DNA of 64,000 bases. Source: Candidatus Latescibacterota bacterium. GTDB taxonomy: Bacteria; Latescibacterota; UBA2968; UBA8231. The notes below the pieces were generated by a model. That model was not told the origin of the DNA and did not search any database. It saw nothing but the letters and a program-made list of their open reading frames with translations. The position numbers and the translations under genes were made by a program. Of this stretch, positions 1 to 64,000 are shown in pieces. Each line of letters opens with the position of its first letter. The first letter of the stretch is position 1. Where the stretch lies: positions 992,001 through 1,056,000 of the forward strand of contig OZ241867.1 of assembly GCA_965203175.1 (NCBI GenBank). Direction: 5' to 3'.

Positions 1-1
1 C

Positions 2-316
2 GAGGAACTGCATCCGGCGCTGGCAAAGTCCGACGCCGTGTACACTGACACTTGGATCGACATGGAATTTTTTGCCAATCCCCAATTCGCAGCCGAGAAA
101 GCACGGCGGGTGCAGCTTTTTCAGCCCTATCAGCTCAACCGCGAATTGCTCGCCGATCTAGACCTGAAAATCCTGCACTGCCTCCCCGCCCACCACGGCT
201 ATGAGATCGAAGGCGCGCTCTTGCACGACGAGCGCTCGCTGATCTTCACCCAAGCCGAAAACCGCCTGCACAGCCAGAAGGCCGTGCTGCTCAAGCTGGC
301 GAATGCTCTCGCCTGA
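2..316 (+). CDS. argF: Ornithine carbamoyltransferase, C-terminal part (5' truncated by window)
   Basis: Motifs DAVYTDTW, HCLPA and QAENRLHSQKAVL typical of the OTCase C-terminal domain; frame is open from the window edge. Confidence 0.85.
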   Translation, partial: EELHPALAKSDAVYTDTWIDMEFFANPQFAAEKARRVQLFQPYQLNRELLADLDLKILHCLPAHHGYEIEGALLHDERSLIFTQAENRLHSQKAVLLKLANALA

Positions 317-396
317 GCAGAGCTAGCACTCATCGTCGCTAGTTCCGCTACAAAGAGAAATTTTATATCACTTCTCTCTGACACTGGCATCTGTAT

Positions 397-439
397 AACG
401 GACGGTACGCACTAATTGCCAGAGTGCGTACCGTCCGTT
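397..439 (+). terminator. Perfect 17-bp hairpin, probable terminator after argF
   Basis: AACGGACGGTACGCACT (397-413) and AGTGCGTACCGTCCGTT (423-439) are exact reverse complements with a 9-nt loop, followed by an AT-rich tail. Confidence 0.65.
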
Positions 440-526
440 TATAATTAGTACTACAAGCCTTTGTCTTGCATCGGCTTTTGTCATAGACGGTGCTTGCTAT
501 CGCATTTCCCCCAGCAGGGCTTAGCT

Positions 527-3232
527 ATGCTAGCACACGGCGGTTCGCGTCCAAAGTTCGTCCTCTTCCTGCTGATCCTGCTTTTTCCCTTCCAAGCCCC
601 GGCTGAGATCAGATACTGGCGAGTGGGCGACCAAGACCATCCCTGGAACCTCGTGCCAGTTACCGGTCGCCTGACTTGGGGCCGCGGCTGGGCCGTCGAG
701 ATCCTGACCGACGATGACGGCGACGGACTCATCGACGAAGACCCCATAGAACTCGTCGATTCGGATGGCGACGGACTGTTCAACGAAGATCCCCCTGATC
801 CGCAAATCGACTCGGACGGCGACGGGAGACTCAACGAGGATCCTCCCAACAAACTCGACGATGATGGCGACGGACTCATCGACGAAGACCCCGTCGAGGC
901 ATTCGACAGCGACCTGGACGGGCGCATCGACGAGGACGGGCCCGATCCACAGTTCGACTCAGACGGCGACGGACGGCTCAATGAAGACGGGCTGATGACC
1001 GACGGGGACGACGACTTGGACGGCCGCACCAATGAAGACCCATACAATGGCACAGACGACGACGGCGACGGACTCATCGACGAGGACGGGCCACGGCTCC
1101 GCGACACCGACGGGGTTGAGACTTGGCTGCGGCCCATCCTCCTCAACGAGCGCCGCAATCTAGCCATCCTCCTCAACGAGCGCTATCTACAAGGGGAGTT
1201 CGGCGGTGTGGGGCCGGACGGTAGGTTACTCAACCCCTTTCTGGAAATTCCCAGCGAATTCGGCCCACGCGTCGAGCGAGCCGATCCCATCTCGGGAGAC
1301 TATTTCAAATCGGGATCGGGTGGCGGCATCAACCGAGTCGACTACGGCAAGATGGTTGACGGCAATCTCTTCACCGCCTTCGGCACGACCAGCACCGACT
1401 ATCGCGTCGCCGGTATCTACGGCATCCACGGAGGGGGAGCATCCCTCAACCTGATGGGCTTTTACCACATCAATCGCCTCATCTTCCAACCGCGGCCTAC
1501 CCTACCCGTCACAACCATCGCCAACTACTTCGTTGTCTACGGCGACCCTACAACCGTCAATCACACTTTGGCGACCCTCGAAGTAAAGAAGATTCTCGTC
1601 CCTGTGACGCGAGAACACACCGATCCAGTCAAGGACCTGCGCTTCGACCCGCCCGTGCTCATAGGCCGGCTAGATGTCGCTTCACTCGATTCCGATTTTG
1701 ATTACAAGGAAACGGCAGAGGTAGGCCTCTTTGGCGAGGGCTTCGCCAGCGACGCCTCCTTTACCTCCGAGGTCATCGACGTCGGCACCCCCACGCCCCG
1801 CGCCCGGCGCTACAGCCAGCTACTCGAACTCTTCGATGACGCCGGTGTAGTCGAGGCCGAATTCCCCGACCGACTCGGCTCAACGGTCAACTGGGGCAAA
1901 GTCCGCTGGCGGGGACGCAAAACGGGTTCCGCTGGCGATATGCGCATCCAGTTCCGCGCCGGCGACGCGCCCAACACGCACATCTACGCCCGCGATAGCG
2001 GTGCCAACGAGATCGATACCCGCGGCGAGGACGGTCAGCCGCTCGACGCCTTTTCCTGGCTCAAGCTGCGCCAAGGCCGCATTCCCGAGGCCGAACTTCG
2101 CTACAATGAACTCGGTCCAGACTTGGGCAGCGACGGTCCGAGGGGCTGGAGTTTCTGGTCGGCCCCCTTCAGCTTTGAGGACGGGCTTATTGACGAACGC
2201 CTCCCCGCAGAGCGCTGGTCCGAGGCGGGAGTGCCTCTGCCGCTACCCACTGGCACCCGCTATCTGCAGTTCCGCATCCTCTTCGACAGCACCATTGAGA
2301 GCGCAGTTGCACTCGACTACCTCGAATTCGACTACGACGAACCCCTAGTCTCGGGCGGCGTGGTCGCCGAGGTCTTTCCGCCGCGCGTCGCGCTGGGCGA
2401 GACGGTGTCCTTGCGCTACTTCCTACGGCCCTTTTTTGCCGATGGGGAAGAAGGGAGGTTCAATCGCATCGAGTTGACGGTGCCCGATGCTTCAACTCGG
2501 ATCGACACTTTTAAGTTCGATGGCCGCGCTTGGGAGGAAATCGCCGTGCCTACTGGGGTCAACACCGAAGACCCGCTGCTCCAGGTCGAGCCTCTGCGTC
2601 TGGAGCCAGAACCGGACAGTCTCTTCGTCATCGGCCAGTTCGCTCAAACCACCGTCTCGGACCCCCAGACTGGCGAGACCCGGCTGTTGGTCAAGTTTCC
2701 GCAGCTAGGTGCTTCTGACTTCAAGGCCCGCCAAAGCATTGAGATCGGCTTGCGGACGCGGCTCTTTCGCGGCTCGGCCCGCTTTGCAGGATCGGTGTGG
2801 AACGACCGCCGCGCCACGCGGGAGGCGACGATTCCCCAGCAAGTGCGCGACGGCGACGCAGTGCAGCGAGTGGCTACCGACGCAACGCTGGTCGTCGTCG
2901 ATGATATCCAAGCGCATCGCCTGCAGATCCAAGCCGCCCCCAATCCCTTTACGCCCAATGGCGACGGCATAAACGACGCGATCGAATTCGCCTTCGACCT
3001 TTTTCTGGTCTTGGACCAAGTCGAAGTCGCAGTGGAAATTCTCGACCTGTCGGGGCGCAGGATGCACCGCCTAGGTCCGGTGTCGCGCACCGCGGGTCAG
3101 ACCAAACTCGAGTGGAACGGCCGCGACGCAGCGGGCCATCTTCTAGCGCCGGGCCTCTACCTCTACCGCCTACAAATCGCGGTTGACCAGACATCCACCG
3201 AGGCGCTCGGCGTTCTCTCACTGGTGTACTAA
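527..3232 (+). CDS. Large secreted protein with Asp-rich DxDGDG repeats and C-terminal FlgD Ig-like domain
   Basis: Signal-peptide-like N-terminus (KFVLFLLILLFPFQAPA), 8 DxD(G/L)DGxxxED repeats, C-terminal PNPFTPNGDGIND...WNGRD..G..LAPGLYLYRL. ATG at 527 chosen over TTG 461. Confidence 0.8.
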   Translation: MLAHGGSRPKFVLFLLILLFPFQAPAEIRYWRVGDQDHPWNLVPVTGRLTWGRGWAVEILTDDDGDGLIDEDPIELVDSDGDGLFNEDPPDPQIDSDGDGRLNEDPPNKLDDDGDGLIDEDPVEAFDSDLDGRIDEDGPDPQFDSDGDGRLNEDGLMTDGDDDLDGRTNEDPYNGTDDDGDGLIDEDGPRLRDTDGVETWLRPILLNERRNLAILLNERYLQGEFGGVGPDGRLLNPFLEIPSEFGPRVERADPISGDYFKSGSGGGINRVDYGKMVDGNLFTAFGTTSTDYRVAGIYGIHGGGASLNLMGFYHINRLIFQPRPTLPVTTIANYFVVYGDPTTVNHTLATLEVKKILVPVTREHTDPVKDLRFDPPVLIGRLDVASLDSDFDYKETAEVGLFGEGFASDASFTSEVIDVGTPTPRARRYSQLLELFDDAGVVEAEFPDRLGSTVNWGKVRWRGRKTGSAGDMRIQFRAGDAPNTHIYARDSGANEIDTRGEDGQPLDAFSWLKLRQGRIPEAELRYNELGPDLGSDGPRGWSFWSAPFSFEDGLIDERLPAERWSEAGVPLPLPTGTRYLQFRILFDSTIESAVALDYLEFDYDEPLVSGGVVAEVFPPRVALGETVSLRYFLRPFFADGEEGRFNRIELTVPDASTRIDTFKFDGRAWEEIAVPTGVNTEDPLLQVEPLRLEPEPDSLFVIGQFAQTTVSDPQTGETRLLVKFPQLGASDFKARQSIEIGLRTRLFRGSARFAGSVWNDRRATREATIPQQVRDGDAVQRVATDATLVVVDDIQAHRLQIQAAPNPFTPNGDGINDAIEFAFDLFLVLDQVEVAVEILDLSGRRMHRLGPVSRTAGQTKLEWNGRDAAGHLLAPGLYLYRLQIAVDQTSTEALGVLSLVY
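710..1092 (+). repeat. Coding tandem repeat: 8 x Asp-rich DxDGDGxxxED units (putative Ca2+ binding)
   Basis: DDDGDGLIDEDP, DSDGDGLFNEDP, DSDGDGRLNEDP, DDDGDGLIDEDP, DSDLDGRIDEDG, DSDGDGRLNEDG, DDDLDGRTNEDP, DDDGDGLIDEDG; GACGGCGACGGAC recurs in the DNA. Confidence 0.85.
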
Positions 3233-3239
3233 GAGCATA

Positions 3240-6200
3240 ATGACGCGCCTGATTCTCGCCATCTTGCTTCCTGCTACGGCCGTCTGCGGCCAGGGATACC
3301 GCCTGACCGCAGATGCCATCCGCGTCGATCGCAATGAGCACTGGCGCGAGTGGATCTTTCAAAACGACGTAGTGCGCACCCTCAACGAGCGGGCCGACTC
3401 TACCGGCTTATTTTTGTTCTCGGACGATGCGGTGCAGCCCCGGCTCGTCGCGACAGTGGCCAACGCCGCGCTCGCCGCTGGGCAATTTAGCTACGTCGAT
3501 GCCGTACGCACCAACGGAGAAACCGTACAAGGGGGAGTCACAGCACTGAGCAATGACCGAATCGCGGCGCGACTCATCGACGGCGATCTAGACACCTTCT
3601 GGGAACCCGCTGCCGCGGACTTTTCCGCCGCAGGGCTGCGCAACTGGGAATTGCTAGTCGACCTCGGCCGCTTAGCCTTTATCGACAGCATCACCGTCTC
3701 TTTTCCCGCTGGGGACGCACCCAAGGCTTTCTCGCTCTTCGTCTCCCTCGGAGAGCCATTCCCCTTTCCCGACGGCAATAGTCTCAGTTTCTCACTGGTA
3801 GCGGAGACCAAAGAGACGGACTTGGCCCCTCCCGGAGCCGATGGCCTAGTGCGGCAATCCTACCCCATAGCGCCTCTTTTGCGCGCCGACTTCAATCTGG
3901 ACGGTCAGCCGGATCTGCAAGGATCTTTTCTTCAGTACATACGCCTGAAGATTACTGAGTCCGATCTCGAACGCCACCGCTTCGTCGGTGAGGGGGATGC
4001 CGGTCTCGACGCCTATCAGGCGTTACCGCCCGAGCGGCGCGGCGCGGTGGTCCACCAGCGGCTGACGGCGGGAGACTTCCTCATCGAGATCGACGAGGAC
4101 ACCTATTTCAACGACGTATCCGCTGCGCAACGGGGACCTATCCGCTACTTCGAGCGCGAAGTGCCGCGCGTCGCCGAAGTACAGGTCTGGACCAAGGGTG
4201 CCAACCTAGCCCTCAATCCGCGAGCGCGCGCCGGAGACTCCTACGAAATAGGAGGTAGGGGTACGCCCAATCAAGCCACCGATGGACTCTACCAGACCGA
4301 ATGGACGGCCTGGGGCTACGATCCAACCATCGTCCGCGGCACCATGTGGCTGGACTTAGGCGCAACCTTCTGGGTCGATGGCCTCTACGCAGTGATGCGC
4401 CGCCAGCGCAGCGGTTCCGCCTTCGCCGGCCACGGCTTTCTAGTCTCCGACGGGACCCAACTTAAACCCGTGCAACTAGATACCGCCGAGGATTTCGTCC
4501 AGCTCGAAGAGGCCCTGCAGTGGCACGACATCATCAGCGCGGAACGCTTCGACAACCGACAGCCGAGAGTGCTGATGTTCGGCGAGGAGTTCGCACCGCG
4601 CAAGATCCGCTTCGTGCAAATCCGCAACCTGCTCAGCCCCGGCAGCGGTGCCCGCCTCGCTGAAATGCAGCTCCACGGCGTTGGCTACCCAGTCGATGTC
4701 TCGCTGCACTCACCGCCGATCCGCCTTACCGACGCTCGCGGCAACTTCGTGCGCAAGACCCTGCCGCGGATCGCGTGGAGCGCCGACGCCGTCATACGAG
4801 AGGAAGACCCCCTCACCGACCAGACTATCGAGCGCATCGAGCCATTGGATCAGCACCCCGAAATCCGCCTCGATATTCAGACCCGCACCTCGGATCAGAC
4901 CGACACCAACTTCACATACTATCAGGTCGTGACCGTTGCTGGCAACGAAGAGCGCACGGAAGTGACGAAAGAGGTTTACGACGAGATCGCCTTGGAGTGG
5001 ACGGCCTGGGAGATCTGGCAGACCCTGCCCGCCAGCCGGAAACACGCCTCGCGCACCGACGACGACGGCGACGGCCTCACCGACGAGGATCGGATTGACC
5101 TGATTGACAACGATGGCGACGGTCTGGTGGACGAGGACGGTCGCAAACTGCGTCGCGCACCGCGCTCCAGCTTTGACAAGGACGGCGAACTGGCGTTTGT
5201 CGGCTGGAGCGAGTGGAGCGAGAACTACCAGCCCACCGCCGGTCGCAGCGAGGCCGCCATCACCTCGCCCAGCCCGCGCAAATTCGTCCAAATTCGCTTC
5301 AAGATCTCTTCTGAAGATCCCTTTAAGACGGCGAGAATTCGCTCGTTCCACCTTGATCTGGCACCCCCGCTGGCGCTGGAACTAGCCGGCGAACTGGCGC
5401 TTTTGAGCTCGCAGGGCATGACGCGGCCTATTGGCGACCTTGGTACCGCATCTGAGGACTATAGCCCGCCGCGCGGCATCAACCCGCTGGCCCCGCAGCA
5501 TTTTTCATATTTCGCGCGCCTCGCCGCGCCCGACCCCAACGATCCGACCGTTCGCGATGGCGTCGATGAGATATTGATCGTCGCCCCCCAAGCGGCCGAG
5601 CCGCTGGGCGTGCGCATAGGCCGGGTCGAGGTCGAGCGGCAGGCGTCAGATCTCGATCCGGCGATTTTCTCGACCCGCGTCCTCAAGACTCATTTTGATC
5701 AAGCCTTCGCGCGCGGACCCGACGGACGCTTACAAGACGCCGACGGCCAGACCATAGCGATTCTGCCAACCAGCCCCGATTCGCTCTATTTGCGCTTTCC
5801 CGCCTCGCTCAACGCCGATCTACCCCCGGATGTCCACGCCTTGGTCGAGGTACAATTCGCTTCGCAAACCTTCCGCGAGGGAATTCTCTTTCCTGCTTTT
5901 GCTCGTTCTTCGACTGATGCTGAAGGCTTTTTCCAGCGCGTCGATGCGGAAGCGCAGGACGCCACTGAGCTAGTCGCCAGCGGCACGGCGCGCGTCTCGT
6001 TGCAATCAGCCGGCCACCGGTTAATAAACGATGTGCAGGTAGCCCGCGTTTTTACCCCGAACGGCGACGGAGTCAACGACCTACTCCAAGGCCGCTTCGT
6101 GCTTTTGCGGATATTGGCAGAGCGGCGGCTGGACATCGCCTTCTACGATTTGGCGGGGACGTTGCGCGGACGCGCCGGAAGCGACTTGGGGCAGGCCGGT

Positions 6201-6335
6201 CAGTGGAACTTCACTTGGGACGGCCGCGACGAACGCGGGCAGTTGGTGCCGCCGGGGATCTACCTGTGCCGGATTAAGATCGCAGCGGACCGGGGAGCCG
6301 AAGAGGAAACCTTTCCGGTCCACGTGGCTTATTGA
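3240..6335 (+). CDS. Large secreted protein with discoidin-like segments, two Asp repeats and FlgD Ig-like C-terminus
   Basis: Signal peptide MTRLILAILLPATAVCG; LIDGDLDTFW/VDLGR motifs; FTPNGDGVND...WDGRDERG..VPPGIYL; starts 7 nt after the previous stop. Confidence 0.8.
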   Translation: MTRLILAILLPATAVCGQGYRLTADAIRVDRNEHWREWIFQNDVVRTLNERADSTGLFLFSDDAVQPRLVATVANAALAAGQFSYVDAVRTNGETVQGGVTALSNDRIAARLIDGDLDTFWEPAAADFSAAGLRNWELLVDLGRLAFIDSITVSFPAGDAPKAFSLFVSLGEPFPFPDGNSLSFSLVAETKETDLAPPGADGLVRQSYPIAPLLRADFNLDGQPDLQGSFLQYIRLKITESDLERHRFVGEGDAGLDAYQALPPERRGAVVHQRLTAGDFLIEIDEDTYFNDVSAAQRGPIRYFEREVPRVAEVQVWTKGANLALNPRARAGDSYEIGGRGTPNQATDGLYQTEWTAWGYDPTIVRGTMWLDLGATFWVDGLYAVMRRQRSGSAFAGHGFLVSDGTQLKPVQLDTAEDFVQLEEALQWHDIISAERFDNRQPRVLMFGEEFAPRKIRFVQIRNLLSPGSGARLAEMQLHGVGYPVDVSLHSPPIRLTDARGNFVRKTLPRIAWSADAVIREEDPLTDQTIERIEPLDQHPEIRLDIQTRTSDQTDTNFTYYQVVTVAGNEERTEVTKEVYDEIALEWTAWEIWQTLPASRKHASRTDDDGDGLTDEDRIDLIDNDGDGLVDEDGRKLRRAPRSSFDKDGELAFVGWSEWSENYQPTAGRSEAAITSPSPRKFVQIRFKISSEDPFKTARIRSFHLDLAPPLALELAGELALLSSQGMTRPIGDLGTASEDYSPPRGINPLAPQHFSYFARLAAPDPNDPTVRDGVDEILIVAPQAAEPLGVRIGRVEVERQASDLDPAIFSTRVLKTHFDQAFARGPDGRLQDADGQTIAILPTSPDSLYLRFPASLNADLPPDVHALVEVQFASQTFREGILFPAFARSSTDAEGFFQRVDAEAQDATELVASGTARVSLQSAGHRLINDVQVARVFTPNGDGVNDLLQGRFVLLRILAERRLDIAFYDLAGTLRGRAGSDLGQAGQWNFTWDGRDERGQLVPPGIYLCRIKIAADRGAEEETFPVHVAY

Positions 6336-6370
6336 GACGGCGCTGTCAAACGCCGCGACTTTCGCTCAAC

Positions 6371-6850
6371 CTACTCCTCTTCCCGCACCCACGTCCCACT
6401 CCGCCCGCCCCGCTTCTCCATTAGCCGCAACTCGGAAATCACCATTCCGCGATCGACGCCCTTGCACATGTCGTAAATGGTCAAAAGTGCCGTGCTCGCC
6501 GCCACCAAAGCCTCCATTTCCACACCCGTGCGGTCGTCAATTTTGGCCTCGGCCGCGACTTCGATCCGATCCTCGCCAACGTGCAAATCCACGCGGATCG
6601 CCGTGAGGTTGATCGGGTGGCACAAAGGGATTAACTCTCCCGTGCGCTTGGCGGCCATAATCCCGGCCAGCCGCGCCGCTTCCAAGACGCTGCCTTTAGC
6701 GACTTTATTTTCAGCGATCAGCCGCGCCGTCGCGCGGTCCATGCGGATCTCGCCGCGCACCCGCGCCAGCCGCGCCGTCGGCTCCTTGCCGCCTACATCG
6801 ACCATCTTGAGGCGGCCCTGCTCGTCGAGGTGAGTCAGCTCGTCAGTCAC
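6371..6850 (-). CDS. moaC: Cyclic pyranopterin monophosphate synthase MoaC
   Basis: LTHLD...MVDV..K, GIMAAKRT.ELIPLCHP, TGVEMEAL, YDMCK motifs; GTG start overlaps the icd stop. Confidence 0.95.
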   Translation of the reverse strand: MTDELTHLDEQGRLKMVDVGGKEPTARLARVRGEIRMDRATARLIAENKVAKGSVLEAARLAGIMAAKRTGELIPLCHPINLTAIRVDLHVGEDRIEVAAEAKIDDRTGVEMEALVAASTALLTIYDMCKGVDRGMVISELRLMEKRGGRSGTWVREEE

Positions 6851-8103
6851 TACATGTTCTCGATAATTGCCGCGCCGAACTCCGAGCACTTGACCTCGGT
6901 CGGCTCGTCCATCAGCCGCGCAAAGTCGTACGTGACGACCCGGTTCGCAATCGTCTGTTCCAGCCCCTTGACGATCAGGTCGGCCGCCTCGTTCCAGCCC
7001 AAGTGGCGGAGCATCATGTCGCCCGACAGGATCACCGAACCGGGGTTGACCTTGTCTTGGCCGGCGTATTTGGGAGCGGTGCCGTGGGTGGCCTCAAAGA
7101 TGGCGTGACCCGTGGTGTAGTTGATGTTGCCGCCTGGAGCAATGCCAATCCCGCCGACGCAAGCGGCTAGCGCGTCGCTGATGTAATCGCCGTTGAGGTT
7201 CATCGTGGCGATGACCGAGTACTCGGCCGGGCGCGTGAGGATCTGCTGCAAAAAGGCGTCGGCGATCGCGTCCTTGACGGTGATCTCGGTGCCGTTGACG
7301 ACGATGCTAGTCCAAGGGCCGCCGTCGATTTCTTCGCCGCCATAAGCCTTTTGCGCCACCTCGTAGCCCCAGTCGCGGAAAGCCCCTTCGGTGAACTTCA
7401 TGATGTTGCCTTTGTGGACCAAGGTCACGCTATCGCGGCCTTGGGCGGCGGCGTAGTCAATGGCGGCGCGAACCAGCCGCTCGGTGCCCTCTTGTGAGAT
7501 CGGCTTGACGCCCAAACCTACGGTGTCTGGAAAGCGGATTTTGCCGTAGCGATCGGCAAAGTGCTCTGCCAGCAGATCCTTAAAGCGCGCGTTGTCGTCC
7601 GTGCCTTGCTCAAACTCGATCCCGGCGTAGATGTCCTCGGTGTTCTCGCGGAAGATGACCATATCCACTAGCTCGGGTTGCCGCACCGGCGAAGGCACAC
7701 CGCTGAAGTAGCGCACGGGGCGCAGACACACGTAGAGGTCGAGGATCTGGCGCAAAGCCACGTTGAGGCTGCGGATCCCACCGCCGACTGGCGTCGTCAG
7801 CGGGCCCTTGATGCCAACCAGATAGGTACCGAAAGCCTCCACTGTAGCGTCGGGCAGCCAGCTAGCGGTCTGCTCGAAGGCCTTCCCACCGGCCAAAACT
7901 TCCATCCAAGCGATCCTCCGCTGACCGCCATAAGCCTTCTCGACGGCTGCGTCGAAAACGCGCACGGCCGCCGCCCAGATATCCGGCCCCGTGCCGTCGC
8001 CTTCGATAAAGGGGATGATGGGCTGGTCTGGAACGCTGAGCGCGCCATCCACTACGGTTATTTTCTCTCCGTTTGCGGGGACCTTGGGCTGCCAATCGGC
8101 CAT
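6850..8103 (-). CDS. icd: NADP-dependent isocitrate dehydrogenase
   Basis: [58 protein letters not shown]; start MADWQPK at 8103. Confidence 0.96.
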
Positions 8104-8203
8104 AGTGCAAAACTCCTCGTGTCTTTTGTTTGTTTTAAGGAATAATCGGCCCGGTTCGACCGCTGTAGCTGCGCCCGGAGCCTGTCTGTCGCAGCTTTTG
8201 AAT

Positions 8204-8881
8204 CTAAGACTTTCGCCCGAGACGGCCAATGCAGGCCGCCAAGGCACTGCGTTCGACCTCAACCAGTTCGCAGGCGAACACATCGGCATAGGCGCGCAGG
8301 AGTTCAGACTCGACTTCACCCCGATCCAACGCGCACCCCAAGAGCGAGGCCATCGTAGTTATCTCCTCGCTGTCCAAGCCGCAGGGCTTGATCGCCGCAA
8401 AGTGGCTCAGGTCGGTAGCCACATTCAGGGCCAGACCGTGCGTTGTGATCCAGTGCCGCACATTGACGCCGATCGACGCCACCTTGGACGAGCCGACCCA
8501 AGCGCCGGTCAATCCGCCCCGAGCCTCTCCCTCCAAGCCATAGGCAGCCAACGTGCGAATCAGCACGGCTTCCAAATCGCGCAAGTACTGATGTACGTCT
8601 CGACCGCGCTGGCGCAGATCGACAATCGGATAGGCCACGATCTGGCCCGGCCCGTGAAACGTCACACTGCCCCCGCGGTCAATCTCGACCACATCTAGCT
8701 CTTGGGTTAGGAGATGCTCGGGCAGCGTCGCTCGTCCGCCGGTATAGGTTGGCGGGTGTTCGACCAACATCAGCGTGTCCGGAATTTGCTCGGCTCGCCG
8801 CAATTGGCGCAGCGACTCTTGCCAAGCCCAAGCCTGGGCAAAATCGATCCGCCCAACTCGGCAAACGCGCGTTTCATTCAT
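8204..8881 (-). CDS. lipB: Octanoyltransferase LipB
   Basis: [38 protein letters not shown] motifs. Confidence 0.93.
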
Positions 8882-9051
8882 GGATAGCTTCTTTTTTAGC
8901 AGAACTCCGACCGGAGGAACGGCCCGGATTCATAACGCCACTTCCCCCATCACCCTTCACAATATACCTTTTTCGCCAAGGAACCGCTCACGCTCGTCAG
9001 ATCATTCGTCAGCAACAAATCGATTCCTGAGAAAGCAGGAAGACTTCGACC

Positions 9052-9855
9052 ATGGAAAACAACGCCTATCCCGAGTTGACAGATCTCAACATCCGATTGC
9101 AGGAGCTAGAGAGCCAAGGGTATACCGTGTTCCCCGAGTATCTCGACCGCGACACTACAGCCGCAATTCGCGCTCATATCGACAGCCTCGTCGGCCCCAT
9201 TGTGTCCGGCGATCGCACCGCCGCCAGACGCGACCTGCGGCATCCCATTCCAGGGGCGATCATGGCCCGCTTAGTGAACAATCCCGCGACCCTCGAACTC
9301 GCTGCAACATTGATCGGGTCGCGCGATCTTCGCCTGCGCGAACAAGTTTTCATCCGCAGCGACCCTTCGCCGCCGCCGTACCAAGCTCCGCAATGGCACA
9401 TCGACGCGGCCTTTTGCCGCGCAGAGTTTGAAGTCAGGCCGCGACAGGTCTATTACCAGATGCTGCATTGCTGTAGTACGGTTTCTGCCGGAGGGGCCGC
9501 GTTTATGATCGTGCCCGGCTCGCACAAGTTGTCTCTCGCAGCCAGCGATAAGGCAGAGCGAGCGGAGGGACGGGGACCCATCCAGAATCACACCGCCTCA
9601 GTCCCCGAGGCAAATGACGCCGACGGCATTGAAATTTGCGCCAACGATGGAGATCTCATCATCTTCAATCCCCTGTGTTACCACTCCAGTTCTCCCAACC
9701 GGACAGATCAGCCCCGCTACGTATATTTCACTTCGTTTTATCACCCCTCAGCGGCCCGCCTAATAGAACTAGTGCGCCGAACCAAGTACCGCGACAACTT
9801 TCCCGACTCATTGCGCCAAGGATTGCCGCCCGAACTTCAGAGTTTGCTCGATTAG
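9052..9855 (+). CDS. Phytanoyl-CoA dioxygenase (PhyH) family Fe(II)/2OG dioxygenase
   Basis: WHxD motif (WHID), VPGSH, GDLIIF...H..SPN...PR. Confidence 0.85.
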   Translation: MENNAYPELTDLNIRLQELESQGYTVFPEYLDRDTTAAIRAHIDSLVGPIVSGDRTAARRDLRHPIPGAIMARLVNNPATLELAATLIGSRDLRLREQVFIRSDPSPPPYQAPQWHIDAAFCRAEFEVRPRQVYYQMLHCCSTVSAGGAAFMIVPGSHKLSLAASDKAERAEGRGPIQNHTASVPEANDADGIEICANDGDLIIFNPLCYHSSSPNRTDQPRYVYFTSFYHPSAARLIELVRRTKYRDNFPDSLRQGLPPELQSLLD

Positions 9856-10007
9856 CATTCCAGAGTAGAACAATCAACGCGACGGTCAGCAGTTTGTCCC
9901 TGCGTACATTCGGCAACCGCGCCTTTCATTCATGCGCGGGCCAGACAGAGGGTTATTCTTGCACAAAAACGACGAAATTTCTATATTTAACTGCTCAGCT
10001 TTGTTTT

Positions 10008-10034
10008 TTAGCACTCTCTTTTTTTGAGTGCCAG
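10008..10034 (+). promoter_or_regulatory. CIRCE element (HrcA operator) upstream of groEL
   Basis: TTAGCACTC-N9-GAGTGCCAG versus consensus TTAGCACTC-N9-GAGTGCTAA, about 60 nt before the groEL start. Confidence 0.88.
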
Positions 10035-10081
10035 TTTTTCGTGCAAAACGAAATTTTCCATCCATCCACCACCAACACTAG

Positions 10082-11734
<1,653 letters not shown>

Positions 11735-11752
11735 CCCTCCCATCGCAAATAG

Positions 11753-11790
11753 AAAAGGCTCGCTGCTTCTTTGGCAGCGAGCCTTTTTTT
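11753..11790. terminator. Bidirectional rho-independent terminator
   Basis: AAAAGGCTCGCTGC-loop-GCAGCGAGCCTTTTTTT between the convergent groEL and M23 genes. Confidence 0.88.
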
Positions 11791-11803
11791 GTTCTTCCCT
11801 TGC

Positions 11804-12568
11804 TCACATCCACAATCTGTAGAGCAAGGGGTCGCGGAACTGCCCATCCTCTTGGACGGCGTAGTGCAATCCCGGCCTCCGAGCTCCACGTCCCTCGTCC
11901 AAAAGCGCGATGGACTGCCCTTTGAGCACGTAATCCCCCACATCGACGAACAGGCGCGCGTTGTATCCATATTGAGTCAGCAGACCATTGCCGTGGTCGA
12001 GAATCACCACGTAGCCGAGGTCCTTGTCGTAGCCCGCTTGCATCACTTGGCCCGCGGCACTGGCTCGTACCAAGCTGCCCGCAGCCGCAGCAATAACAAC
12101 CGAGGGATGTTCTTCGCTAAAGGGCCTGAGCACTGGCCCGCGCAACGGCCACAAGGTAGGGACGGTATGGACGTGACCCCAACGCAACCGCTGTATAAAG
12201 GAGATGTAGGGGGGACCATCGCTGGGCTGCGCTGCCTCCTCGTCTAATACCTCGGGCTTGCCTAAGATAGCGCGCAGTCGGTCATTGCCGCGCTTGAGTC
12301 GAACCAGCATTTTTTCGAGCTGATTGATCTGGCTCACTTGCTCTTCGAGCAGGGCATTATCCTGCTCGAGCTGTGCCGCCTGCTGCGTTAGCTCGTATTT
12401 GTCGAAATAAGACCAAAGCCCAAAGGGCAAAAACGAGAGCAAGACGAGACTGCACAACCCCAGCAACCACAAATATGCGCCGGAGATTTTAAACTCAAAG
12501 GTCTTGCGGCCCTTTTCTGGAATGACGATTAAGGTAATGTTGCTGCCCTTGAACATCGGTGTTTTCAC
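11804..12568 (-). CDS. M23 peptidase family protein (N-terminal TM and coiled coil), probably catalytically degenerate
   Basis: TM helix, coiled coil, PTLWPLRG, VRASAAG.V, GYVVILDHGNGLLT.Y, LHYAV...DP. Confidence 0.8.
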   Translation of the reverse strand: MKTPMFKGSNITLIVIPEKGRKTFEFKISGAYLWLLGLCSLVLLSFLPFGLWSYFDKYELTQQAAQLEQDNALLEEQVSQINQLEKMLVRLKRGNDRLRAILGKPEVLDEEAAQPSDGPPYISFIQRLRWGHVHTVPTLWPLRGPVLRPFSEEHPSVVIAAAAGSLVRASAAGQVMQAGYDKDLGYVVILDHGNGLLTQYGYNARLFVDVGDYVLKGQSIALLDEGRGARRPGLHYAVQEDGQFRDPLLYRLWM

Positions 12569-12769
12569 CAGCCGGCGACAAAACTTCGGCTATTTTCTCT
12601 AGTCAATATACCCTTCGGCAACCATAATACCAATCCGTTTCTCCACGCGCTCCATGTCGTAGTTGCTTGGCGGTCCGTTTTCGTCTGTAAGATGAATTAA
12701 TCCTAAATTCAATATATTTTATATCTGACGTTTAAGCCGCGCTCTCGCTTAAAAAACAATAGATCGCCC

Positions 12770-15079
12770 GTGTCGCCATTCCGCCTCTTACCCTTAGCAC
12801 TGTGCATGCTCGTGCCATTAAGCAGCCCCATTCGCGCCGAGCACCTAGTTATGACTTCGGCGGATATATGGGAAAACTGGGTGTACCCCCCCGGCGTTTT
12901 GCACCTAGACGAAGCAGGCTCGCTGCGGCCGGTGCATATCGGCAAAGACATTGACCCGCTCTCTGCGGCTATTGTTCGCGGGGCCGGAGCGGCACCATCT
13001 ACTGCTGTCCGCGCCTTTGACGGAGACCCCGCTACTAGCTGGAGTCCTCCGCCGGGCACGGCCCCCAAAGACTGGTGGCTCGAGATCGACTTGGGGCAGG
13101 TGTTCCCCGTCCAACAGATTCGCCTAAGCTTTGCCGACAGCGCGCCGCCCTTGCCCTTTTTTAATCTCTCGCTCTCCAAGGGCGAGCGCTTTATCAACAG
13201 CGCCAACGTCGTCGTCGAAGGCACCCTACTCTACAGCCACAGCCAGCGCTTCGCCTTCAACGAGGTGCGCGATGTCGCGATCAATCTCGACGACGAACTC
13301 GTCCAAGTTCTCCGCATCGAAGCCACTCGCGAAATAACCGGTGCGCCCGCGCTCGCCGAAATCCAAATCAGGGCCTTTGGCGACAATATCGCCTTTGACC
13401 TGATTGCCAAAGGCGGCACTGTCGATGTCGAGGCGGCCGTCGTCGCCGTGGCCGGCATTCCTTCGGTCATGTTCGACGGCGACCTCTCGACCATGTGGCG
13501 CGTCAACCCCCTCGCCAAAGGCTCCAGCGGCGACAGCGAGACCTTCGGCGATTACCGCATCGATCTAGGGGCGACCTACTGGATCGATTCGGTCTGGCTC
13601 TTGGGTGAGCCGTTGGGCATTCCGCCGCGGAAACGGCATCACTACGCCAACTTCCTCTCCTATCAGATGCAGTACTCCGACGGCTCGCTAGCACCTGACG
13701 GCTCGCTGGCTTGGCAGGCGTTAGCCTCTATTCCCCCCGATCCTCGCTACCTCTTCGATGTGCGCAACTTTCGCCACGATGTCCCCCTAATCGCCGCCCG
13801 CTACCTGCGTTTGATCTACCCCACTAGCCAAGGCGGCAACATCATCGGCGGTGGCCTGTCGGGCAGCGATATCGCCAACACCGGTCGCTTGGACGGGCTG
13901 GGCCTAGTCAGCGAGTTCCAAGTGTACGGCGAGGGGTACCCCGCCCGCGTCGTCCTGCGCTCGCCCGTTATCGACCTCGGCTCCAATTGGAATATCACGG
14001 CAATTGAGTGGGAAATTGACGCACCGCTCGGGGCTCTGTTCGCCTTGCGCAGCCGCACCGGCGACCACGTCGTCGAGCAGATGCGCTATTTCGACAAAAA
14101 CGGCAAAGAGGTTACCAAAAGGCGCTACGAAAAGCTGATCGCCTCGTTTCGCGGCCCCATCGAAACCACGCTCCAACCGGGCGATGGCTGGAGCGTGTGG
14201 AGCGAGGAATACCTCCGTACGGGCACCCGCTTCCGCTCGCCTTCGCCCCGGCGCTACGTCCAGCTCGAAGCCGAGCTGCGCGCCGACAGCCCGCAGGCCG
14301 GCATTGCCCTCGACGCGCTTGCCTTGATCTACTCTCGTCCTTTGGCGCGCACCGCGGTTGGCGAAGTCCACCCCGCGCGCGTCGAACCGGGCGAGCAAAC
14401 CGACTTCACGTACTTCCTCCGCCCAGAATTCGCTCGCGACAGCCAGGGCTTTGAGGCCATCGCCCTCGAAGCCTCGGTGCCCCTCGCGTTCCGCGCCCTG
14501 CAAATCGACGACGCGACAATCAATGTCGAAGTGGAAGAGACAAATGCGGGCCTCCGCTTGCATTTGCCCAAGCGAATCTCGGCCGCCGAGCGCGTCGAGC
14601 TAGATTTTGCCGCCACTGTCTTCCAAAACAATACCCGCTTCCGCGCCTTTCTAGAGCGCGAAAGCGGGCTTGACACCCTGCGTCAGCAGGTCGATCCAGG
14701 CGATGCAATTCCCGATTTAGCGGGAGCGGGCGACGCGGTGTCGCTGCCCGTGGACGAGAGCTTACTCTCGCGCCTAGACATAGGCGCGGGGATTTTTACT
14801 CCCAACGGCGACGGCGTCAACGACGCGCTGGCCATCTCTTTCGACGTGCTCAAGGTCCTAGACGCCCGCCCCATTGAAGCCCGCGTCTATGACCTGCGCG
14901 GCCAGCTAGTCCGCACGCTGCGAGATGCCGCCGGCGTGGCCGGCCACTATCAGCTAACTTGGGACGGCCGCCGCGACTCCGGCGCGCTAGCCCCGCCCGG
15001 CCTTTACCTCTTCCGCTTGCAGATCGCTGGCGACTCCGCCACCCGCACCTTGGTCCGCAGTATCGGCCTGAGCTACTAA
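12770..15079 (+). CDS. Secreted discoidin/FlgD Ig-like domain protein
   Basis: Signal peptide, AFDGDPATSW, IDLG motifs, SDGSLAPDGSL, FTPNGDGVND, WDGRRDSG..PPGLYL. Confidence 0.8.
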   Translation: MSPFRLLPLALCMLVPLSSPIRAEHLVMTSADIWENWVYPPGVLHLDEAGSLRPVHIGKDIDPLSAAIVRGAGAAPSTAVRAFDGDPATSWSPPPGTAPKDWWLEIDLGQVFPVQQIRLSFADSAPPLPFFNLSLSKGERFINSANVVVEGTLLYSHSQRFAFNEVRDVAINLDDELVQVLRIEATREITGAPALAEIQIRAFGDNIAFDLIAKGGTVDVEAAVVAVAGIPSVMFDGDLSTMWRVNPLAKGSSGDSETFGDYRIDLGATYWIDSVWLLGEPLGIPPRKRHHYANFLSYQMQYSDGSLAPDGSLAWQALASIPPDPRYLFDVRNFRHDVPLIAARYLRLIYPTSQGGNIIGGGLSGSDIANTGRLDGLGLVSEFQVYGEGYPARVVLRSPVIDLGSNWNITAIEWEIDAPLGALFALRSRTGDHVVEQMRYFDKNGKEVTKRRYEKLIASFRGPIETTLQPGDGWSVWSEEYLRTGTRFRSPSPRRYVQLEAELRADSPQAGIALDALALIYSRPLARTAVGEVHPARVEPGEQTDFTYFLRPEFARDSQGFEAIALEASVPLAFRALQIDDATINVEVEETNAGLRLHLPKRISAAERVELDFAATVFQNNTRFRAFLERESGLDTLRQQVDPGDAIPDLAGAGDAVSLPVDESLLSRLDIGAGIFTPNGDGVNDALAISFDVLKVLDARPIEARVYDLRGQLVRTLRDAAGVAGHYQLTWDGRRDSGALAPPGLYLFRLQIAGDSATRTLVRSIGLSY

Positions 15080-15636
15080 ACGCCTAGCTCGCGCATCAGC
15101 GCCCCGTGCGAGCCACCGTGCAGTTCGGGTCGCATATAGACCTTGCGCACGTAGTCGAGCCCGCCGGACAAATGCTCAAACTGCTCCTCTAGGGCACCGA
15201 AGAGCCGCGCTTGCGACACAAAGCCGAGCTGGGCCAACTCGGCTGCCGCCCCATAAGCCCTTCTGCCCTGCTCCAAGTAGTAGCCGCCAAGCCCCTGCCG
15301 CTCGACCCACGTGCGGAAGAGCCCAGTGGTAAAAAGCGCGTAGTCGCCTACGTGTCGGCGGATATCCATCTCGCGGTCGAAGGACCAACGCCGTTCTGGT
15401 TGCCGCTGTCGCCCGAGTTCCACCAACATCTCGGCGATGGTTTCAAGTGGCTGGCCGCGCAGATCGCGGATGCGGTAGAGCTGATCGGTGCGCGCAAAGC
15501 TCACCAACAGATCGACGACGTACTCGACTACTTCGCGGTCGGCAATGCCCAACGAAGTGAACCCAGGAAAAACCAAACGTTGGAAAAAAGACCGTAGTCC
15601 GGACGGCGAGATCGGCTTTGTAATGCGACGCGGCAT
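15076..15636 (-). CDS. Conserved hypothetical protein
   Basis: 186-aa ORF (RHVGDYALFTTGLF...YYLEQGRRAY) immediately downstream of the porin on the same strand; function not recognised. Confidence 0.6.
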   Translation of the reverse strand: MPRRITKPISPSGLRSFFQRLVFPGFTSLGIADREVVEYVVDLLVSFARTDQLYRIRDLRGQPLETIAEMLVELGRQRQPERRWSFDREMDIRRHVGDYALFTTGLFRTWVERQGLGGYYLEQGRRAYGAAAELAQLGFVSQARLFGALEEQFEHLSGGLDYVRKVYMRPELHGGSHGALMRELGV

Positions 15637-15657
15637 GTCGTATCAAAAACGTTCAGG

Positions 15658-16920
15658 TCAGAAAGTTGTGTTGGTCATAAGGTAAGTAAAGGTCATATCC
15701 CCGTTCCAGTCCTCAATCGAATCTTTGTAACGAGTAACGCTGGTCATGCTGTCGTCGGCTATCACTCGCGAAAGTCCGGCGACCACGGTAAAACCGGGGC
15801 GGTATTTGTAGGTAAGCGTCAAATCGACTTCCTCGCCCAAATGACTCGACTCCAAGTCGCCCTTTTGCGCTGTGCGGAAAGAGTGCCCGTGGACTCCGAG
15901 GGAGACCTGATCACTCAACGGCAACGCCGCCTTGAGCGCTAGGTCCTGCAGTCCGAGCCCGCCCGTGTGGACCGGGATATTGAGAAACAAATCGGCGTAC
16001 CCATAGTACTTGTGATTGGTCGCAAAGAGCGTGTCAAAGACCTTGGTCTTGTCATCGGCCAGATCGTCGTCGCCAGACAGGTAATCGTACCACAAAGTGA
16101 GGTCTAGCCCGCCTAAAGACCCGCCAATGCGCCCACCGAACATGAAGGCCGATACGTCTTGGGCGCTGCGCTGACCGGTCTGGAAAGAACCCTCGAAACG
16201 GTAGGAGTACGCCGTCTTCTTCCCCGCCAAGCGCGCCCCCATAGTGACCTGATCCGTGTCTTTAGCTCCGTCCTTGTTGTAGAGCGCGTAGAGGTCCAAG
16301 CTGCCAGCCGGCAGTTGCTCCAAGGTCGCGTACGCACCCGTCAAATAGGCGTCGTCTGCAAACTGAGCCGAGGTCGAGTCCGACTCGGTCACCTGAATCG
16401 CCGTCAGGTTCACCTGTCCCCAAGAGGGTGCCAACAGCAGTTGCAGACCGTCGAAAACCCGGCCTTGCTGGGTCCACTCGACCGCGCCGATCAGCCGCTG
16501 ACCACCAAGGGCGACGATCTGACGGCCAATTTTGAGCGAGTGGTCGCCGTCGCCCAGTTTCTTCAGGTGGACATAACCCTGATGCAGGTCAAACTTATCG
16601 GCGCTGTAATCCGTCAGGGTATTCTTTTCCTCACCCCACAAGCGCACATCTTGGAGCTGGATCATCAGATCGACATCGCTATCGAGCGAGGCCACCATCT
16701 GGGTTCGCACCCGCATGGAGGTGAAGGAGTCGTAGTTGTTTGCAAATGGATCGCGGAACTCGTAGCGCGGCCGAATCTGGCCACCCCAGACAATCGCGGC
16801 CCCCATGCGGGAGCCGGACTGCTCTTTTTTAGCGTAGCTGGCGCTGGATGCAACTACGCTCAAAAGAAATGCGGAATAGATTGCAAGACGCACGGCGTTC
16901 CTCCGACGTAAAGATGGCAT
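15658..16920 (-). CDS. Alginate-export-family outer-membrane beta-barrel (putative nitrate/nitrite porin)
   Basis: Signal peptide, GQIRPRYE, LHQGY, KIGRQ...QRLIG, YDYLSGD, TNHKYYG, LGEEVDL, terminal Phe. Confidence 0.8.
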   Translation of the reverse strand: MPSLRRRNAVRLAIYSAFLLSVVASSASYAKKEQSGSRMGAAIVWGGQIRPRYEFRDPFANNYDSFTSMRVRTQMVASLDSDVDLMIQLQDVRLWGEEKNTLTDYSADKFDLHQGYVHLKKLGDGDHSLKIGRQIVALGGQRLIGAVEWTQQGRVFDGLQLLLAPSWGQVNLTAIQVTESDSTSAQFADDAYLTGAYATLEQLPAGSLDLYALYNKDGAKDTDQVTMGARLAGKKTAYSYRFEGSFQTGQRSAQDVSAFMFGGRIGGSLGGLDLTLWYDYLSGDDDLADDKTKVFDTLFATNHKYYGYADLFLNIPVHTGGLGLQDLALKAALPLSDQVSLGVHGHSFRTAQKGDLESSHLGEEVDLTLTYKYRPGFTVVAGLSRVIADDSMTSVTRYKDSIEDWNGDMTFTYLMTNTTF

Positions 16921-16952
16921 GGATGTAGATTAAGTTAAACCGCGAATCTCGG

Positions 16953-17798
16953 TCAAGCTACCTGCTTTGGGGCGGTTTCGTCTAGAGTTTCCCGTTCCTC
17001 ATCCGGTACTGCGCCCGGTTCGACCAACGCCGGGCCGTCGAGGAAGCGCAGTAGGTGGCCGCGCAAATCGTAGAAGTGCTCGTGCTCACACACCGTGCGT
17101 CGATCTCGCGGCCGCGGGAATTCCACCGGCAGAACGTCGCCGACCTTGGCCTGCGGGCCGCTGGTCATCATCACTACGCGGTCGGAGAGAAAAAGCGCCT
17201 CATCCACATCGTGGGTCACCATGATTGCGGTAATCCGGTCTCGCCGCCAGACCTCCAACAGCACGTCTTGCAGCTCGGTGCGAGTCAGCGAATCGAGCAT
17301 TCCAAATGGCTCGTCGAGCAGCAGTAGCTTGGGCTTGAGCGCAAAGGCGCGGGCAATCCCCACGCGCTGGCGCATCCCCTGCGATAACTCGGCCGCGCGC
17401 TTGTCGAGCGCGTCAACCAAGCCCACGCGGTTGAGATAGTACTCGGCTATTTCCCGTCGCTCGCGCTTGCTGCCGTGCGGAAAGACTTGTTCGACGCCGA
17501 GCAGCACATTCTCCATGGCCGTCATCCACGGAAACAGACTCGGCGACTGGAAGACCATCCCACGGTCGGGTCCCGGTCCGGTAACCCGGCGTCCGTCTAT
17601 GTAAATGGCCCCGTCGGAGATCTTGTTGAGGCCGGCGATCATCGACAGCACCGTTGACTTGCCGCAGCCCGAGTGGCCAATGATGGAGACGAATTCTCCT
17701 TGTTCAATCCGCAAATCAAAGCCCTTGACCACGGCCATTGGCCCATCGACCGTCGGATAGACCTTGGCGAGATTCGCGAATTCAATATACGCATTCAT
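16953..17798 (-). CDS. Nitrate/nitrite ABC transporter ATP-binding protein (NrtD-like)
   Basis: [37 protein letters not shown]. Confidence 0.9.
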
Positions 17799-18658
17799 CG
17801 AGACTGCTCCATAGGTTCTAGATTGGGTAACGCAAGTTCCTTGAACTCAGCGTGCTGAGCCAACCCTTGGTCGGGCCGCACTTCGAGCAAATAACTGTTG
17901 ATGGCGTTGCGGACGACTTTGTAGCCGACATCGCTATTGAGCTCGGTGCGGTCGCGGGGCCGGTCCAGTTCCACCTGAAAATGGGGCCCTAGCGTCGCGG
18001 CCTGCGACGCGGCTCCGGGCTTGAGCGGGATGATGCGGTCGGCGAGGACCAAGCCCTCGTCAACGTCGTTGGTGATCAGCACTGCGGTCTTGCGCTCCTC
18101 GCGCCAGATCTTCTCAATCTCGGCCTGCAAGGTGCCCCGCGTCAGCGCATCGAGGGCGCTGAGCGGCTCATCCATCAGCAAAATCTCTGGGTCCATCGCC
18201 AAGGCGCGCGCAACGGCTACCCGCTGGCGCATGCCCCCTGAAAGCTCAACCGGCCGCTTTTGCAGTGCCGGCGTCAGATGGACCATCTCGACGTAGCGCT
18301 CGACGTGGGCGCGGCGCTTTTTCGCTGGCCAAGCGGAGAAGAGGTGATTGACTACCAAGGCTACGTTGCCATAGACGGTCAGCCACGGCAGCAGCGAATA
18401 GTTCTGGAAGATGACGCCGCGCTCGGGACCGGGGCCGACGATCGGTTTGCCGTCGATGAGGATTTCGCCCTCGTCAGGGTCGCTTAGACCGGCGATCAGC
18501 GAGATCAGCGTGGTTTTGCCGCTACCTGAAAAACCGACGATGGCCACGAATTCTCCCCGTTCGATCTCCAAGCTGACGTTCGCGAGCACCTCGGTGCGCT
18601 CGGCACCTTCGCCATAGGCTTTGCTGACATTGCGCAATTCGAGAAAAGCCATGCCCAT
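17795..18658 (-). CDS. Nitrate/nitrite ABC transporter ATP-binding protein (NrtC-like)
   Basis: [39 protein letters not shown]. Confidence 0.9.
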
Positions 18659-18662
18659 GCCC

Positions 18663-19688
18663 TCAGGTGCCGACCGGCTCGTCGCCGAAGCTGACTAGCT
18701 TGTGCAGGATGACCATCGCCCGGTCGAGCATAAAGCCGATAAAGCCAATGGTCAGCACGGCCACCAAGATCCGCGCCAACGAGTGGCTGCTGCCGTTTTG
18801 AAACTCGTCCCACACGAACTTGCCCAAGCCTGGGTTTTGTGCCAACATCTCCGCGGCGATCAGTACCATCCAGCCGACGCCGAGCGAGATGCGCAGGCCC
18901 GTGAAGATGTAGGGCAGCGAGGCCGGCAGGACGATCTTAAAAATCCGGTCTTTGACCCCGAGGTTGAGCACCCGCGCCACATTGACGTAATCCTGACTTA
19001 GCGACGACACGCCCAAGGCGGTGTTGATCAGCGCTGGCCACAGCGAGCACAGCGACACAGTGACCGCCGAATTGATAAAGGACTTTGCAAAAAGTCCGTC
19101 GTTGGTCGTGTAGAGGGCACTGACCACCATCGTCACTAGCGGCAGCCAAGCCAGCGGCGACACGGGCTTGAATATCTGGATCAATGGATTAAACGCGTTC
19201 ATCACCGTGCGACTCATGCCGCAAAACAGGCCGAGTGGTACGGCCACCAGTGCAGCCAGCACAAAGCCGGCGAAAACCGTGTACAGGCTAGTGCCGATCT
19301 GGTCCAGATACGTCGGCTTGCCGGTGTATCGGCGAATCTTGACTTGGGCTTGTGGGTTTGCGGCCAATTTCTCGGCGTTGCGCTTTTCCTGCCGCTCGTA
19401 GAACGCCTGCGCTTTTTCCCGTTCTTCCACGTGCTCTTCCCACAGGCCTACCGCCTGCTGGTAGGCCTGCGTCGGCCCGGGGATATTGCCCAAGCTGGTC
19501 TCGATTTGGGCGGCGATCAACGACCACAGCATCAGGAAGGTGACGAACGCGCTCACGGGCACGCCGATCAGGGTCCAGATGTCGCGGACCTGCTGGCCGG
19601 GATTTTCCCCGGCGGCTAGTTTGACCACCGGCGTCAGCCAAGTCAGCCCGACGAAAATGAGGATTTTGTTCAGCTTATCGACTAGCAA
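18663..19688 (-). CDS. Nitrate/nitrite ABC transporter permease (NrtB-like)
   Basis: [38 protein letters not shown]; multiple TM helices. Confidence 0.9.
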
Positions 19689-19699
19689 TCTACCGCCTC

Positions 19700-21064
19700 C
19701 TATTTCATCGACGTTTTGGTGTAGTCGTCCTTGATACCCACGCGAAATTTGTGCAGATAGGCGTTGGGCTGGCGACCGTCGTACTCGACTCCATCTATAA
19801 AGTCGCTGGTCGGCTCCTTGTAGCCGTCGGTTTGGGGAATCTCGTCGGCTGTCAAGTAACCATCCTCCACGAGCAGAGCTGCGGCCTCGTGCCAGATGTC
19901 GGGCCGGTAGATCTCCTTAATCGTCGCGTGATACCAAGAGTCGGGTTTGGGGGCGTCGATCTGGCCCCAGCGCCGCATCTGGGTCAAGAACCAAATGCCG
20001 TCGCTGTAGAAAGGGTACGTGGCGGCGTAGCGGTAGAACACATTGAAGTCCGGCATTGCGCGCTTGTCGCCCTTTTCAAACTCAAAAGTGCCGGTCATGC
20101 TGTTGGCGATGACCTCAAAGTCAGCGCCGACATACTCCGAGCGGGAGAGGATCCGCGCCGCTTCAACGCGGTTTTTTGGCTCGCCATCTTCGCCTTCCTC
20201 GTCGAGCCACTTGCCAGCGCGAATTAGCGCCTTGACCACCGCTTTGTGCGTGTTGGGGTGCTTGTCGGCCCAAGCCTTGCTGACGCCAAAGACCTTTTCC
20301 GGATTGTTCTTCCACACGTCGTAGTTGGTCGTCACCGGCACGCCAATGCCCTTGAACACGGCCTGTTGGTTCCACGGTTCGCCCACGCAGTACCCGTAGA
20401 TGGTGCCCGCTTCCAAGGTCGCCGGCATCTGCGGCGGCGGCGTCACCGACAGCAGCACATCGGCATCGGTCATGCCGGTTATGTCCTCGCTAGTGTAGTA
20501 ACCCGGACTAATGCCGGCGGCGGCCAGCCAGTAGCGCAGCTCGTAATTGTGCGTCGAAACCGGAAAGACTATGCCCATCTTGAACCCGCGGCCCTCGTCT
20601 CGGTAGGCTTCCACAATCGGCTTGAGCGCATCGGCCTTGATCGGGTGGGTCGGCTTGCCGTCTGCGCGCTTGGGCACGTGGGGCTTCATTTGCTCCCAGA
20701 CCTCGTTGGCGACCGTGATGCCATTGCCGTTGAGATCCATGCTGCAGGCGGTAATAATGTGGGCTTGAGTGCCAAAGCCAATGGTCGCGCCAATCGGCTG
20801 TCCGGCCAGCATGTGCGCCCCGTCTAGTTCGCCGTCGATGACGCGGTCGAGCAGCACCTTCCAATTGGCCTGCGCCTCCAAGGTGACGAAAAGCCCCTCA
20901 TCCTCGAAGAAGAACTGCTCCTTGGCAATGACCAAAGGCGCGCAGTCGGTCAGCTTGATGAAACCGAACTTGAGTTCGTCTTTTTCTAATGCTAGTTCCC
21001 CAGCACCGATTCCCTCGGCGCAGGACAAGACGGCCAAGGCAACGGCTGCGATAACTGCTTTCAT
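19700..21064 (-). CDS. CmpA/NrtA family nitrate-binding protein
   Basis: [37 protein letters not shown]; start MKAVIAAV with RBS GAGGAG. Confidence 0.92.
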
Positions 21065-21071
21065 AATCTCC

Positions 21072-23273
21072 TCATTTAGCGGTGGTTTTTTCGACTCGTT
21101 CAATGCGCACGGCGCACTGCTTGTAGTTGGGCTCGCGCGACTTCGGGCAGAACGCCGGGAGGGTGAGTTGGTTGACGCACTGCTCGGCAAAGTGAAAGGG
21201 CACAAAGAGTTGGTCTGGATGGATCGTCTCGGTAATCCGCAGCAGCAAGCCCTCGACGCGCCCGCGTCTGGAGACCAAAGAGACGCGATTGCGCGGGCCA
21301 AGGCGGAAGCGCCGCGCGGTCTGCGGATGGATCTCGACCCAAGGCTCGGGCGAGAGCTTTTCCAGCATCGGCACGTCGCGGGTCTTGGTCCGCGTGTGCC
21401 AGTGCTCTACCGTGCGCCCGGTGTTGAGCAGAATGGGGTATTCGTCGTCCGGCGGCTCGGGTAGCGGCAGCGGCGCAGTGTACAACAACCGCGCCCGGCT
21501 GTCCTCGGTCGGGAAGCGACCGTCGGTGTACAGGCTGTCAACGCCCTCGGGATGCGCGTCGTTGCAGGGCCACTGAATCCCGCCCAAGGCGTCCATCTTC
21601 TCATAGCTCATGCCGCTGTAATCGCAGAGCTGTCCCTTGGATATTCGGCGCATTTCCGCGAACGCATCGGCCGAGCCGCGCCATCCGGGAAAGAGTTCGT
21701 CGCTGACCCCAAGCACTCGGGCCAAATCCATGAAAATATCGAAATCGGCCTTGGCTTCCCCAGGCGGCGACACGGCTTGCCGCACCCGGCTAGCGCGGCG
21801 CTCGCTGTTGGTATAACTGCCGCTCTTCTCGCCCCACACAGCCGTCGGCAGCACCAAGTCGGCCAGCTCGGTAGTAGGCGTCGGGTGGAAACCGTCTTGC
21901 ACTACGAGCAGATCGAGGCCAGCGAGCGCCTGGCGCAACCGCTCCTGATCGGGAAAGCTAGCCAGCGGATTGGTGGCAATCACCCACAGCGCCTTGATGC
22001 GGCCCGCTGTGATGGCGTCGATGATGTCGGGATAGGCCAGGCCGCGCTTTTGGGGCAGTCGTTCCGCGTCCAACCCCCACAACACCGCCAATTCCTCGCG
22101 GTCTGCTCGGCTCTCGAACTTGCGGTAGCCCGGCAGCGATGAGGCAAAACCAAACTCGCGGGTGCCCATGGCATTGCACTGGCCGGTGATGGACAACGGC
22201 GCAGCACCCGTGCGGCCGATATTGCCCGTAATCAGCGCGAGGGTGTTGATCAAGCTGACGGTATCCGTCCCTTGCGTCGAGTGATTGACGCCCATGGTCC
22301 ACGCAAAGAGGACGTTTTCGGCCTTGGCAATCGCCTCGAAGGCCGCCCAGATCGCTTCGGGACTTAAACCCGTGTGCTCCGCCACGACCTCGATGGGATA
22401 ATGACTAGCGTGTTCGGCCAGCGCCTCAAAACCAGTGGTATGAGCATCGACGAAGTCTCGATCGACATAGCCGTGCTCAATCACCAAGTTGATCAGGCCG
22501 TTGAGCAGATACACATCGCCGCGCGGCCGGATCGGCAGATAGAGGTCGGCAAACATCGCCGTCTTGGTCTTGCGCGGATCGCAGACGATCAGTTTGTAAT
22601 CTTCGTTCTGGTTGAGATGATGCCAGAGGATGGGGTGATTGTCGGCGATATTCGCACCGATCAAAAAAACCGTATCGGCCTCTCGCAAACCGCGATACGA
22701 TCCCGGCGGGCCGTCCGAGCCAAAGCTCTGTTTGTAACCAGCCACCGCCGAGCTCATGCACAGCGTGGTATTGCCGTCGTAACTGCTCGTGCCAAAGCCC
22801 AGTTGCACTAGCTTGCCTAGCGCGTAAAACTCCTCGGTGACGAGCTGGCCGGTTGACAACACGGCAAAACTCTCTTTGCCGTACTGCTCCTGAATCCGGC
22901 ACACCCGTCCCACCATCTCCTCGTAAGCCCGTTCCCAAGAGATGGGGTCGCCGTGCCACAGCGGGGCATGGGCGCGATTGGGGCTTTTCAGGGGCAGGTG
23001 CTCGCTCAAGCCTTTTGGACAGAGGCTGCCCTCGTTGACAGGGTGCTCCTCATCGCCGCGCACCGAGACGATTTCGTCTCCCTTGACGCCCACTACCATG
23101 CCGCAACCCACCGAGCAGTAGCCGCAGGTGGTCTTGACCCAGCGCTCGGGGATTTTCTTTTGCGACAGATATCCGTACTGAGGGTCGCGACCAAAGGCGT
23201 ACTCGTCCGCCTTAATGTCAAAGCCAAGAGATTCTTTGATTTTCTGTCCGAGTTTCATCGCTAGCCCCGTCAC
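21072..23273 (-). CDS. nasA: Molybdopterin nitrate reductase catalytic subunit (NasA/NarB-like)
   Basis: CGYCSVGC...LCPKG [4Fe-4S] motif, TTLCMSSA Mo ligand, [26 protein letters not shown]; no Tat signal. Confidence 0.85.
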
Positions 23274-24829
23274 GCGACCGAGCGGTGGGCTTCGACGATG
23301 AAATTGCCTGCGATATTGGTGCCGACGACCGTGGTGAAAAACAGGTAGCGCTGCAAGAATACATAGGCCACCAAGCCAGCGACGCTCAAAGTCGCCGCCG
23401 CGATCGAGACCGCACCAACGCCCAAGGTCAAGAGTCCTATCAGCGCCAACAGGGCCGCACCATTTTTGTACATCCGCAAGCGGGCGAAGTGATCGCGGTA
23501 GAGTTCGGCGCTGGCCTGGAGTTCAAAGGTCTCGCTCTCCGCCAAGTAACAGACGAAGTCCGAGTGCAATTTCGCGTAGGCTAGCAGCGCCAGCGCCGAG
23601 ACCAACTCCGAGACCTGCACGCTCAATCCCGCTTCCCCACCCAATACCAGCGCCAGCCCCAGTACTGCCGGACCGACGATCCATGCCACGGCGAAAAAAT
23701 CGACTGTGGTCTTGCGGAAATTCCACGCCGGACGGGCCGGCACCCGATAGAGCCGGGCGCTGGCGTAAATGCCGGCGATGCCCGCCGTGACCGCTACTGC
23801 CCCCAACGACAGCCGGGCACCGATTCCACCCAAGGCTTCCGCACTCACCCACCCCAAACCTTCGGTCGCCAACAGGAACGCCGCATAGGCAAAGGCGACT
23901 TTGGCAAAAAGCGCTAGCGCCAGCACTTCGCGCGACAACCAGGAGGTGCGCCAGTTGCGAATCGCGCGGAAGGCAAAGGCTGGTCGCCCCAGATGCAAAG
24001 TCGATGCGGCGAGCGAAAGACCGATCAGCCCCATCAGCACGGCGGCCAGCGTGCCGAGCGCGGTACCGGCTAGCTGCACCGCACCGCTGAGCGAACGCAG
24101 CAAGTCCACCGCGTATATCGCCGCAAAGCCCCCCAAGCCGATCTGGGTCAGCACCGTCATAAAGATCAGCGGCGAATGCGGTTCCTCCGGCTCGACAAAG
24201 TCGCCGGTGACTGGGTGCAGACTGCTGGGATCGACGCCTTTGGGCAAGGTGATCTTCGTCGAAGGCATGGAGATTTCTGGCGCGGGCATTCCCGGGGCGG
24301 CACCAGCGTCCTCGTAGGTTGCGAACACCTCCTCAAGCGGCACAGTCTCAATCTCAATCGCTCCGGCCGGGCACGCCTGTGCGCAAGCGGGCTCGCGGCT
24401 TTCTTCGAGCCGATTGACGCACATGTCGCACTTGGAGACCACGCCGCGCTCGGGCTGGAAGCTCGGCACGCTATAAGGGCAGTTCCAAGTGCAGTACTGG
24501 CAGCCAATGCAGACATCAGCTTGGTGAATGACGATGCCGCGCTCGTCAATTTTGTAGGCATCAACCGGGCAGCCCTTGGCGCAGGGGGCATCTAAGCAGT
24601 GGTTGCAACCGCTAGAAAGGAAGAAGCGCAATGTGTCGGGATACTCGCCGCCCTCGACCTCGCCGACGCGCCGCCACTGGGTATCTACGGGCAGGCCATT
24701 CTGTTCACTACAGGCGACTTCGCAGGCGTGGCAGCCGACGCAGAGATCCATGTGGAAGTGGAAGCGCGTTTGGGTCGAGCGGTTGTCCGTGCGAAAACCG
24801 GGTAGGTCGGGCTTTTCTATTATATCCAT
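23270..24829 (-). CDS. 4Fe-4S polyferredoxin (DmsB-like) fused to a DmsC/YnfH-type membrane anchor
   Basis: CVGCHACEVAC, CNHCLDAPCAKGCP, CIGCQYCTWNCP, KCDMC..CP followed by PLIFMTVLTQ, HLGRP, SWLSRE and about 8 TM helices. Confidence 0.85.
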   Translation of the reverse strand: MDIIEKPDLPGFRTDNRSTQTRFHFHMDLCVGCHACEVACSEQNGLPVDTQWRRVGEVEGGEYPDTLRFFLSSGCNHCLDAPCAKGCPVDAYKIDERGIVIHQADVCIGCQYCTWNCPYSVPSFQPERGVVSKCDMCVNRLEESREPACAQACPAGAIEIETVPLEEVFATYEDAGAAPGMPAPEISMPSTKITLPKGVDPSSLHPVTGDFVEPEEPHSPLIFMTVLTQIGLGGFAAIYAVDLLRSLSGAVQLAGTALGTLAAVLMGLIGLSLAASTLHLGRPAFAFRAIRNWRTSWLSREVLALALFAKVAFAYAAFLLATEGLGWVSAEALGGIGARLSLGAVAVTAGIAGIYASARLYRVPARPAWNFRKTTVDFFAVAWIVGPAVLGLALVLGGEAGLSVQVSELVSALALLAYAKLHSDFVCYLAESETFELQASAELYRDHFARLRMYKNGAALLALIGLLTLGVGAVSIAAATLSVAGLVAYVFLQRYLFFTTVVGTNIAGNFIVEAHRSVA

Positions 24830-24877
24830 TATCCATGGCATTCTGTTGGGACGCAAATGATTGAGCTACAGATTTTA

Positions 24878-24893
24878 AGCAAGAGTAGTGCCA
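24878..24893 (-). promoter_or_regulatory. Sigma-54 promoter (-24/-12) for the nitrate reductase/transport operon
   Basis: Minus strand TGGCACTACTCTTGCT is a perfect TGGCAC-N5-TTGCW. Confidence 0.85.
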
Positions 24894-24925
24894 AGAATGG
24901 AAAGAAAGACAGTGTGATTGTGTCT

Positions 24926-24938
24926 CAAGTCGTTGATA
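24926..24938 (-). promoter_or_regulatory. IHF binding site
   Basis: Minus strand TATCAACGACTTG matches WATCAA-N4-TTR, about 35-45 bp upstream of the sigma54 box. Confidence 0.65.
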
Positions 24939-25217
24939 AAAAATATACTTATATCATAAAAGATCTGTCTCTTGCAAAATGATTCGAACTCGTGAAATTA
25001 TCAAAAAAACTACAATATTTGTGTTTTTTGCCGTCAATAAAAAACATATTTGTGTTTTTTGGATCGCCGCACCATTACTTCTTTATCTGATCCGACCTCG
25101 ATTTTGTCGACACGGGGTTGGAGAACGCGCATTTGCGACATTTATGGACATTTTTGTCGATTTTCTGCAAAAATGTGCGCTATATCGCAGTGCCTTGCGA
25201 TTGAGTTAAATAATGCC

Positions 25218-25230
25218 TAAATAGTTGATA
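25218..25230 (-). promoter_or_regulatory. IHF binding site
   Basis: Minus strand TATCAACTATTTA matches WATCAA-N4-TTR, about 45 bp upstream of the nirB sigma54 box. Confidence 0.65.
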
Positions 25231-25274
25231 AAATTATAAATACAGCAATTTATTGAACTCCTGTATCCGCAAGC

Positions 25275-25290
25275 TGGTCTGTGTTTTGCT
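25275..25290 (+). promoter_or_regulatory. Sigma-54 promoter for nirBD
   Basis: TGGTCTGTGTTTTGCT has GG-N10-GC spacing with TTGC and lies 36 nt before the nirB ATG. Confidence 0.7.
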
Positions 25291-25326
25291 TATTGGACTT
25301 AAGCTAGTGTTTACAGGAGAAAACCG

Positions 25327-27849
25327 ATGATAGCACCAAGCGACAACAATCCGGATCGACCGCACTTAGTCGTCGTTGGCAATGGCATGGTGGGGCACCG
25401 CTTTTGCGAGGAAATGGTCGCGCGCGACGGCCAGCAGCAGTTTCGCATCCACGTCTTCTGCGAAGAGCCGCGCTTGGCCTACGACCGCGTCGGCCTCAGT
25501 AAATACTTCTCGGGCACCCCGGTCGCCGACCTAATGCTAGGTACTATTGAATGGTATCAAGAGCACGGGATTGAAACCCATATTGGCAGCCGGGCCACGG
25601 CCATACAGCGCGAGCAGGGCATCGTCACCTCCCAGCGCGGAGGGGCCATACAGTACGACCGCCTCGTACTGGCCACTGGGTCCGCCCCTTTCGTCCCACC
25701 CATCGACGGCGTCGCCAAAGAAGGCGTATTCGTCTATCGCACGATCGAAGATATAGAAGCCATTGCCGTCTACGGTCAAAAGGCACGGCGCGCGCTCGTG
25801 CTAGGCGGTGGGCTATTGGGCCTCGAAGCGGCCAAGGCCCTCGTCGATATGGGGCTGGAAACTACTGTCGTCGAATTCAACACCCGGCTGATGCCCCGCC
25901 AGATCGACGACGCGGCTTCATCGCTGCTGGTTGAGGAAATAGAGGCCCTCGGGGTCGAAGTCCTGCTCGGCAAAGGTGCGCAGCTCTTTCTCGGCGACGA
26001 CAAAGTCACAGCCGTCTCCTTTGGCGGGGAGGAGGAACGGGCCTTCGACATGGTCGTCATCTCCACCGGTATCCGCCCGCGCGACGAGCTGGCGCGCGAG
26101 TGTGGGTTAGCAACCGGCGAGCGCGGCGGCGTGGTCGTGGACGATACGCTCACCACCAGCGATCCACACATCCACGCCATTGGCGAAGTGGCCCTGCATC
26201 GCGGCATTACCTATGGCTTAGTGGCCCCGGGCTACGACATGGCCGCCATTCTCGCCGAGCGCCTCTGCGGGCCGGAAAACCCCGTCTTTACCTCGGGCGA
26301 CTTCTCGACCAAGCTCAAGCTCATGGGCGTCGATGTCGCCAATTTCGGCGACGCCTTCGGCCAAACGCCCGGCAGCCGGGTTATCTACTTCCACAGCGAT
26401 GTCGCCCGCGTGTACAAGCGGCTGACCGTTAGCGGGGAGCACCTGCTTGGCGGCATGCTGGTCGGCGACGCCTCGGAATACAACCACTTCTTGCAGATGG
26501 TCAAAAACAAGACCCCCTTGCCCGGCGATCCCCACGAACTACTGCTCGGCACATCCAGCGACAAGGCGGTCGGCTTCAATCCACAGAACCTGCCCGACGA
26601 CGCGCAGATCTGCTCGTGCAACAACGTCGCCAAGGGCACCCTCGTCCGCGCTGTAGCCGAAGGCTATACCCAACTCGGCGCACTCAAGGACGCCACGCGC
26701 GCCGGCACGGGCTGCGGCGGCTGCATACCCTTGGTAACCGACATCCTAAACGCCGAACTCACAGCCCAAGGCCTAGAAGTCAATACCCACCTCTGCGAAC
26801 ACTTCGCCTATTCGCGGCAGGAGCTGTTCCAGATTGTCAAAATCAACCGCATCAAGCGCTACGACGACTTGCTAGCCCGCTATGGCCAAGGACACGGGTG
26901 CGAGATCTGCAAACCCGCAATCGCCTCTATCTTAGCTAGCACTTGGAACGACCTCATCCTCGAACAGGAAGAACTGCAGGACACCAACGACCGCTTCCTC
27001 GCCAACATTCAGCGCGGCGGCACGTATTCGGTCATCCCCCGGGTGCCCGGCGGCGAGATTACGCCCGCCAAGCTGATCGCCCTCGGCCAAGTCGCGCAAA
27101 AGTACGACCTCTACTGCAAAATCACCGGCGGCCAGCGCGTCGATTTGCTCGGCGCACGAGTCGATCAGCTGCCCTTCATTTGGGAGGAGCTAATCGCCGC
27201 GGGCTTTGAGAGCGGGCACGCCTATGGCAAGGCCCTGCGCACGGTCAAAAGCTGCGTCGGCACCACTTGGTGCCGCTACGCCGTGCAGGACTCTACCGGC
27301 TTCGCCATCCGCATCGAAGAGCGCTACCGCGGCATCCGCGCTCCCCACAAAGTCAAGGCCGCCTGCTCGGGCTGCGTACGCGAGTGCGCCGAGGCCCAAG
27401 GCAAGGACTTTGGCTTAGTCGCCACTGAAAAAGGCTGGAATCTCTACGTTTGTGGCAACGGCGGTGCCAAACCTCAGCACGGGGTCCTGTTCGCCGCGGA
27501 TCTCGACGAGGAGACCTGTATCAAATACATCGATCGCTTCCTCATGTATTACATCCACACCGCTGACAAGCTGACCCGCACCGCCACTTGGTTCAATCAG
27601 CTAGAAGGCGGCATCGAATATCTGCGCCGCGTAATCATCGACGATCACCTCGGGATCTGCGCGCAGCTAGAGGAGGATATGGCCCACTTAGTGGCAACCT
27701 ATCAATGCGAGTGGAAGGCGGTCGTCGAAGACCCGGAGCGCCGCAAGCGCTTCCGCCACTTCGTCAACAGCGACGACGTGGACGACAATTTGCAGTGGAC
27801 ACACGAACGGGAGCAAAAGCGGCCCGTCAACTGGGAGATGGTAGTATGA
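25327..27849 (+). CDS. nirB: NAD(P)H-dependent nitrite reductase large subunit
   Basis: VVGNGMVG, GGGLLGLEAA, ICSCNNV, AGTGCGGC, GCEICKP, VKSCVGTTWC, SGCVRECAEA; RBS AGGAG. Confidence 0.96.
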   Translation: MIAPSDNNPDRPHLVVVGNGMVGHRFCEEMVARDGQQQFRIHVFCEEPRLAYDRVGLSKYFSGTPVADLMLGTIEWYQEHGIETHIGSRATAIQREQGIVTSQRGGAIQYDRLVLATGSAPFVPPIDGVAKEGVFVYRTIEDIEAIAVYGQKARRALVLGGGLLGLEAAKALVDMGLETTVVEFNTRLMPRQIDDAASSLLVEEIEALGVEVLLGKGAQLFLGDDKVTAVSFGGEEERAFDMVVISTGIRPRDELARECGLATGERGGVVVDDTLTTSDPHIHAIGEVALHRGITYGLVAPGYDMAAILAERLCGPENPVFTSGDFSTKLKLMGVDVANFGDAFGQTPGSRVIYFHSDVARVYKRLTVSGEHLLGGMLVGDASEYNHFLQMVKNKTPLPGDPHELLLGTSSDKAVGFNPQNLPDDAQICSCNNVAKGTLVRAVAEGYTQLGALKDATRAGTGCGGCIPLVTDILNAELTAQGLEVNTHLCEHFAYSRQELFQIVKINRIKRYDDLLARYGQGHGCEICKPAIASILASTWNDLILEQEELQDTNDRFLANIQRGGTYSVIPRVPGGEITPAKLIALGQVAQKYDLYCKITGGQRVDLLGARVDQLPFIWEELIAAGFESGHAYGKALRTVKSCVGTTWCRYAVQDSTGFAIRIEERYRGIRAPHKVKAACSGCVRECAEAQGKDFGLVATEKGWNLYVCGNGGAKPQHGVLFAADLDEETCIKYIDRFLMYYIHTADKLTRTATWFNQLEGGIEYLRRVIIDDHLGICAQLEEDMAHLVATYQCEWKAVVEDPERRKRFRHFVNSDDVDDNLQWTHEREQKRPVNWEMVV

Positions 27850-28205
27850 GCGAATCCATAGCAATAGAGCAGTGGGTGCGAGTCGCCCGAGTCGAGGACT
27901 TCCCCAGCAATGCTGGAGCCTGCGTCAAGCTGGGAGACGAGCAGATCGCAGTATTCAATTTTGCCTCGCACCGCGATTGGTACGCCTGCCAAAACATGTG
28001 CCCCCACAAGCGCGACATGGTCCTCTCTCGCGGCTTGATCGGCGATCGAGAAGGCACGCCCAAAGTCGCCTGCCCCCAACACAAGAAGACGTTCTCGCTG
28101 ATCGACGGAAGCAACCTCGGCGGCGAAGAGTACAGCATCAATATCTATCCAGTAAAGGTAGAACAGGGCTTCGTCTACATCGGCGCGGGCTCAACCAGCA
28201 ACTAA
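27846..28205 (+). CDS. nirD: Nitrite reductase small subunit (Rieske)
   Basis: NMCPHK...LSRGLIGD...KVACPQHKKTF; ATGA overlap with the nirB stop. Confidence 0.93.
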   Translation: MSESIAIEQWVRVARVEDFPSNAGACVKLGDEQIAVFNFASHRDWYACQNMCPHKRDMVLSRGLIGDREGTPKVACPQHKKTFSLIDGSNLGGEEYSINIYPVKVEQGFVYIGAGSTSN

Positions 28206-28220
28206 ACTGCGCTCCTTCGC

Positions 28221-28538
28221 TTAGCGTAGCAGCCGCTCGCTAAACAGCGTCCGCGCTAGAGCGCGCACATCCCGCTCACCAGCCAAATGAGTCTGCCCCA
28301 CCGACACCAACACCACCTCGACCTCCCCAAGCCCCACCCGATAGACGATGCGGAACCACCCTCCCGGCGGGCGCAGACAGCGATAGTCCTTTAGCTCGCC
28401 GACCAAGGGCCAGCCCTGTTCTTCAGGATCGATTGCCAACCCTGTGATGTATTGGTCCACTTGCTCGGCGATCCGCCGGTTGAGCAGGCCTTGCCGCGCC
28501 TCTAAAGCGCGCGGCGCCAAGACGACGCGCAACGTCAT
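28221..28538 (-). CDS. RelE/ParE family toxin
   Basis: LAIDPEEQGWPLVGELKDYRCLR...FRIVYRV; ATGA-coupled to the upstream antitoxin. Confidence 0.8.
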   Translation of the reverse strand: MTLRVVLAPRALEARQGLLNRRIAEQVDQYITGLAIDPEEQGWPLVGELKDYRCLRPPGGWFRIVYRVGLGEVEVVLVSVGQTHLAGERDVRALARTLFSERLLR

Positions 28539-28792
28539 TGCCCCTCCCAAACAGCGCGCTCGCCCGCCTCAATCTGGCGGATGCCTTCGCGCAGCGCAGC
28601 GCACTCGGCCTCGTCGCCGAGCACCTCTAACGTTTCGACAATACCCTGGTAAAGCGACCACGGCATCAGCGCGAGCACCGGCTGGCCGCGGCGCGTTACG
28701 GCGAAGGCACTTGCTTCGGGTTCGGCGGCGAAGCGATCGGGCAATTGATTCAGGACTTTGCGGGCTTCGGCGATGGGTATGGATTGGAGCAT
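28535..28792 (-). CDS. Phd/YefM family antitoxin
   Basis: IPIAEARKVL, VTRRGQPVLALM, YQGIVETLEVL; RBS GAGG. Confidence 0.85.
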   Translation of the reverse strand: MLQSIPIAEARKVLNQLPDRFAAEPEASAFAVTRRGQPVLALMPWSLYQGIVETLEVLGDEAECAALREGIRQIEAGERAVWEGQ

Positions 28793-28804
28793 ATTTTCCT
28801 CTTT

Positions 28805-28835
28805 TGTACCGTATATAGTACTAAATTGAGTACTT
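28805..28835. promoter_or_regulatory. Probable antitoxin operator: three GTAC palindromic cores at 12-bp spacing
   Basis: GTAC at 28806, 28818 and 28830 immediately upstream of the antitoxin start. Confidence 0.6.
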
Positions 28836-29137
28836 TTGGCGATGGTCTGGACGGCCCATAATTGTAGTATATTTCCATGAAATCGCGCGAGCGTGAAATT
28901 TGTCAATGGATAACCTATTAATAATACACTACTTTTGCGAATCCCGAAAAAGGCACGTACTTGTATGTACATCTAAAGGTGCAAAAAAACGTACTTTAAT
29001 GCAAAGCTAAAATTTCAATCAGACTCGACGAGATGTTAGCTGCGATATAATTGAATTAAGTGGCGGTGTGGACCGCTTTTTTGAGCGCGTTTACTTCCCC
29101 GTTGGCATTCCCTTTTCCCACACTTATATTTCCGCGC

Positions 29138-30001
29138 ATGTCCGACGGCGAATTCATCCGGCCCTTTCCCGCGCTCACCCCCGCCCAACGCTATCACCTC
29201 GAAGTCTATGGCTATGTGGTGATTGAAAACGCGATCGAGCAAGACTTGGCGGATCGCCTGCTAGAGGCTATGCTCCGGCTCAAACGCGACCTCCTGTCCA
29301 CCCCAGACCCAGCCAAAGCTAGCGTCCGCAACTGCCGTCTCTCCTCCTATCGGCCTCACTACCTGCACTTTGCCCACATCCTCGAAGCCGATCCCGCGAT
29401 TTTCGCATACCTAACTCATCCGCGCTTAGTCGGCATGGCCGAGGAGCTCGTCGGCGGCAGCGTGCGCCTCGAAGAATCAGAGGCCGTCGTCAACGAGCGA
29501 GATCCGGAGATCGACCTCGCTGCCGCGCCGCGCTACGGCTTCCACACCGGTACCACCCCAGACGTGGGCACGTACGTCGAAAACGGCCTCTACCACTGCA
29601 CCTTTGTCAAAACCCTGACTAACCTCACAGAGCTAGGCCCGGACGACGGCGGCACCGTGGTCATCGCCGGCAGCCACAAAGTCAAATGCGACCGCGAGAC
29701 CATCATCGCGGCGGCGTACGAAGACCCCGCGCTGATCCACCAAGTGGTCGCGCCCGCTGGGTCAACCCTGCTCTTTGGCGAGGCCCTGATTCACGCCACC
29801 GGCCAGATCCGCTCCGACCGCGAGCGCGTCATCGTCATCGGCGGCTATACCCCGCCGATGTTCCAAGCCTGGAACGGCCAAGAGCCGAGCGCTGAATTCA
29901 TCGCCCAAACGCCCGAACCTCTCAAGCCGCTCATTGCCGGCAGCGACAAGTGGCACTGGCAGCAGCGCCGTCGCCGCCTCGACATGCCGGTCGCCCCGTG
30001 A
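29138..30001 (+). CDS. Phytanoyl-CoA dioxygenase (PhyH) family protein
   Basis: GYVVIENA, FHTG, GGTVVIAGSHK, GSTLLFGEALIH. Confidence 0.8.
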   Translation: MSDGEFIRPFPALTPAQRYHLEVYGYVVIENAIEQDLADRLLEAMLRLKRDLLSTPDPAKASVRNCRLSSYRPHYLHFAHILEADPAIFAYLTHPRLVGMAEELVGGSVRLEESEAVVNERDPEIDLAAAPRYGFHTGTTPDVGTYVENGLYHCTFVKTLTNLTELGPDDGGTVVIAGSHKVKCDRETIIAAAYEDPALIHQVVAPAGSTLLFGEALIHATGQIRSDRERVIVIGGYTPPMFQAWNGQEPSAEFIAQTPEPLKPLIAGSDKWHWQQRRRRLDMPVAP

Positions 30002-30996
30002 TCCAACTCGCGCACCCATACTTATTGTTCCTCGGCGACGCCGCCGACCAGCTAGCCGCCAAAACGGCCGTTGGCGTCGCCCAGTGGCGGCCCGAACACT
30101 GCATTGGTCAGCTCCGCCTTCCCGACTGCCACGCCGACCTCGGACTGCCCGACCAAACCCTCGCCGAAGCCCGCGCCGCTGGTGCCCGCACCCTCATCAT
30201 TGGCGTCGCCAATCGCGGCGGCACCATCTCCGACCTCTGGCGCGAGACCTTCCTGCAGGCCATCGACCTCGGCTACGATCTCGCCAGTGGCCTGCACACG
30301 CGCCTTGGCACCATCCCCGGCTTGGCCGACCGCGCCCGCGCAAAGGGCACTCGCCTCGTAGATGCGCGCTTTTCCGACCGCGCTTTTCCCATTGCAACCG
30401 GCGTCAAACGCCCGGGCAAACGCCTGCTCACCGTCGGCACCGACTGCTCGGTCGGCAAGATGTTCACCGCGCTGGCCATTGAGCGCGAGATGCAGGCGCG
30501 AGGCATGGCCTGCACCTTCCGCGCCACCGGCCAAACCGGCATCTTCATCGCTGGGACCGGTGTTGCCGTTGACGCCGTAGTCTCCGACTTCCTCGCTGGC
30601 TCCGTCGAGGTCCTGACCCCGGCCAACCACCCCGAACACTGGGACCTAGTCGAAGGCCAAGGTTCGCTGTTCCACGCCTCCTACGCCGGCGTGTCGCTGG
30701 GCCTCATGCACGGTGCCCAACCCGACGCGCTCGTCCTCTGCCACGATCCCAACCGGCCCCACATGCGCGGCCTACCCGAATACCAACTGCCCGATCTGCT
30801 CGACTGCATTCGCCTCAACGAGCAGTGCGGCCGGCTCACCAACCCGGCCTGCCGCACCGTTGGCATTGCAGTCAACACCTCGCACTTGCCGGAAGACCGC
30901 GCCGCCGAACTGCTCGAAACCATTGAACGCCAAGCCGGCCTGCCCGCAGTCGATCCGCTGCGCCAAGGGGCCGCGCGCTTGGTCGATGCCCTGTGA
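29998..30996 (+). CDS. dgcN: DUF1611 family protein, D-glutamate N-acetyltransferase DgcN-like
   Basis: PYLLFLGDA..AAKTA.G, VGTDCSVGKMFT, RATGQTGI, EGQGSLFH; adjacent to an enolase-family epimerase. Confidence 0.85.
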   Translation: MIQLAHPYLLFLGDAADQLAAKTAVGVAQWRPEHCIGQLRLPDCHADLGLPDQTLAEARAAGARTLIIGVANRGGTISDLWRETFLQAIDLGYDLASGLHTRLGTIPGLADRARAKGTRLVDARFSDRAFPIATGVKRPGKRLLTVGTDCSVGKMFTALAIEREMQARGMACTFRATGQTGIFIAGTGVAVDAVVSDFLAGSVEVLTPANHPEHWDLVEGQGSLFHASYAGVSLGLMHGAQPDALVLCHDPNRPHMRGLPEYQLPDLLDCIRLNEQCGRLTNPACRTVGIAVNTSHLPEDRAAELLETIERQAGLPAVDPLRQGAARLVDAL

Positions 30997-32048
30997 CCCA
31001 CTTCTCCGTCCGCAGCGAGAGCTTCCCTCTCGCCCAGACCTTCACCATCTCGCGCGGAGCCAAAACCACCGCCGATGTCGTCGTCGTCGAACTGAACCGC
31101 GACGGCTGCGTTGGCCGCGGCGAGTGCGTCCCTTACCCCCGCTACAACGAAAGCGTGGCCGGAACCATAGACGCGCTAGAATCGCTGCGCCCACAGGTAG
31201 AAGCCGGCCTCGACGGCTCGACGACTCGACTGAGCGGTTCGGCTGAGCTCACCGTCGAAGCCTCGCCGAAGTCTGAGCTCGCCGAAGTCCGAGCGGCATT
31301 GCAACGCACTCTGCCGCCCGGTGCCGCCCGCAACGCCTTGGACTGCGCCCTGTGGGATCTAGAAGCTAAAATCAGCGACCGCCCTGCCTATGAACTGGCC
31401 GGATTAGCAACACCGCGTCCAATATCGACGGCCTACACCCTCTCGCTCGACGATCCAGAAACCATGGGCCGAGCCGCTGCCCAGCACGCCGACCGCCCGC
31501 TGCTCAAGATCAAACTCGCCGGTCGCGACGATCTCGACCGCGTCGCCGCAATCCGCGCCAATGCCCCAGACTCGACCCTGATCGTCGATGCCAACGAAGG
31601 CTGGTCCGCCGACCAAGTCGAACCGCTCTCAACCGCCCTAGCTCGTTTGGGCGTCGCGCTCATCGAACAACCCCTGCCCGCCGACCAAGACGCCCTGCTC
31701 GCCGAGTTGGAACACCCGGTCCCCTTCTGCGCCGACGAATCCTGCCACACTGCCGCCGATCTCGCGGAACTAGCCGCCCGCTACGAATGCGTCAACCTCA
31801 AGCTCGACAAGACCGGCGGCTTCAGCGAGGGCCTGCGCTTGGCCGCCGAGGCGCGCGCGTGCGGATTGGACTTGATGGTCGGCTGCATGATCGCCACCTC
31901 GCTGGCTATGGCGCCGGCTGTCCTGCTGGCGCAACAAGCCCGCTTCGTCGATCTCGACGGCCCCCTGCTCCTGCAAAAAGATCGGGAACGCGGGCTGCGC
32001 TACGAAGGCAGCCTCCTCCATCCGCCCCATCCTCAACTCTGGGGATAG
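30993..32048 (+). CDS. dgcA: N-acetyl-D-Glu racemase DgcA / L-Ala-D/L-Glu epimerase (enolase superfamily) carrying a 25-aa insertion
   Basis: FTISRG, GRGECVPY, KIKL, VDANEGW, EQP, ADES, KLDKTGG, DLDGP. Confidence 0.88.
   Translation: MTHFSVRSESFPLAQTFTISRGAKTTADVVVVELNRDGCVGRGECVPYPRYNESVAGTIDALESLRPQVEAGLDGSTTRLSGSAELTVEASPKSELAEVRAALQRTLPPGAARNALDCALWDLEAKISDRPAYELAGLATPRPISTAYTLSLDDPETMGRAAAQHADRPLLKIKLAGRDDLDRVAAIRANAPDSTLIVDANEGWSADQVEPLSTALARLGVALIEQPLPADQDALLAELEHPVPFCADESCHTAADLAELAARYECVNLKLDKTGGFSEGLRLAAEARACGLDLMVGCMIATSLAMAPAVLLAQQARFVDLDGPLLLQKDRERGLRYEGSLLHPPHPQLWG
31215..31289 (+). mobile_element. Triple nested insertion of a short palindromic (REP-like) element within dgcA
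   Basis: GGCTCGAC[GACTCGACTGAGC[GGTTCGGCTGAGCTCACCGTCGAAGCC]TCGCCGAAGTC]TGAGCTCGCCGAAGTC = 24+24+27 bp. Confidence 0.75.
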
Positions 32049-32154
32049 GGGACTCGCGCGTCGGCAAACCTTGCTGGACGCAGGTGGCGATTGAGTGTAT
32101 TCTTCCCCAAGAATCTATAGCACGATTCGAGCTGCGGATCGTCTTGTTCTACCC

Positions 32155-32184
32155 TTCTGCGTCTATCTGCGTCCATCTGCGGAT
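32155..32184. repeat. Intergenic 10-bp periodic repeat (ATCTGCGTCY)n
   Basis: TTCTGCGTCT-ATCTGCGTCC-ATCTGCGGAT between dgcA and the C39 gene. Confidence 0.55.
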
Positions 32185-32212
32185 CACCTTGCAAATCATG
32201 TAGGAATGCTAT

Positions 32213-33208
32213 ATGAGCAACGCACTTCTATTGTTTGCCCAAGGGCTGGACGAGGCCGCGCTGCAACGCGCCGTCCCGCTGCCCATCCGGCCAAAGCAGA
32301 TCGAGCCGTTGGCATGGCTTGGCGACGAGTTCTCGTTTGACTTGCCACCCGCAGCGCTAGAAGGTGCCATAGAAATCCTGCCGTGCCTCTCAGTCGTCCA
32401 CGACGGCGCGTGGGGCTATCAGTTCGCGATAGAATGCGAAACCAAAGCTGGCGATAGCAGCCGGGCCGTCCTCGACCCGATCGGCTCGTTTGTCGAGGCC
32501 GTGCAGTCCGGCTTCAGAACTGGAGCCGAATCAGGTGCGACAAACGAAGTGGTCGCAGCGGAAATCGACCTCTTGCGCATCCACACCCCCTTACAAGCGG
32601 CCACCCTACACCTGCGCGTCCAAGGCGTCGGCCCCACGGCCCCGGCCTTGCTCTCGGTCTCGGTGCGCCGCAAGGGCGCAGTACCCGCTCCGACGTTCAC
32701 TAGCCGAGATATGGCCCTCTCTGTGCCGTCGCAAAGCCAGATGGTTCTGCGGCCCCAATTGGCTTCCCACGTCTGCTCGCCGACCAGCGTCGCCATGCTC
32801 CTCTCCTATTACGGCCATAGCGCGGACATCTACGACGTAATTGCTGAGGCACGCCACCAACCCAGCGGACTATACGGCGTGTGGCCGGCCAACATCCACG
32901 CCGCTGCTCGCCGGGGTCTCTTGGGCTATCTACTGCACTTTCCCTCTTGGGAGGCAGCGCGCACGCTGCTCGACGCGGGCTTTCCCATTGTTGCCTCTGT
33001 CCGCTACGAGGTGGGCGAGTTGAGCCGAGCGGCCATTGAGCGTACGTCCGGGCACTTGCTCGTCGTCCGGGGCTGCTCGGGAGATACCGTACTGGTCAAC
33101 GATCCGGCCGCAGATGCCGAGATCGCACGGGCGTACGACCTAGCGGAATTCTGCAAAGTCTGGCTGGAGCGCAGCGCCGTAGGCTACGTGCTCTTTCCTC
33201 CGTCGTAA
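32213..33208 (+). CDS. Peptidase C39-like family protein
   Basis: SQM...CSPTSVAMLL (Cys), GHLLVVRG (His), VNDPA (Asp). Confidence 0.8.
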   Translation: MSNALLLFAQGLDEAALQRAVPLPIRPKQIEPLAWLGDEFSFDLPPAALEGAIEILPCLSVVHDGAWGYQFAIECETKAGDSSRAVLDPIGSFVEAVQSGFRTGAESGATNEVVAAEIDLLRIHTPLQAATLHLRVQGVGPTAPALLSVSVRRKGAVPAPTFTSRDMALSVPSQSQMVLRPQLASHVCSPTSVAMLLSYYGHSADIYDVIAEARHQPSGLYGVWPANIHAAARRGLLGYLLHFPSWEAARTLLDAGFPIVASVRYEVGELSRAAIERTSGHLLVVRGCSGDTVLVNDPAADAEIARAYDLAEFCKVWLERSAVGYVLFPPS

Positions 33209-33215
33209 CATTACT

Positions 33216-34079
33216 ATGGACAAAGCGAACTTCACTTCCATCGTCTTCGGCGAAATCCTCTACGACTGCTTCCCCGACCGCACCTGCCTGGGAGGTGCTT
33301 CCCTGAACTTCGCTTGGAATCTGCGCCAGCTCGGCTTTCCCGTGGCCATGGTCAGCGCCGTGGGGCGAGACGAACTAGGGCAACAGGCGCGGGGCTTTCT
33401 CCGGCGCGCCGACATTGATCAGCAATGGGTCGCCGATCGGCCCGAGCCTACGGGCACGGTCGATGTATTGCTCGACGATGGCCAGCCTTCCTACACCATC
33501 CGCGCTGGCGTGGCTTGGGACTATATCGAAACTAAGCCGGCGTTAGACCAGCCCCCCGACTTGATCTACTACGGCACGGCCGCGCAACGCAGTCCGGCCA
33601 ATCGTCCGGGACTGGAACACTTGCTGGCCACCAACCCCCGGCATCGGCTTTTCGACGTCAACCTGCGCAAGGACTGCTATACGCCGCAAACCTTGCTCTT
33701 TGGCCTCGAAGCGGCGACTATTGTCAAGCTCAACGACGAGGAATGGGAGGCCGTACGGGACATCGCCGAGGTCGCCGCACCCGCCGACTTAATCGCCCGC
33801 TACGCGCTGGATTGCCTAGCGATTACCTTTGGCGGCGACGGCGCTCAACTCCACATTCCAGGGGCTTCGTTCGCCGCCCGGCCTGTGCCCGCGTCCGTCG
33901 TCGATGCGGTCGGGGCTGGCGATGCCTTTAGCGGGGTTCTGGCCGCCAGCGCTCTGCTCGGCACCGACCCGCAACAAGCCCTAGACTTAGCGTGCGACGC
34001 CGGTGCCAGCGCGGTGCAGCACCCGGGTGCCCATTGTCCGCTGCCTGAATCCGTGAAGGCGGCGTTTGCGTTCGACTGA
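33216..34079 (+). CDS. PfkB family carbohydrate kinase (fructokinase-like)
   Basis: FGEILYD, GGASLN, FDVNLR, KLNDEE, DAVGAGDAF. Confidence 0.9.
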   Translation: MDKANFTSIVFGEILYDCFPDRTCLGGASLNFAWNLRQLGFPVAMVSAVGRDELGQQARGFLRRADIDQQWVADRPEPTGTVDVLLDDGQPSYTIRAGVAWDYIETKPALDQPPDLIYYGTAAQRSPANRPGLEHLLATNPRHRLFDVNLRKDCYTPQTLLFGLEAATIVKLNDEEWEAVRDIAEVAAPADLIARYALDCLAITFGGDGAQLHIPGASFAARPVPASVVDAVGAGDAFSGVLAASALLGTDPQQALDLACDAGASAVQHPGAHCPLPESVKAAFAFD

Positions 34080-34094
34080 GCTCACGCCGAAGTC
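34070..34094 (+). repeat. Single copy of the same palindromic element, supplying the stop codon of the PfkB gene
   Basis: GTTCGACTGAGCTCACGCCGAAGTC; removing it restores TTT GCT TAA. Confidence 0.7.
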
Positions 34095-34125
34095 TTAACC
34101 ACTTATCACCGAAAGGCTTTTCCCC

Positions 34126-35073
34126 ATGCAGACTCCCATTCCCCTGTGCGACCCCCACTTCCACCTCTGGGACCTAGCCGAGCGGCCCAACCCCAACCTC
34201 GGCGATGTCATGCCGGCGTACCGAGCCGCCAACTACGCCCAAGACATGAGCGAACTGCCCCCTGAGTTGCAGCGGGTCAGCGGCGTCCACGTCGAAACCG
34301 TCGTCGGCCAAGTACCTGGTGGCATCCCCGTCGATACCGTAGAAGAAACCCGCTGGGTGCGCGACCAACTCGAACCAACCTCAGCCGAACAGCCCTTTGG
34401 CATTGTCGCGTACGTGCACCTGGAGCGCGACATCGCCGCAGCCGAGCGCACCATTGAACAACACCTAGCGGCTGCAGGAGGCCGTCTGTGCGGCGTGCGC
34501 ATGATCCTCAATCACCATCCCGACAATCCCGACCTGACTTGGCCGCAGATCGAAGACGGCGTCTTGCAAAGCAGCCGCTTTCGCGACGGCTTGGCGCTCC
34601 TAGAACGCCACAACCTCGCCTTCGACCTCTCCTGCAATCCCCACCAAGTGGCCGATGCGGTCGCAGTTTTCCGCGACTTCCCCAACCTCCGCGTCGTCAC
34701 CAATCACCTCGGCTTCCTCCACGACGGCGAAGATCAAGCGCACGAGGATCTCTGGCGCGAAGGCATGGCTGCGCTGGCCGCATTGCCCAACATCTATATG
34801 AAGCTGTCCATGGCGTGGTTTGCGCGGGACGCCTTCCACGAGGCTACAGCCAAAGAGGCCAAAATCGCCGCGGTCGTCCAAGAGCTTATCGAACGCTTTG
34901 GCTGTGACCGCTGCATGTTTGCCAGCAACTATCCCGTCGATAAACTGCGGGGCATTAGCATCGGCTATCTCTACGCCAAGTTCCTCGAGTGGAGCGCCGG
35001 CTTTTCGGACGACGAGCGCCGGGCGCTCTTCCACGACTCAGCGCTCAGCGCCTATGGGCCGCTTTCGCAATAG
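34126..35073 (+). CDS. Amidohydrolase family protein (sugar lactonase-like)
   Basis: DPHFHLW, NHLG, KLS, RCMFASNYPVD. Confidence 0.85.
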   Translation: MQTPIPLCDPHFHLWDLAERPNPNLGDVMPAYRAANYAQDMSELPPELQRVSGVHVETVVGQVPGGIPVDTVEETRWVRDQLEPTSAEQPFGIVAYVHLERDIAAAERTIEQHLAAAGGRLCGVRMILNHHPDNPDLTWPQIEDGVLQSSRFRDGLALLERHNLAFDLSCNPHQVADAVAVFRDFPNLRVVTNHLGFLHDGEDQAHEDLWREGMAALAALPNIYMKLSMAWFARDAFHEATAKEAKIAAVVQELIERFGCDRCMFASNYPVDKLRGISIGYLYAKFLEWSAGFSDDERRALFHDSALSAYGPLSQ

Positions 35074-35095
35074 CCATGAGTAAAGGGGAATTCGG

Positions 35096-35550
35096 CTATC
35101 GTTCCCGCTTTCTATATACCTTTTCTATGGCGTCTTGCAACAAGCGGTCGAAGTTGACCAAGCGGTTGTAGCGCCGACGGTAGGCATCAACCCAGTTCAA
35201 CGTCCCTCTGTAATATGTCGGCACTGCGTTCATCCGCACGATCTCAGTAGCCATCTCTTCTACGGTGCAGACTAGCTTTATGGAGCTCATCTGGTCGAAT
35301 TCGGCCAGTTCCCGTATCCCGATCGAATCGAAGGAGATGACCGACTTACCATGATGTATCGCTTTCAAGGCAAAAATGCCAAATGCTTCCACGTCTGTGA
35401 TCGGGATCACGCGAAGGCACGCCGCGAACTGTACCCTCATCTCAGCATTCGACAGAGATATTCGGTTGAGGTTCAGGGGTCGTCCGACCCTTTCATTGGC
35501 TCGCATGAGTTTCTTCTTATATGCGGCCTCCGCTGGGTACGCGGATAAAA
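35096..35550 (-). pseudogene. Glycosyltransferase (GT4-like) C-terminal remnant
   Basis: VIP..VEAFGIFALKAIHHGKSVI...GIRE resembles the E-x7-E GT4 motif with the second Glu changed to Lys; N-terminal domain absent. Confidence 0.55.
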
Positions 35551-35552
35551 GC

Positions 35553-35813
35553 TCAATCCGCCCTCCGCTTGTCAGCGACGTACTCAGCCAGCACTTCTAC
35601 TGAGTCAAACAGTTCGGCAGTCAGTTCGTCGTCTTCGACGGTGATGCCGAATGCCTCCTCTATGGCGGCGACGATCTCTAAGGTGGCCACTGAATCAAGA
35701 TCCATGCCCCCGCCGAACAGCGCCTCGTCGTCGGGAATTTCGGCAGGGATCACGTCCAACTCAAGCGCAGTGACTATCAGGCACTTGATCTGCACTCTCA
35801 GGCGTTCTGACAT
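35553..35813 (-). CDS. Acyl carrier protein
   Basis: 86 aa, acidic, GMDLDSVATLEIV phosphopantetheine Ser motif, IEEAFGITV. Confidence 0.92.
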   Translation of the reverse strand: MSERLRVQIKCLIVTALELDVIPAEIPDDEALFGGGMDLDSVATLEIVAAIEEAFGITVEDDELTAELFDSVEVLAEYVADKRRAD

Positions 35814-37696
35814 GATTCAGGCTCCTCGGCAAAGTAGTTAACCACCGTATCTACCATCCGCTGCTGGCCTTCCTCTGAGAGAATGGACACCGCCGGTAAG
35901 CTGAAGCGATCCTCGAACCGATGCAGGATACGTACGATCTCTTCCGTAGTCATCGGACGCGGCTTGACGAAGGTTCGCCCGTAAGCAGCGCGGATGTGTT
36001 TTTCTTGGTTGCTCATCGCCAATAGCAGGGTCGGTGCCTTGGCGAAAGCGCGCAGGCAGTCGATGGTGTCTTGGATATACTCGTCGTCATCGATGCTGTT
36101 GACCGTGAGGATACATGCATCCGGCTTAGTGCCCAGCAGAAAGGCCATAGAGGTCAAAGAATGGGTGCGGTGTTCATGCACATCGTAGGGAATGGTGCCT
36201 GACTGCGAGCCAACCAAGATAATATCGGGCCGCTTCTGCTGGCTGAGTTGCCGCAGTTTGTAGTCCAGATAGGGGATGTAGTATTGCAACGGCAGCGACA
36301 CATTAGAGGCGTATCCCATGGGAAAGGCTAGGTCCATGCCAAACAAGGCCGCATGATGCTCGGTGCCGATCTGACCGACCGTGTAGCCGAGGTGCAAAAG
36401 GTGGCGGCGCAGGATCAGTTGTAAGGTGAACTTGCCCTGTTGGGCACTGGTGCCAAACACTCCGAGCACCGGCACGTCGACCGGACCATAGGCAGGCTCG
36501 GCTTGGAGTGCTTGCTCGATGTCGTTGGACGCGACCGAGGGATACGTCAGATGCAGCCCCTTTTTGCGGGCAAGATCATACAGGTCGCCGTATGTGTCTT
36601 GGGGCACGACGAGAAAACTGAAGACGTGGCAGTCGTGCTCCAGTGCGGTCTCAATGGCCGTACGTAACACGTCTTGCTTGCCGATCCGTCCTAACTGATC
36701 GACATAGCCGAGGATTAGTGTATCCGCCTCTCCAAGGATCGAAGCAAGCCGGGGCCGGATATGCACACCCATGTCGGGCAAACCCAGCACCTTACCCGCA
36801 TCCTGGCCCACTAGCCCCTTGCCCACCGGGTCAGCGATACCCGTAATCTCAAAGGCGAGCAAGTCTTGCGCCCGAACCAAGGCGTGCATTTCCTTATTGA
36901 ACGGGTAGAGCGCCGCCTTCTGAATCCAAGTAAAATTTGAGGTGTTGGTTGGAGGCTTCGACACGGCCACCGCGCATGGACGCGTACCTAGGAGTAACTC
37001 CGGCGGCTCTTTCAACCCATTGGCCTGTAATATCTTACGCACTTGTTCCAGTGGTGCCCTTGGATGCGCTTGGCGAATCAAGGCGACGACGCCGGTGATA
37101 TGAGGTGCGGCAAAGCTGGTACCAGATACCATCAGATGTGATGGATCGTTCCAGCAGACCCGCTGGGTATCCCCCCGGGCGACACATTCGATTGTGTGTC
37201 TTGGACGGTAATAATACCCATAGCGTCCGCGCACCTTTCCTCCAGTAACGCCGATGACGTCTGGAAAGACCGCCGGATAGCTCTCGCGCCCGTCGTTGTG
37301 CTCAGCAGCGACAAGGATAACTCCGGCTTCGCGGGCTTGGCGGCAGACTTTAGCAAGTGCATTGCGGAAGGAGACATCGGTGGTGCCCAAGCTGAGGTTG
37401 ACCACATCCATTCGGTGCTCAATAGTCCAGCGAATCGCCGAGAGTAGGGCAGTACCATCGGTTCTCAGAGAACCGTCGAAGATGCGGACATCGTAGAGGG
37501 CCACTGTTGGCGCGATCTGACTGATGATGCCCGCGCAAGCCGTGCCGTGACCAGCGTCAAAATCAGCTTGCGGAAGTACCGAATCCAAGATTACCTCATG
37601 AATCGCGCCGATTTTTTCGTGTGTCGGGTCAATACCTGAGTCGATGATGGCAACACGTACTGGATGATCCGTTTTCGGTGGGTTCGTCAAGAGCAT
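35798..37696 (-). CDS. S8 (subtilisin) serine peptidase fused to a DUF1611/TIGR04066-like P-loop domain
   Basis: Triad IIDSGID / GHGTACAG / SGTSFAAP, no signal peptide; C-terminal YPFNKE..GKGLVGQDAG, GVFGTSAQQGKFT, QIGTE, GSQSG. Confidence 0.8.
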   Translation of the reverse strand: MLLTNPPKTDHPVRVAIIDSGIDPTHEKIGAIHEVILDSVLPQADFDAGHGTACAGIISQIAPTVALYDVRIFDGSLRTDGTALLSAIRWTIEHRMDVVNLSLGTTDVSFRNALAKVCRQAREAGVILVAAEHNDGRESYPAVFPDVIGVTGGKVRGRYGYYYRPRHTIECVARGDTQRVCWNDPSHLMVSGTSFAAPHITGVVALIRQAHPRAPLEQVRKILQANGLKEPPELLLGTRPCAVAVSKPPTNTSNFTWIQKAALYPFNKEMHALVRAQDLLAFEITGIADPVGKGLVGQDAGKVLGLPDMGVHIRPRLASILGEADTLILGYVDQLGRIGKQDVLRTAIETALEHDCHVFSFLVVPQDTYGDLYDLARKKGLHLTYPSVASNDIEQALQAEPAYGPVDVPVLGVFGTSAQQGKFTLQLILRRHLLHLGYTVGQIGTEHHAALFGMDLAFPMGYASNVSLPLQYYIPYLDYKLRQLSQQKRPDIILVGSQSGTIPYDVHEHRTHSLTSMAFLLGTKPDACILTVNSIDDDEYIQDTIDCLRAFAKAPTLLLAMSNQEKHIRAAYGRTFVKPRPMTTEEIVRILHRFEDRFSLPAVSILSEEGQQRMVDTVVNYFAEEPESCQNA

Positions 37697-38763
37697 CGTT
37701 TTTTTAATCTGGTTTCACACTGCAAGAGAACCTTTTCTAATATACTTTTCTCTTCAAGGGCTAGTTCTTCTAATTCCTTTTTTACATATTTTATAGATGT
37801 ATCTACTTCATTCTTTTTTTTATATCCTAAGAAAATCCTGAGCATTATCAAACGTAGGTTCGCAACTTTCTTTTCTATTTCAGCATACTTAATTGACAAC
37901 TTTTCAGATGGATCAATATAATCTTTATTTTCCATGTATATAAGTCTGTTCAACATACATTTTTTATGTTCCCATAGTATGTGAATCAATCGAATATCAT
38001 ATCTATGTTTTTTATGTAACAAACAATAAATAAGATAAGAGTATGTTTTCATACCATATATACCATCTTCTGGTGTATCTAATATACGAAATTTTTCAGA
38101 AGTATTATTCGATTCTATATAATCTCGAAGTTGCTCCGAGACAAGATATAGATCAAACTCATAGTGTTTGTTATTTTTATATTTTAATAGACCTATTTTA
38201 GCCATATGATTAGGTGAGTAACTAACTTTCATATATGCCTTTTCAAGGTCTGAGTACTCGATTGTTATATACGCCTTTTTAAAATCGGAGAAATTTAATT
38301 TGGAAGAAACATATTGGCCCATTTTGTTGTATCCGGCAGTATCGAATGTTTCATAAGATAAATCATAGCCATGTATCAATGTTTCATGTATGTATTTTCT
38401 TTTTTCATAATTCGACTTATTAGGCATATAAAACTCATTTAAATATAGCTGTATATAGTAGTTATTATCTATACATTTAATGACAAAGTGAACAATATCC
38501 TCATTTACAAGGGAAATTAAATCACGATCTAACCAGCGTGTTTCCAGTAATGGTGCAGGCAAAAGTCTGTTATTAGGAGGTCGATAAAAATCGATTATAG
38601 GAGTTCCTTTTTGAGTGTGTTTTTTAGAAAAATAAATCTGGATATGTTGGCTGTAGAACCAAGGTAAATATACCTCATTTGTCGCCAATATTGATAAAGA
38701 GAATACAAAGCCTTTTATTGGTGAATTGAGTTCAACCGCAAGTATTTTTCTTTTCTTTTTCAT
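37687..38763 (-). CDS. Very AT-rich BtrH-N/papain-fold-like protein
   Basis: PWFY..HIQ, IDNNYY...NEFYMP...YIHETLIHGYD...F...GY pattern recalled from BtrH-N-like proteins of Firmicute biosynthetic clusters; RBS AAGGAG. Confidence 0.55.
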   Translation of the reverse strand: MKKKRKILAVELNSPIKGFVFSLSILATNEVYLPWFYSQHIQIYFSKKHTQKGTPIIDFYRPPNNRLLPAPLLETRWLDRDLISLVNEDIVHFVIKCIDNNYYIQLYLNEFYMPNKSNYEKRKYIHETLIHGYDLSYETFDTAGYNKMGQYVSSKLNFSDFKKAYITIEYSDLEKAYMKVSYSPNHMAKIGLLKYKNNKHYEFDLYLVSEQLRDYIESNNTSEKFRILDTPEDGIYGMKTYSYLIYCLLHKKHRYDIRLIHILWEHKKCMLNRLIYMENKDYIDPSEKLSIKYAEIEKKVANLRLIMLRIFLGYKKKNEVDTSIKYVKKELEELALEEKSILEKVLLQCETRLKKRCS

Positions 38764-38927
38764 TTCCTGCTCCTTTCGTGCCAGCCTCCTCACCGTCGGT
38801 CTCTTGGCTGATCCACCGGCGTCTGCGTACCAAACGCAATCGGCGAACGACCTCTTCGGGGGGTTATGAGTATAATAGAAGCTCCGGGTGCTTGGGAAGA
38901 TGTATCTGCATCAGTTATCTGGACCGC

Positions 38928-40643
38928 TTAAGAGGTAGCTTTCGATTCTCCGAAAAGTGATACGTAAACGGGACAATTCCTCATCAATTCCTCGTGACGG
39001 CCAACTCCGACGATACTGCCTTCATCTAGCACAATAATGCTATCTGCATCTATAAATGTAGATAGACGGTGAGCAATTGTGATGGTGGTCCGTCCCTGAT
39101 AATAGGAGCGTAGAGCTGAACGTATCTTGGATTCGGTCTCGTTATCGATAGCTGACGTAAACTCGTCGAGAATGAGAATCGATGGATCTAGCAATAGCAC
39201 TCGAGCCAGAGCCAGACGCTGCTTCTGTCCTTGGGACAACTGAGCTCCTTTTTCTCCTATGTCAGTCTCGTACCCCTTGGGTAGTTCCGCGATAAAGTCT
39301 CCGGCTCCAGCAATCTCTGCCGATTGTTCGACTAAGGCATGTGAACATTCAGGTCTGCCGATTGTCAGATTCTCCCATACCGTTCCAGCGAAGAGAAATG
39401 GATCTTGCTGCATGAATCCAATCTGCTGCCTCAACGAATGAAGGTCGGCTCGGGAAGTATCCATCCCGTCGATGTAAACAGACCCCGTCTGTGGGTCGTA
39501 GAAACGAGGTATCAACTGCGCTAGCGTCGTCTTGCCCGCTCCGCTCCTACCGACTAGAGCAGTGTTTGTTCCTCCTTCTATGGTTAGATTGATGTTTTTC
39601 AGTACATAGTTTTTTTCTAGATACCCAAATGAAACGCTCTGGAACATGACTGTGCCTTGCTTAACGCTAAGCATTTCTCCTCTCATTGGAGATCTTATCT
39701 CTGGCACCGTATCAACAACCTCGAAGTAGCGACCTAGATGCACTCGGAGCACCGGAATCTGCATGGCTAAATCCAGTAGTGATGTTACGGGATTCGAGAT
39801 GTATCCTACATAGGCCGTAAACGCCATATAGGTTCCCAAGCTGAGTTCGCCTGCCAGAATCCTCGTCCAACCGTACCAAGTGTACACCAATACTGCCATT
39901 GCACGCAGAACTGTAAGAGCAACTCCGGCTACTGTCTGCCCTAGGTGCATTCGGAGTTTGACCGTGGCCGACTCCAAGGTTAGATCGCGAATTCTTTGAA
40001 GAAAAATGCTTTCTAAACAGAGTGCTTGTACGGTTCTAATACCTGAGAGAAATTCAATCCTGTGTGATGAGGCCCTGGCATCCAGCACGGCAGTCTGGCT
40101 AGTTTTTTTTGCTATAAATCTCGATATACCAACCGCGATTGCTGCATCCAGAGGCAGCGCGGCAATACTTAGCAAGGCCAATTTCCAATTGATCCAAAAT
40201 AGAATAGGCGGGAAGATGAGCAAGTTGACAACATTCAAGGTACCGCTCATGAGTAATTGAGTCATTCCACCAGCACTGCTCAAGCCATCTCTGGATCGAG
40301 CTGTAAGTTCGCCTACTTTTTTCTTATCAAAGTAGCTGAAGCTCAAGCTGCTCAGATGTTGATATAGTCCATAACCAACCCCGATTCCTACACGCATACT
40401 GAGGTTATGGTCAAAATAGCCGCGCAAATGGCTGATCAATCCCGTCATTACTGCCACGCCGACATTGAAAACAAGGACGAATTCCAGCAGGTTGACACTC
40501 TTGGATGGGTAAACATCGTCGATAAGAATCTTCGTGACGTAGGGTGGTATCAAGGCAATCAGTGCTAAAAGGCCACTCACGGCTACAGACCTTATCATTA
40601 GCCCCTTATACGCTTGGATCAGTGTAAATCCTTTACCGATCAT
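38928..40643 (-). CDS. ABC exporter (TMD+NBD), no C39 peptidase domain
   Basis: TM region, GRSGAGKTT, LSQGQKQR, ILDEFTS, IAHRLST; 571 aa. Confidence 0.92.
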   Translation of the reverse strand: MIGKGFTLIQAYKGLMIRSVAVSGLLALIALIPPYVTKILIDDVYPSKSVNLLEFVLVFNVGVAVMTGLISHLRGYFDHNLSMRVGIGVGYGLYQHLSSLSFSYFDKKKVGELTARSRDGLSSAGGMTQLLMSGTLNVVNLLIFPPILFWINWKLALLSIAALPLDAAIAVGISRFIAKKTSQTAVLDARASSHRIEFLSGIRTVQALCLESIFLQRIRDLTLESATVKLRMHLGQTVAGVALTVLRAMAVLVYTWYGWTRILAGELSLGTYMAFTAYVGYISNPVTSLLDLAMQIPVLRVHLGRYFEVVDTVPEIRSPMRGEMLSVKQGTVMFQSVSFGYLEKNYVLKNINLTIEGGTNTALVGRSGAGKTTLAQLIPRFYDPQTGSVYIDGMDTSRADLHSLRQQIGFMQQDPFLFAGTVWENLTIGRPECSHALVEQSAEIAGAGDFIAELPKGYETDIGEKGAQLSQGQKQRLALARVLLLDPSILILDEFTSAIDNETESKIRSALRSYYQGRTTITIAHRLSTFIDADSIIVLDEGSIVGVGRHEELMRNCPVYVSLFGESKATS

Positions 40644-41386
40644 GCATGTGCCACCATCGTTACGTATTCGTACCCAATCCTCTCGGCCAAGACGAAAAAG
40701 TTATACGCAGCGTGTATTGCGAAGCATTCGGTAATTGACCCGCGTTTCTCCATGACATAGCACGTAACTAAGCCGAGCAACAACGCACCTGCCATCTGAG
40801 CCGGAGGATCGTGTAGCAGCGCGAAGACGGCTGTGCATAACAGCACACTGAGAACCCAAGAAAGTTTTGTCCGCAAGGTTTGATATAGAACGCCGCGGAA
40901 GAAAACTTCCTCATGTAGCGGTCCAATCAACACAGCGAGCATTATGTTCTGAATCCCACGGAAGAGCGAAATGCTGAATTCTCCATCAACCCAAAAAGGC
41001 ACCACATCTTTGGGCCAGAGCAATGCGCTAGGTATGGCATAGACAGTTGCTATCGAAAAACCGATGAGACAGGCTCTGAAGATTCGAGATACTGATGGCG
41101 GTCCCAAGCCGATAGAAACGAGGGAAAGACCACAGCATCTCTTCAACATCACGCTTATTACCCAAAGCGAAAACACAGATATGGCGACTTCGTCAAGGCT
41201 AAACGAAACATCATCAAGCTGAAAAGATAGGGGCCAAAAGAGATCAATGACCACGAAGAGAGCGATGGGAACACAAAAGGCCAACGAACCACCAACTAGC
41301 ACTATTAATCCACTGGAAAAACTCAATGCAGTAATGCCTCTATTGGCGCACACTCTGGACGACCTTTCGCTAGTGAATAGTCTCAT
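40640..41386 (-). CDS. CPBP (CAAX/Abi) family intramembrane metalloprotease
   Basis: EEVFFRG, FALLH, HAAYN motifs; multiple TM helices. Alternative GTG start at 41416. Confidence 0.88.
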   Translation of the reverse strand: MRLFTSERSSRVCANRGITALSFSSGLIVLVGGSLAFCVPIALFVVIDLFWPLSFQLDDVSFSLDEVAISVFSLWVISVMLKRCCGLSLVSIGLGPPSVSRIFRACLIGFSIATVYAIPSALLWPKDVVPFWVDGEFSISLFRGIQNIMLAVLIGPLHEEVFFRGVLYQTLRTKLSWVLSVLLCTAVFALLHDPPAQMAGALLLGLVTCYVMEKRGSITECFAIHAAYNFFVLAERIGYEYVTMVAHA

Positions 41387-41394
41387 TGTACGTT

Positions 41395-41854
41395 GTGGAG
41401 TGCTAGAATGAGTCACCTTACGATATGCGGTTCAGGTTGCCTAGTGTTGACAGCTCACTCGTTTTCTCTGTCCTCGTCGTTCCACCATTCTTTTACAGCT
41501 TCTTTCCCCTCATGCTTGGCGATATCTTGGGCTACTGACGTTATACCTTTGACTACTCCTTTTCGTATGGTATTTGCAAGACCGCCTATTGGGCTGAAAC
41601 CTGGGTCAGACTCTATTTGATCCAGAGCACGGATCGAATCTGAGCGTGCCCAGGCTGCCGCAGCCAGCGAATCCGTGTGGGTAGCTGCTACCGAGCCCGG
41701 TACAGCCCCACAGGTAGGGGAATCGTACTCTAACTCACAGTGGTAAGCCAGTATCAGCCCATTTGGCTGTTGGTGTGTCGGCTTGAAAAGCCGCTTTTTT
41801 ATTGTCATCAGCATCTCCTTTCAGAGTTGGTTAGACGTCATCCTAGCACTCCAC
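41395..41854. repeat. 17-bp inverted repeat pair bracketing the candidate precursor gene
   Basis: GTGGAGTGCTAGAATGA (41395-41411) and TCATCCTAGCACTCCAC (41838-41854), one mismatch. Confidence 0.75.
41455..41808 (-). CDS. Candidate RiPP/bacteriocin precursor peptide
   Basis: Strong RBS AAGGAG 6 nt before the ATG; basic leader MTIKKRLFKP...LILAY, two Cys, then GG and an amphipathic helix; lies between HlyD and the CPBP/ABC genes. Confidence 0.6.
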   Translation of the reverse strand: MTIKKRLFKPTHQQPNGLILAYHCELEYDSPTCGAVPGSVAATHTDSLAAAAWARSDSIRALDQIESDPGFSPIGGLANTIRKGVVKGITSVAQDIAKHEGKEAVKEWWNDEDRENE

Positions 41855-41879
41855 GTTAAAGGATGAACCAGTATTTGAT

Positions 41880-43151
41880 TCACAGATTAATCTCCGCTTG
41901 GGTACTCGCCATCTCCGCTGACTCTCGCAAATAGAAGTCATGTCTCCCCATCGGCTCCGCCGTCTGCAACAGCTTCTTCCACAATAGCTCTACGATCCGT
42001 CCCCTCTCCACCACCACCTTGACTTCGGCATTCATCCCATACGCCAGCGAATACACCTGCTTCCCATCCCACACCTGTGGATCGAGAATCGACACCTTTA
42101 TTGGATAGACTGCGCCCTCTACGGAGTTTCCCACCACCGGTGCAGCCGACGCCTCTTCCACCGTGCCTTCAAAAACCTTGTATTCCGTATGCGGAAAGGC
42201 TTTCACATACAGACGAGCCAGCTGCCCGATCTCGATCTTGGGCAAGTCGATCTCCTTGACCATAATCCGAGCCTGCCACTCCTCGTTTCCAGCCACTTCG
42301 AGCACGGTTTCCCCGCTTTGGAGACGATCTCCCATCCGTTGCTCCAACTGACCCGTCAGCACGATGCCGGTCGCCGGTGCCCAGAGCGTGTTCTTGGCTA
42401 GCTGGTTTTCTAACCGCAGGCGTTCCTGCTCTATTTTCTCGCGCTGTTTTTCCAAGGTGTGGAGTTCGGCTGTTCGCCCTTCTACGGCCTGAAGCCGCTG
42501 CTGGCTCTGCTCCAGTTCGGCTTCAGCGTCCCTCAGCCAAGCATTCCCCAGCCGCACCGGCAGCAATTGATCCAACGGCTGGCGGACCACACTGACGGAC
42601 AACAGACCAGCCGAGTAAATAGTTTGTTCGGCCACGACCTGCTCTAGTTGGATGCGCATCCGCTCTACTACCAGCTTGGCGTGGGAGACCTCGGCTTGCC
42701 GAATGTTCCGCTCTTGCTCCATCTGTTGCTGAATGGCTCGCTGCTGGCTTTGGTTTACTTCGAGGTCCTTTTCGGCTTGCTGGAGTTGGATCCGCCAGTC
42801 GGTATCATCCAGCGTGACCAACGGCTCCCCCTTCTCTACCTGATGTCCCTGTCGGACGTGTATCTGCTGGATAATCCCCGCAATCTCGGCCTTGACTCGA
42901 TACCGATGTCGAGGCTCAATGACCCCTTTGCTTTCCACGGTCATATCCATACTGAAATACCAACTCAGGACGCCAGCGAGCACCAGCAAGCACCCCACCA
43001 ACACCAGAATCATCAAGAGAAAGGAGCGCACGAAACGGAAGCCCGGCCCGTGGAATTCTTCCCCTATACTCAGGACATTACTACGGCCATCCTGCACCGA
43101 GGAACGTTCGTTTTGCACAAATGCTTGGGTTTCAGCAGGCAGAGACGTCAT
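41880..43151 (-). CDS. HlyD family secretion membrane-fusion protein
   Basis: N-terminal TM, GIIQQIHVRQG..V.KGEPL lipoyl half, long coiled coil, APATGIV, GMNAEVKV. Confidence 0.92.
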   Translation of the reverse strand: MTSLPAETQAFVQNERSSVQDGRSNVLSIGEEFHGPGFRFVRSFLLMILVLVGCLLVLAGVLSWYFSMDMTVESKGVIEPRHRYRVKAEIAGIIQQIHVRQGHQVEKGEPLVTLDDTDWRIQLQQAEKDLEVNQSQQRAIQQQMEQERNIRQAEVSHAKLVVERMRIQLEQVVAEQTIYSAGLLSVSVVRQPLDQLLPVRLGNAWLRDAEAELEQSQQRLQAVEGRTAELHTLEKQREKIEQERLRLENQLAKNTLWAPATGIVLTGQLEQRMGDRLQSGETVLEVAGNEEWQARIMVKEIDLPKIEIGQLARLYVKAFPHTEYKVFEGTVEEASAAPVVGNSVEGAVYPIKVSILDPQVWDGKQVYSLAYGMNAEVKVVVERGRIVELLWKKLLQTAEPMGRHDFYLRESAEMASTQAEINL

Positions 43152-43457
43152 ATTCTAACTCCACACGCTGAAACGCTTCTCTCTCCGACTGAATAGTCGG
43201 AGCCAAACGGATCTCCGGCGCACGAACTGCCCAAGGTTCCTTTTATATAAGGAAAGTCCACATAGTTGGAGCTTTTGAGCAACCGCGCATACTGGCACAT
43301 ACGCGGACGCAGCGGCTTCCAAGGCATACTGCACGGCGGAAATAGAGCCGTACAGACCCCTGACAATCCGACACCGAATGAATCGCTGCGCTTCAGCGAA
43401 GCAATCATCCGGCCCTTGATGGAGCTTAAGAGAGCGTAGCCTAACGGCCGAAAATGA

Positions 43458-43473
43458 GGGGGGGGGGGGGGGG
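43458..43473. repeat. Poly-G tract (G16)
   Basis: 16 consecutive G at the upstream edge of the peptide cluster. Confidence 0.9.
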
Positions 43474-43650
43474 CTAAGTCTTTATTTTTCAATCGTTTGC
43501 AACAAATTGCGGAGTCTTGGGACTGGCAGCAGGATGTCGTCATCGCGGCAGGCTTTGCTAGCGGCCACATCTGCGTCCGGTCCACGACGCGGCGATTGCG
43601 GCCTACGGCCCGTTTGCCTAATGTGAGTATCTCTCCGATGTGGAATAGCG

Positions 43651-44148
43651 ATGAACGCAGAGGAATTCGACTATACCCAATGGTGCGACAGTACGGGCGC
43701 GCCGCTGAAGAAAATGCCAGACCGGCTCGGCGTGGCGGCCAATGGCTTTATCCGCGACAAGACCGGCAAAATCCTGCTGCAACAGCGCGCGGACAACGGC
43801 TTTTGGGGCATGCCCGGCGGCCAAGTCGAACTCGGCGAATCCGTCGAACAGACCGTGGTGCGCGAAGTCTATGAGGAAACGGGCTTGGAGGTGCGCGTCG
43901 AGCGGCTGATCGGGATTTACTCCGAACCGGAGAGCTACCCATTCATGCGCTATCCCGACGGCACCATCGTCCACTACGTCACCCACGTCTTTATCTGCGA
44001 ACCCACTGCCGGTGCCTTGCAGATCTCCTCAGAAAGCACGGACATCGGCTATTTTGCCGCCGATGCTCTGCCTGCACAGACCTTGCTCTCGCACCGCATC
44101 CGCATCGCGGACGCACTGACCGGCCTAGTGTACCCATTTATTCGCTGA
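43651..44148 (+). CDS. NUDIX hydrolase
   Basis: Nudix box GGQVELGESVEQTVVREVYEETG. Confidence 0.92.
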   Translation: MNAEEFDYTQWCDSTGAPLKKMPDRLGVAANGFIRDKTGKILLQQRADNGFWGMPGGQVELGESVEQTVVREVYEETGLEVRVERLIGIYSEPESYPFMRYPDGTIVHYVTHVFICEPTAGALQISSESTDIGYFAADALPAQTLLSHRIRIADALTGLVYPFIR

Positions 44149-44231
44149 ACTATGTTGACCGCACTCCGCCTAACAGCAAATATTTCTTTTTCGCTCGTCC
44201 CAACCTTCACCTCCCCAAGAAAAGGAACAAC

Positions 44232-45209
44232 ATGATCAAGATTGCCGAAGTCCTGCCCGATCACCCCACGCCGCTGTGGCGGATGGTCAAGCAATGCGGC
44301 GTTGACCACGTGGTCGGCGGCTTTAATACTCCCGGCGATCCCGCCGACATTCACCCCGATCAACGGCCCTGGAGCTTCACCAACCTCGTGCGGATGAAAA
44401 CCGCGTTTAACGACGGTGGCTTCTCCCTCGACGTCATCGAGGCCCGCCCACCGCTCAACAAGGCCAAGCTCGGCCTCTCCGACCGCGACGAGGAGATCGA
44501 ATACGCCTGCGAACTGATTCGCAACATGGGCAAGGTCGGTATTCCGGTCTGGTGCCCCGAGTGGATGCCCGTGCTCAACTGGACCCGCACCTCAATGGCG
44601 GCACCCGGACGCGGCGGCGCCATGGTCACCGGCTTTGACAACGAGTTGATGAAAAACGCGCCGCTGACCGACGCCGGTGTCGTCACCGAAAAGCAGCTTT
44701 GGGACAACCTGAAGTACTTCCTCGAAAAGGTCGTGCCGGTCGCCGAGGAAGCCGGCGTCAAACTCGCCATGCACCCCGATGATCCGCCGCTGTCGCCCCT
44801 GCGCGGCATGGGGCGGATCATGCGCAGCGTCGAAAACTACCAGAAACTCATCGACCTAGTGCCCAGCCCGGCCAACGGCATCTGCCTGTGCCAAGGCAAC
44901 TTCACCCTGATGACCGACGACTTGCCCGAAGTCATCCGCCACTTTGGCGACCGCATCTACTTCGTCCACTTCCGCGACGTGCGCGGCACGCCCGAAAAAT
45001 TCGTCGAGACCTTCCACGACGAAGGCCCGACCGACATGCGCGCCTGCATGGAAGCCTACCGCGACATCGGCTTTGAAGGCGTCCTGCGCCCCGACCACGT
45101 GCCAACGATGGAGGGCGACCGAAACGACCAGCCAGGCTATTCGTCGATTGGGCGCTTGTTTGCCATCGGCTATATCAAGGGGCTGCGCGAGGCCGTGTAC
45201 GCGAGTTAA
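44232..45209 (+). CDS. uxuA: Mannonate dehydratase family protein
   Basis: LAMHPDDPP, HFRDV, RPDHVP, GRLFAIGY. Confidence 0.8.
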   Translation: MIKIAEVLPDHPTPLWRMVKQCGVDHVVGGFNTPGDPADIHPDQRPWSFTNLVRMKTAFNDGGFSLDVIEARPPLNKAKLGLSDRDEEIEYACELIRNMGKVGIPVWCPEWMPVLNWTRTSMAAPGRGGAMVTGFDNELMKNAPLTDAGVVTEKQLWDNLKYFLEKVVPVAEEAGVKLAMHPDDPPLSPLRGMGRIMRSVENYQKLIDLVPSPANGICLCQGNFTLMTDDLPEVIRHFGDRIYFVHFRDVRGTPEKFVETFHDEGPTDMRACMEAYRDIGFEGVLRPDHVPTMEGDRNDQPGYSSIGRLFAIGYIKGLREAVYAS

Positions 45210-45240
45210 AGCCTACTGCCATATCGGCGCGTTCAACGAG

Positions 45241-47535
45241 ATGTGCAATCGTTTAGCGGCAAAAATCCGCACGTACTTGTCGATACTAGGCGCGCTCCTG
45301 CTCGCCGCCCAGGCCCCCGAAGCCGAAGAACTGCGCCTCGGCGGGCCGGGCGGCTGGAGCGAGTGGACGCTGCCCGGCGACGCGGTCGATGTCGCCGACG
45401 GCGTGCTCAAACCCGCGTTCGTGCGCCAGAATATCGACGCGGTGCAAAACGCCGCGACTTTTGGCGGCGGCATCCGCGCCGCGGGTACAGCGCTGAATCG
45501 TGCAGCCCTGCTGATAGACGGAGATGTAGAGACGGCTTGGACGCCCGCTGCCGAAGCCCCGCTGGAGGACTGGTGGATAGAGGTCAATCTAGGCCGGGTG
45601 GTCTCGGCGCGCACCATACGCCTGTATTTTGCCGAGGGTGGCGAGCCGCTCGAATTTTTCAAGGTTTTCACTTCCGACGGCGAGCCTTTCTTCACCAATG
45701 CCGGCGTGGCCATTGATGGAACCCTCCGCTACAACAAGCGCCGCCTGTACAGCTTTAACCAAGACCGGGTCGTCGAGATCGACTTTGGCCTCAAGCCCCT
45801 GCAGCACATTCGCATCCAAGCCGACAAGAAGACGCTTGGTACCCAGCTCAGCGAGCTATCGGTAGAAAGCGTGGGCGACAATCTGTCCCTGGGTGCGCGC
45901 GAGCGCGGAGGTCAGATCGACGTGCATAGCCTAGTCGGCTCCGGCCGGGACGAGCGCCATGAGAACCCCTTGATCAGTCGCAACCTAATTGACGGGGACA
46001 TCACCTCGTACTGGGGTCGCAAGGAAGGACGCGGAGTGACGCCGATGGGGCTCTTCATCCTCGACTTGGGCGTGCTCTTTTGGGTGGATCGAGTGCGGTT
46101 GTTGGGGGACTTCACCGGGCTGCCGACGACCGGCGAAAGGGCCCGCACCCGCTTTGGATCCATCAATTATTTGTGGTACAAAATGTCGGGGTCGGACGGC
46201 TCGCTGGCCCCAGACGGCTCGTTGCGCTGGATCTCGCTGGGGGAACTGCCCGAATCGCTGCGCAACCGACGCGGTATCGTCCACTTTGAGGAGCGCTTCC
46301 CCTCGACTAAGTTGCGCTACGTCCGGCTTCTCTTTGGCATGACCTCTGGCGCGCTCTCGGGCACGACTGCGGAGTTCCAAGTCTTTGGCGAAGGATTTCC
46401 CGCCGCCTTAACGGCGCTCTCGCCGATTTTCGACCTGGGCGGGAAGAAGACGATCTCGGCGCTCGATTGGCAAGCCCAAGTGCCGCCCGCCACTCGCCTA
46501 GAGATTCGCAGCCGCACCGGCAATTTGCTCGACGAAGAGTACTCTTTCTTCGACAAGAACGGCAAAGAAGTCTCTGCAAGAAAATACGACAAGCTCATTC
46601 CCTCTTTTCGCGGACGGATCGACACGGTGCGGACAATAGGCTCGGACTGGAGCAACTGGAGTCCGGTTTACGAGGTTTCTGGCCAGGGGTTTTTGTCGCC
46701 AGGACCTCGGCAGTTCGCCCAAATCGAGGTGCAGCTTTTGAGCGAAGATCCGCTCAGCGCCCCAGCACTGGAAACGCTGACCTTGCACTTCCACCCGCCG
46801 CTGGTACAACAGACGCTGGCGGAAATCTACCCGGCCGAAGTCGAGCCGGGCGCGCCGCAAAATTTCACCTATTTCCTCCGCACAACCGCGATATCAGCCA
46901 ACCGGGGATTCGACCAAATCCTGCTGAGTTCATCGGCCGCCGTGCGCTTTAGGGCATTGCGCATCAACGGGGAAGAAGCCTCCGTCCAAATCAAGGAGCG
47001 GGCCGACGGGATCTTGCTCGTCCTCGACCGCGCCGTGCGGCGCTCGGGTCTTCTGGAGATCGATTTCGAGAGTACGCTCTACCTCAATCAGACTCGCTTT
47101 GACGCGTTGCTCTTCAACAGCAATCTGGAAGGTCAGGTGCAGCAGGTTGACGCTGGGGATGCCAGCGAGGCCGTGGCGAGCGAGACAGTGTCCGTAGCCT
47201 TGCCCGCGGACCCCGGTCTGCTCGATAATCTGACGATCTCAACCCAAATACTAACTCCCAACGGCGATGGCGTTGGCGACCGGCTCGTCCTCGAATTCAA
47301 TCTGCTCAAAGTGCTGGACCCACGCACCGTTCGAGTAGCTATTTTCGACCTGACCGGGCGGCAGGTGCATCTTTTGAGCGAAGCAGAGCAAGTGGCCGGG
47401 CGAGTGGTCTTGGAATGGGACGGACGCGACCACACTGGCGGTATAGTAGCACCGGGGAACTACGTCCTGCGCGTCGAAGTCAGCGGAGACGCACGCACCG
47501 ATCAGGTCAGCCGAATCGTCTCCGTGGCCTACTAA
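45241..47535 (+). CDS. Secreted discoidin/FlgD Ig-like domain protein (paralogue of 12770-15079)
   Basis: Signal peptide, SDGSLAPDGSL, EFQVFGEG, DKNGKEV..RKYDKLI.SFRG, TPNGDGVGD, WDGRD. Confidence 0.8.
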   Translation: MCNRLAAKIRTYLSILGALLLAAQAPEAEELRLGGPGGWSEWTLPGDAVDVADGVLKPAFVRQNIDAVQNAATFGGGIRAAGTALNRAALLIDGDVETAWTPAAEAPLEDWWIEVNLGRVVSARTIRLYFAEGGEPLEFFKVFTSDGEPFFTNAGVAIDGTLRYNKRRLYSFNQDRVVEIDFGLKPLQHIRIQADKKTLGTQLSELSVESVGDNLSLGARERGGQIDVHSLVGSGRDERHENPLISRNLIDGDITSYWGRKEGRGVTPMGLFILDLGVLFWVDRVRLLGDFTGLPTTGERARTRFGSINYLWYKMSGSDGSLAPDGSLRWISLGELPESLRNRRGIVHFEERFPSTKLRYVRLLFGMTSGALSGTTAEFQVFGEGFPAALTALSPIFDLGGKKTISALDWQAQVPPATRLEIRSRTGNLLDEEYSFFDKNGKEVSARKYDKLIPSFRGRIDTVRTIGSDWSNWSPVYEVSGQGFLSPGPRQFAQIEVQLLSEDPLSAPALETLTLHFHPPLVQQTLAEIYPAEVEPGAPQNFTYFLRTTAISANRGFDQILLSSSAAVRFRALRINGEEASVQIKERADGILLVLDRAVRRSGLLEIDFESTLYLNQTRFDALLFNSNLEGQVQQVDAGDASEAVASETVSVALPADPGLLDNLTISTQILTPNGDGVGDRLVLEFNLLKVLDPRTVRVAIFDLTGRQVHLLSEAEQVAGRVVLEWDGRDHTGGIVAPGNYVLRVEVSGDARTDQVSRIVSVAY

Positions 47536-47567
47536 GATCCCATTCACCCTCACTAAATTCCTAATTC

Positions 47568-48443
47568 CTAATTGACAGCGCTTACCTCCATCACCCCCAA
47601 CCCCTCCTCCAGTTCCTCGACGCTGGCAAAAGCCACCAAGGTGCAATGCACCCCCTCGGTCGCCAGTACCCACTGTATCGCCCGTTCAGTGCGCGGCACC
47701 AGTTCGCCCGGCTCGGCTAGCTCGTGCCAAGGGCCTGAGACAATCGGATAGACCAGCGGCAACTCTCCGCGAATGCCTTCCCCCCTCGGCGATAGCTCCT
47801 CGACCTTCGACTCTCCTACTGCCGACCAATCGGTCTGCGCCTTGTCGGCCCAGCTAAGCCACTGGCCGCCCAGGGCCTTCATAATCAGCACGCCCTTCCC
47901 AGCCCGTGCCGACGCCGCAATGCCCGGGGCCTGCCAGCGGCAGACGTAGTTGTAGATGACCAAATCGGCGTCCGCCTCGGGTTCGGGGCCGCGCTCAGCA
48001 TAGGCTTGTTGATCGGCCAGCATGTGCCGAATCAAGCACACGGCGCGCACTTTGCCTTTGGCCTTGCACTCGGCGATGCGTTCGGCCAAGCCTTCGTTTT
48101 GCAGATAGGCATAGTGGTGTACCCGCAAAATATCGATGGCCTCGCGGCGCACATTGGCGAGGTGCTTGTCGATAGTCCCCTCCACCTCAGTAGCTGCCGG
48201 CGCACCCACCTTGAGCGAGAAAAAGCGGTCGTCCCCTGGGCCTTTCAGCTCGTCCGGGATGTGAACCTCGTCGCCGTAGCCCATGTCGAAGAGGTTGACG
48301 CCTAGCTCGGCGGCCCGCAGGTAAATCCGGCGCTTCTCCTCGGGCGGCGGATGGCCATTAATGCCTTCGTAGCGGGCCAACAACCCGCCCAAACCGATAG
48401 TGCTCAACTCCATGTCCGTCTGTCCAAAGCGGCGGTATTCCAC
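47568..48443 (-). CDS. Aldo/keto reductase family protein
   Basis: MEYRRFGQTDMELSTIGLG, GVNLFD..Y, IDILRVH, GKVRAV, MKALGG. Confidence 0.75.
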   Translation of the reverse strand: MEYRRFGQTDMELSTIGLGGLLARYEGINGHPPPEEKRRIYLRAAELGVNLFDMGYGDEVHIPDELKGPGDDRFFSLKVGAPAATEVEGTIDKHLANVRREAIDILRVHHYAYLQNEGLAERIAECKAKGKVRAVCLIRHMLADQQAYAERGPEPEADADLVIYNYVCRWQAPGIAASARAGKGVLIMKALGGQWLSWADKAQTDWSAVGESKVEELSPRGEGIRGELPLVYPIVSGPWHELAEPGELVPRTERAIQWVLATEGVHCTLVAFASVEELEEGLGVMEVSAVN

Positions 48444-48561
48444 GATAACCTCCTTGCGTCGTTAAGACGCGCTTACAGCTTGCTGCGCCCAATATGGCAC
48501 ATTAGTTTCTCCGGCGCGAAAAATTTACTCCACCAGACCATACCGTCCAAGGGAGAATGCA

Positions 48562-49158
48562 GTGACTGCCAAAGTCCTCATCATCGTCGGCGACGCCACC
48601 GAAACCGTCGATACGCTCTATCCCTACCTGCGCGTCCAAGAAGAGGGATTCGCGCCCGTGGTGGCCGGGCCGGAAGCCCGCCGCTACAACATGGTCCTGC
48701 ACGAGGTCCCGGCCGAAGGTTGGGACATCACCCGCGAATTCGAGGGCTATACCATCCAAGCGGACATCGCCTTCCGCCACATCGTACCCGAAGAATACGT
48801 GGGAATCTTTTTCTCCGGAGGGCGCGCCCCCGAATACATCCGCGACGACCCGGACCTAATTCGCATTACCCGCTACTTTTTCGACCGCGACAAGCCCGTA
48901 GGCTGCGTCTGCCACGGCGTCGAAATCCCCGCCCGCGCCGGTTGCGTCGAAGGGCGGCGCATGGCCACCGTGCCCAAGTGCCAATTCGACCTCGAAGTCT
49001 GCGGCGGCACCTTTATCGACGCGCCCTGCGTCGTCGATGGCAACCTCATCAGCGGCCGCACTTGGCACGACCACGGGCACTACATGAAACACTGGATCAA
49101 CTTGCTCATCGCCGAGCGCGAGCGCATGGGCGCACAACAGGAGGCCATCCCCGCGTGA
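48562..49158 (+). CDS. DJ-1/PfpI family protein
   Basis: GGRAPEY, CVCHG nucleophile elbow, VVDGNLISGR. Confidence 0.9.
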   Translation: MTAKVLIIVGDATETVDTLYPYLRVQEEGFAPVVAGPEARRYNMVLHEVPAEGWDITREFEGYTIQADIAFRHIVPEEYVGIFFSGGRAPEYIRDDPDLIRITRYFFDRDKPVGCVCHGVEIPARAGCVEGRRMATVPKCQFDLEVCGGTFIDAPCVVDGNLISGRTWHDHGHYMKHWINLLIAERERMGAQQEAIPA

Positions 49159-49982
49159 AACTCTACTACAGCACCTATGGCATGAAGCAACTCGACGTCT
49201 TCGAAGCCCTGCCGCGCCTCGCCGACATGGGCTACGAGGGCATGGAAATCGCCGTCACTCCCGGCTGGCCGACTGAACCAGCTAACATGGACGCGGCCGC
49301 ACGCAAAAGACTCGCCGACCTCTTCCGCCAACTCGGCTTCCCCACGCCAGTGCTAATGGCCCTACTCTCGCCCTGCGTCGAAGGCGAGGGACGCGCTGCC
49401 GCACTCGCGCAGTTTAGAGCGACCTTTGAACTGAGCCGCGCACTCCGGCTCGACGACCACCCAATGGTCGTCAGCACCACTCTCGGCGGCAAACCCGCCT
49501 GGGAGACCGGCAAAGAGCGCATCGTCGAGCTGGTACTCGAACTGGGCGACATGGCCGCCGAATACGACGTCATCGTCGCCATCGAGCCACATGCCGGCGA
49601 CGACTTTGAGACGCCGGAAAAGGCCGCTTGGCTCATGCAGCAAACGAATCACCCGCACCTCGGCCTCAACTTCGACTACAGCCACTTCTGGGTTGAAGGC
49701 ATCGACCTACAGCACTCGATTGACCTCAATCTCCAGTACTCAGTCCACAATCACATCAAAGACGGCTATCTCGACGAGGAGGGGCGGGTCCGCTATCTCC
49801 TGCCCGGCAGCGGCAAGCTGGACATGAAGGCTTACTACAAGGCCATACAAGACGCCGGCTGGGACCAGTATATCTGCCCAGAAGTCACCGGCCAGATCTG
49901 GAACGCAGACGGGTACGACGCCTGGAGCACGGCGCAATTTTGCTACGACGTGCTGGCCGCGACGCGGCGAGCATCGAGCTAG
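49155..49982 (+). CDS. Sugar phosphate isomerase/epimerase (TIM barrel)
   Basis: GYEGMEI, AIEPH, NFDYSH, HIKD, PG.G; GTG start overlapping the previous stop. Confidence 0.85.
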   Translation: MKLYYSTYGMKQLDVFEALPRLADMGYEGMEIAVTPGWPTEPANMDAAARKRLADLFRQLGFPTPVLMALLSPCVEGEGRAAALAQFRATFELSRALRLDDHPMVVSTTLGGKPAWETGKERIVELVLELGDMAAEYDVIVAIEPHAGDDFETPEKAAWLMQQTNHPHLGLNFDYSHFWVEGIDLQHSIDLNLQYSVHNHIKDGYLDEEGRVRYLLPGSGKLDMKAYYKAIQDAGWDQYICPEVTGQIWNADGYDAWSTAQFCYDVLAATRRASS

Positions 49983-50001
49983 GAGCTACGGGGAGGAAAT
50001 C

Positions 50002-50547
50002 ATGATCCGAATATTGTCACTTGTCCTAGTTGCGATAGGGCTGCTCGGCGGAGTAGAGAAAGCAGACGCCGCCGCAAGGGATGTAGTAGATCGAGAGACA
50101 CTGAAGAATTTCGTGCTGGAAGCGAAGAGTCTGCTGGAGTCTGCGCAAGACGAGGCGGAACGGACGGCCATTTTGGAGTCCTTCAGGACCGATGAAGAAT
50201 GGCGACATGGGCCGATCTATATCTTCATCGTCGATTTTGAGGGCACCAACTTCTTTCACGCGACCATCCCCTCGCGCGAAGGCACCAATAATATCGACCA
50301 AGAAGACAGCAATGGCGTTAAGATCGTACATCAGGCTGTCGCGGCAGCACAAGCCGGGGGCGGCTTTGTAGAATATCTCTGGGATAATCCAGCGATCGAA
50401 GGCGAAGACGAGTCCCCCAAGGTAAGCTACGTGGCTCCCATCGAGCTTGATGGTGCATCCTATTACATTGGCGCTGGATTGTATCCTACTGCAGAGCAGA
50501 CGAATGTCGCGCCCATTTCGTGGGGTAGCTTGAAAGAGCAGGTGTAA
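50002..50547 (+). CDS. Secreted single Cache domain protein with a C-terminal WGxLK tail
   Basis: Signal peptide, YIFIVD, DSNG, GGGFVEYLW.NP, KVSYV, IGAGLY; ends APISWGSLKEQV. Confidence 0.75.
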   Translation: MIRILSLVLVAIGLLGGVEKADAAARDVVDRETLKNFVLEAKSLLESAQDEAERTAILESFRTDEEWRHGPIYIFIVDFEGTNFFHATIPSREGTNNIDQEDSNGVKIVHQAVAAAQAGGGFVEYLWDNPAIEGEDESPKVSYVAPIELDGASYYIGAGLYPTAEQTNVAPISWGSLKEQV

Positions 50548-50768
50548 ACCTTGACGCCCCGCGAGGCGAAGGCCATCTCTTGTTGGTGGTGGCATCCCCG
50601 GTCCGGTCGATACTCCCATAATATTTTTAGTACCTAATAATCGTTTTGACCTCATGGCCTAGCATAGCGATGTGACAGCCTCCTAGCTTATTTAGCACTC
50701 CTTGCGCGAGTTTATCGAACATCGTATACAGATGGTCAAGCACGCGAACTGAGAGGACGAAGGGGTCC

Positions 50769-52490
50769 ATGACGCAGAGCGCACTACAGCAAGTAACTCA
50801 AGCCTCCTTCCCCGGCATGTGCCCGGTCAAAGATGCACTGACCAAGCTGGCGCAAGCTGGAATCGAGGAACGCGGCGCAATCTTTACAAAGCGCGAGGTC
50901 GTCGAGTTCATCCTCGATCTTGTCAACTACACTACAGACCGGCCTTTGCACAAGATTCGCCTTCTGGAGCCTTCTTTTGGCGGTGGCGACTTCCTTCTTA
51001 TTGCGATTGAGCGCTTGCTCAAGGCGTGGAGCAGGCGAAAGAGTAACGCCGACCCAAGAGAAATACTAGCCAATGCCATTCGAGCCGTCGAGTTGCATGA
51101 CGATACATTTCAGACAACGCACGAAAAAATCATCGCCATGCTCAAGGCAAAAGGTTTTGAAACAAAGTCGGCCCTCGCTCTTGCCGACACCTGGCTCATC
51201 AAGGGCGATTTTCTTCTCACGCCGCTGCCATTTGCATTTGATTGCGTAGTTGGCAACCCACCTTATGTGAGGCAAGAGCTGATTCCCGCTGCGCTCATTG
51301 CCGAATACCGCACTCGCTATACGACCATATTTGACCGCGCCGACCTTTACATCCCGTTTATCGAGCGTTCGCTCAACCTGCTGGAGCCGGGCGGTACACT
51401 TGGATTTATCTGCGCCGACCGCTGGATGAAAAACCGTTATGGAGGGCCGCTGCGTAAACTGACTGCTGACAAATTTCATTTGAAAACCTATGTCGATATG
51501 GTCGATACACCTGCCTTCCACGCGGATGTTATTGCCTATCCAGCCATCACTATTATCGCTAATGAAAAGCCGGGCAAAACTCGCGTCGCGCACCGTCCCG
51601 AGATTAAGCCGGCAACGCTCAAGGCTTTAAGCAAGACCCTGCTATCTGAAGAAAAGCCCACCTCAGAGAGTGGGGTCAAGGAAATGACCGGAGTTGCGGC
51701 AGGAGCCGAACCTTGGATATTGGCGTCGTCCGACCAGTTGGCCCTTGTCCGGCGACTAGAGCGAGATTTCCCGCTAATTGAAGAGGTCGGGTGTAAGATC
51801 GGCATCGGTGTCGCTACCGGTGCCGATCAAGCCTTTATCGGTCCCTATGACGAGCTAGATGTAGAGCCGGGTCGCAAATTACCACTGGTGATGACCCGCG
51901 ATATTATCACTGGTACCGTCAAATGGCGCGGCCTTGGCGTCGTCAATCCGTTCGCCGATGAAGGAGGGCTTGTTGACCTAGCAAAATTCCCCAAGCTCAA
52001 AACCTATCTGGAAGCCCGCAAGGACCAGATAGCAAAACGGCATGTCGCAAAGAAATCACCTGCTAATTGGTATCGCACGATCGATCGCATCTATCCGGCC
52101 CTCGCCAGTAAGCCGAAATTGCTAATCCCTGACATCAAGGGCCAAGCCCATATCGTCTATGAAGGCGGCAAGCTGTACCCACACCACAATCTCTACTTTA
52201 TCACGAGCGATGAATGGGATTTGTACGCGCTGCAGGCTGTTCTTCTATCGGGCATCGCCCGCCTGTTTGTCTCGATCTATTCGACCCGGATGCGCGGCGG
52301 CTACTTGCGGTTTCAGGCGCAATATCTGCGCCGTATCCGCTTGCCTTACTGGCAGGACCTAGATGAAACGCTCAAAAATGCTCTGAGGGAAGCTGCTAAT
52401 TGTCGCGACATTGACGCCTGCAACGCGGCTGTATTCGAGTTCTATGGATTATCAAAGGCGGCAGAGGCGGCTCGGGCATCTTCAGGCTAA
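50769..52490 (+). CDS. N6-adenine DNA methyltransferase, PaeR7I/XhoI-like (Eco57I/TaqI-C domains), orphan
   Basis: [56 protein letters not shown]. Confidence 0.85.
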
Positions 52491-52575
52491 ATGCAGATCA
52501 GCCCTCAATGAAGTCCAAGTGAAGTCGCCAGCGCACGAGGCCCTAGCCTGTCTCAAGAGACAGCCCAGTTCTCTC

Positions 52576-52604
52576 TTGACTCCGTGAAGGTGCCATCCTA
52601 TCCT
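52576..52604 (+). promoter_or_regulatory. Sigma-70-type promoter
   Basis: TTGACT-N17-TATCCT upstream of a structured 5' UTR. Confidence 0.6.
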
Positions 52605-52610
52605 AGTCGT

Positions 52611-52725
52611 CAAGGCGTTTTAAGGACGCCTCGATCCGCGGAAAGGGTTGAACCCACCTTAGTCTCTTCGCCTGCTGTTAAAGAACCTTCTTTCGGCTTG
52701 TCTTCGCGGATGACAGGCATTTTGA
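52611..52725 (+). ncRNA. Candidate cis-regulatory structured RNA (riboswitch-like) in the 5' UTR
   Basis: AGGCGT/ACGCCT hairpin, long-range ATCCGCGGA/TTCGCGGAT stem, internal GGTT/AACC pairing; ends at the RBS. Confidence 0.45.
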
Positions 52726-52738
52726 AAGAGGGTTTTGT

Positions 52739-54475
52739 ATGGCTACCGTCCTACCTTCCAATCCCCATCTCGATCATCTGAAAAAACAGGCCAAGGACCT
52801 GCTCAAGTCCTTCCAGTCCGGCGATTCTCAAATCTGTGCGTCCGTGCAACAGTACCTGCCCCGGTTTTCCCGATTATCACCTGACGGACTCACTCTGCAC
52901 GACGCCCAGCACGTGATTGCCCGCCAGTACGGCTTCGACAATTGGCCGGCCCTGCGCCAGGCGGTCAAAGAAATAGCTGCGACGAGGCACCGCTCTGTAC
53001 CAATCACGGACAGGCTGGACGAAAAGCTCAAGCGCCACATCGACGCGCTCGGCTTCCACAGCGTCGGTGCTTACCGCATCTGGTGCCACAAGCAGGGGCT
53101 AGACAAGGGGCTAGACAAGAGTGACGAGCAGTTGCAGAAGGAATGCGAGCTGTTCCAGCTTTGGCAAAAGACCCGCCGCCCCGACCCCAAACCAGACTAC
53201 CGCCCGAGCCAGGTCCGCTTCATCACCCTGGCCTACGAGGGCAAGACATCGGGCATCTGGGAGGGCTGGACGCGGCTTTTTGCCAATGTTGAGGACCCGG
53301 CCGAGCGCAAAGCCTTTTATCGCCTCCTAGTCCATTGCGAGAAATACGCCCGCATTGACGGCAAGCTGTTGGCACCACTGGCCCGCTGCCACCGCGACTG
53401 GCTCAGACCAATAGAGGACTGGTATCCACAAAGCCAGAACAAGCGGCGACAATTCGGCGAATTGGTCCGCTACCTTTTAGCCCGCTATGAGGTGCCGTTT
53501 TTCATGGACGGGGTTTGGCGCGAGACCTCCTTTACGGATGGAGCTTGGCACCAAGAGGATCCAGCCGTCATCCGGCGGCAGCAGGCGTGGTTTATGCACG
53601 TCGCCCAAGGCGGCAATATCCGCGCGATGGATACGGAAATCGCCCTCACCAAGCGCATGGCGCATCTGATCTTCGAGGTGCCGGACGTGGAATCAGTATC
53701 GATGGGGTTGCGCTGGGCGCAGTTTCTCGGAATGGGCGGCAGCCTCAACCTAGTTTCAGCCGTAGTGCGCTCGCGTCTGCGCGACTTTATGGAGGACGAG
53801 CCGTTCTGGGCGACCGTGGTGCTCTTTCTGGCCAACCAGCCAATGCTCGAGCCCACTTACGTCGGCCCAATCGTCGACTATATCTACAACCAGAAGTTTG
53901 CGCCCCAGCAGACGCGCGGGCATGACGGGAATCTTACAGAAGGACCGCCGCTGCAACCCCATTTCACCATGAAGGGCCGTAGTATTAACAAGCTGCTGCG
54001 CCAAGTTGAGGCGTGGCACGGCGAATTTGCCCTCGACCAGCACGTGGACTGGGAAGAGTGGTCGAGCTCTGGCCTCCGTGGCTACGAGTGCGAGGAAGAA
54101 GACGGCCACCTCGGCGCGACCCTGCGCTGGAGCGTGCGGGAGTTGTGCGACTCCTGGGCCTTGGCCAAAGAGGGCCAGGCCATGTCTCACTGCGTCAAGT
54201 CGTACGCTAGGCGCTGTGCTGAGGGAAAGTATTCGGTCTGGTCGCTCCAAGCAGAAGGCACCCCACTGGAGCGCCCGAACATGCTGACCATTGCAGTGGA
54301 CAACAGGCAGAGGCGGGTCATCGAATTCCGCGGCAAATACAACATGGTGCCCAACGACAAACAACGCACGGCCAAACAGCGGGACCAGACGAGCAAACCT
54401 TATCTCCACCTCCTGCGCAAATCGCCAGAGATCATGCGCCGATGGATGGAGCGGGAGCAACTGCGGCACGGTTAA
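52739..54475 (+). CDS. PcfJ domain-containing protein with N-terminal LPxxPxLxxLKKQAKxLL helical module
   Basis: N-terminal HLKKQAKDLL...LHDAQHVIARQYGF.NW; C-terminal EGQAMSHCV.SY...S.WSL...LTI typical of PcfJ-like proteins. Confidence 0.7.
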   Translation: MATVLPSNPHLDHLKKQAKDLLKSFQSGDSQICASVQQYLPRFSRLSPDGLTLHDAQHVIARQYGFDNWPALRQAVKEIAATRHRSVPITDRLDEKLKRHIDALGFHSVGAYRIWCHKQGLDKGLDKSDEQLQKECELFQLWQKTRRPDPKPDYRPSQVRFITLAYEGKTSGIWEGWTRLFANVEDPAERKAFYRLLVHCEKYARIDGKLLAPLARCHRDWLRPIEDWYPQSQNKRRQFGELVRYLLARYEVPFFMDGVWRETSFTDGAWHQEDPAVIRRQQAWFMHVAQGGNIRAMDTEIALTKRMAHLIFEVPDVESVSMGLRWAQFLGMGGSLNLVSAVVRSRLRDFMEDEPFWATVVLFLANQPMLEPTYVGPIVDYIYNQKFAPQQTRGHDGNLTEGPPLQPHFTMKGRSINKLLRQVEAWHGEFALDQHVDWEEWSSSGLRGYECEEEDGHLGATLRWSVRELCDSWALAKEGQAMSHCVKSYARRCAEGKYSVWSLQAEGTPLERPNMLTIAVDNRQRRVIEFRGKYNMVPNDKQRTAKQRDQTSKPYLHLLRKSPEIMRRWMEREQLRHG

Positions 54476-54484
54476 ATCAGGTTT

Positions 54485-55294
54485 TTACCCGTCGATTACC
54501 TCCACCTCGCTGCCCTTCTCAAACGCCTGCGCCTTAAACTCCGCCAATGCCTTGTCGAGCAGAGCCTGCGCCTCCTCGGCCTCCTTGCCCCAAACGACGA
54601 TATCCACTGGCAGCCGCTGACCGTCGGCCGTGCGCTCCCTCAACGCGACGAAGGCCTTGAGGTAGGTATTGGGATATTGGCTCATCACGCTGTGCAGGAT
54701 CGGACCGCACTGCGATTCGGGTAGGTTGACGGCGACCCGTAGCGAGAGCCGCACATCGTCGTATATCCCAGCCAAGGCATCCTCTACCGACTGGCGGAAT
54801 AACGCCTCAACCTCGCGCGGCGGGCCGGGTAGGCTGTAAATCGTGGTTGCGCCGACCTGCGACTCCACGCAGGGAGCCACACCCGCCGGGTTGGGATGGG
54901 CCACAGAGCCTTCCGGTTTGGTCGCCATCTTGATCAGCCCTTCGCTGACATCAGCGCGCTTTTCAATACCTCGGCTCTCCATATAGCGCTTGACCAAAGT
55001 TTCATCGACTTCCGTGCCCACCCCCGTGATCTTGGCAATGGCCTCAACCGTCATATCGTCGGGCGTCGGCCCAAGTCCTCCGGTGGTGATCACCACCTGG
55101 GTTCCGCGCTGGCAGGCGTCTTTGAGCACGCCGGTCAACTCGTCTATATCGTCGTCGAGAATCGCGATCCGACGCACATAGCCGCCGAGCGCTGCAATCT
55201 GCTGCGCCATCCAGAAGGAATTGGTGTCTTGGATCTGTCCGTTTAAAAGCTCGGTGCCGATTGAGTAAATTTCGATGGCCGGTCGATCGCTCAT
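54485..55294 (-). CDS. CinA-like molybdopterin-binding domain protein
   Basis: IGTELLNGQIQDTN, TGGLGPTPDD.T, LPGPPRE. Confidence 0.85.
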   Translation of the reverse strand: MSDRPAIEIYSIGTELLNGQIQDTNSFWMAQQIAALGGYVRRIAILDDDIDELTGVLKDACQRGTQVVITTGGLGPTPDDMTVEAIAKITGVGTEVDETLVKRYMESRGIEKRADVSEGLIKMATKPEGSVAHPNPAGVAPCVESQVGATTIYSLPGPPREVEALFRQSVEDALAGIYDDVRLSLRVAVNLPESQCGPILHSVMSQYPNTYLKAFVALRERTADGQRLPVDIVVWGKEAEEAQALLDKALAEFKAQAFEKGSEVEVIDG

Positions 55295-55431
55295 AGTCTC
55301 TTTCTCTGCGGTTGTGTTAGAGGGGCTCAAAAGATAGGCAAGATGAACCGGCCGTGCACCGGGCATTGAACACAGCTAGGCGAGTGGCAATATTAGAGTC
55401 TATCCAACCATCGAACTACAAGGAGAAAAAC

Positions 55432-55910
55432 ATGAGCAGCGTCCACGACTTCACCGCCCAAACCATCCACGGCCAAGCCGCAGATCTAGCCGACTACGCC
55501 GGCAAGGCGCTCCTCGTCGTCAACGTGGCCAGCGAGTGCGGCCTAACCCCGCAATACGCCGACCTAGAGGCACTGCATCGCCAATACGCCGCCCAAGGGC
55601 TAGCGGTCCTCGGCTTTCCCTGCAACCAATTCAAGGGGCAAGAGCCTGGCAACGAAGAGCAGATCCTCGACTTCTGCCAGACCCATTACGACGTGAGTTT
55701 CCCGCTCTTTAGCAAGATCGAAGTCAACGGCCCCAACCGTCATCCGCTCTACGCCTATCTCGCCGGCGACGGCGCGGCCTTTCCCGGCGACATCTCCTGG
55801 AACTTCGAGAAATTCCTCATCGACAAGGATGGGCAACCGCTGGCCCGTTTCGCGCCCCGAACCACCCCCAACGATCCGGCAGTAGTCGCCGCCATCGAAG
55901 AGGCCCTCGC

Positions 55911-55914
<4 letters not shown>
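55432..55914 (+). CDS. Glutathione peroxidase (Cys-type)
   Basis: VNVASECGLT, GFPCNQF..QEPG, WNFEKFL; RBS AAGGAG. Confidence 0.93.
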
Positions 55915-58258
<2,344 letters not shown>

Positions 58259-58413
58259 CTAGATTCGTTTGGTTATCACAGTGATAAAGTATAGTCAAGG
58301 TGGACAAGAAAACCATCCGTGGCCCGGTATTCGGTGCGCTTTCTTAGAAGAGTCAACGCACTTGACATCATCAATAGCAAAACAATATCACTCTAGTACA
58401 AGGGGGACATGCA

Positions 58414-58611
58414 ATGAACAACGATAGCTGCGAGAGGATACGCTCGATTTCCGAGGTGTTCCAAGAGCTTGGCTTGGGGACTGCGGAGGAAAGAAATCGC
58501 TTTCAACGGCTAGCCGACTTAGGTACCATCGGCCAAAGCTTGGAACAGGAAACCCACCGACACGAGCCAACGGGCACTCAAAACAACACTGCAAAGGAAG
58601 ACGATGCCTAA
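58414..58611 (+). CDS. Small hypothetical protein coupled to the downstream protease
   Basis: 65-aa ORF with RBS, overlapping the start of the SDH protease. Confidence 0.5.
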   Translation: MNNDSCERIRSISEVFQELGLGTAEERNRFQRLADLGTIGQSLEQETHRHEPTGTQNNTAKEDDA

Positions 58612-59494
58612 CTGGAACCAACTCCTCGACGAGATCAATGCCGCCGAAGGCATACACGATGTTATTCGTCGTCGCTACCTCAAAGAAGTTTTCGAGATCA
58701 CGGGTCGCAACGTTATCATCTACTATGCTGGCTGGTTTCAGAAGGGAAGCATTGCTGGCATTGAGATAAACGACGAAGACAAGAACGGCTTTATGACCGT
58801 CATTCACGAACTAGATAGAAGCCGTGGTCTAGATTTAATCTTACATACGCCTGGAGGCGATATGGCCGCCACGGAATCTCTCGTGGAATACCTACGGTCC
58901 ATGTTCGACACGGATATTCGGGCAATTGTTCCCCAACTTGCTATGTCAGGTGGTACGATGATGGCTTGTGCCTGCAAAGAAATACTCATGGGCAAGCAAT
59001 CGAGTTTGGGGCCTGTTGATCCACTCTTTGGCGGGATTCCTGCCCACGGGATTGTGGAGGAATTCACGCGGGCGAAGAAGGAAATCAGCGAAGACACCTC
59101 TTCGAGTTCTATCGCCGTATGGCAGCCGATTATCGCGAAGTACAACCCGACGCTCGTCGGCGAGTGCGAAAAGGCAATCGACTGGTCTAACGAGATGACG
59201 AGAGAGTGGCTCCAGACAGGGATGTTCGCTTCAGAGCAAGATTCCGATGATACGATCAACAACATTCTCAAAGAGCTAGGTGACCACGCCCTGACCAAAT
59301 CGCACGCACGGCATTTGTCCATTGAACGATGCCGCGACATAGGTCTAAAAGTCAAAGCGCTGGAAGAGGACGATAAACTCCAGGACGCCGTGCTGTCGTT
59401 ACATCACGCCTGCATGTTGACTTTTTCGGCTACTTCTGCACTCAAGATCGTTGAGAATCATCTTGGTATTGCCTTCATCAAGGTTACTCAGTAG
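58604..59494 (+). CDS. SDH/ClpP-fold serine protease (S49-like)
   Basis: LDLILHTPGG, AMSGGTMMA, LGPVDP, SHARH. Confidence 0.85.
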   Translation: MPNWNQLLDEINAAEGIHDVIRRRYLKEVFEITGRNVIIYYAGWFQKGSIAGIEINDEDKNGFMTVIHELDRSRGLDLILHTPGGDMAATESLVEYLRSMFDTDIRAIVPQLAMSGGTMMACACKEILMGKQSSLGPVDPLFGGIPAHGIVEEFTRAKKEISEDTSSSSIAVWQPIIAKYNPTLVGECEKAIDWSNEMTREWLQTGMFASEQDSDDTINNILKELGDHALTKSHARHLSIERCRDIGLKVKALEEDDKLQDAVLSLHHACMLTFSATSALKIVENHLGIAFIKVTQ

Positions 59495-59503
59495 GCGACC
59501 GCT

Positions 59504-59731
59504 GTGCCGGGACGACTAAGCAGAGCCCAAATCGAAGCACAGTTTGCCTCAGAATGGGTTCTCGTCGAATCCCCACAGACCAATGATGCCTTGGAAGTGC
59601 AAAGCGGCAAAGTCCGCTGGCACAGTAAGGATCGGGAAGAGGTCTATCGCCAAGCTGTGGTGTTGCGCCCTAAACGGTTCGCCATCTTGTACACGGGAAA
59701 GATGCCTGAAGACACGGCGATTGTTCTATGA
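59504..59731 (+). CDS. Small DUF5678-like protein
   Basis: EWVLV...GKV..HSKDREEVY...YTG pattern. Confidence 0.55.
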   Translation: MPGRLSRAQIEAQFASEWVLVESPQTNDALEVQSGKVRWHSKDREEVYRQAVVLRPKRFAILYTGKMPEDTAIVL

Positions 59732-59835
59732 TGGTGGTAGCTTAACTGGTCCCGTTTTAGCGGTCTATATCAGTAGCTATCCGTCTTCTCTCTTCGCCTC
59801 TTGCACATTTTTCTACCCCCTTTCCATCCTTTCAC

Positions 59836-60750
59836 ATGCCCTTCCGTCAATCCACTGCCCCCACGCCAACCCGCTACCGCGACCGCCAAACCAAGGATAT
59901 CGTCGTCGAGCACGTCCCGGGGCAGTCCCTCCTCCGCTGGTTCTACACCACAAGCACGGGGCATCTTGTCTTTCGCGCCGTCTTCAACCGGCCTCTTTTC
60001 TCTCGCCTCTACAGCTGGTGGAAGCAAAGCACTTGGACTCGGCGTCAAATCCGCCCTTTTGTCGAGCGCTACCACATCGACCTCGACGAAATCGAATATC
60101 CCCTCAGCCACTATTCCAGCTTCAACGATTTCTTTATCCGCCGCCTCAAACCCGGAGCCAGACCCTGCGACCCCGACCCCGAGCGCCTCTGTTGCCCCGC
60201 CGACGGCAAAGTTCTCGTCTATCCCCAGATCGCAGCCGAGGATGAGCTACCGGTCAAAAGCAACCAACTCGCAGCCCGCGAGCTCCTAGCCGAAGCAATC
60301 GACCCCACCCCATATCACGGCGGTGCTGCCCTCGTCGTCCGCCTCGCCCCCTACGACTATCACCGCTTCCACTTCCCAGCCGACGGCCAAGTAGGTCAAA
60401 CCCAGTGGATCAACGGCACCTACCACTCGGTCAACCCCATCGCCCTCGCCCGCGTACCCGACGTTTTCCACCGCAACCGGCGCTCCGTCTGCGAACTGAC
60501 GACGCCCACCTTCGGCAGAATTGCCTACATCGAAGTCGGTGCTATCAACGTCGCCAGCATCGTCCAGACGTACTCGCCAGGGCCTTGTGAGCGCGGCCAA
60601 GAAAAGGGCTTTTTCCAATTCGGCGGCTCAACCGTCGTGCTGCTTTTCGAGCCGGGGGCGATAGCCTTTGACAGCGATCTAGTCGCCGACTCTGCGGCCG
60701 GCCTAGAGGTACACGTCCCCACCGGGGCCGGCGTCGGCAGCCGCGCTTGA
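59836..60750 (+). CDS. psd: Phosphatidylserine decarboxylase proenzyme
   Basis: FNDFFIR, PADG, RLAPYDYHRFHFP, VGA.NV.SI, FGGSTV cleavage motif. Confidence 0.9.
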   Translation: MPFRQSTAPTPTRYRDRQTKDIVVEHVPGQSLLRWFYTTSTGHLVFRAVFNRPLFSRLYSWWKQSTWTRRQIRPFVERYHIDLDEIEYPLSHYSSFNDFFIRRLKPGARPCDPDPERLCCPADGKVLVYPQIAAEDELPVKSNQLAARELLAEAIDPTPYHGGAALVVRLAPYDYHRFHFPADGQVGQTQWINGTYHSVNPIALARVPDVFHRNRRSVCELTTPTFGRIAYIEVGAINVASIVQTYSPGPCERGQEKGFFQFGGSTVVLLFEPGAIAFDSDLVADSAAGLEVHVPTGAGVGSRA

Positions 60751-60811
60751 CCCGCTCCGGCGGCTTCGGCAAATTTCCCGCTCTGCAATCCCTTACCTCT
60801 GGAGGCTACAT

Positions 60812-61792
60812 ATGTCCCTGCAAATGCGCGTGGGTCTGGGCCAATTCAACGAACTCACCGACGAAAAGCTCGCCTTTATCAAGCAAATGGGCTGCGACGA
60901 CTTTTTGATGAATACCCCCAAGCTCCCCGGCGACAAGCAGTGGGAATACGACGACTTAGCTGCCCTCAAAAAGCGGGCCGACTACGCCGAACTGCGGCTG
61001 ATGGCGCTGGAAAACGTACCCACATCGTTTTACGACAAGATCATGCTCGGCCAAAGCGGCCGCGAAGAACAACTCCAGCACATGATCACCACCGTGCGCA
61101 ACATGGGCAAGGCCGGCATCCCAATCTTGGGCTATCACTGGATCCCCAACAGCGTCTGGCGCACGCCCGAGCCAGCCACCTTGCGCGGCGGCGCTCGCGC
61201 CACTCGTTTTGCCCTCGCCGAGCACGACCCCGAAGAACTGACCCACGGCCGCGTCTTCACCCACGAGGAGATGTGGGAAAACTACTGCTGGTATTTGGAG
61301 CGCATCCTGCCCGTGGCCGAGGAAGTTGACGTGCGCCTAGCCCTACACCCCGACGACCCGCCCACCGGTACGACCCTCGGCGGCATAGCGCGGATATGCA
61401 GTTCTTTCGACGACTTCAAGCGCAACATGGACACCTTCGACAGCTCGCATCACGGCCTCGACTTCTGCATGGGGTGCTGGTCGGAGATGGGCGGCCACGA
61501 CAGCGTCATCCGCGCCGTCCGCCACTTCGGCGGGCAAAAGAAAATCATCTACATCCACTTCCGCGATGTCATCGGGCCGGTCGAGGACTTCCACGAGACC
61601 TTCATCGACTGCGGCCAAGTCGATACCTTTGAGGTCGTCAAGACGCTCAAGGCGGTCGATTTCGACGGCTTTATGATCACCGATCACGTGCCCCATATCG
61701 TCGATGACTCGCCCTGGGGGCACAGGGGACGCGCCCATTGCGTGGGCTTTATGCAGGCCCTCATTCAAGTGGTCAACAAGCTCAGCGCGTGA
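60812..61792 (+). CDS. Mannonate dehydratase family protein (second paralogue)
   Basis: LALHPDDPP, IHFRDV, DHVP. Confidence 0.8.
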   Translation: MSLQMRVGLGQFNELTDEKLAFIKQMGCDDFLMNTPKLPGDKQWEYDDLAALKKRADYAELRLMALENVPTSFYDKIMLGQSGREEQLQHMITTVRNMGKAGIPILGYHWIPNSVWRTPEPATLRGGARATRFALAEHDPEELTHGRVFTHEEMWENYCWYLERILPVAEEVDVRLALHPDDPPTGTTLGGIARICSSFDDFKRNMDTFDSSHHGLDFCMGCWSEMGGHDSVIRAVRHFGGQKKIIYIHFRDVIGPVEDFHETFIDCGQVDTFEVVKTLKAVDFDGFMITDHVPHIVDDSPWGHRGRAHCVGFMQALIQVVNKLSA

Positions 61793-61824
61793 CCTGTCAC
61801 CACGGCGCGACCTTGGGATCTAAC

Positions 61825-62643
61825 ATGAACATCATCCACCACTGCACCCGCCGGTCGAGCACAAGCCTCCTTCTTACACTCCTGCTCGCCACCCCAGCCC
61901 TAGCCCAAGACGAGCGTCCCCCTGTATCAATCCCCCAACCCGAACGCCGGCGCGTGACGCCGCCACCGGGCGGCCCCTTGACCATCGTCCAAGTGGACTA
62001 CAACAACGCGGTCAAGGAGCGCGACTACCTCTCGCAGGCCATGCAGGAAGTGGTCGCGTTCACCCACATATCGACCCAACTCGAAGTGCCGCTGCACTCG
62101 CGTTTTCTCACGCTCGACGACCCGAAGATTGCAGATGCGCTGATGCTCTACATGACCGGCTTCGACTGCGTCATGAAGATACGCGACCGCGAAAAGAAAG
62201 GCCTCGCCCACTACCTGCGCAGCGGCGGCCTGCTCTTTGCCGAGGACATCCTGCCCCTAGAGACTAATTTTCGCACATCCGCTGGCGTAGCCGGCACCCC
62301 CTTCGACCGGCAGTTCAAGGCCCTGCTCAAAGATCCGCAAGTCCTCGGCGTCGACGGAGGCCGCTGGCGCAAACTGCCCAATAGCGACCCTCTGTACTCA
62401 GCCTACTTCGACTTCCCCGATGGGCCGCCTTTAAGCGGCACGAACCGGGGCAACGTCTTCGCCTTGGAAGCTATAGAACTCAAAGGTCGGGTCGCCGTTA
62501 TCTTCAGCGACCTCAACATTAGCTGGTTCTGGGGCAACCTCGACGCCGAAGGCCGCAACCGCAGCTTGCAGTTCGGCACCAACCTGTTGGTCTATGCGCT
62601 AGCGCAAAAATACGCAGGCCGACCACTGCCCGTCAGGCGCTGA
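61825..62643 (+). CDS. DUF4159 domain protein (likely secreted)
   Basis: LYMTG, YLRSGGLLFAED, GR.AVIFS.L...W, GTNL..YAL. Confidence 0.7.
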   Translation: MNIIHHCTRRSSTSLLLTLLLATPALAQDERPPVSIPQPERRRVTPPPGGPLTIVQVDYNNAVKERDYLSQAMQEVVAFTHISTQLEVPLHSRFLTLDDPKIADALMLYMTGFDCVMKIRDREKKGLAHYLRSGGLLFAEDILPLETNFRTSAGVAGTPFDRQFKALLKDPQVLGVDGGRWRKLPNSDPLYSAYFDFPDGPPLSGTNRGNVFALEAIELKGRVAVIFSDLNISWFWGNLDAEGRNRSLQFGTNLLVYALAQKYAGRPLPVRR

Positions 62644-62644
62644 G

Positions 62645-63538
62645 ATGGACGCTGCGGCGGCGCGCTCCACCCAAATCCGCGCCGACCTCCTGCTCCTGCT
62701 CACGGCCCTTATCTGGGGCTTTGCCTTCGTCGCCCAACGCGCTGGCATGGAGCACGTCGGCCCCTTCTTCTTCAATGGCGTGCGCTTCGCCCTCGGCTGC
62801 TTGCCGCTTTTGCCTTTCGTCCTGCGCACCACCGCCACACCACTCTCATCCCGTCTCCGCCACACCCTCCCAGGCGGCCTGCTCGCCGGGCTTTTTCTTT
62901 TCACTGCCGCTTCCCTACAACAGGTCGGCATCGTCTACACTACGGCCGGCAAGGCCGGGTTCATCACCGGGCTATACGTAATTCTGGTGCCGATCCTCGG
63001 TCTCTTGCTGCGGCATCGCAGTCGCCGCAGCACTTGGACCGGCGCTCTGGTGGCAACCAGCGGCCTGTACCTGCTGAGCGTGGAGCCGCCACTGGCCATT
63101 GCTCGCGGCGACGCGCTCGTGCTCGTGAGCGCGCTCTTTTGGGCCGGGCACGTGCTGGTCATCGGCAACCTCTCGCGTCAACTCGACTGGGCGATGCTGG
63201 CTTTTTTGCAATTCTTCGTCTGCTCGCTGCTCAGCACAGCCATCGCCGTCGGCACCGAGCCTATCGCCCTGCAACCACTCGTCGATGCGGCCGTACCCGT
63301 GTTTTACGGAGGCGTGCTGTCGGTGGGCGTGGCCTATACCCTGCAGGTGGTGGCTCAGCGGCGAGCGGCCCCCGGCCACGCAGCCATCATCCTCAGTCTG
63401 GAGACGGTTTTTGCCGCGTTGGGGGGGTGGCTTTTGCTGGACGAGGACATGCCCTTACGCGGGCTGGTCGGGTGTGGGCTGATGTTCGCGGGGATGCTGA
63501 TCTCGCAGGTGAGATTGGGGCGGCGATCTAAAACATAG
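62645..63538 (+). CDS. EamA/DMT family transporter
   Basis: IWGFAFVAQR, TTAGKAGFITG, YTLQ, LETVFA; about 10 TM helices. Confidence 0.92.
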   Translation: MDAAAARSTQIRADLLLLLTALIWGFAFVAQRAGMEHVGPFFFNGVRFALGCLPLLPFVLRTTATPLSSRLRHTLPGGLLAGLFLFTAASLQQVGIVYTTAGKAGFITGLYVILVPILGLLLRHRSRRSTWTGALVATSGLYLLSVEPPLAIARGDALVLVSALFWAGHVLVIGNLSRQLDWAMLAFLQFFVCSLLSTAIAVGTEPIALQPLVDAAVPVFYGGVLSVGVAYTLQVVAQRRAAPGHAAIILSLETVFAALGGWLLLDEDMPLRGLVGCGLMFAGMLISQVRLGRRSKT

Positions 63539-63619
63539 GCCCATTGCTCCCCGAAGAGAGCCGCTCTATACTATGCCTTTAACGCTGACACACGACCCCC
63601 ACCCAGAGAAAGGACCAAA

Positions 63620-64000
63620 ATGTCGGACAACGCACCCAAGGGCGCAGTGACCAACCCATTTGCCCTCAGCACGGACGACGGCTACACCTGGCTCAAGGGC
63701 AACCTCCACTCGCACACGACCAATTCCGACGGCAGGGCCACGCCGCAAGAGCGGCTCGACGGCTATGTCGGCCAGGGCTACGACTTCCTCTGCCTGTCCG
63801 ACCACCACAAACTCACCTTTATCGATACCGTGCAGGCCCCAGGCGACTTCGTGCTCATCCAGGGGGCCGAACTGCATCCGGACAATCCCTTCGGCGGCCA
63901 GCGGCACCACTTCGTCTGTCTCAATTTCCACGAGGACATAAACGCGGAGAAGATGCCGCCCCAGCACGTCATCGACGAGGTCCGCCGCCAAGGCGGTGCT
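63620..64000 (+). CDS. PHP / CehA-McbA family metallohydrolase (3' truncated by window)
   Basis: Not in the ORF track; ATG 63620 after AAGGA reads MSDNAPKG...WLKGNLHSHTTNSDG...GYDFLCLSDH. Confidence 0.8.
   Translation, partial: MSDNAPKGAVTNPFALSTDDGYTWLKGNLHSHTTNSDGRATPQERLDGYVGQGYDFLCLSDHHKLTFIDTVQAPGDFVLIQGAELHPDNPFGGQRHHFVCLNFHEDINAEKMPPQHVIDEVRRQGGA

What the first reader, a model, noticed from the sequence alone, without database searches (positions are those of the whole stretch)
31215..31289. Nested insertion of a tiny palindromic element three times inside a coding gene, frame preserved
Seen: dgcA carries the segment GSTTRLSGSAELTVEASPKSELAEV between ...EAGLD and RAALQ.... The 75 bp parse exactly as three nested copies of one element: outer GGCTCGAC|TGAGCTCGCCGAAGTC (24 bp), middle GACTCGACTGAGC|TCGCCGAAGTC (24 bp) and inner GGTTCGGCTGAGCTCACCGTCGAAGCC (27 bp). 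Each is an imperfect hairpin, each a multiple of 3, each inserted after a C with no target duplication. Known: REP-type and Rickettsia palindromic elements can enter ORFs. Inference: an active ~25-bp mobile unit that targets its own copies and creates new protein sequence, with an unknown mobiliser (for example a RAYT/HUH nuclease) acting in trans.
Basis: partly seen in the sequence, partly recalled or inferred. Interest (0 to 1): 0.8.

Follow-up and report, generated by a model that had tools for sequence, protein, structure and literature searches.

The report
Self-nesting 24-base mobile DNA element
The extra 25 amino acids in this enzyme come from three tiny (24-27 base) DNA elements inserted one inside another; related genomes show the same spot empty, singly and doubly filled, the same element occurs in bacteria of many phyla, and it is likely moved by a hairpin-cutting nuclease that has not been identified.

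Summary
Confirmed. The 75 bp in dgcA are two 24-bp units (alpha) and one 27-bp unit (gamma), nested. Congeners carry the site empty (13), +24 (4) or +48 (3). The gene stays under purifying selection (dN/dS 0.09-0.16), and the insert is predicted to be a disordered loop.

The family (24-27 nt, core TCGRCTGAGCTC-N0-3-GYCGAAG) has 19 units at 14 sites in this genome. It was found at 77 sites empty here but filled in relatives, and exact alpha copies occur in records of about 14 phylum-level groups.

Insertion rules: 3' of a C (121 of 122); no duplication beyond that shared C; strand-biased (47 of 61 vs 57% expected); only triplet lengths inside genes. Outside this genus the units land at hairpin tips and inside CTGAGC-N-CGAAG repeats, the type that flanks standalone GIY-YIG (Ssn-like) nuclease genes and shares the element's core.

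The mobiliser is not identified. The richest complete genomes lack both a standalone GIY-YIG and a Y1/RAYT gene, and genome-level co-occurrence is not specific.

It works like Nostoc SDRs and Rickettsia palindromic elements. I found no description of this sequence family in my searches. The scan noted elements of this kind on other DNA.

The parts
30993..32048 (+). Host gene dgcA (N-acetyl-D-Glu racemase family, enolase superfamily), 351 aa = 326 + 25 inserted
   Evidence: NCBIfam NF042940 470 bits over cut-off 400; orthologues of 326/334/342/350 aa; dN/dS 0.09-0.16
31215..31222 (+). Outer alpha unit (24 nt), 5' part; first insertion, 3' of the C at 31214
   Evidence: Intact as a single 24-bp insert in G003, G010, G012, G021
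31223..31235 (+). Middle alpha unit (24 nt), 5' part; inserted at CTCGAC^TGAGC of the outer unit
   Evidence: Intact inside the outer unit in the 48-bp alleles of G006, G020, G022
31236..31262 (+). Inner gamma unit (27 nt); inserted at GAGC^TC of the middle unit; the last insertion (inferred)
   Evidence: Identical solo copy at G000:C1:1090149; same alpha+gamma nest at other loci
31263..31273 (+). Middle alpha unit, 3' part
31274..31289 (+). Outer alpha unit, 3' part; codes ELAEV, predicted to extend the following helix
   Evidence: AlphaFold2 model, helix 95-106
34070..34094 (+). Second family member in the window: 25-nt delta unit in the last codon of the PfkB-family kinase gene (33216-34079); its TGA supplies the gene's stop codon
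   Evidence: Empty site in G002 reads through to the original stop; G010, G012, G013, G022 also lack it

Best explanation
The 75 bp are three serial insertions of a non-autonomous 24-27-nt DNA element family that inserts 3' of a C, and it is likely mobilised in trans, on single-stranded DNA, by a standalone GIY-YIG (Ssn-like) hairpin nuclease together with host repair. Shown: unit boundaries, empty and intermediate alleles, the C rule, the strand bias, frame filtering, the preference for hairpin tips and CTGAGC-N-CGAAG repeats outside this genus, and the core shared with repeats flanking standalone GIY-YIG genes. Inferred: the unit is a minimal two-armed derivative of those repeats. A transiently present nuclease would nick single-stranded DNA at replication forks or extruded hairpins, and a single-stranded copy of the unit would be joined in using the one shared C. 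Because each unit itself contains the recognised core, copies land in copies. Selection then keeps only triplet lengths in genes, at tolerant loops. My confidence is about 0.92 for a mobile, serially nesting element and about 0.38 for this mobiliser; the figure below is for the whole statement.
For: Mobility: allelic series 0/24/48/75. 73 of 167 clean congener-side insertions are exactly 24 bp, in regions chosen around pattern hits. 77 distinct sites are empty in G000, and 7 of them show a single-to-nested length series. Junction: C to the left in 121 of 122 cross-phylum alpha copies, with the flank not part of the search pattern. Frame: triplet lengths 62 gene body / 12 gene end / 3 intergenic; non-triplet 0 / 2 / 5. 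Strand: 47 of 61 non-nested alpha/beta sites on the C-rich strand against a motif- and frame-aware expectation of 0.57, p=8e-4. Hairpin tips: 31 of 92 inferred empty sites vs 188 of 2034 nearby C positions, peaking within 3 nt of the loop. Inside CTGAGC-N-CGAA-type repeats: delta 37 of 90 vs 22 of 1800, alpha 16 of 115 vs 10 of 2300, 27-mers 7 of 31 vs 7 of 620. That core lies within 1.5 kb of 7 of 18 GIY-YIG loci examined in this class, including G000's own, 7 of 17 strong hits to G000's protein in carrier genomes, and 0 of 12 UvrC loci. Units sit in the repeat arrays beside GIY-YIG genes in G290, G121 (its only copy) and L499, and in the loop of an NTS-type repeat (L445). Ssn enzymes cut only ssDNA, strand-specifically, near such hairpins (PMC11893778, Results and Discussion read).
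Against: The complete genomes with most copies (G010 41, G012 31, G022 24) have no intact standalone GIY-YIG, only UvrC; G022 keeps a 3' remnant. G000's protein finds a relative in only 17 of 50 carrier genomes, 10 of them strong. Co-occurrence in a phylum draw (11 of 14 vs 83 of 286) is not specific: GxxExxY gives 11 of 14 vs 21 of 50 and Y1 gives 12 of 14 vs 22 of 50, against GIY-YIG 11 of 14 vs 15 of 50 in the same subset (hand tallies). A GIY-YIG gene lies within 1.5 kb of 0 of 80 alpha loci and 2 of 80 metagenome loci. The looser core pattern also hit 7 of 28 Y1 loci, mostly as weak matches. The element does not match the published SRM pattern. SsnA cuts upstream of its repeat, not in the loop, and the paper shows no joining activity. 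Non-nested coding sites in this genus are not at hairpins (0 of 34 alpha, 2 of 50 beta). Units also enter unrelated repeats.
Confidence: 0.38

Rival explanations
1. An HUH Y1 transposase (RAYT or IS200/IS605 TnpA) excises the unit from single-stranded DNA and pastes it 3' of a C, acting in trans.
For: No duplication, both junctions follow a C, replication-linked strand bias, and a bulged imperfect stem; these match IS200/IS605 behaviour (own knowledge; IS608's ssDNA route is also in passages of PMC3116915). Copies sit in loops of GTAG-type repeats (L181, L212, L275). Y1 genes in 12 of 14 carriers vs 22 of 50 non-carriers.
Against: No Y1 match in G010, G012, G022, G003, G014. No GTAG tag. No Y1 among 108 neighbouring ORFs. 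No exact family copy near G000's two Y1 genes. The fixed target is only C or RC. The strand carrying the 5' C is the C-rich one, the opposite of what lagging-template insertion would predict (inference).
Confidence: 0.2
2. No dedicated enzyme: host polymerase template switching or illegitimate capture of short single strands copies the unit into nicks at forks and hairpin tips, using 1-2 bases of microhomology.
For: No candidate enzyme in the richest genomes. 1-3 bases of junction ambiguity at most sites. Broad range of host hairpins. Strand bias.
Against: Unit ends are base-precise at about 100 events. The C rule is nearly absolute. The sequence is conserved letter for letter across phyla, which suggests protein recognition. 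16 congeners carry it while 8 do not.
Confidence: 0.2
3. A reverse transcriptase jumps from a nicked DNA 3' end (ending in C) onto a small RNA copy of the unit and back.
For: One-base C overlap at the junction. Sense bias for alpha in genes: 20 sense vs 10 antisense, with about 43% sense expected. Some variants fold better as RNA (to -12.8 kcal/mol).
Against: Reverse transcriptases were not searched. Beta shows little sense bias (22 vs 15). The sense bias can come from peptide tolerance. No Rfam match. No single strand keeps both variable stem pairs.
Confidence: 0.1
4. Local slippage duplication, not a mobile element.
For: The 48-bp allele can be written as an 8-bp plus a 16-bp tandem duplication.
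Against: The first 24 bp and the 27-mer have no local template and match dispersed copies. There are 77 independent empty sites, nested copies in reverse orientation, and cross-phylum identity.
Confidence: 0.02

Closest known systems
Small dispersed repeats (SDRs) of Nostoc (Elhai et al. 2008). Paper not held; known from passages in PMC5861425 and PMC4390886 and from recall.
   Same: Very small mobile repeats with precise insertion; SDR5 inserts at a fixed position in a palindrome (passage, PMC4390886). Recalled: 21-27 nt, some in frame in genes, mobiliser unknown.
   Different: SDR5 targets HIP1, and SDRs were reported only in Nostocaceae among HIP1-rich cyanobacteria (passage, PMC5861425). 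This family targets C/RC, other hairpin repeats and itself, and spans many phyla. Sequence homology could not be tested.
Ssn nucleases with NTS/SRM repeats (Chenal et al. 2025, PMC11893778; abstract, Introduction, Results, Discussion and part of Methods read; supplements not read)
   Same: Orientation-specific short palindromes. The element's CTGAGC-N-CGAAG core is the core of repeats flanking standalone GIY-YIG genes here, and units insert into such repeats.
   Different: No 5' GTC tag and no match to the SRM pattern. Mostly intragenic in this genus (NTS 2% intragenic). Usually far from the nuclease gene. The paper shows cutting only, not transposition.
Rickettsia palindromic elements (RPE; review passages in PMC10969869 and PMC3733652)
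   Same: In-frame insertion into working genes, adding peptide.
   Different: RPEs are about 150 bp (RPE-4/6 are CGTC-tagged repeats). These units are 24-27 nt, untagged and recursively nested.
GTAG- and CGTC-tagged REPs, REPINs with RAYT (PMC3733652, passages and one section; PMC3116915, passages)
   Same: 20-40-bp palindromes; some intragenic, some supplying stop codons, some inserted in other palindromes.
   Different: No GTAG/CGTC tag. The single unit, not a doublet, is the polymorphic unit. No flanked RAYT gene. CTGAGC does not occur in the main text of PMC3733652; its consensus figures and supplements were not visible to me.

Membership tests
Nostoc SDR elements | 21-27 nt dispersed unit with empty alleles (size recalled) | tested here: met
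   24, 25 and 27-nt units; 77 empty sites
Nostoc SDR elements | Sequence or structure homology to an SDR family | not testable with these tools
   Paper not held
Nostoc SDR elements | Insertion in HIP1 (SDR5); Nostocaceae host | tested here: not met
SRM/NTS repeats of Ssn nucleases | Match to the published SRM pattern (5' HGTC tag + palindrome) | tested here: not met
   No match in the dgcA segment on either strand
SRM/NTS repeats of Ssn nucleases | Repeats flank a standalone GIY-YIG gene | tested here: inconclusive
   Yes in G290, G121, L499; within 1.5 kb in 0 of 80 alpha loci and 2 of 80 metagenome loci
SRM/NTS repeats of Ssn nucleases | Bound and cut as ssDNA by the cognate nuclease | not testable with these tools
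   Needs a biochemical assay
GTAG REP / REPIN with RAYT | Terminal GTAG tag | tested here: not met
   Unit ends defined by empty alleles carry no GTAG
GTAG REP / REPIN with RAYT | RAYT gene flanked by the repeat | tested here: not met
   No Y1 in five element-rich genomes; none among 108 neighbouring ORFs
GTAG REP / REPIN with RAYT | Mostly extragenic | tested here: inconclusive
   13 of 14 sites coding in G000, but 90 of 121 cross-phylum loci called intergenic by my gene model
Rickettsia palindromic elements | In-frame insertion in functional ORFs | tested here: met
   62 triplet-length inserts in gene bodies; dgcA dN/dS about 0.1
Rickettsia palindromic elements | About 150 bp, or CGTC-tagged | tested here: not met
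   24-27 nt, untagged
MITE | 15-30-bp terminal inverted repeats and target-site duplication | tested here: not met
   Whole unit is 24-27 nt; at most the shared C (CC for most beta copies) could be read as a duplication

The most novel reading that the evidence does not exclude
A 24-nt hyperparasite, among the smallest mobile DNAs: stripped down to the recognition core of GIY-YIG (Ssn-type) hairpin repeats, it hijacks those nucleases to copy itself into the hairpin tips of other selfish repeats and of itself. It has crossed more than a dozen phyla unchanged, and its triplet-length forms build new protein loops by recursion. This would give Ssn nucleases a transposition role by a route with no transposase.
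Probability: 0.3. Interest if true: 0.85.

Novelty: new variant of a known kind. Interest (0 to 1): 0.62.

Why it matters
How repeats under 30 nt move is an open question (SDRs, RPEs, CGTC repeats without a known transposase), and the role of Ssn nucleases outside Neisseria is stated as unknown in PMC11893778. This family supplies what a test needs: base-exact ends, a target rule, dozens of empty/filled pairs, natural intermediates and named candidate enzymes. The dgcA series (0, 8, 16 and 25 added residues, plus alleles with a reversed inner unit) is a ready natural experiment on how selfish DNA adds loops to a conserved enzyme.

Tried and rejected
Elhai 2008 could not be read, so SDR comparisons rest on citing passages and recall. 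Literature searches: 7 in all; the core 15-mer gave 0 papers. Figures and supplements of PMC3733652 and PMC11893778 were not seen and might list related consensus repeats.

Clustering ORFs near cross-phylum copies found no recurring mobiliser gene. Pfam on 108 of 162 small neighbouring ORFs gave one Uma2 and one DDE fragment and no GIY-YIG or Y1. Genome-level co-occurrence with GIY-YIG looked strong but failed two control families.

Hairpin targeting at coding sites of this genus: not supported. Strong intrinsic hairpin or covariation: not supported. Rfam: no match at E<=1. No circle-type joint in the laid contigs, but contigs would drop such rare forms. RNA-library contigs at small share do not show expression of this allele. 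Precise excision in G014: not favoured, because its empty allele shares the CAAG flank of the empty lineages. Reverse transcriptases, IS110 and Cas1 were not searched.

Rows dropped: 3 divergent orthologue loci not parsed; 4 same-genus loci left out of the hairpin tests and family-nested sites analysed apart; loci with skew under 0.03, nested copies and gamma/delta left out of the strand test.

Full report
Observation. Window 31215-31289 is as described and lies in frame in dgcA (30993-32048, 351 aa; NCBIfam DgcA above cut-off), downstream of dgcN. The window lies at G000:C1:992001-1056000. Close homologues are labelled Gemmatimonadota by NCBI. A run labelled sponge metagenome covers the gene.

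Allelic series. Of 24 orthologue loci in the genus, 21 could be parsed: 13 are empty, 4 carry the outer 24-mer, 3 carry outer + middle (48 bp), and G000 carries 75 bp. Proteins of 326, 334, 342 and 350-351 aa match this. P0021 and P0030 read as a reversed inner unit and P0002 as a different triple nest (inferred from protein sequence). A tree of the flanking 2.8 kb puts all eight filled alleles in one group (support 85/98) that also holds the empty G014. G014's right flank matches the empty lineages, so recombination is likelier than excision. The three 48-bp carriers do not group together. Overlapping contig pieces from two studies tile the 75-bp allele, and two other runs show the empty joint. 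One contig from an RNA library carries the same triple nest in a different gene, at a site where G000 has one unit and G020 two.

The family. All units fit C | N1-3 TCG[AG]CTGAGCTC N0-3 G[CT]CGAAG NC, an imperfect dyad around GAGCTC. I call the subtypes alpha (24 nt), beta (24 or 25), gamma (27) and delta (25). G000 has 19 units at 14 sites, 13 sites in predicted genes, 5 units nested (my own gene model). I aligned 129 congener loci, chosen around pattern hits, to G000. Of 167 clean insertions on the congener side, 73 are 24 bp, 11 are 48 and 7 are 51. They reduce to 77 sites, 7 of which show both a single and a nested length in different genomes, so nesting is serial. The 80 titled records span about 14 phylum-level groups, among them Planctomycetota, Chloroflexota, Desulfobacterota, Nitrospirota, Verrucomicrobiota and Acidobacteriota (these are MAG titles, so binning errors are possible). 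There are also 17 viral-contig stretches each for alpha and for the other subtypes and at least 120 metagenome stretches. In an even draw from one phylum, 14 of 300 genomes carry it.

Insertion rules. The base left of alpha is C in 121 of 122 cross-phylum copies and the one before it a purine in 103. Because units also end in C, a 1-bp duplication cannot be excluded. In the genus, triplet lengths lie in gene bodies 62 times, at gene ends 12 times and between genes 3 times; non-triplet lengths lie there 0, 2 and 5 times. The 25-mer at window 34070-34094 survives because it supplies the kinase gene's stop codon. Orientation is biased: 47 of 61 non-nested alpha/beta sites have the strand written here on the C-rich strand, against 0.57 expected from target motif and stop avoidance (p=8e-4; local GC skew used as proxy for fork direction). 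Outside the genus, inferred empty sites lie at hairpin tips (31 of 92 vs 188 of 2034 nearby C positions) and inside CTGAGC-N-CGAA-type repeats (delta 37 of 90 vs 22 of 1800; alpha 16 of 115 vs 10 of 2300). Non-nested coding sites in the genus show no hairpin excess (0 of 34, 2 of 50), so a hairpin is preferred but not required. Selection for neutral intergenic sites may add to the effect.

Effect on the protein. AlphaFold2 (57-row alignment, mean pLDDT 91) leaves residues 76-92 disordered, extends the next helix with the last five inserted residues, and keeps the enolase-superfamily fold (TM 0.96 of target to 4gfi). The invariant columns K172, K174, D199, E225, D248, K270 and D320 are retained. 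dN/dS against ten congeners, insert excluded, is 0.09-0.16, like the one pair of empty alleles compared (0.07). Enzyme activity was not tested.

Mobiliser. The element's core is also the core of repeats beside standalone GIY-YIG genes: G000's own single such gene and six other loci in the class, 7 of 17 strong relatives in carrier genomes, and no UvrC locus. Units are nested in those arrays in G290, G121 and L499. Chenal et al. 2025 (PMC11893778) show that such enzymes cut ssDNA strand-specifically near their hairpin repeats and liken the gene-plus-repeat layout to an insertion sequence, without showing movement. Against this link: the richest complete genomes have no intact standalone GIY-YIG (remnant in G022); only 10 of 50 carriers have a strong relative of G000's protein; co-occurrence is matched by GxxExxY and Y1 families (hand tallies, kin not independent); adjacency is rare; the published SRM pattern is not matched. 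Adjacency may only reflect targeting of those repeats. Y1/RAYT fares no better. I therefore commit to nuclease-nick-plus-host-repair on single-stranded DNA at 0.38, with HUH transposition and host-only template switching at 0.2 each and reverse transcription at 0.1.

Comparison and verdict. It works like Nostoc SDRs (paper not readable; passages in PMC5861425 and PMC4390886, otherwise recalled) and like RPEs and intragenic REPs (PMC10969869, PMC3733652), but fails the tag, size, target or partner-gene tests for each. Seven searches found no description of this sequence (core 15-mer: 0 papers), with figures and supplements unseen. Earlier notes of this scan describe similar tiny nested elements on other DNA, one sharing words with this stretch; I did not test them. 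Verdict: a real, well-delimited, cross-phylum mini-element family; a new variant of a known kind; mechanism open but directly testable. Interest 0.62.

Noticed in passing
window 34070-34094: A 25-nt delta unit in the last codon of the PfkB kinase gene supplies a new TGA stop; in G010, G012, G013 and G022 a different palindromic repeat ending in CCCCTAC follows the stop instead.
   Followed up: yes
G000:C1:555845-2710170: All 14 family sites of G000 lie within 2.16 Mb around the likely origin (DnaA boxes near 1.237 Mb; terminus near 4.5 Mb); post-hoc p about 6e-4. Congeners have copies all round the chromosome. Unexplained.
   Followed up: partly
G000:C1:1089804-1092782 (-): One 993-aa gene carries three separate in-frame units, two at the equivalent position of two receiver-like domains (domain label recalled from the motifs).
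   Followed up: partly
L161 (G000:C1:3165847-3166191): Standalone ~100-aa GIY-YIG gene preceded by two GTCATTCTGAGC...CGAAGAATC inverted-repeat pairs, at a variable locus (other inserts in G002, G010, G012; about 100 bp in G021; 3' remnant in G022). G000 has 19 repeats of this type.
   Followed up: partly
window 32145-32190: Short tandem-like repeat TCTGCGTCTATCTGCGTCCATCTGCGGAT between dgcA and the next gene; resembles repeats I recall beside GxxExxY genes.
   Followed up: no
L464, L545, L486: Delta units nested recursively up to at least four deep in viral and metagenome contigs.
   Followed up: no
L499:1400-1890: A gamma unit in a repeat directly after a tRNA-like gene and 116 bp before a standalone GIY-YIG gene.
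   Followed up: partly
L156 (site G000:C1:441852): Another 24-bp in-frame insertion type, GCGGTGCGCTGAGCTTGTCGAAGC, carrying the GIY-YIG-repeat core unchanged; a possible link between those repeats and this family.
   Followed up: no
window 28221-28818: Small two-gene pair on the minus strand that reads like a RelE/Phd-type toxin-antitoxin module (recalled resemblance, not searched).
   Followed up: no

Follow-up and report, generated by a model that had tools for sequence, protein, structure and literature searches.

A subtilisin joined to a DUF1611-fold P-loop module and paired with an acyl carrier protein: a candidate signature enzyme of a bacterial peptide maturation-and-export system

Proteins of the DUF1611/TIGR04066 type and their acyl carrier protein (ACP)-like partners have been catalogued for years in peptide-maturation clusters without an assigned chemistry. 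In one report, a CLI_3235-type cluster of Paenibacillus is described as containing TIGR04066, TIGR04069 and a separate subtilase, and SacP23 of Paenibacillus polymyxa is given as an example of the CLI_3235 (CcpM, TIGR04068) clusters of Cys-rich peptides (PMC10731318). The same report offers 'immunity' as a guess at the role of TIGR04066; this 'immunity / ATPase subunit' proposal (PMC10731318) is unsupported by the fold matches presented below. A literature search on TIGR04066, DUF1611, CLI_3235, TIGR04069, and CcpM with radical SAM found no biochemical study. The nearest catalogued system to the locus described here is the cassette of CcpM-type clusters that holds TIGR04066, TIGR04069 and subtilase unfused, and it is likewise uncharacterised.

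The window analysed is a stretch of 64,000 nucleotides from a Candidatus Latescibacterota bacterium (contig OZ241867.1). It encodes, on one strand, a compact three-gene set of CtaG-like protein, fusion protein and ACP, together with an export cluster. The features are as follows (positions within the window).
35553..35813, minus strand: acyl carrier protein, 86 aa, PF00550, overlapping the 3' end of the fusion gene
35798..37696, minus strand: fusion protein gene, 632 aa; S8 subtilisin, linker and DUF1611-fold module (ORF call, Pfam/NCBIfam, AlphaFold)
35828..36934, minus strand: DUF1611-fold module of the fusion, aa 255-623; degenerate Rossmann-like N-domain and P-loop domain
37013..37660, minus strand: S8 protease domain of the fusion, aa 13-228; QhpE-like minimal subtilisin with the triad D19/H50/S194
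37687..38793, minus strand: CtaG/CcbD/AziU3-like protein, 368 aa; papain-like N-domain and helical C-domain
38928..40643, minus strand: ABC exporter, 571 aa; permease and ATPase (PF00664, PF00005; HlyB-type, 401.6 bits)
40640..41416, minus strand: CPBP/Rce1-like intramembrane protease, 258 aa (PF02517, E 1.6e-18)
41455..41814, minus strand: candidate precursor ORF, 119 aa, without a family match in Pfam or NCBIfam; tentative
41880..43151, minus strand: HlyD-type membrane-fusion protein, 423 aa (PF13437, TIGR01843)

The original prediction had placed the fusion at 35798..37696 without naming a strand. That interval is exactly one 632-aa ORF on the minus strand; a plus-strand reading gave stops only and was rejected. 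The overlapping ACP gene, the CtaG-like upstream gene and the HlyD/ABC/CPBP export cluster with its candidate precursor were absent from that prediction. In the AlphaFold model (pLDDT 84.6), a flexible linker separates the S8 domain from the two-domain DUF1611-fold module, and the protein looks like a cytoplasmic protease joined to a nucleotide-binding module. A search for a second copy of the fusion in its own genome found none. The fusion is a recurrent architecture rather than a one-off: the fused form, counted as representatives of at least 550 aa, accounts for 128 of the best 150 cluster representatives at 50% identity, strong representatives (E <= 1e-30) number about 776, and gene neighbourhoods were counted in 43 loci. 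The fused form offers sequences by the hundred in which candidate catalytic residues are conserved.

The CcpM-type cassette combines a DUF1611-fold protein, an ACP-related protein and a subtilisin-type leader protease with an ABC exporter (PMC10731318), and a DUF1611-fold module, an ACP, a subtilisin and an ABC exporter likewise occur together here. The fusion module also matches the TIGR04066 model end to end (residues 260-623 against model positions 2-360 of 361, E 7e-32), although its score of 110.8 bits lies under the curated cutoff of 200. In contrast to the cassette, the protease and the TIGR04066-like protein form a single polypeptide, the ACP of the window has its serine, and the candidate precursor, at about 119 aa, is not a CLI_3235 peptide. 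Since the Paenibacillus cassette holds TIGR04066 and the subtilase as separate proteins, the fusion unites two proteins of one pathway, and the fused form serves as a Rosetta stone that ties leader proteolysis to the chemistry of carrier proteins. A further likeness to the cassette lies in the Lachnospiraceae and Melioribacteraceae fusion loci, which encode rSAM/SPASM maturases and Cys-rich small ORFs; the rSAM/SPASM neighbours in two loci (L029 and L036) score 160.2 and 81.3 bits against TIGR04068 (CcpM), for which 500 is required. Among the cluster genes of the window, Pfam and NCBIfam found no radical SAM protein. Against TIGR04069, for which 70 bits are required, the ACP of the window has no match at E <= 0.001 and one from Lachnospiraceae reaches 22.6 bits.

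The N-terminal part of the fusion is a subtilisin. Residues 13-224 match Pfam Peptidase_S8 (PF00082; E 5.6e-26, 91.9 bits versus a cutoff of 21.8), and the intact Asp/His/Ser triad that had been predicted is borne out by D19, H50 and S194, which stand in subtilisin order and are invariant across 41 aligned homologues with identities down to about 30%. In an HMM alignment of the 128 fused representatives, D19 is retained in 121, H50 in 126 and S194 in 127. The predicted lack of a signal peptide likewise held, as the N-terminus is hydrophilic and the catalytic Asp comes as early as residue 19; judged from the sequence, neither a signal peptide nor a propeptide would fit. In structure comparison, residues 1-240 gave Z of about 25 to subtilisins, lanthipeptide leader peptidases among them. 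Foldseek with the fusion returned subtilisins at ranks 1-36 and 2g0t at rank 37, and a PDB profile search with the whole fusion gave, among the 60 matches listed, subtilisins only.

QhpE, a subtilisin-like protease, cuts the leader off a radical-SAM-crosslinked peptide during the maturation of quinohemoprotein amine dehydrogenase. Of the NCBIfam models, that of QhpE (NF049966) matches the S8 domain best (E 1.7e-42, over model positions 1-212 of 219), but the fusion does not reach the equivalog cutoff (145.2 bits versus 165). Both are minimal cytoplasmic subtilisins without a propeptide; the fusion differs in its additional module of 380 aa and in a cluster that lacks the Qhp partner genes.

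In the C-terminal module, a degenerate Rossmann-like N-domain, in which a P-x-x-K-E motif is invariant, is followed by a P-loop domain with G415, T416, G421, K422 and T424. The DUF1611 C-terminal P-loop domain (PF07755) matches residues 406-612 (E 2.2e-10, 40.7 bits versus a cutoff of 25); the N-terminal Rossmann-like domain (PF17396) is unreported for the fusion at E <= 0.01 and is precomputed for many homologues. A PDB profile search with the module alone retrieved 2g0t (E 2.2e-11). The superposition of this region on DUF1611 structures and DgcN, which the original prediction had named as its check, was found for residues 250-621 with Z of 24.5-29.9: the match to 2g0t_B (TM0796; Z 29.9, 318/339 residues aligned) covers both module domains, and 2obn_A (Ava_3511) and DgcN (7xrj_A) gave Z 29.0 and 24.5 (VIA-align). 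T416, Q426 and E446 are conserved in all 128 fused representatives, and K422 and Q498 in 125 each (HMM alignment). The polar residues outside the P-loop, K268, E269, Q426, E446, Q498 and D536, are each kept in 124-128 of the 128.

According to the name of NF041892 and the title of 7xrj, DgcN is a DUF1611 N-acetyltransferase of D-glutamate catabolism. The three motifs quoted for the fusion, including QIGTE and GSQSG, are present in its sequence, and each pairs with its DgcN counterpart in a profile alignment (hhalign probability 95.3%, E 2.3e-08, 271 columns). The DgcN encoded nearby (29950..30996, plus strand, 4.8 kb off) is genuine, scoring 523.6 bits against NF041892 with a cutoff of 480. 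With the motifs paired between profiles and a genuine DgcN at hand, the likeness of the module to DgcN reflects homology and not chance. The two have the same two-domain fold (306/331 residues aligned) and have in common the P-loop G-T-x(4,5)-G-K and a conserved Gln. However, identity over the structural alignment is 21%, and the DgcN HMM (NF041892; equivalog 480 bits) has no match in the fusion at E <= 0.01. Moreover, the module is joined to a protease, and its partner is an ACP, whereas that of DgcN is the racemase DgcA. In the fusion, E-G-Q has become G-S-Q and T-G-Q-T has become G-T-E-H. As the fusion family has Gly in place of the acidic residue that precedes this Gln in DUF1611 proper (E-G-Q), the active site of the module is not identical to that of DgcN.

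The start codon of the ACP gene lies 16 nt within the end of the fusion gene, with a GAGGAG ribosome-binding site before the ATG. The product matches PF00550 (33.7 bits versus a cutoff of 20.8) and further ACP-type NCBIfam models. This pairing recurs in 35 of the 43 loci; in 26 the ACP starts -34 to +54 nt from the called fusion stop, and in four more it adjoins a fusion that the gene caller split or missed. Ser41, the predicted site of phosphopantetheine attachment, is invariant in 35/35 ACPs. The predicted complex of fusion and ACP scored 0.02 versus a mark of 0.32, a value that counts neither way on binding.

On the other side, the stop of the CtaG-like gene (GC 30%) overlaps the fusion start by 10 nt. 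Its product has no Pfam or NCBIfam match, and BtrH_N Pfam scores lie under the cutoff. Its model (pLDDT 73.4) matches CcbD, AziU3 and CtaG (7yn1_A, Z 16.3, 286 aligned; 7wuw_C, Z 16.0, 289; 9qvj_A, Z 15.9, 273), and the next match, at Z 10.2, concerns the helical part only. CtaG, BtrH and AsbE are described as papain-like ligases using carrier-bound donors (PMC12865890). The upstream gene product has their bipartite fold (9qvj_A, 273/307 residues aligned) and its gene is adjacent to that of a stand-alone carrier protein; this likeness concerns the neighbour of the fusion, not the fusion itself. The Cys of the Cys-His-Asp triad is not conserved in the subfamily of the window, where seven sequences show H136 as an invariant His, and a G-Y-D motif, but no invariant Cys. 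In a sister subfamily, linked to that of the window by hhalign at 95.2% probability, the Cys is invariant. A CtaG-like gene is carried by 17/43 loci, and the other 26 have none within 8 kb. In two loci (L009 and L013) the CtaG-like protein is fused to a PCP and a condensation domain, and in L019 a transglutaminase core is fused to the ACP; altogether, CtaG-like, condensation-domain or transglutaminase partners occur in 18/43 loci.

The ABC exporter, which lacks a C39 peptidase domain, belongs to a cluster found in 33/43 loci, and the HlyD cluster is found in 22/43. The 119-aa ORF between them is a tentative candidate precursor. Its N-terminal Leu-x-Lys-Pro motif recurs in candidate precursors of other loci, and in an alignment of seven sequences M1, L9, K11, P12, Y24 and C26 are invariant. 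The motif is absent from the peptides of the Lachnospiraceae loci L035-L037.

We regard it as on balance probable that a widespread and so far uncharacterised system for maturing and exporting peptides or small proteins has the fusion as its signature enzyme. From the observed domain identities, catalytic-residue conservation, gene pairing and folds, we infer a scheme for its chemical steps, cargo and precursor. The QhpE-like subtilisin would act as the cytoplasmic leader peptidase for a ribosomal precursor, here the candidate 119-aa ORF. The DUF1611-fold P-loop module and the co-translated ACP would handle a phosphopantetheine thioester, most likely with the module charging the carrier. Charging by the module is favoured because the annotated neighbours of the cluster representatives yielded no adenylation, ATP-grasp or CoA-ligase enzyme. 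The carrier-borne acyl unit would then pass to a substrate amine, most simply the alpha-amine freed by leader cleavage. In the window, the CtaG/BtrH-like protein encoded next door would make this transfer, a task that would fall to the fusion itself where a locus has no such protein. The product would exit via the ABC/HlyD pair.

Leader cleavage is likely to be coupled to thioester-to-amine chemistry, which is indicated by the ACP with its invariant serine, the CtaG/CcbD/AziU3-like neighbour, and the NRPS condensation and transglutaminase partners elsewhere. More specifically, a DUF1611-type P-loop enzyme could replace adenylation or ATP-grasp in the thiotemplated tailoring of ribosomal peptides and small proteins, with the module charging the carrier, the subtilisin freeing an amine and the unit being ligated there; we advance this tentatively, as a possibility that falls short of probable. 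If correct, N-capped exported peptides of several phyla would form a new class, and TIGR04066 would gain its first function. Should the module load or use the carrier, it would represent a new enzyme type for thiotemplated biosynthesis and would bring to light, in little-studied phyla such as Latescibacterota and Gemmatimonadota, a class of hybrid products that are both ribosomal and thiotemplated.

The original prediction was a cut-and-cap enzyme, coupling leader proteolysis to modification of the freed amine. The DUF1611 superposition and the thioester-to-amine context uphold part of it, while the fusion falls below the cutoff of TIGR04066, the family whose function it was to suggest, and the proximity of DgcN proved to be synteny; the module may load the carrier instead of capping the freed amine. 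In its strict form, the module would be a DgcN-like N-acyltransferase moving an acyl group from acyl-ACP or acyl-CoA to the freed alpha-amine, with the carrier loaded by enzymes encoded elsewhere. A transferase is favoured by the naming of DgcN, the only characterised DUF1611 enzyme, as an N-acetyltransferase and not a carrier-loading ligase, and the module superposes on it. The constancy of the module beside core peptides that vary widely by clade fits a sequence-independent target such as a new N-terminus, and 26/43 loci have no separate CtaG-like transferase. However, direct capping leaves the CtaG-like, condensation-domain and transglutaminase partners of 18/43 loci without a role, and the annotated neighbours of the cluster representatives yielded no loader. 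With acyl-ACP as the donor, the invariant P-loop Lys would be left without a nucleotide to bind, and the E-G-Q of DUF1611 proper is G-S-Q in the fusion. We consider this version unlikely.

The case of a transacylase subtilisin is raised by a weak resemblance to maturation proteases of the PatA/PatG type (TIGR03895, E 1.9e-07; Z 20.5 to the PatG macrocyclase and 23.2 to PatA). Here the peptidyl-O-Ser194 intermediate would be caught by the carrier thiol as peptidyl-S-ACP and then cyclised or ligated in a PatG-like or subtiligase-like manner, the module holding or positioning the carrier. In keeping with this, the ACP of some loci has condensation and papain-like ligases beside it whose donors are carrier-bound, but ordinary subtilisins match equally well or better (Z of about 25) and the invariant P-loop is left without a task, which makes it improbable. 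Very improbable is a module that has no catalytic part and gates the protease by sensing a nucleotide or CoA, with the ACP-like protein only a binding partner or chaperone of the precursor: P-loop domains of the same class do have regulatory roles elsewhere, as in the N-terminal domain of phosphotransacetylase, but the ACP serine is invariant in all 35 partners of the fused form, thiotemplate enzymes are recruited beside the ACP in 18/43 loci, and K268, E269, Q426, E446, Q498 and D536 are conserved as described above.

DgcN was also considered as a functional neighbour of the fusion and rejected. Its gene lies on the opposite strand and is paired with that of DgcA (29950-32048 together), and it occurs near the fusion in 2/42 related loci, both from close relatives; its proximity is conserved synteny only.

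The interval 35798-37696 corresponds, as proposed in the original prediction, to exactly one open reading frame of 632 aa on the minus strand; its plus-strand reading is riddled with stop codons. Pfam analysis identified Peptidase_S8 at residues 13-224 (91.9 bits, cutoff 21.8) and the DUF1611 C-terminal P-loop domain at residues 406-612 (40.7 bits, cutoff 25). The best NCBIfam matches were QhpE, a subtilisin-like protease (145.2 bits, under the cutoff of 165), and TIGR04066, of which model positions 2-360 of 361 aligned with residues 260-623 (110.8 bits, under the cutoff of 200). With a hydrophilic N-terminus and the catalytic Asp already at residue 19, the protein has no propeptide and, as predicted, no signal peptide. 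From its sequence, the protease is predicted to be a cytoplasmic, catalytically intact subtilisin.

An AlphaFold model of the fusion, built on a 41-sequence alignment (pLDDT 84.6, pTM 0.58, with a disordered linker at 236-253), was compared with approximately 48,000 PDB representatives. Residues 1-240 matched subtilisins at Z ~25, including PatA and the lanthipeptide and nisin/epidermin leader peptidases. Residues 250-621 matched the DUF1611 structures 2g0t_B (Z 29.9, rmsd 3.0, 318 aligned) and 2obn_A (Z 29.0), as well as 7xrj_A, titled N-acetyltransferase DgcN (Z 24.5, rmsd 4.0, 306 aligned); MinD, dethiobiotin synthetase and a Mrp/MinD-like protein ranked next at Z ~14. A sequence profile of the C-terminal module alone reached 2g0t at E 2.2e-11 and 7xrj at E 0.002. 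With Z scores of 24.5-29.9 and these profile matches, the modelled module does superpose on DUF1611/DgcN, on which the proposed likeness had been made to depend. The three motifs cited for that likeness are likewise present, each pairing with a DgcN counterpart in a profile comparison (probability 95.3%, E 2.3e-08, 271 columns). However, the active site is not that of DUF1611 proper, as the fusion family has G-S-Q in place of E-G-Q and G-T-E-H in place of T-G-Q-T, and therefore its chemistry need not be that of DgcN. The C-terminal half is a P-loop module of DUF1611 fold in which polar residues are conserved.

Among 8000 candidates scored, 1238 relatives of the whole fusion were found at E <= 0.001. 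Both Pfam domains occur in all of the best 120 (56-92% identity), which are named, where at all, only as 'S8 family serine peptidase' or with an epimerase-family placeholder. At E <= 0.001, the profile of the C-terminal module retrieved 2130 cluster representatives (50% identity), of which 776 reach E <= 1e-30. Fused forms of at least 550 aa, with the module starting near residue 230-300, account for 128 of the best 150 representatives, and another 11 are 340-429 aa long. Within the 128 fused forms, the catalytic residues D19, H50 and S194 are kept in 121 (with seven gaps), 126 and 127, respectively. In the module, T416, Q426 and E446 are kept in all 128, the P-loop K422 and Q498 in 125 each, and the N-domain motif K268/E269 in 125 and 124. 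This conservation indicates, at the level of sequence, that both halves are under selection as enzymes.

Genome records carrying the fusion gene belong to Latescibacterota, Gemmatimonadota, Melioribacteraceae/Rosettibacter and Lachnospiraceae, with one short Thermoplasmatota contig in addition; one Acidobacteria contig matched the protease part only. The closest records are Latescibacterota (78-84% identity), which makes this phylum the probable source of the window, and the genome of the window itself has a single copy. In another Latescibacterota genome (OZ242005.1), the gene is split: residues 2-415 are encoded at one locus (L005), and residues 415-629, together with the carrier protein gene, at another (L025) some 1.09 Mb away. 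L025 retains the DgcN-side flank of the window. The break falls just before the P-loop and could reflect a rearrangement or an assembly artefact.

The fusion stands in an export cluster, which on the minus strand of the window comprises, in order, HlyD, a 119-aa ORF, a CPBP protease, an ABC exporter, the CtaG-like gene, the fusion and a carrier protein (ACP). The two genes that overlap the fusion are:

37687-38793, minus strand: CtaG-like gene (368 aa, assigned by fold match), with its stop overlapping the fusion start
35553-35813, minus strand: ACP (86-aa ORF), its first 16 nt overlapping the end of the fusion gene, preceded by a GAGGAG ribosome-binding site

The ACP matches PP-binding (33.7 bits, cutoff 20.8); its NCBIfam matches are of ACP type, including the petrobactin carrier AsbD, all under their cutoffs. 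Searched by HMM in all six frames, 35 of 43 loci (the window and 42 related loci, the latter with L-numbers) have it at E <= 1e-22; in the gene calls of seven loci it is overlaid by an antisense ORF. Its start lies -34 to +54 nt from the called fusion stop in 26 loci. It adjoins a fusion missed or split by the gene caller in L014, L022, L033 and L034, is separated from the fusion by one gene in L035-L037, and lies just upstream in L038-L039. Of the remaining eight, L020, L026 and L031 break off within the fusion or at its edge, L005, L027 and L042 have only truncated or partial genes, and L040 and L041 have weak matches at a distance of 3-7.5 kb. All 35 proteins have the attachment serine. The carrier protein with this serine is an obligate, translationally coupled partner of the fusion.

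The CtaG-like protein had no family match in Pfam or NCBIfam. Its model (pLDDT 73.4) aligned over nearly its whole length with CcbD (Z 16.3, 286 aligned), AziU3 (Z 16.0, 289) and CtaG (Z 15.9, 273), and the next structure (Z 10.2) matched the helical part only. CtaG is described (PMC12865890) as a papain-like ligase that has a helical C-domain, uses a Cys-His-Asp triad and joins carrier-bound substrates by amide bonds. The same paper describes its homologues BtrH and AsbE as using carrier-bound donors and free amine acceptors, and CcbD as acylating an amino sugar from a carrier-bound donor. The subfamily in the window, of putative enzymes only, retains a His and a G-Y-D motif but no invariant Cys. 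A second subfamily, present in other loci, does have the Cys; it is homologous to that of the window (hhalign probability 95.2%) and matches AziU3 by sequence (E 6.5e-06). One or other subfamily is present in 17 of 43 loci; in L009 and L013 the domain follows the ACP directly and is part of a fusion with a PCP and an NRPS condensation domain, and in L019 a transglutaminase core is fused to the ACP itself. Enzymes moving carrier-bound acyl groups to amines have thus been recruited repeatedly beside the fusion.

The CtaG-like gene of the window has a GC content of 30.3%, against 56% in the overlapping fusion gene and 59% in the whole window, whereas homologues elsewhere roughly match the fusion genes of their own loci (within about 0.06). 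The gene in the window has the look of a replacement that was acquired recently. GC contents of 47-51% put the ABC, CPBP and 119-aa genes below their flanks as well.

In the proposed pathway, the subtilisin would remove a leader, the DUF1611-fold module would handle a carrier thioester, and the acyl unit would finally be placed on an amine of the substrate. The module is favoured as the loader of the ACP, because no adenylation, ATP-grasp or CoA-ligase enzyme was found among the annotated neighbours, its P-loop has an invariant Lys, and 18 of 43 loci encode transferases of their own. The stricter form of the original prediction, that the module itself caps the freed amine as DgcN acetylates D-glutamate, remains a strong competitor. 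It follows directly from what is known of DgcN, the only named DUF1611 enzyme; the CtaG-like gene is missing in 26 of 43 loci, and any separate transferase in 25, with the fused core of L019 counted. That the module stays constant while the core sequences differ greatly also fits modification at a generic group such as a new N-terminus.

A CLI_3235-type cluster of Paenibacillus is listed with TIGR04068, TIGR04066, TIGR04069 and, as a gene of its own, a subtilisin-like leader protease (PMC10731318). The protease and the TIGR04066-like protein are separate in that description, whereas here they form one polypeptide, so that two members of a single catalogued cassette are united in the fusion. 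The fused form is a variant of this catalogued but uncharacterised TIGR04066-type cassette. No biochemical study of TIGR04066, TIGR04069, DUF1611, CLI_3235 or CcpM was found in the literature searched, which left most subscription papers outside.

The nearby DgcN gene of the original prediction is real (29950-30996, plus strand; 523.6 bits, cutoff 480) and is followed by DgcA. Its proximity reflects synteny and not function: DgcN, DgcA and the genes up to the fusion lie on the opposite strand, and only the two closest relatives (L003 and L025) of 42 related loci share the arrangement, so DgcN was rejected as a functional neighbour. Between DgcA and a sugar-kinase-like gene, 32213-33208 (plus strand) encodes a 331-aa Peptidase_C39_2 protein (E 2.8e-17), conserved with the same flank in L003 and L025 and showing no link to the export cluster.

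Clusters around the fusion-ACP pair vary in make-up. ABC clusters occur in 33 of 43 loci and HlyD in 22; other clades add thioredoxin-like, YknW-like or TPR proteins, or rSAM/SPASM and B12-rSAM enzymes. Candidate precursor ORFs are very diverse: Cys-rich peptides of 49-133 aa adjoin rSAM enzymes, and those of Latescibacterota are acidic and about 120 aa long. ORFs of 85-89 aa in L008 (position 347) and L010 (position 1955), both plus strand, have a Leu-x-Lys-Pro start, a long Gly/Ala-rich hydrophobic stretch and a last residue Cys. An alignment of seven candidates, including the 119-aa ORF of the window, has invariant M1, L9, K11, P12, Y24 and C26. The Leu-x-Lys-Pro motif is common to candidates of two phyla, and a motif scan found the same start in further plus-strand, in-cluster ORFs of L002, L008, L010, L023 and L039. 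A shared leader is suggested only tentatively by these sequences, because the scan also gave background matches, eight of them on the minus strand and several within large genes, and the peptides of L035-L037 are without the motif.

Two ORFs with this start (L002, position 5408; L023, position 7573; plus strand) have in common a C-x-x-C-H-x-x-S-[KR]-T-H-Q stretch containing CxxCH, which resembles a c-type haem-binding motif; that of L023 also matches CCP_MauG weakly (E 0.0061). Just upstream of HlyD, a 145-aa ORF (43148-43585), conserved in five loci and without family assignment, may encode a protein or instead mark a regulatory region under conservation. Downstream of the ACP, a 136-aa ORF (35096-35506) matches only the C-terminal part of glycosyltransferases (weak Glyco_trans_1_4, BshA) and, with relatives of 367-368 aa in L002 and L003, is probably a truncated glycosyltransferase remnant.
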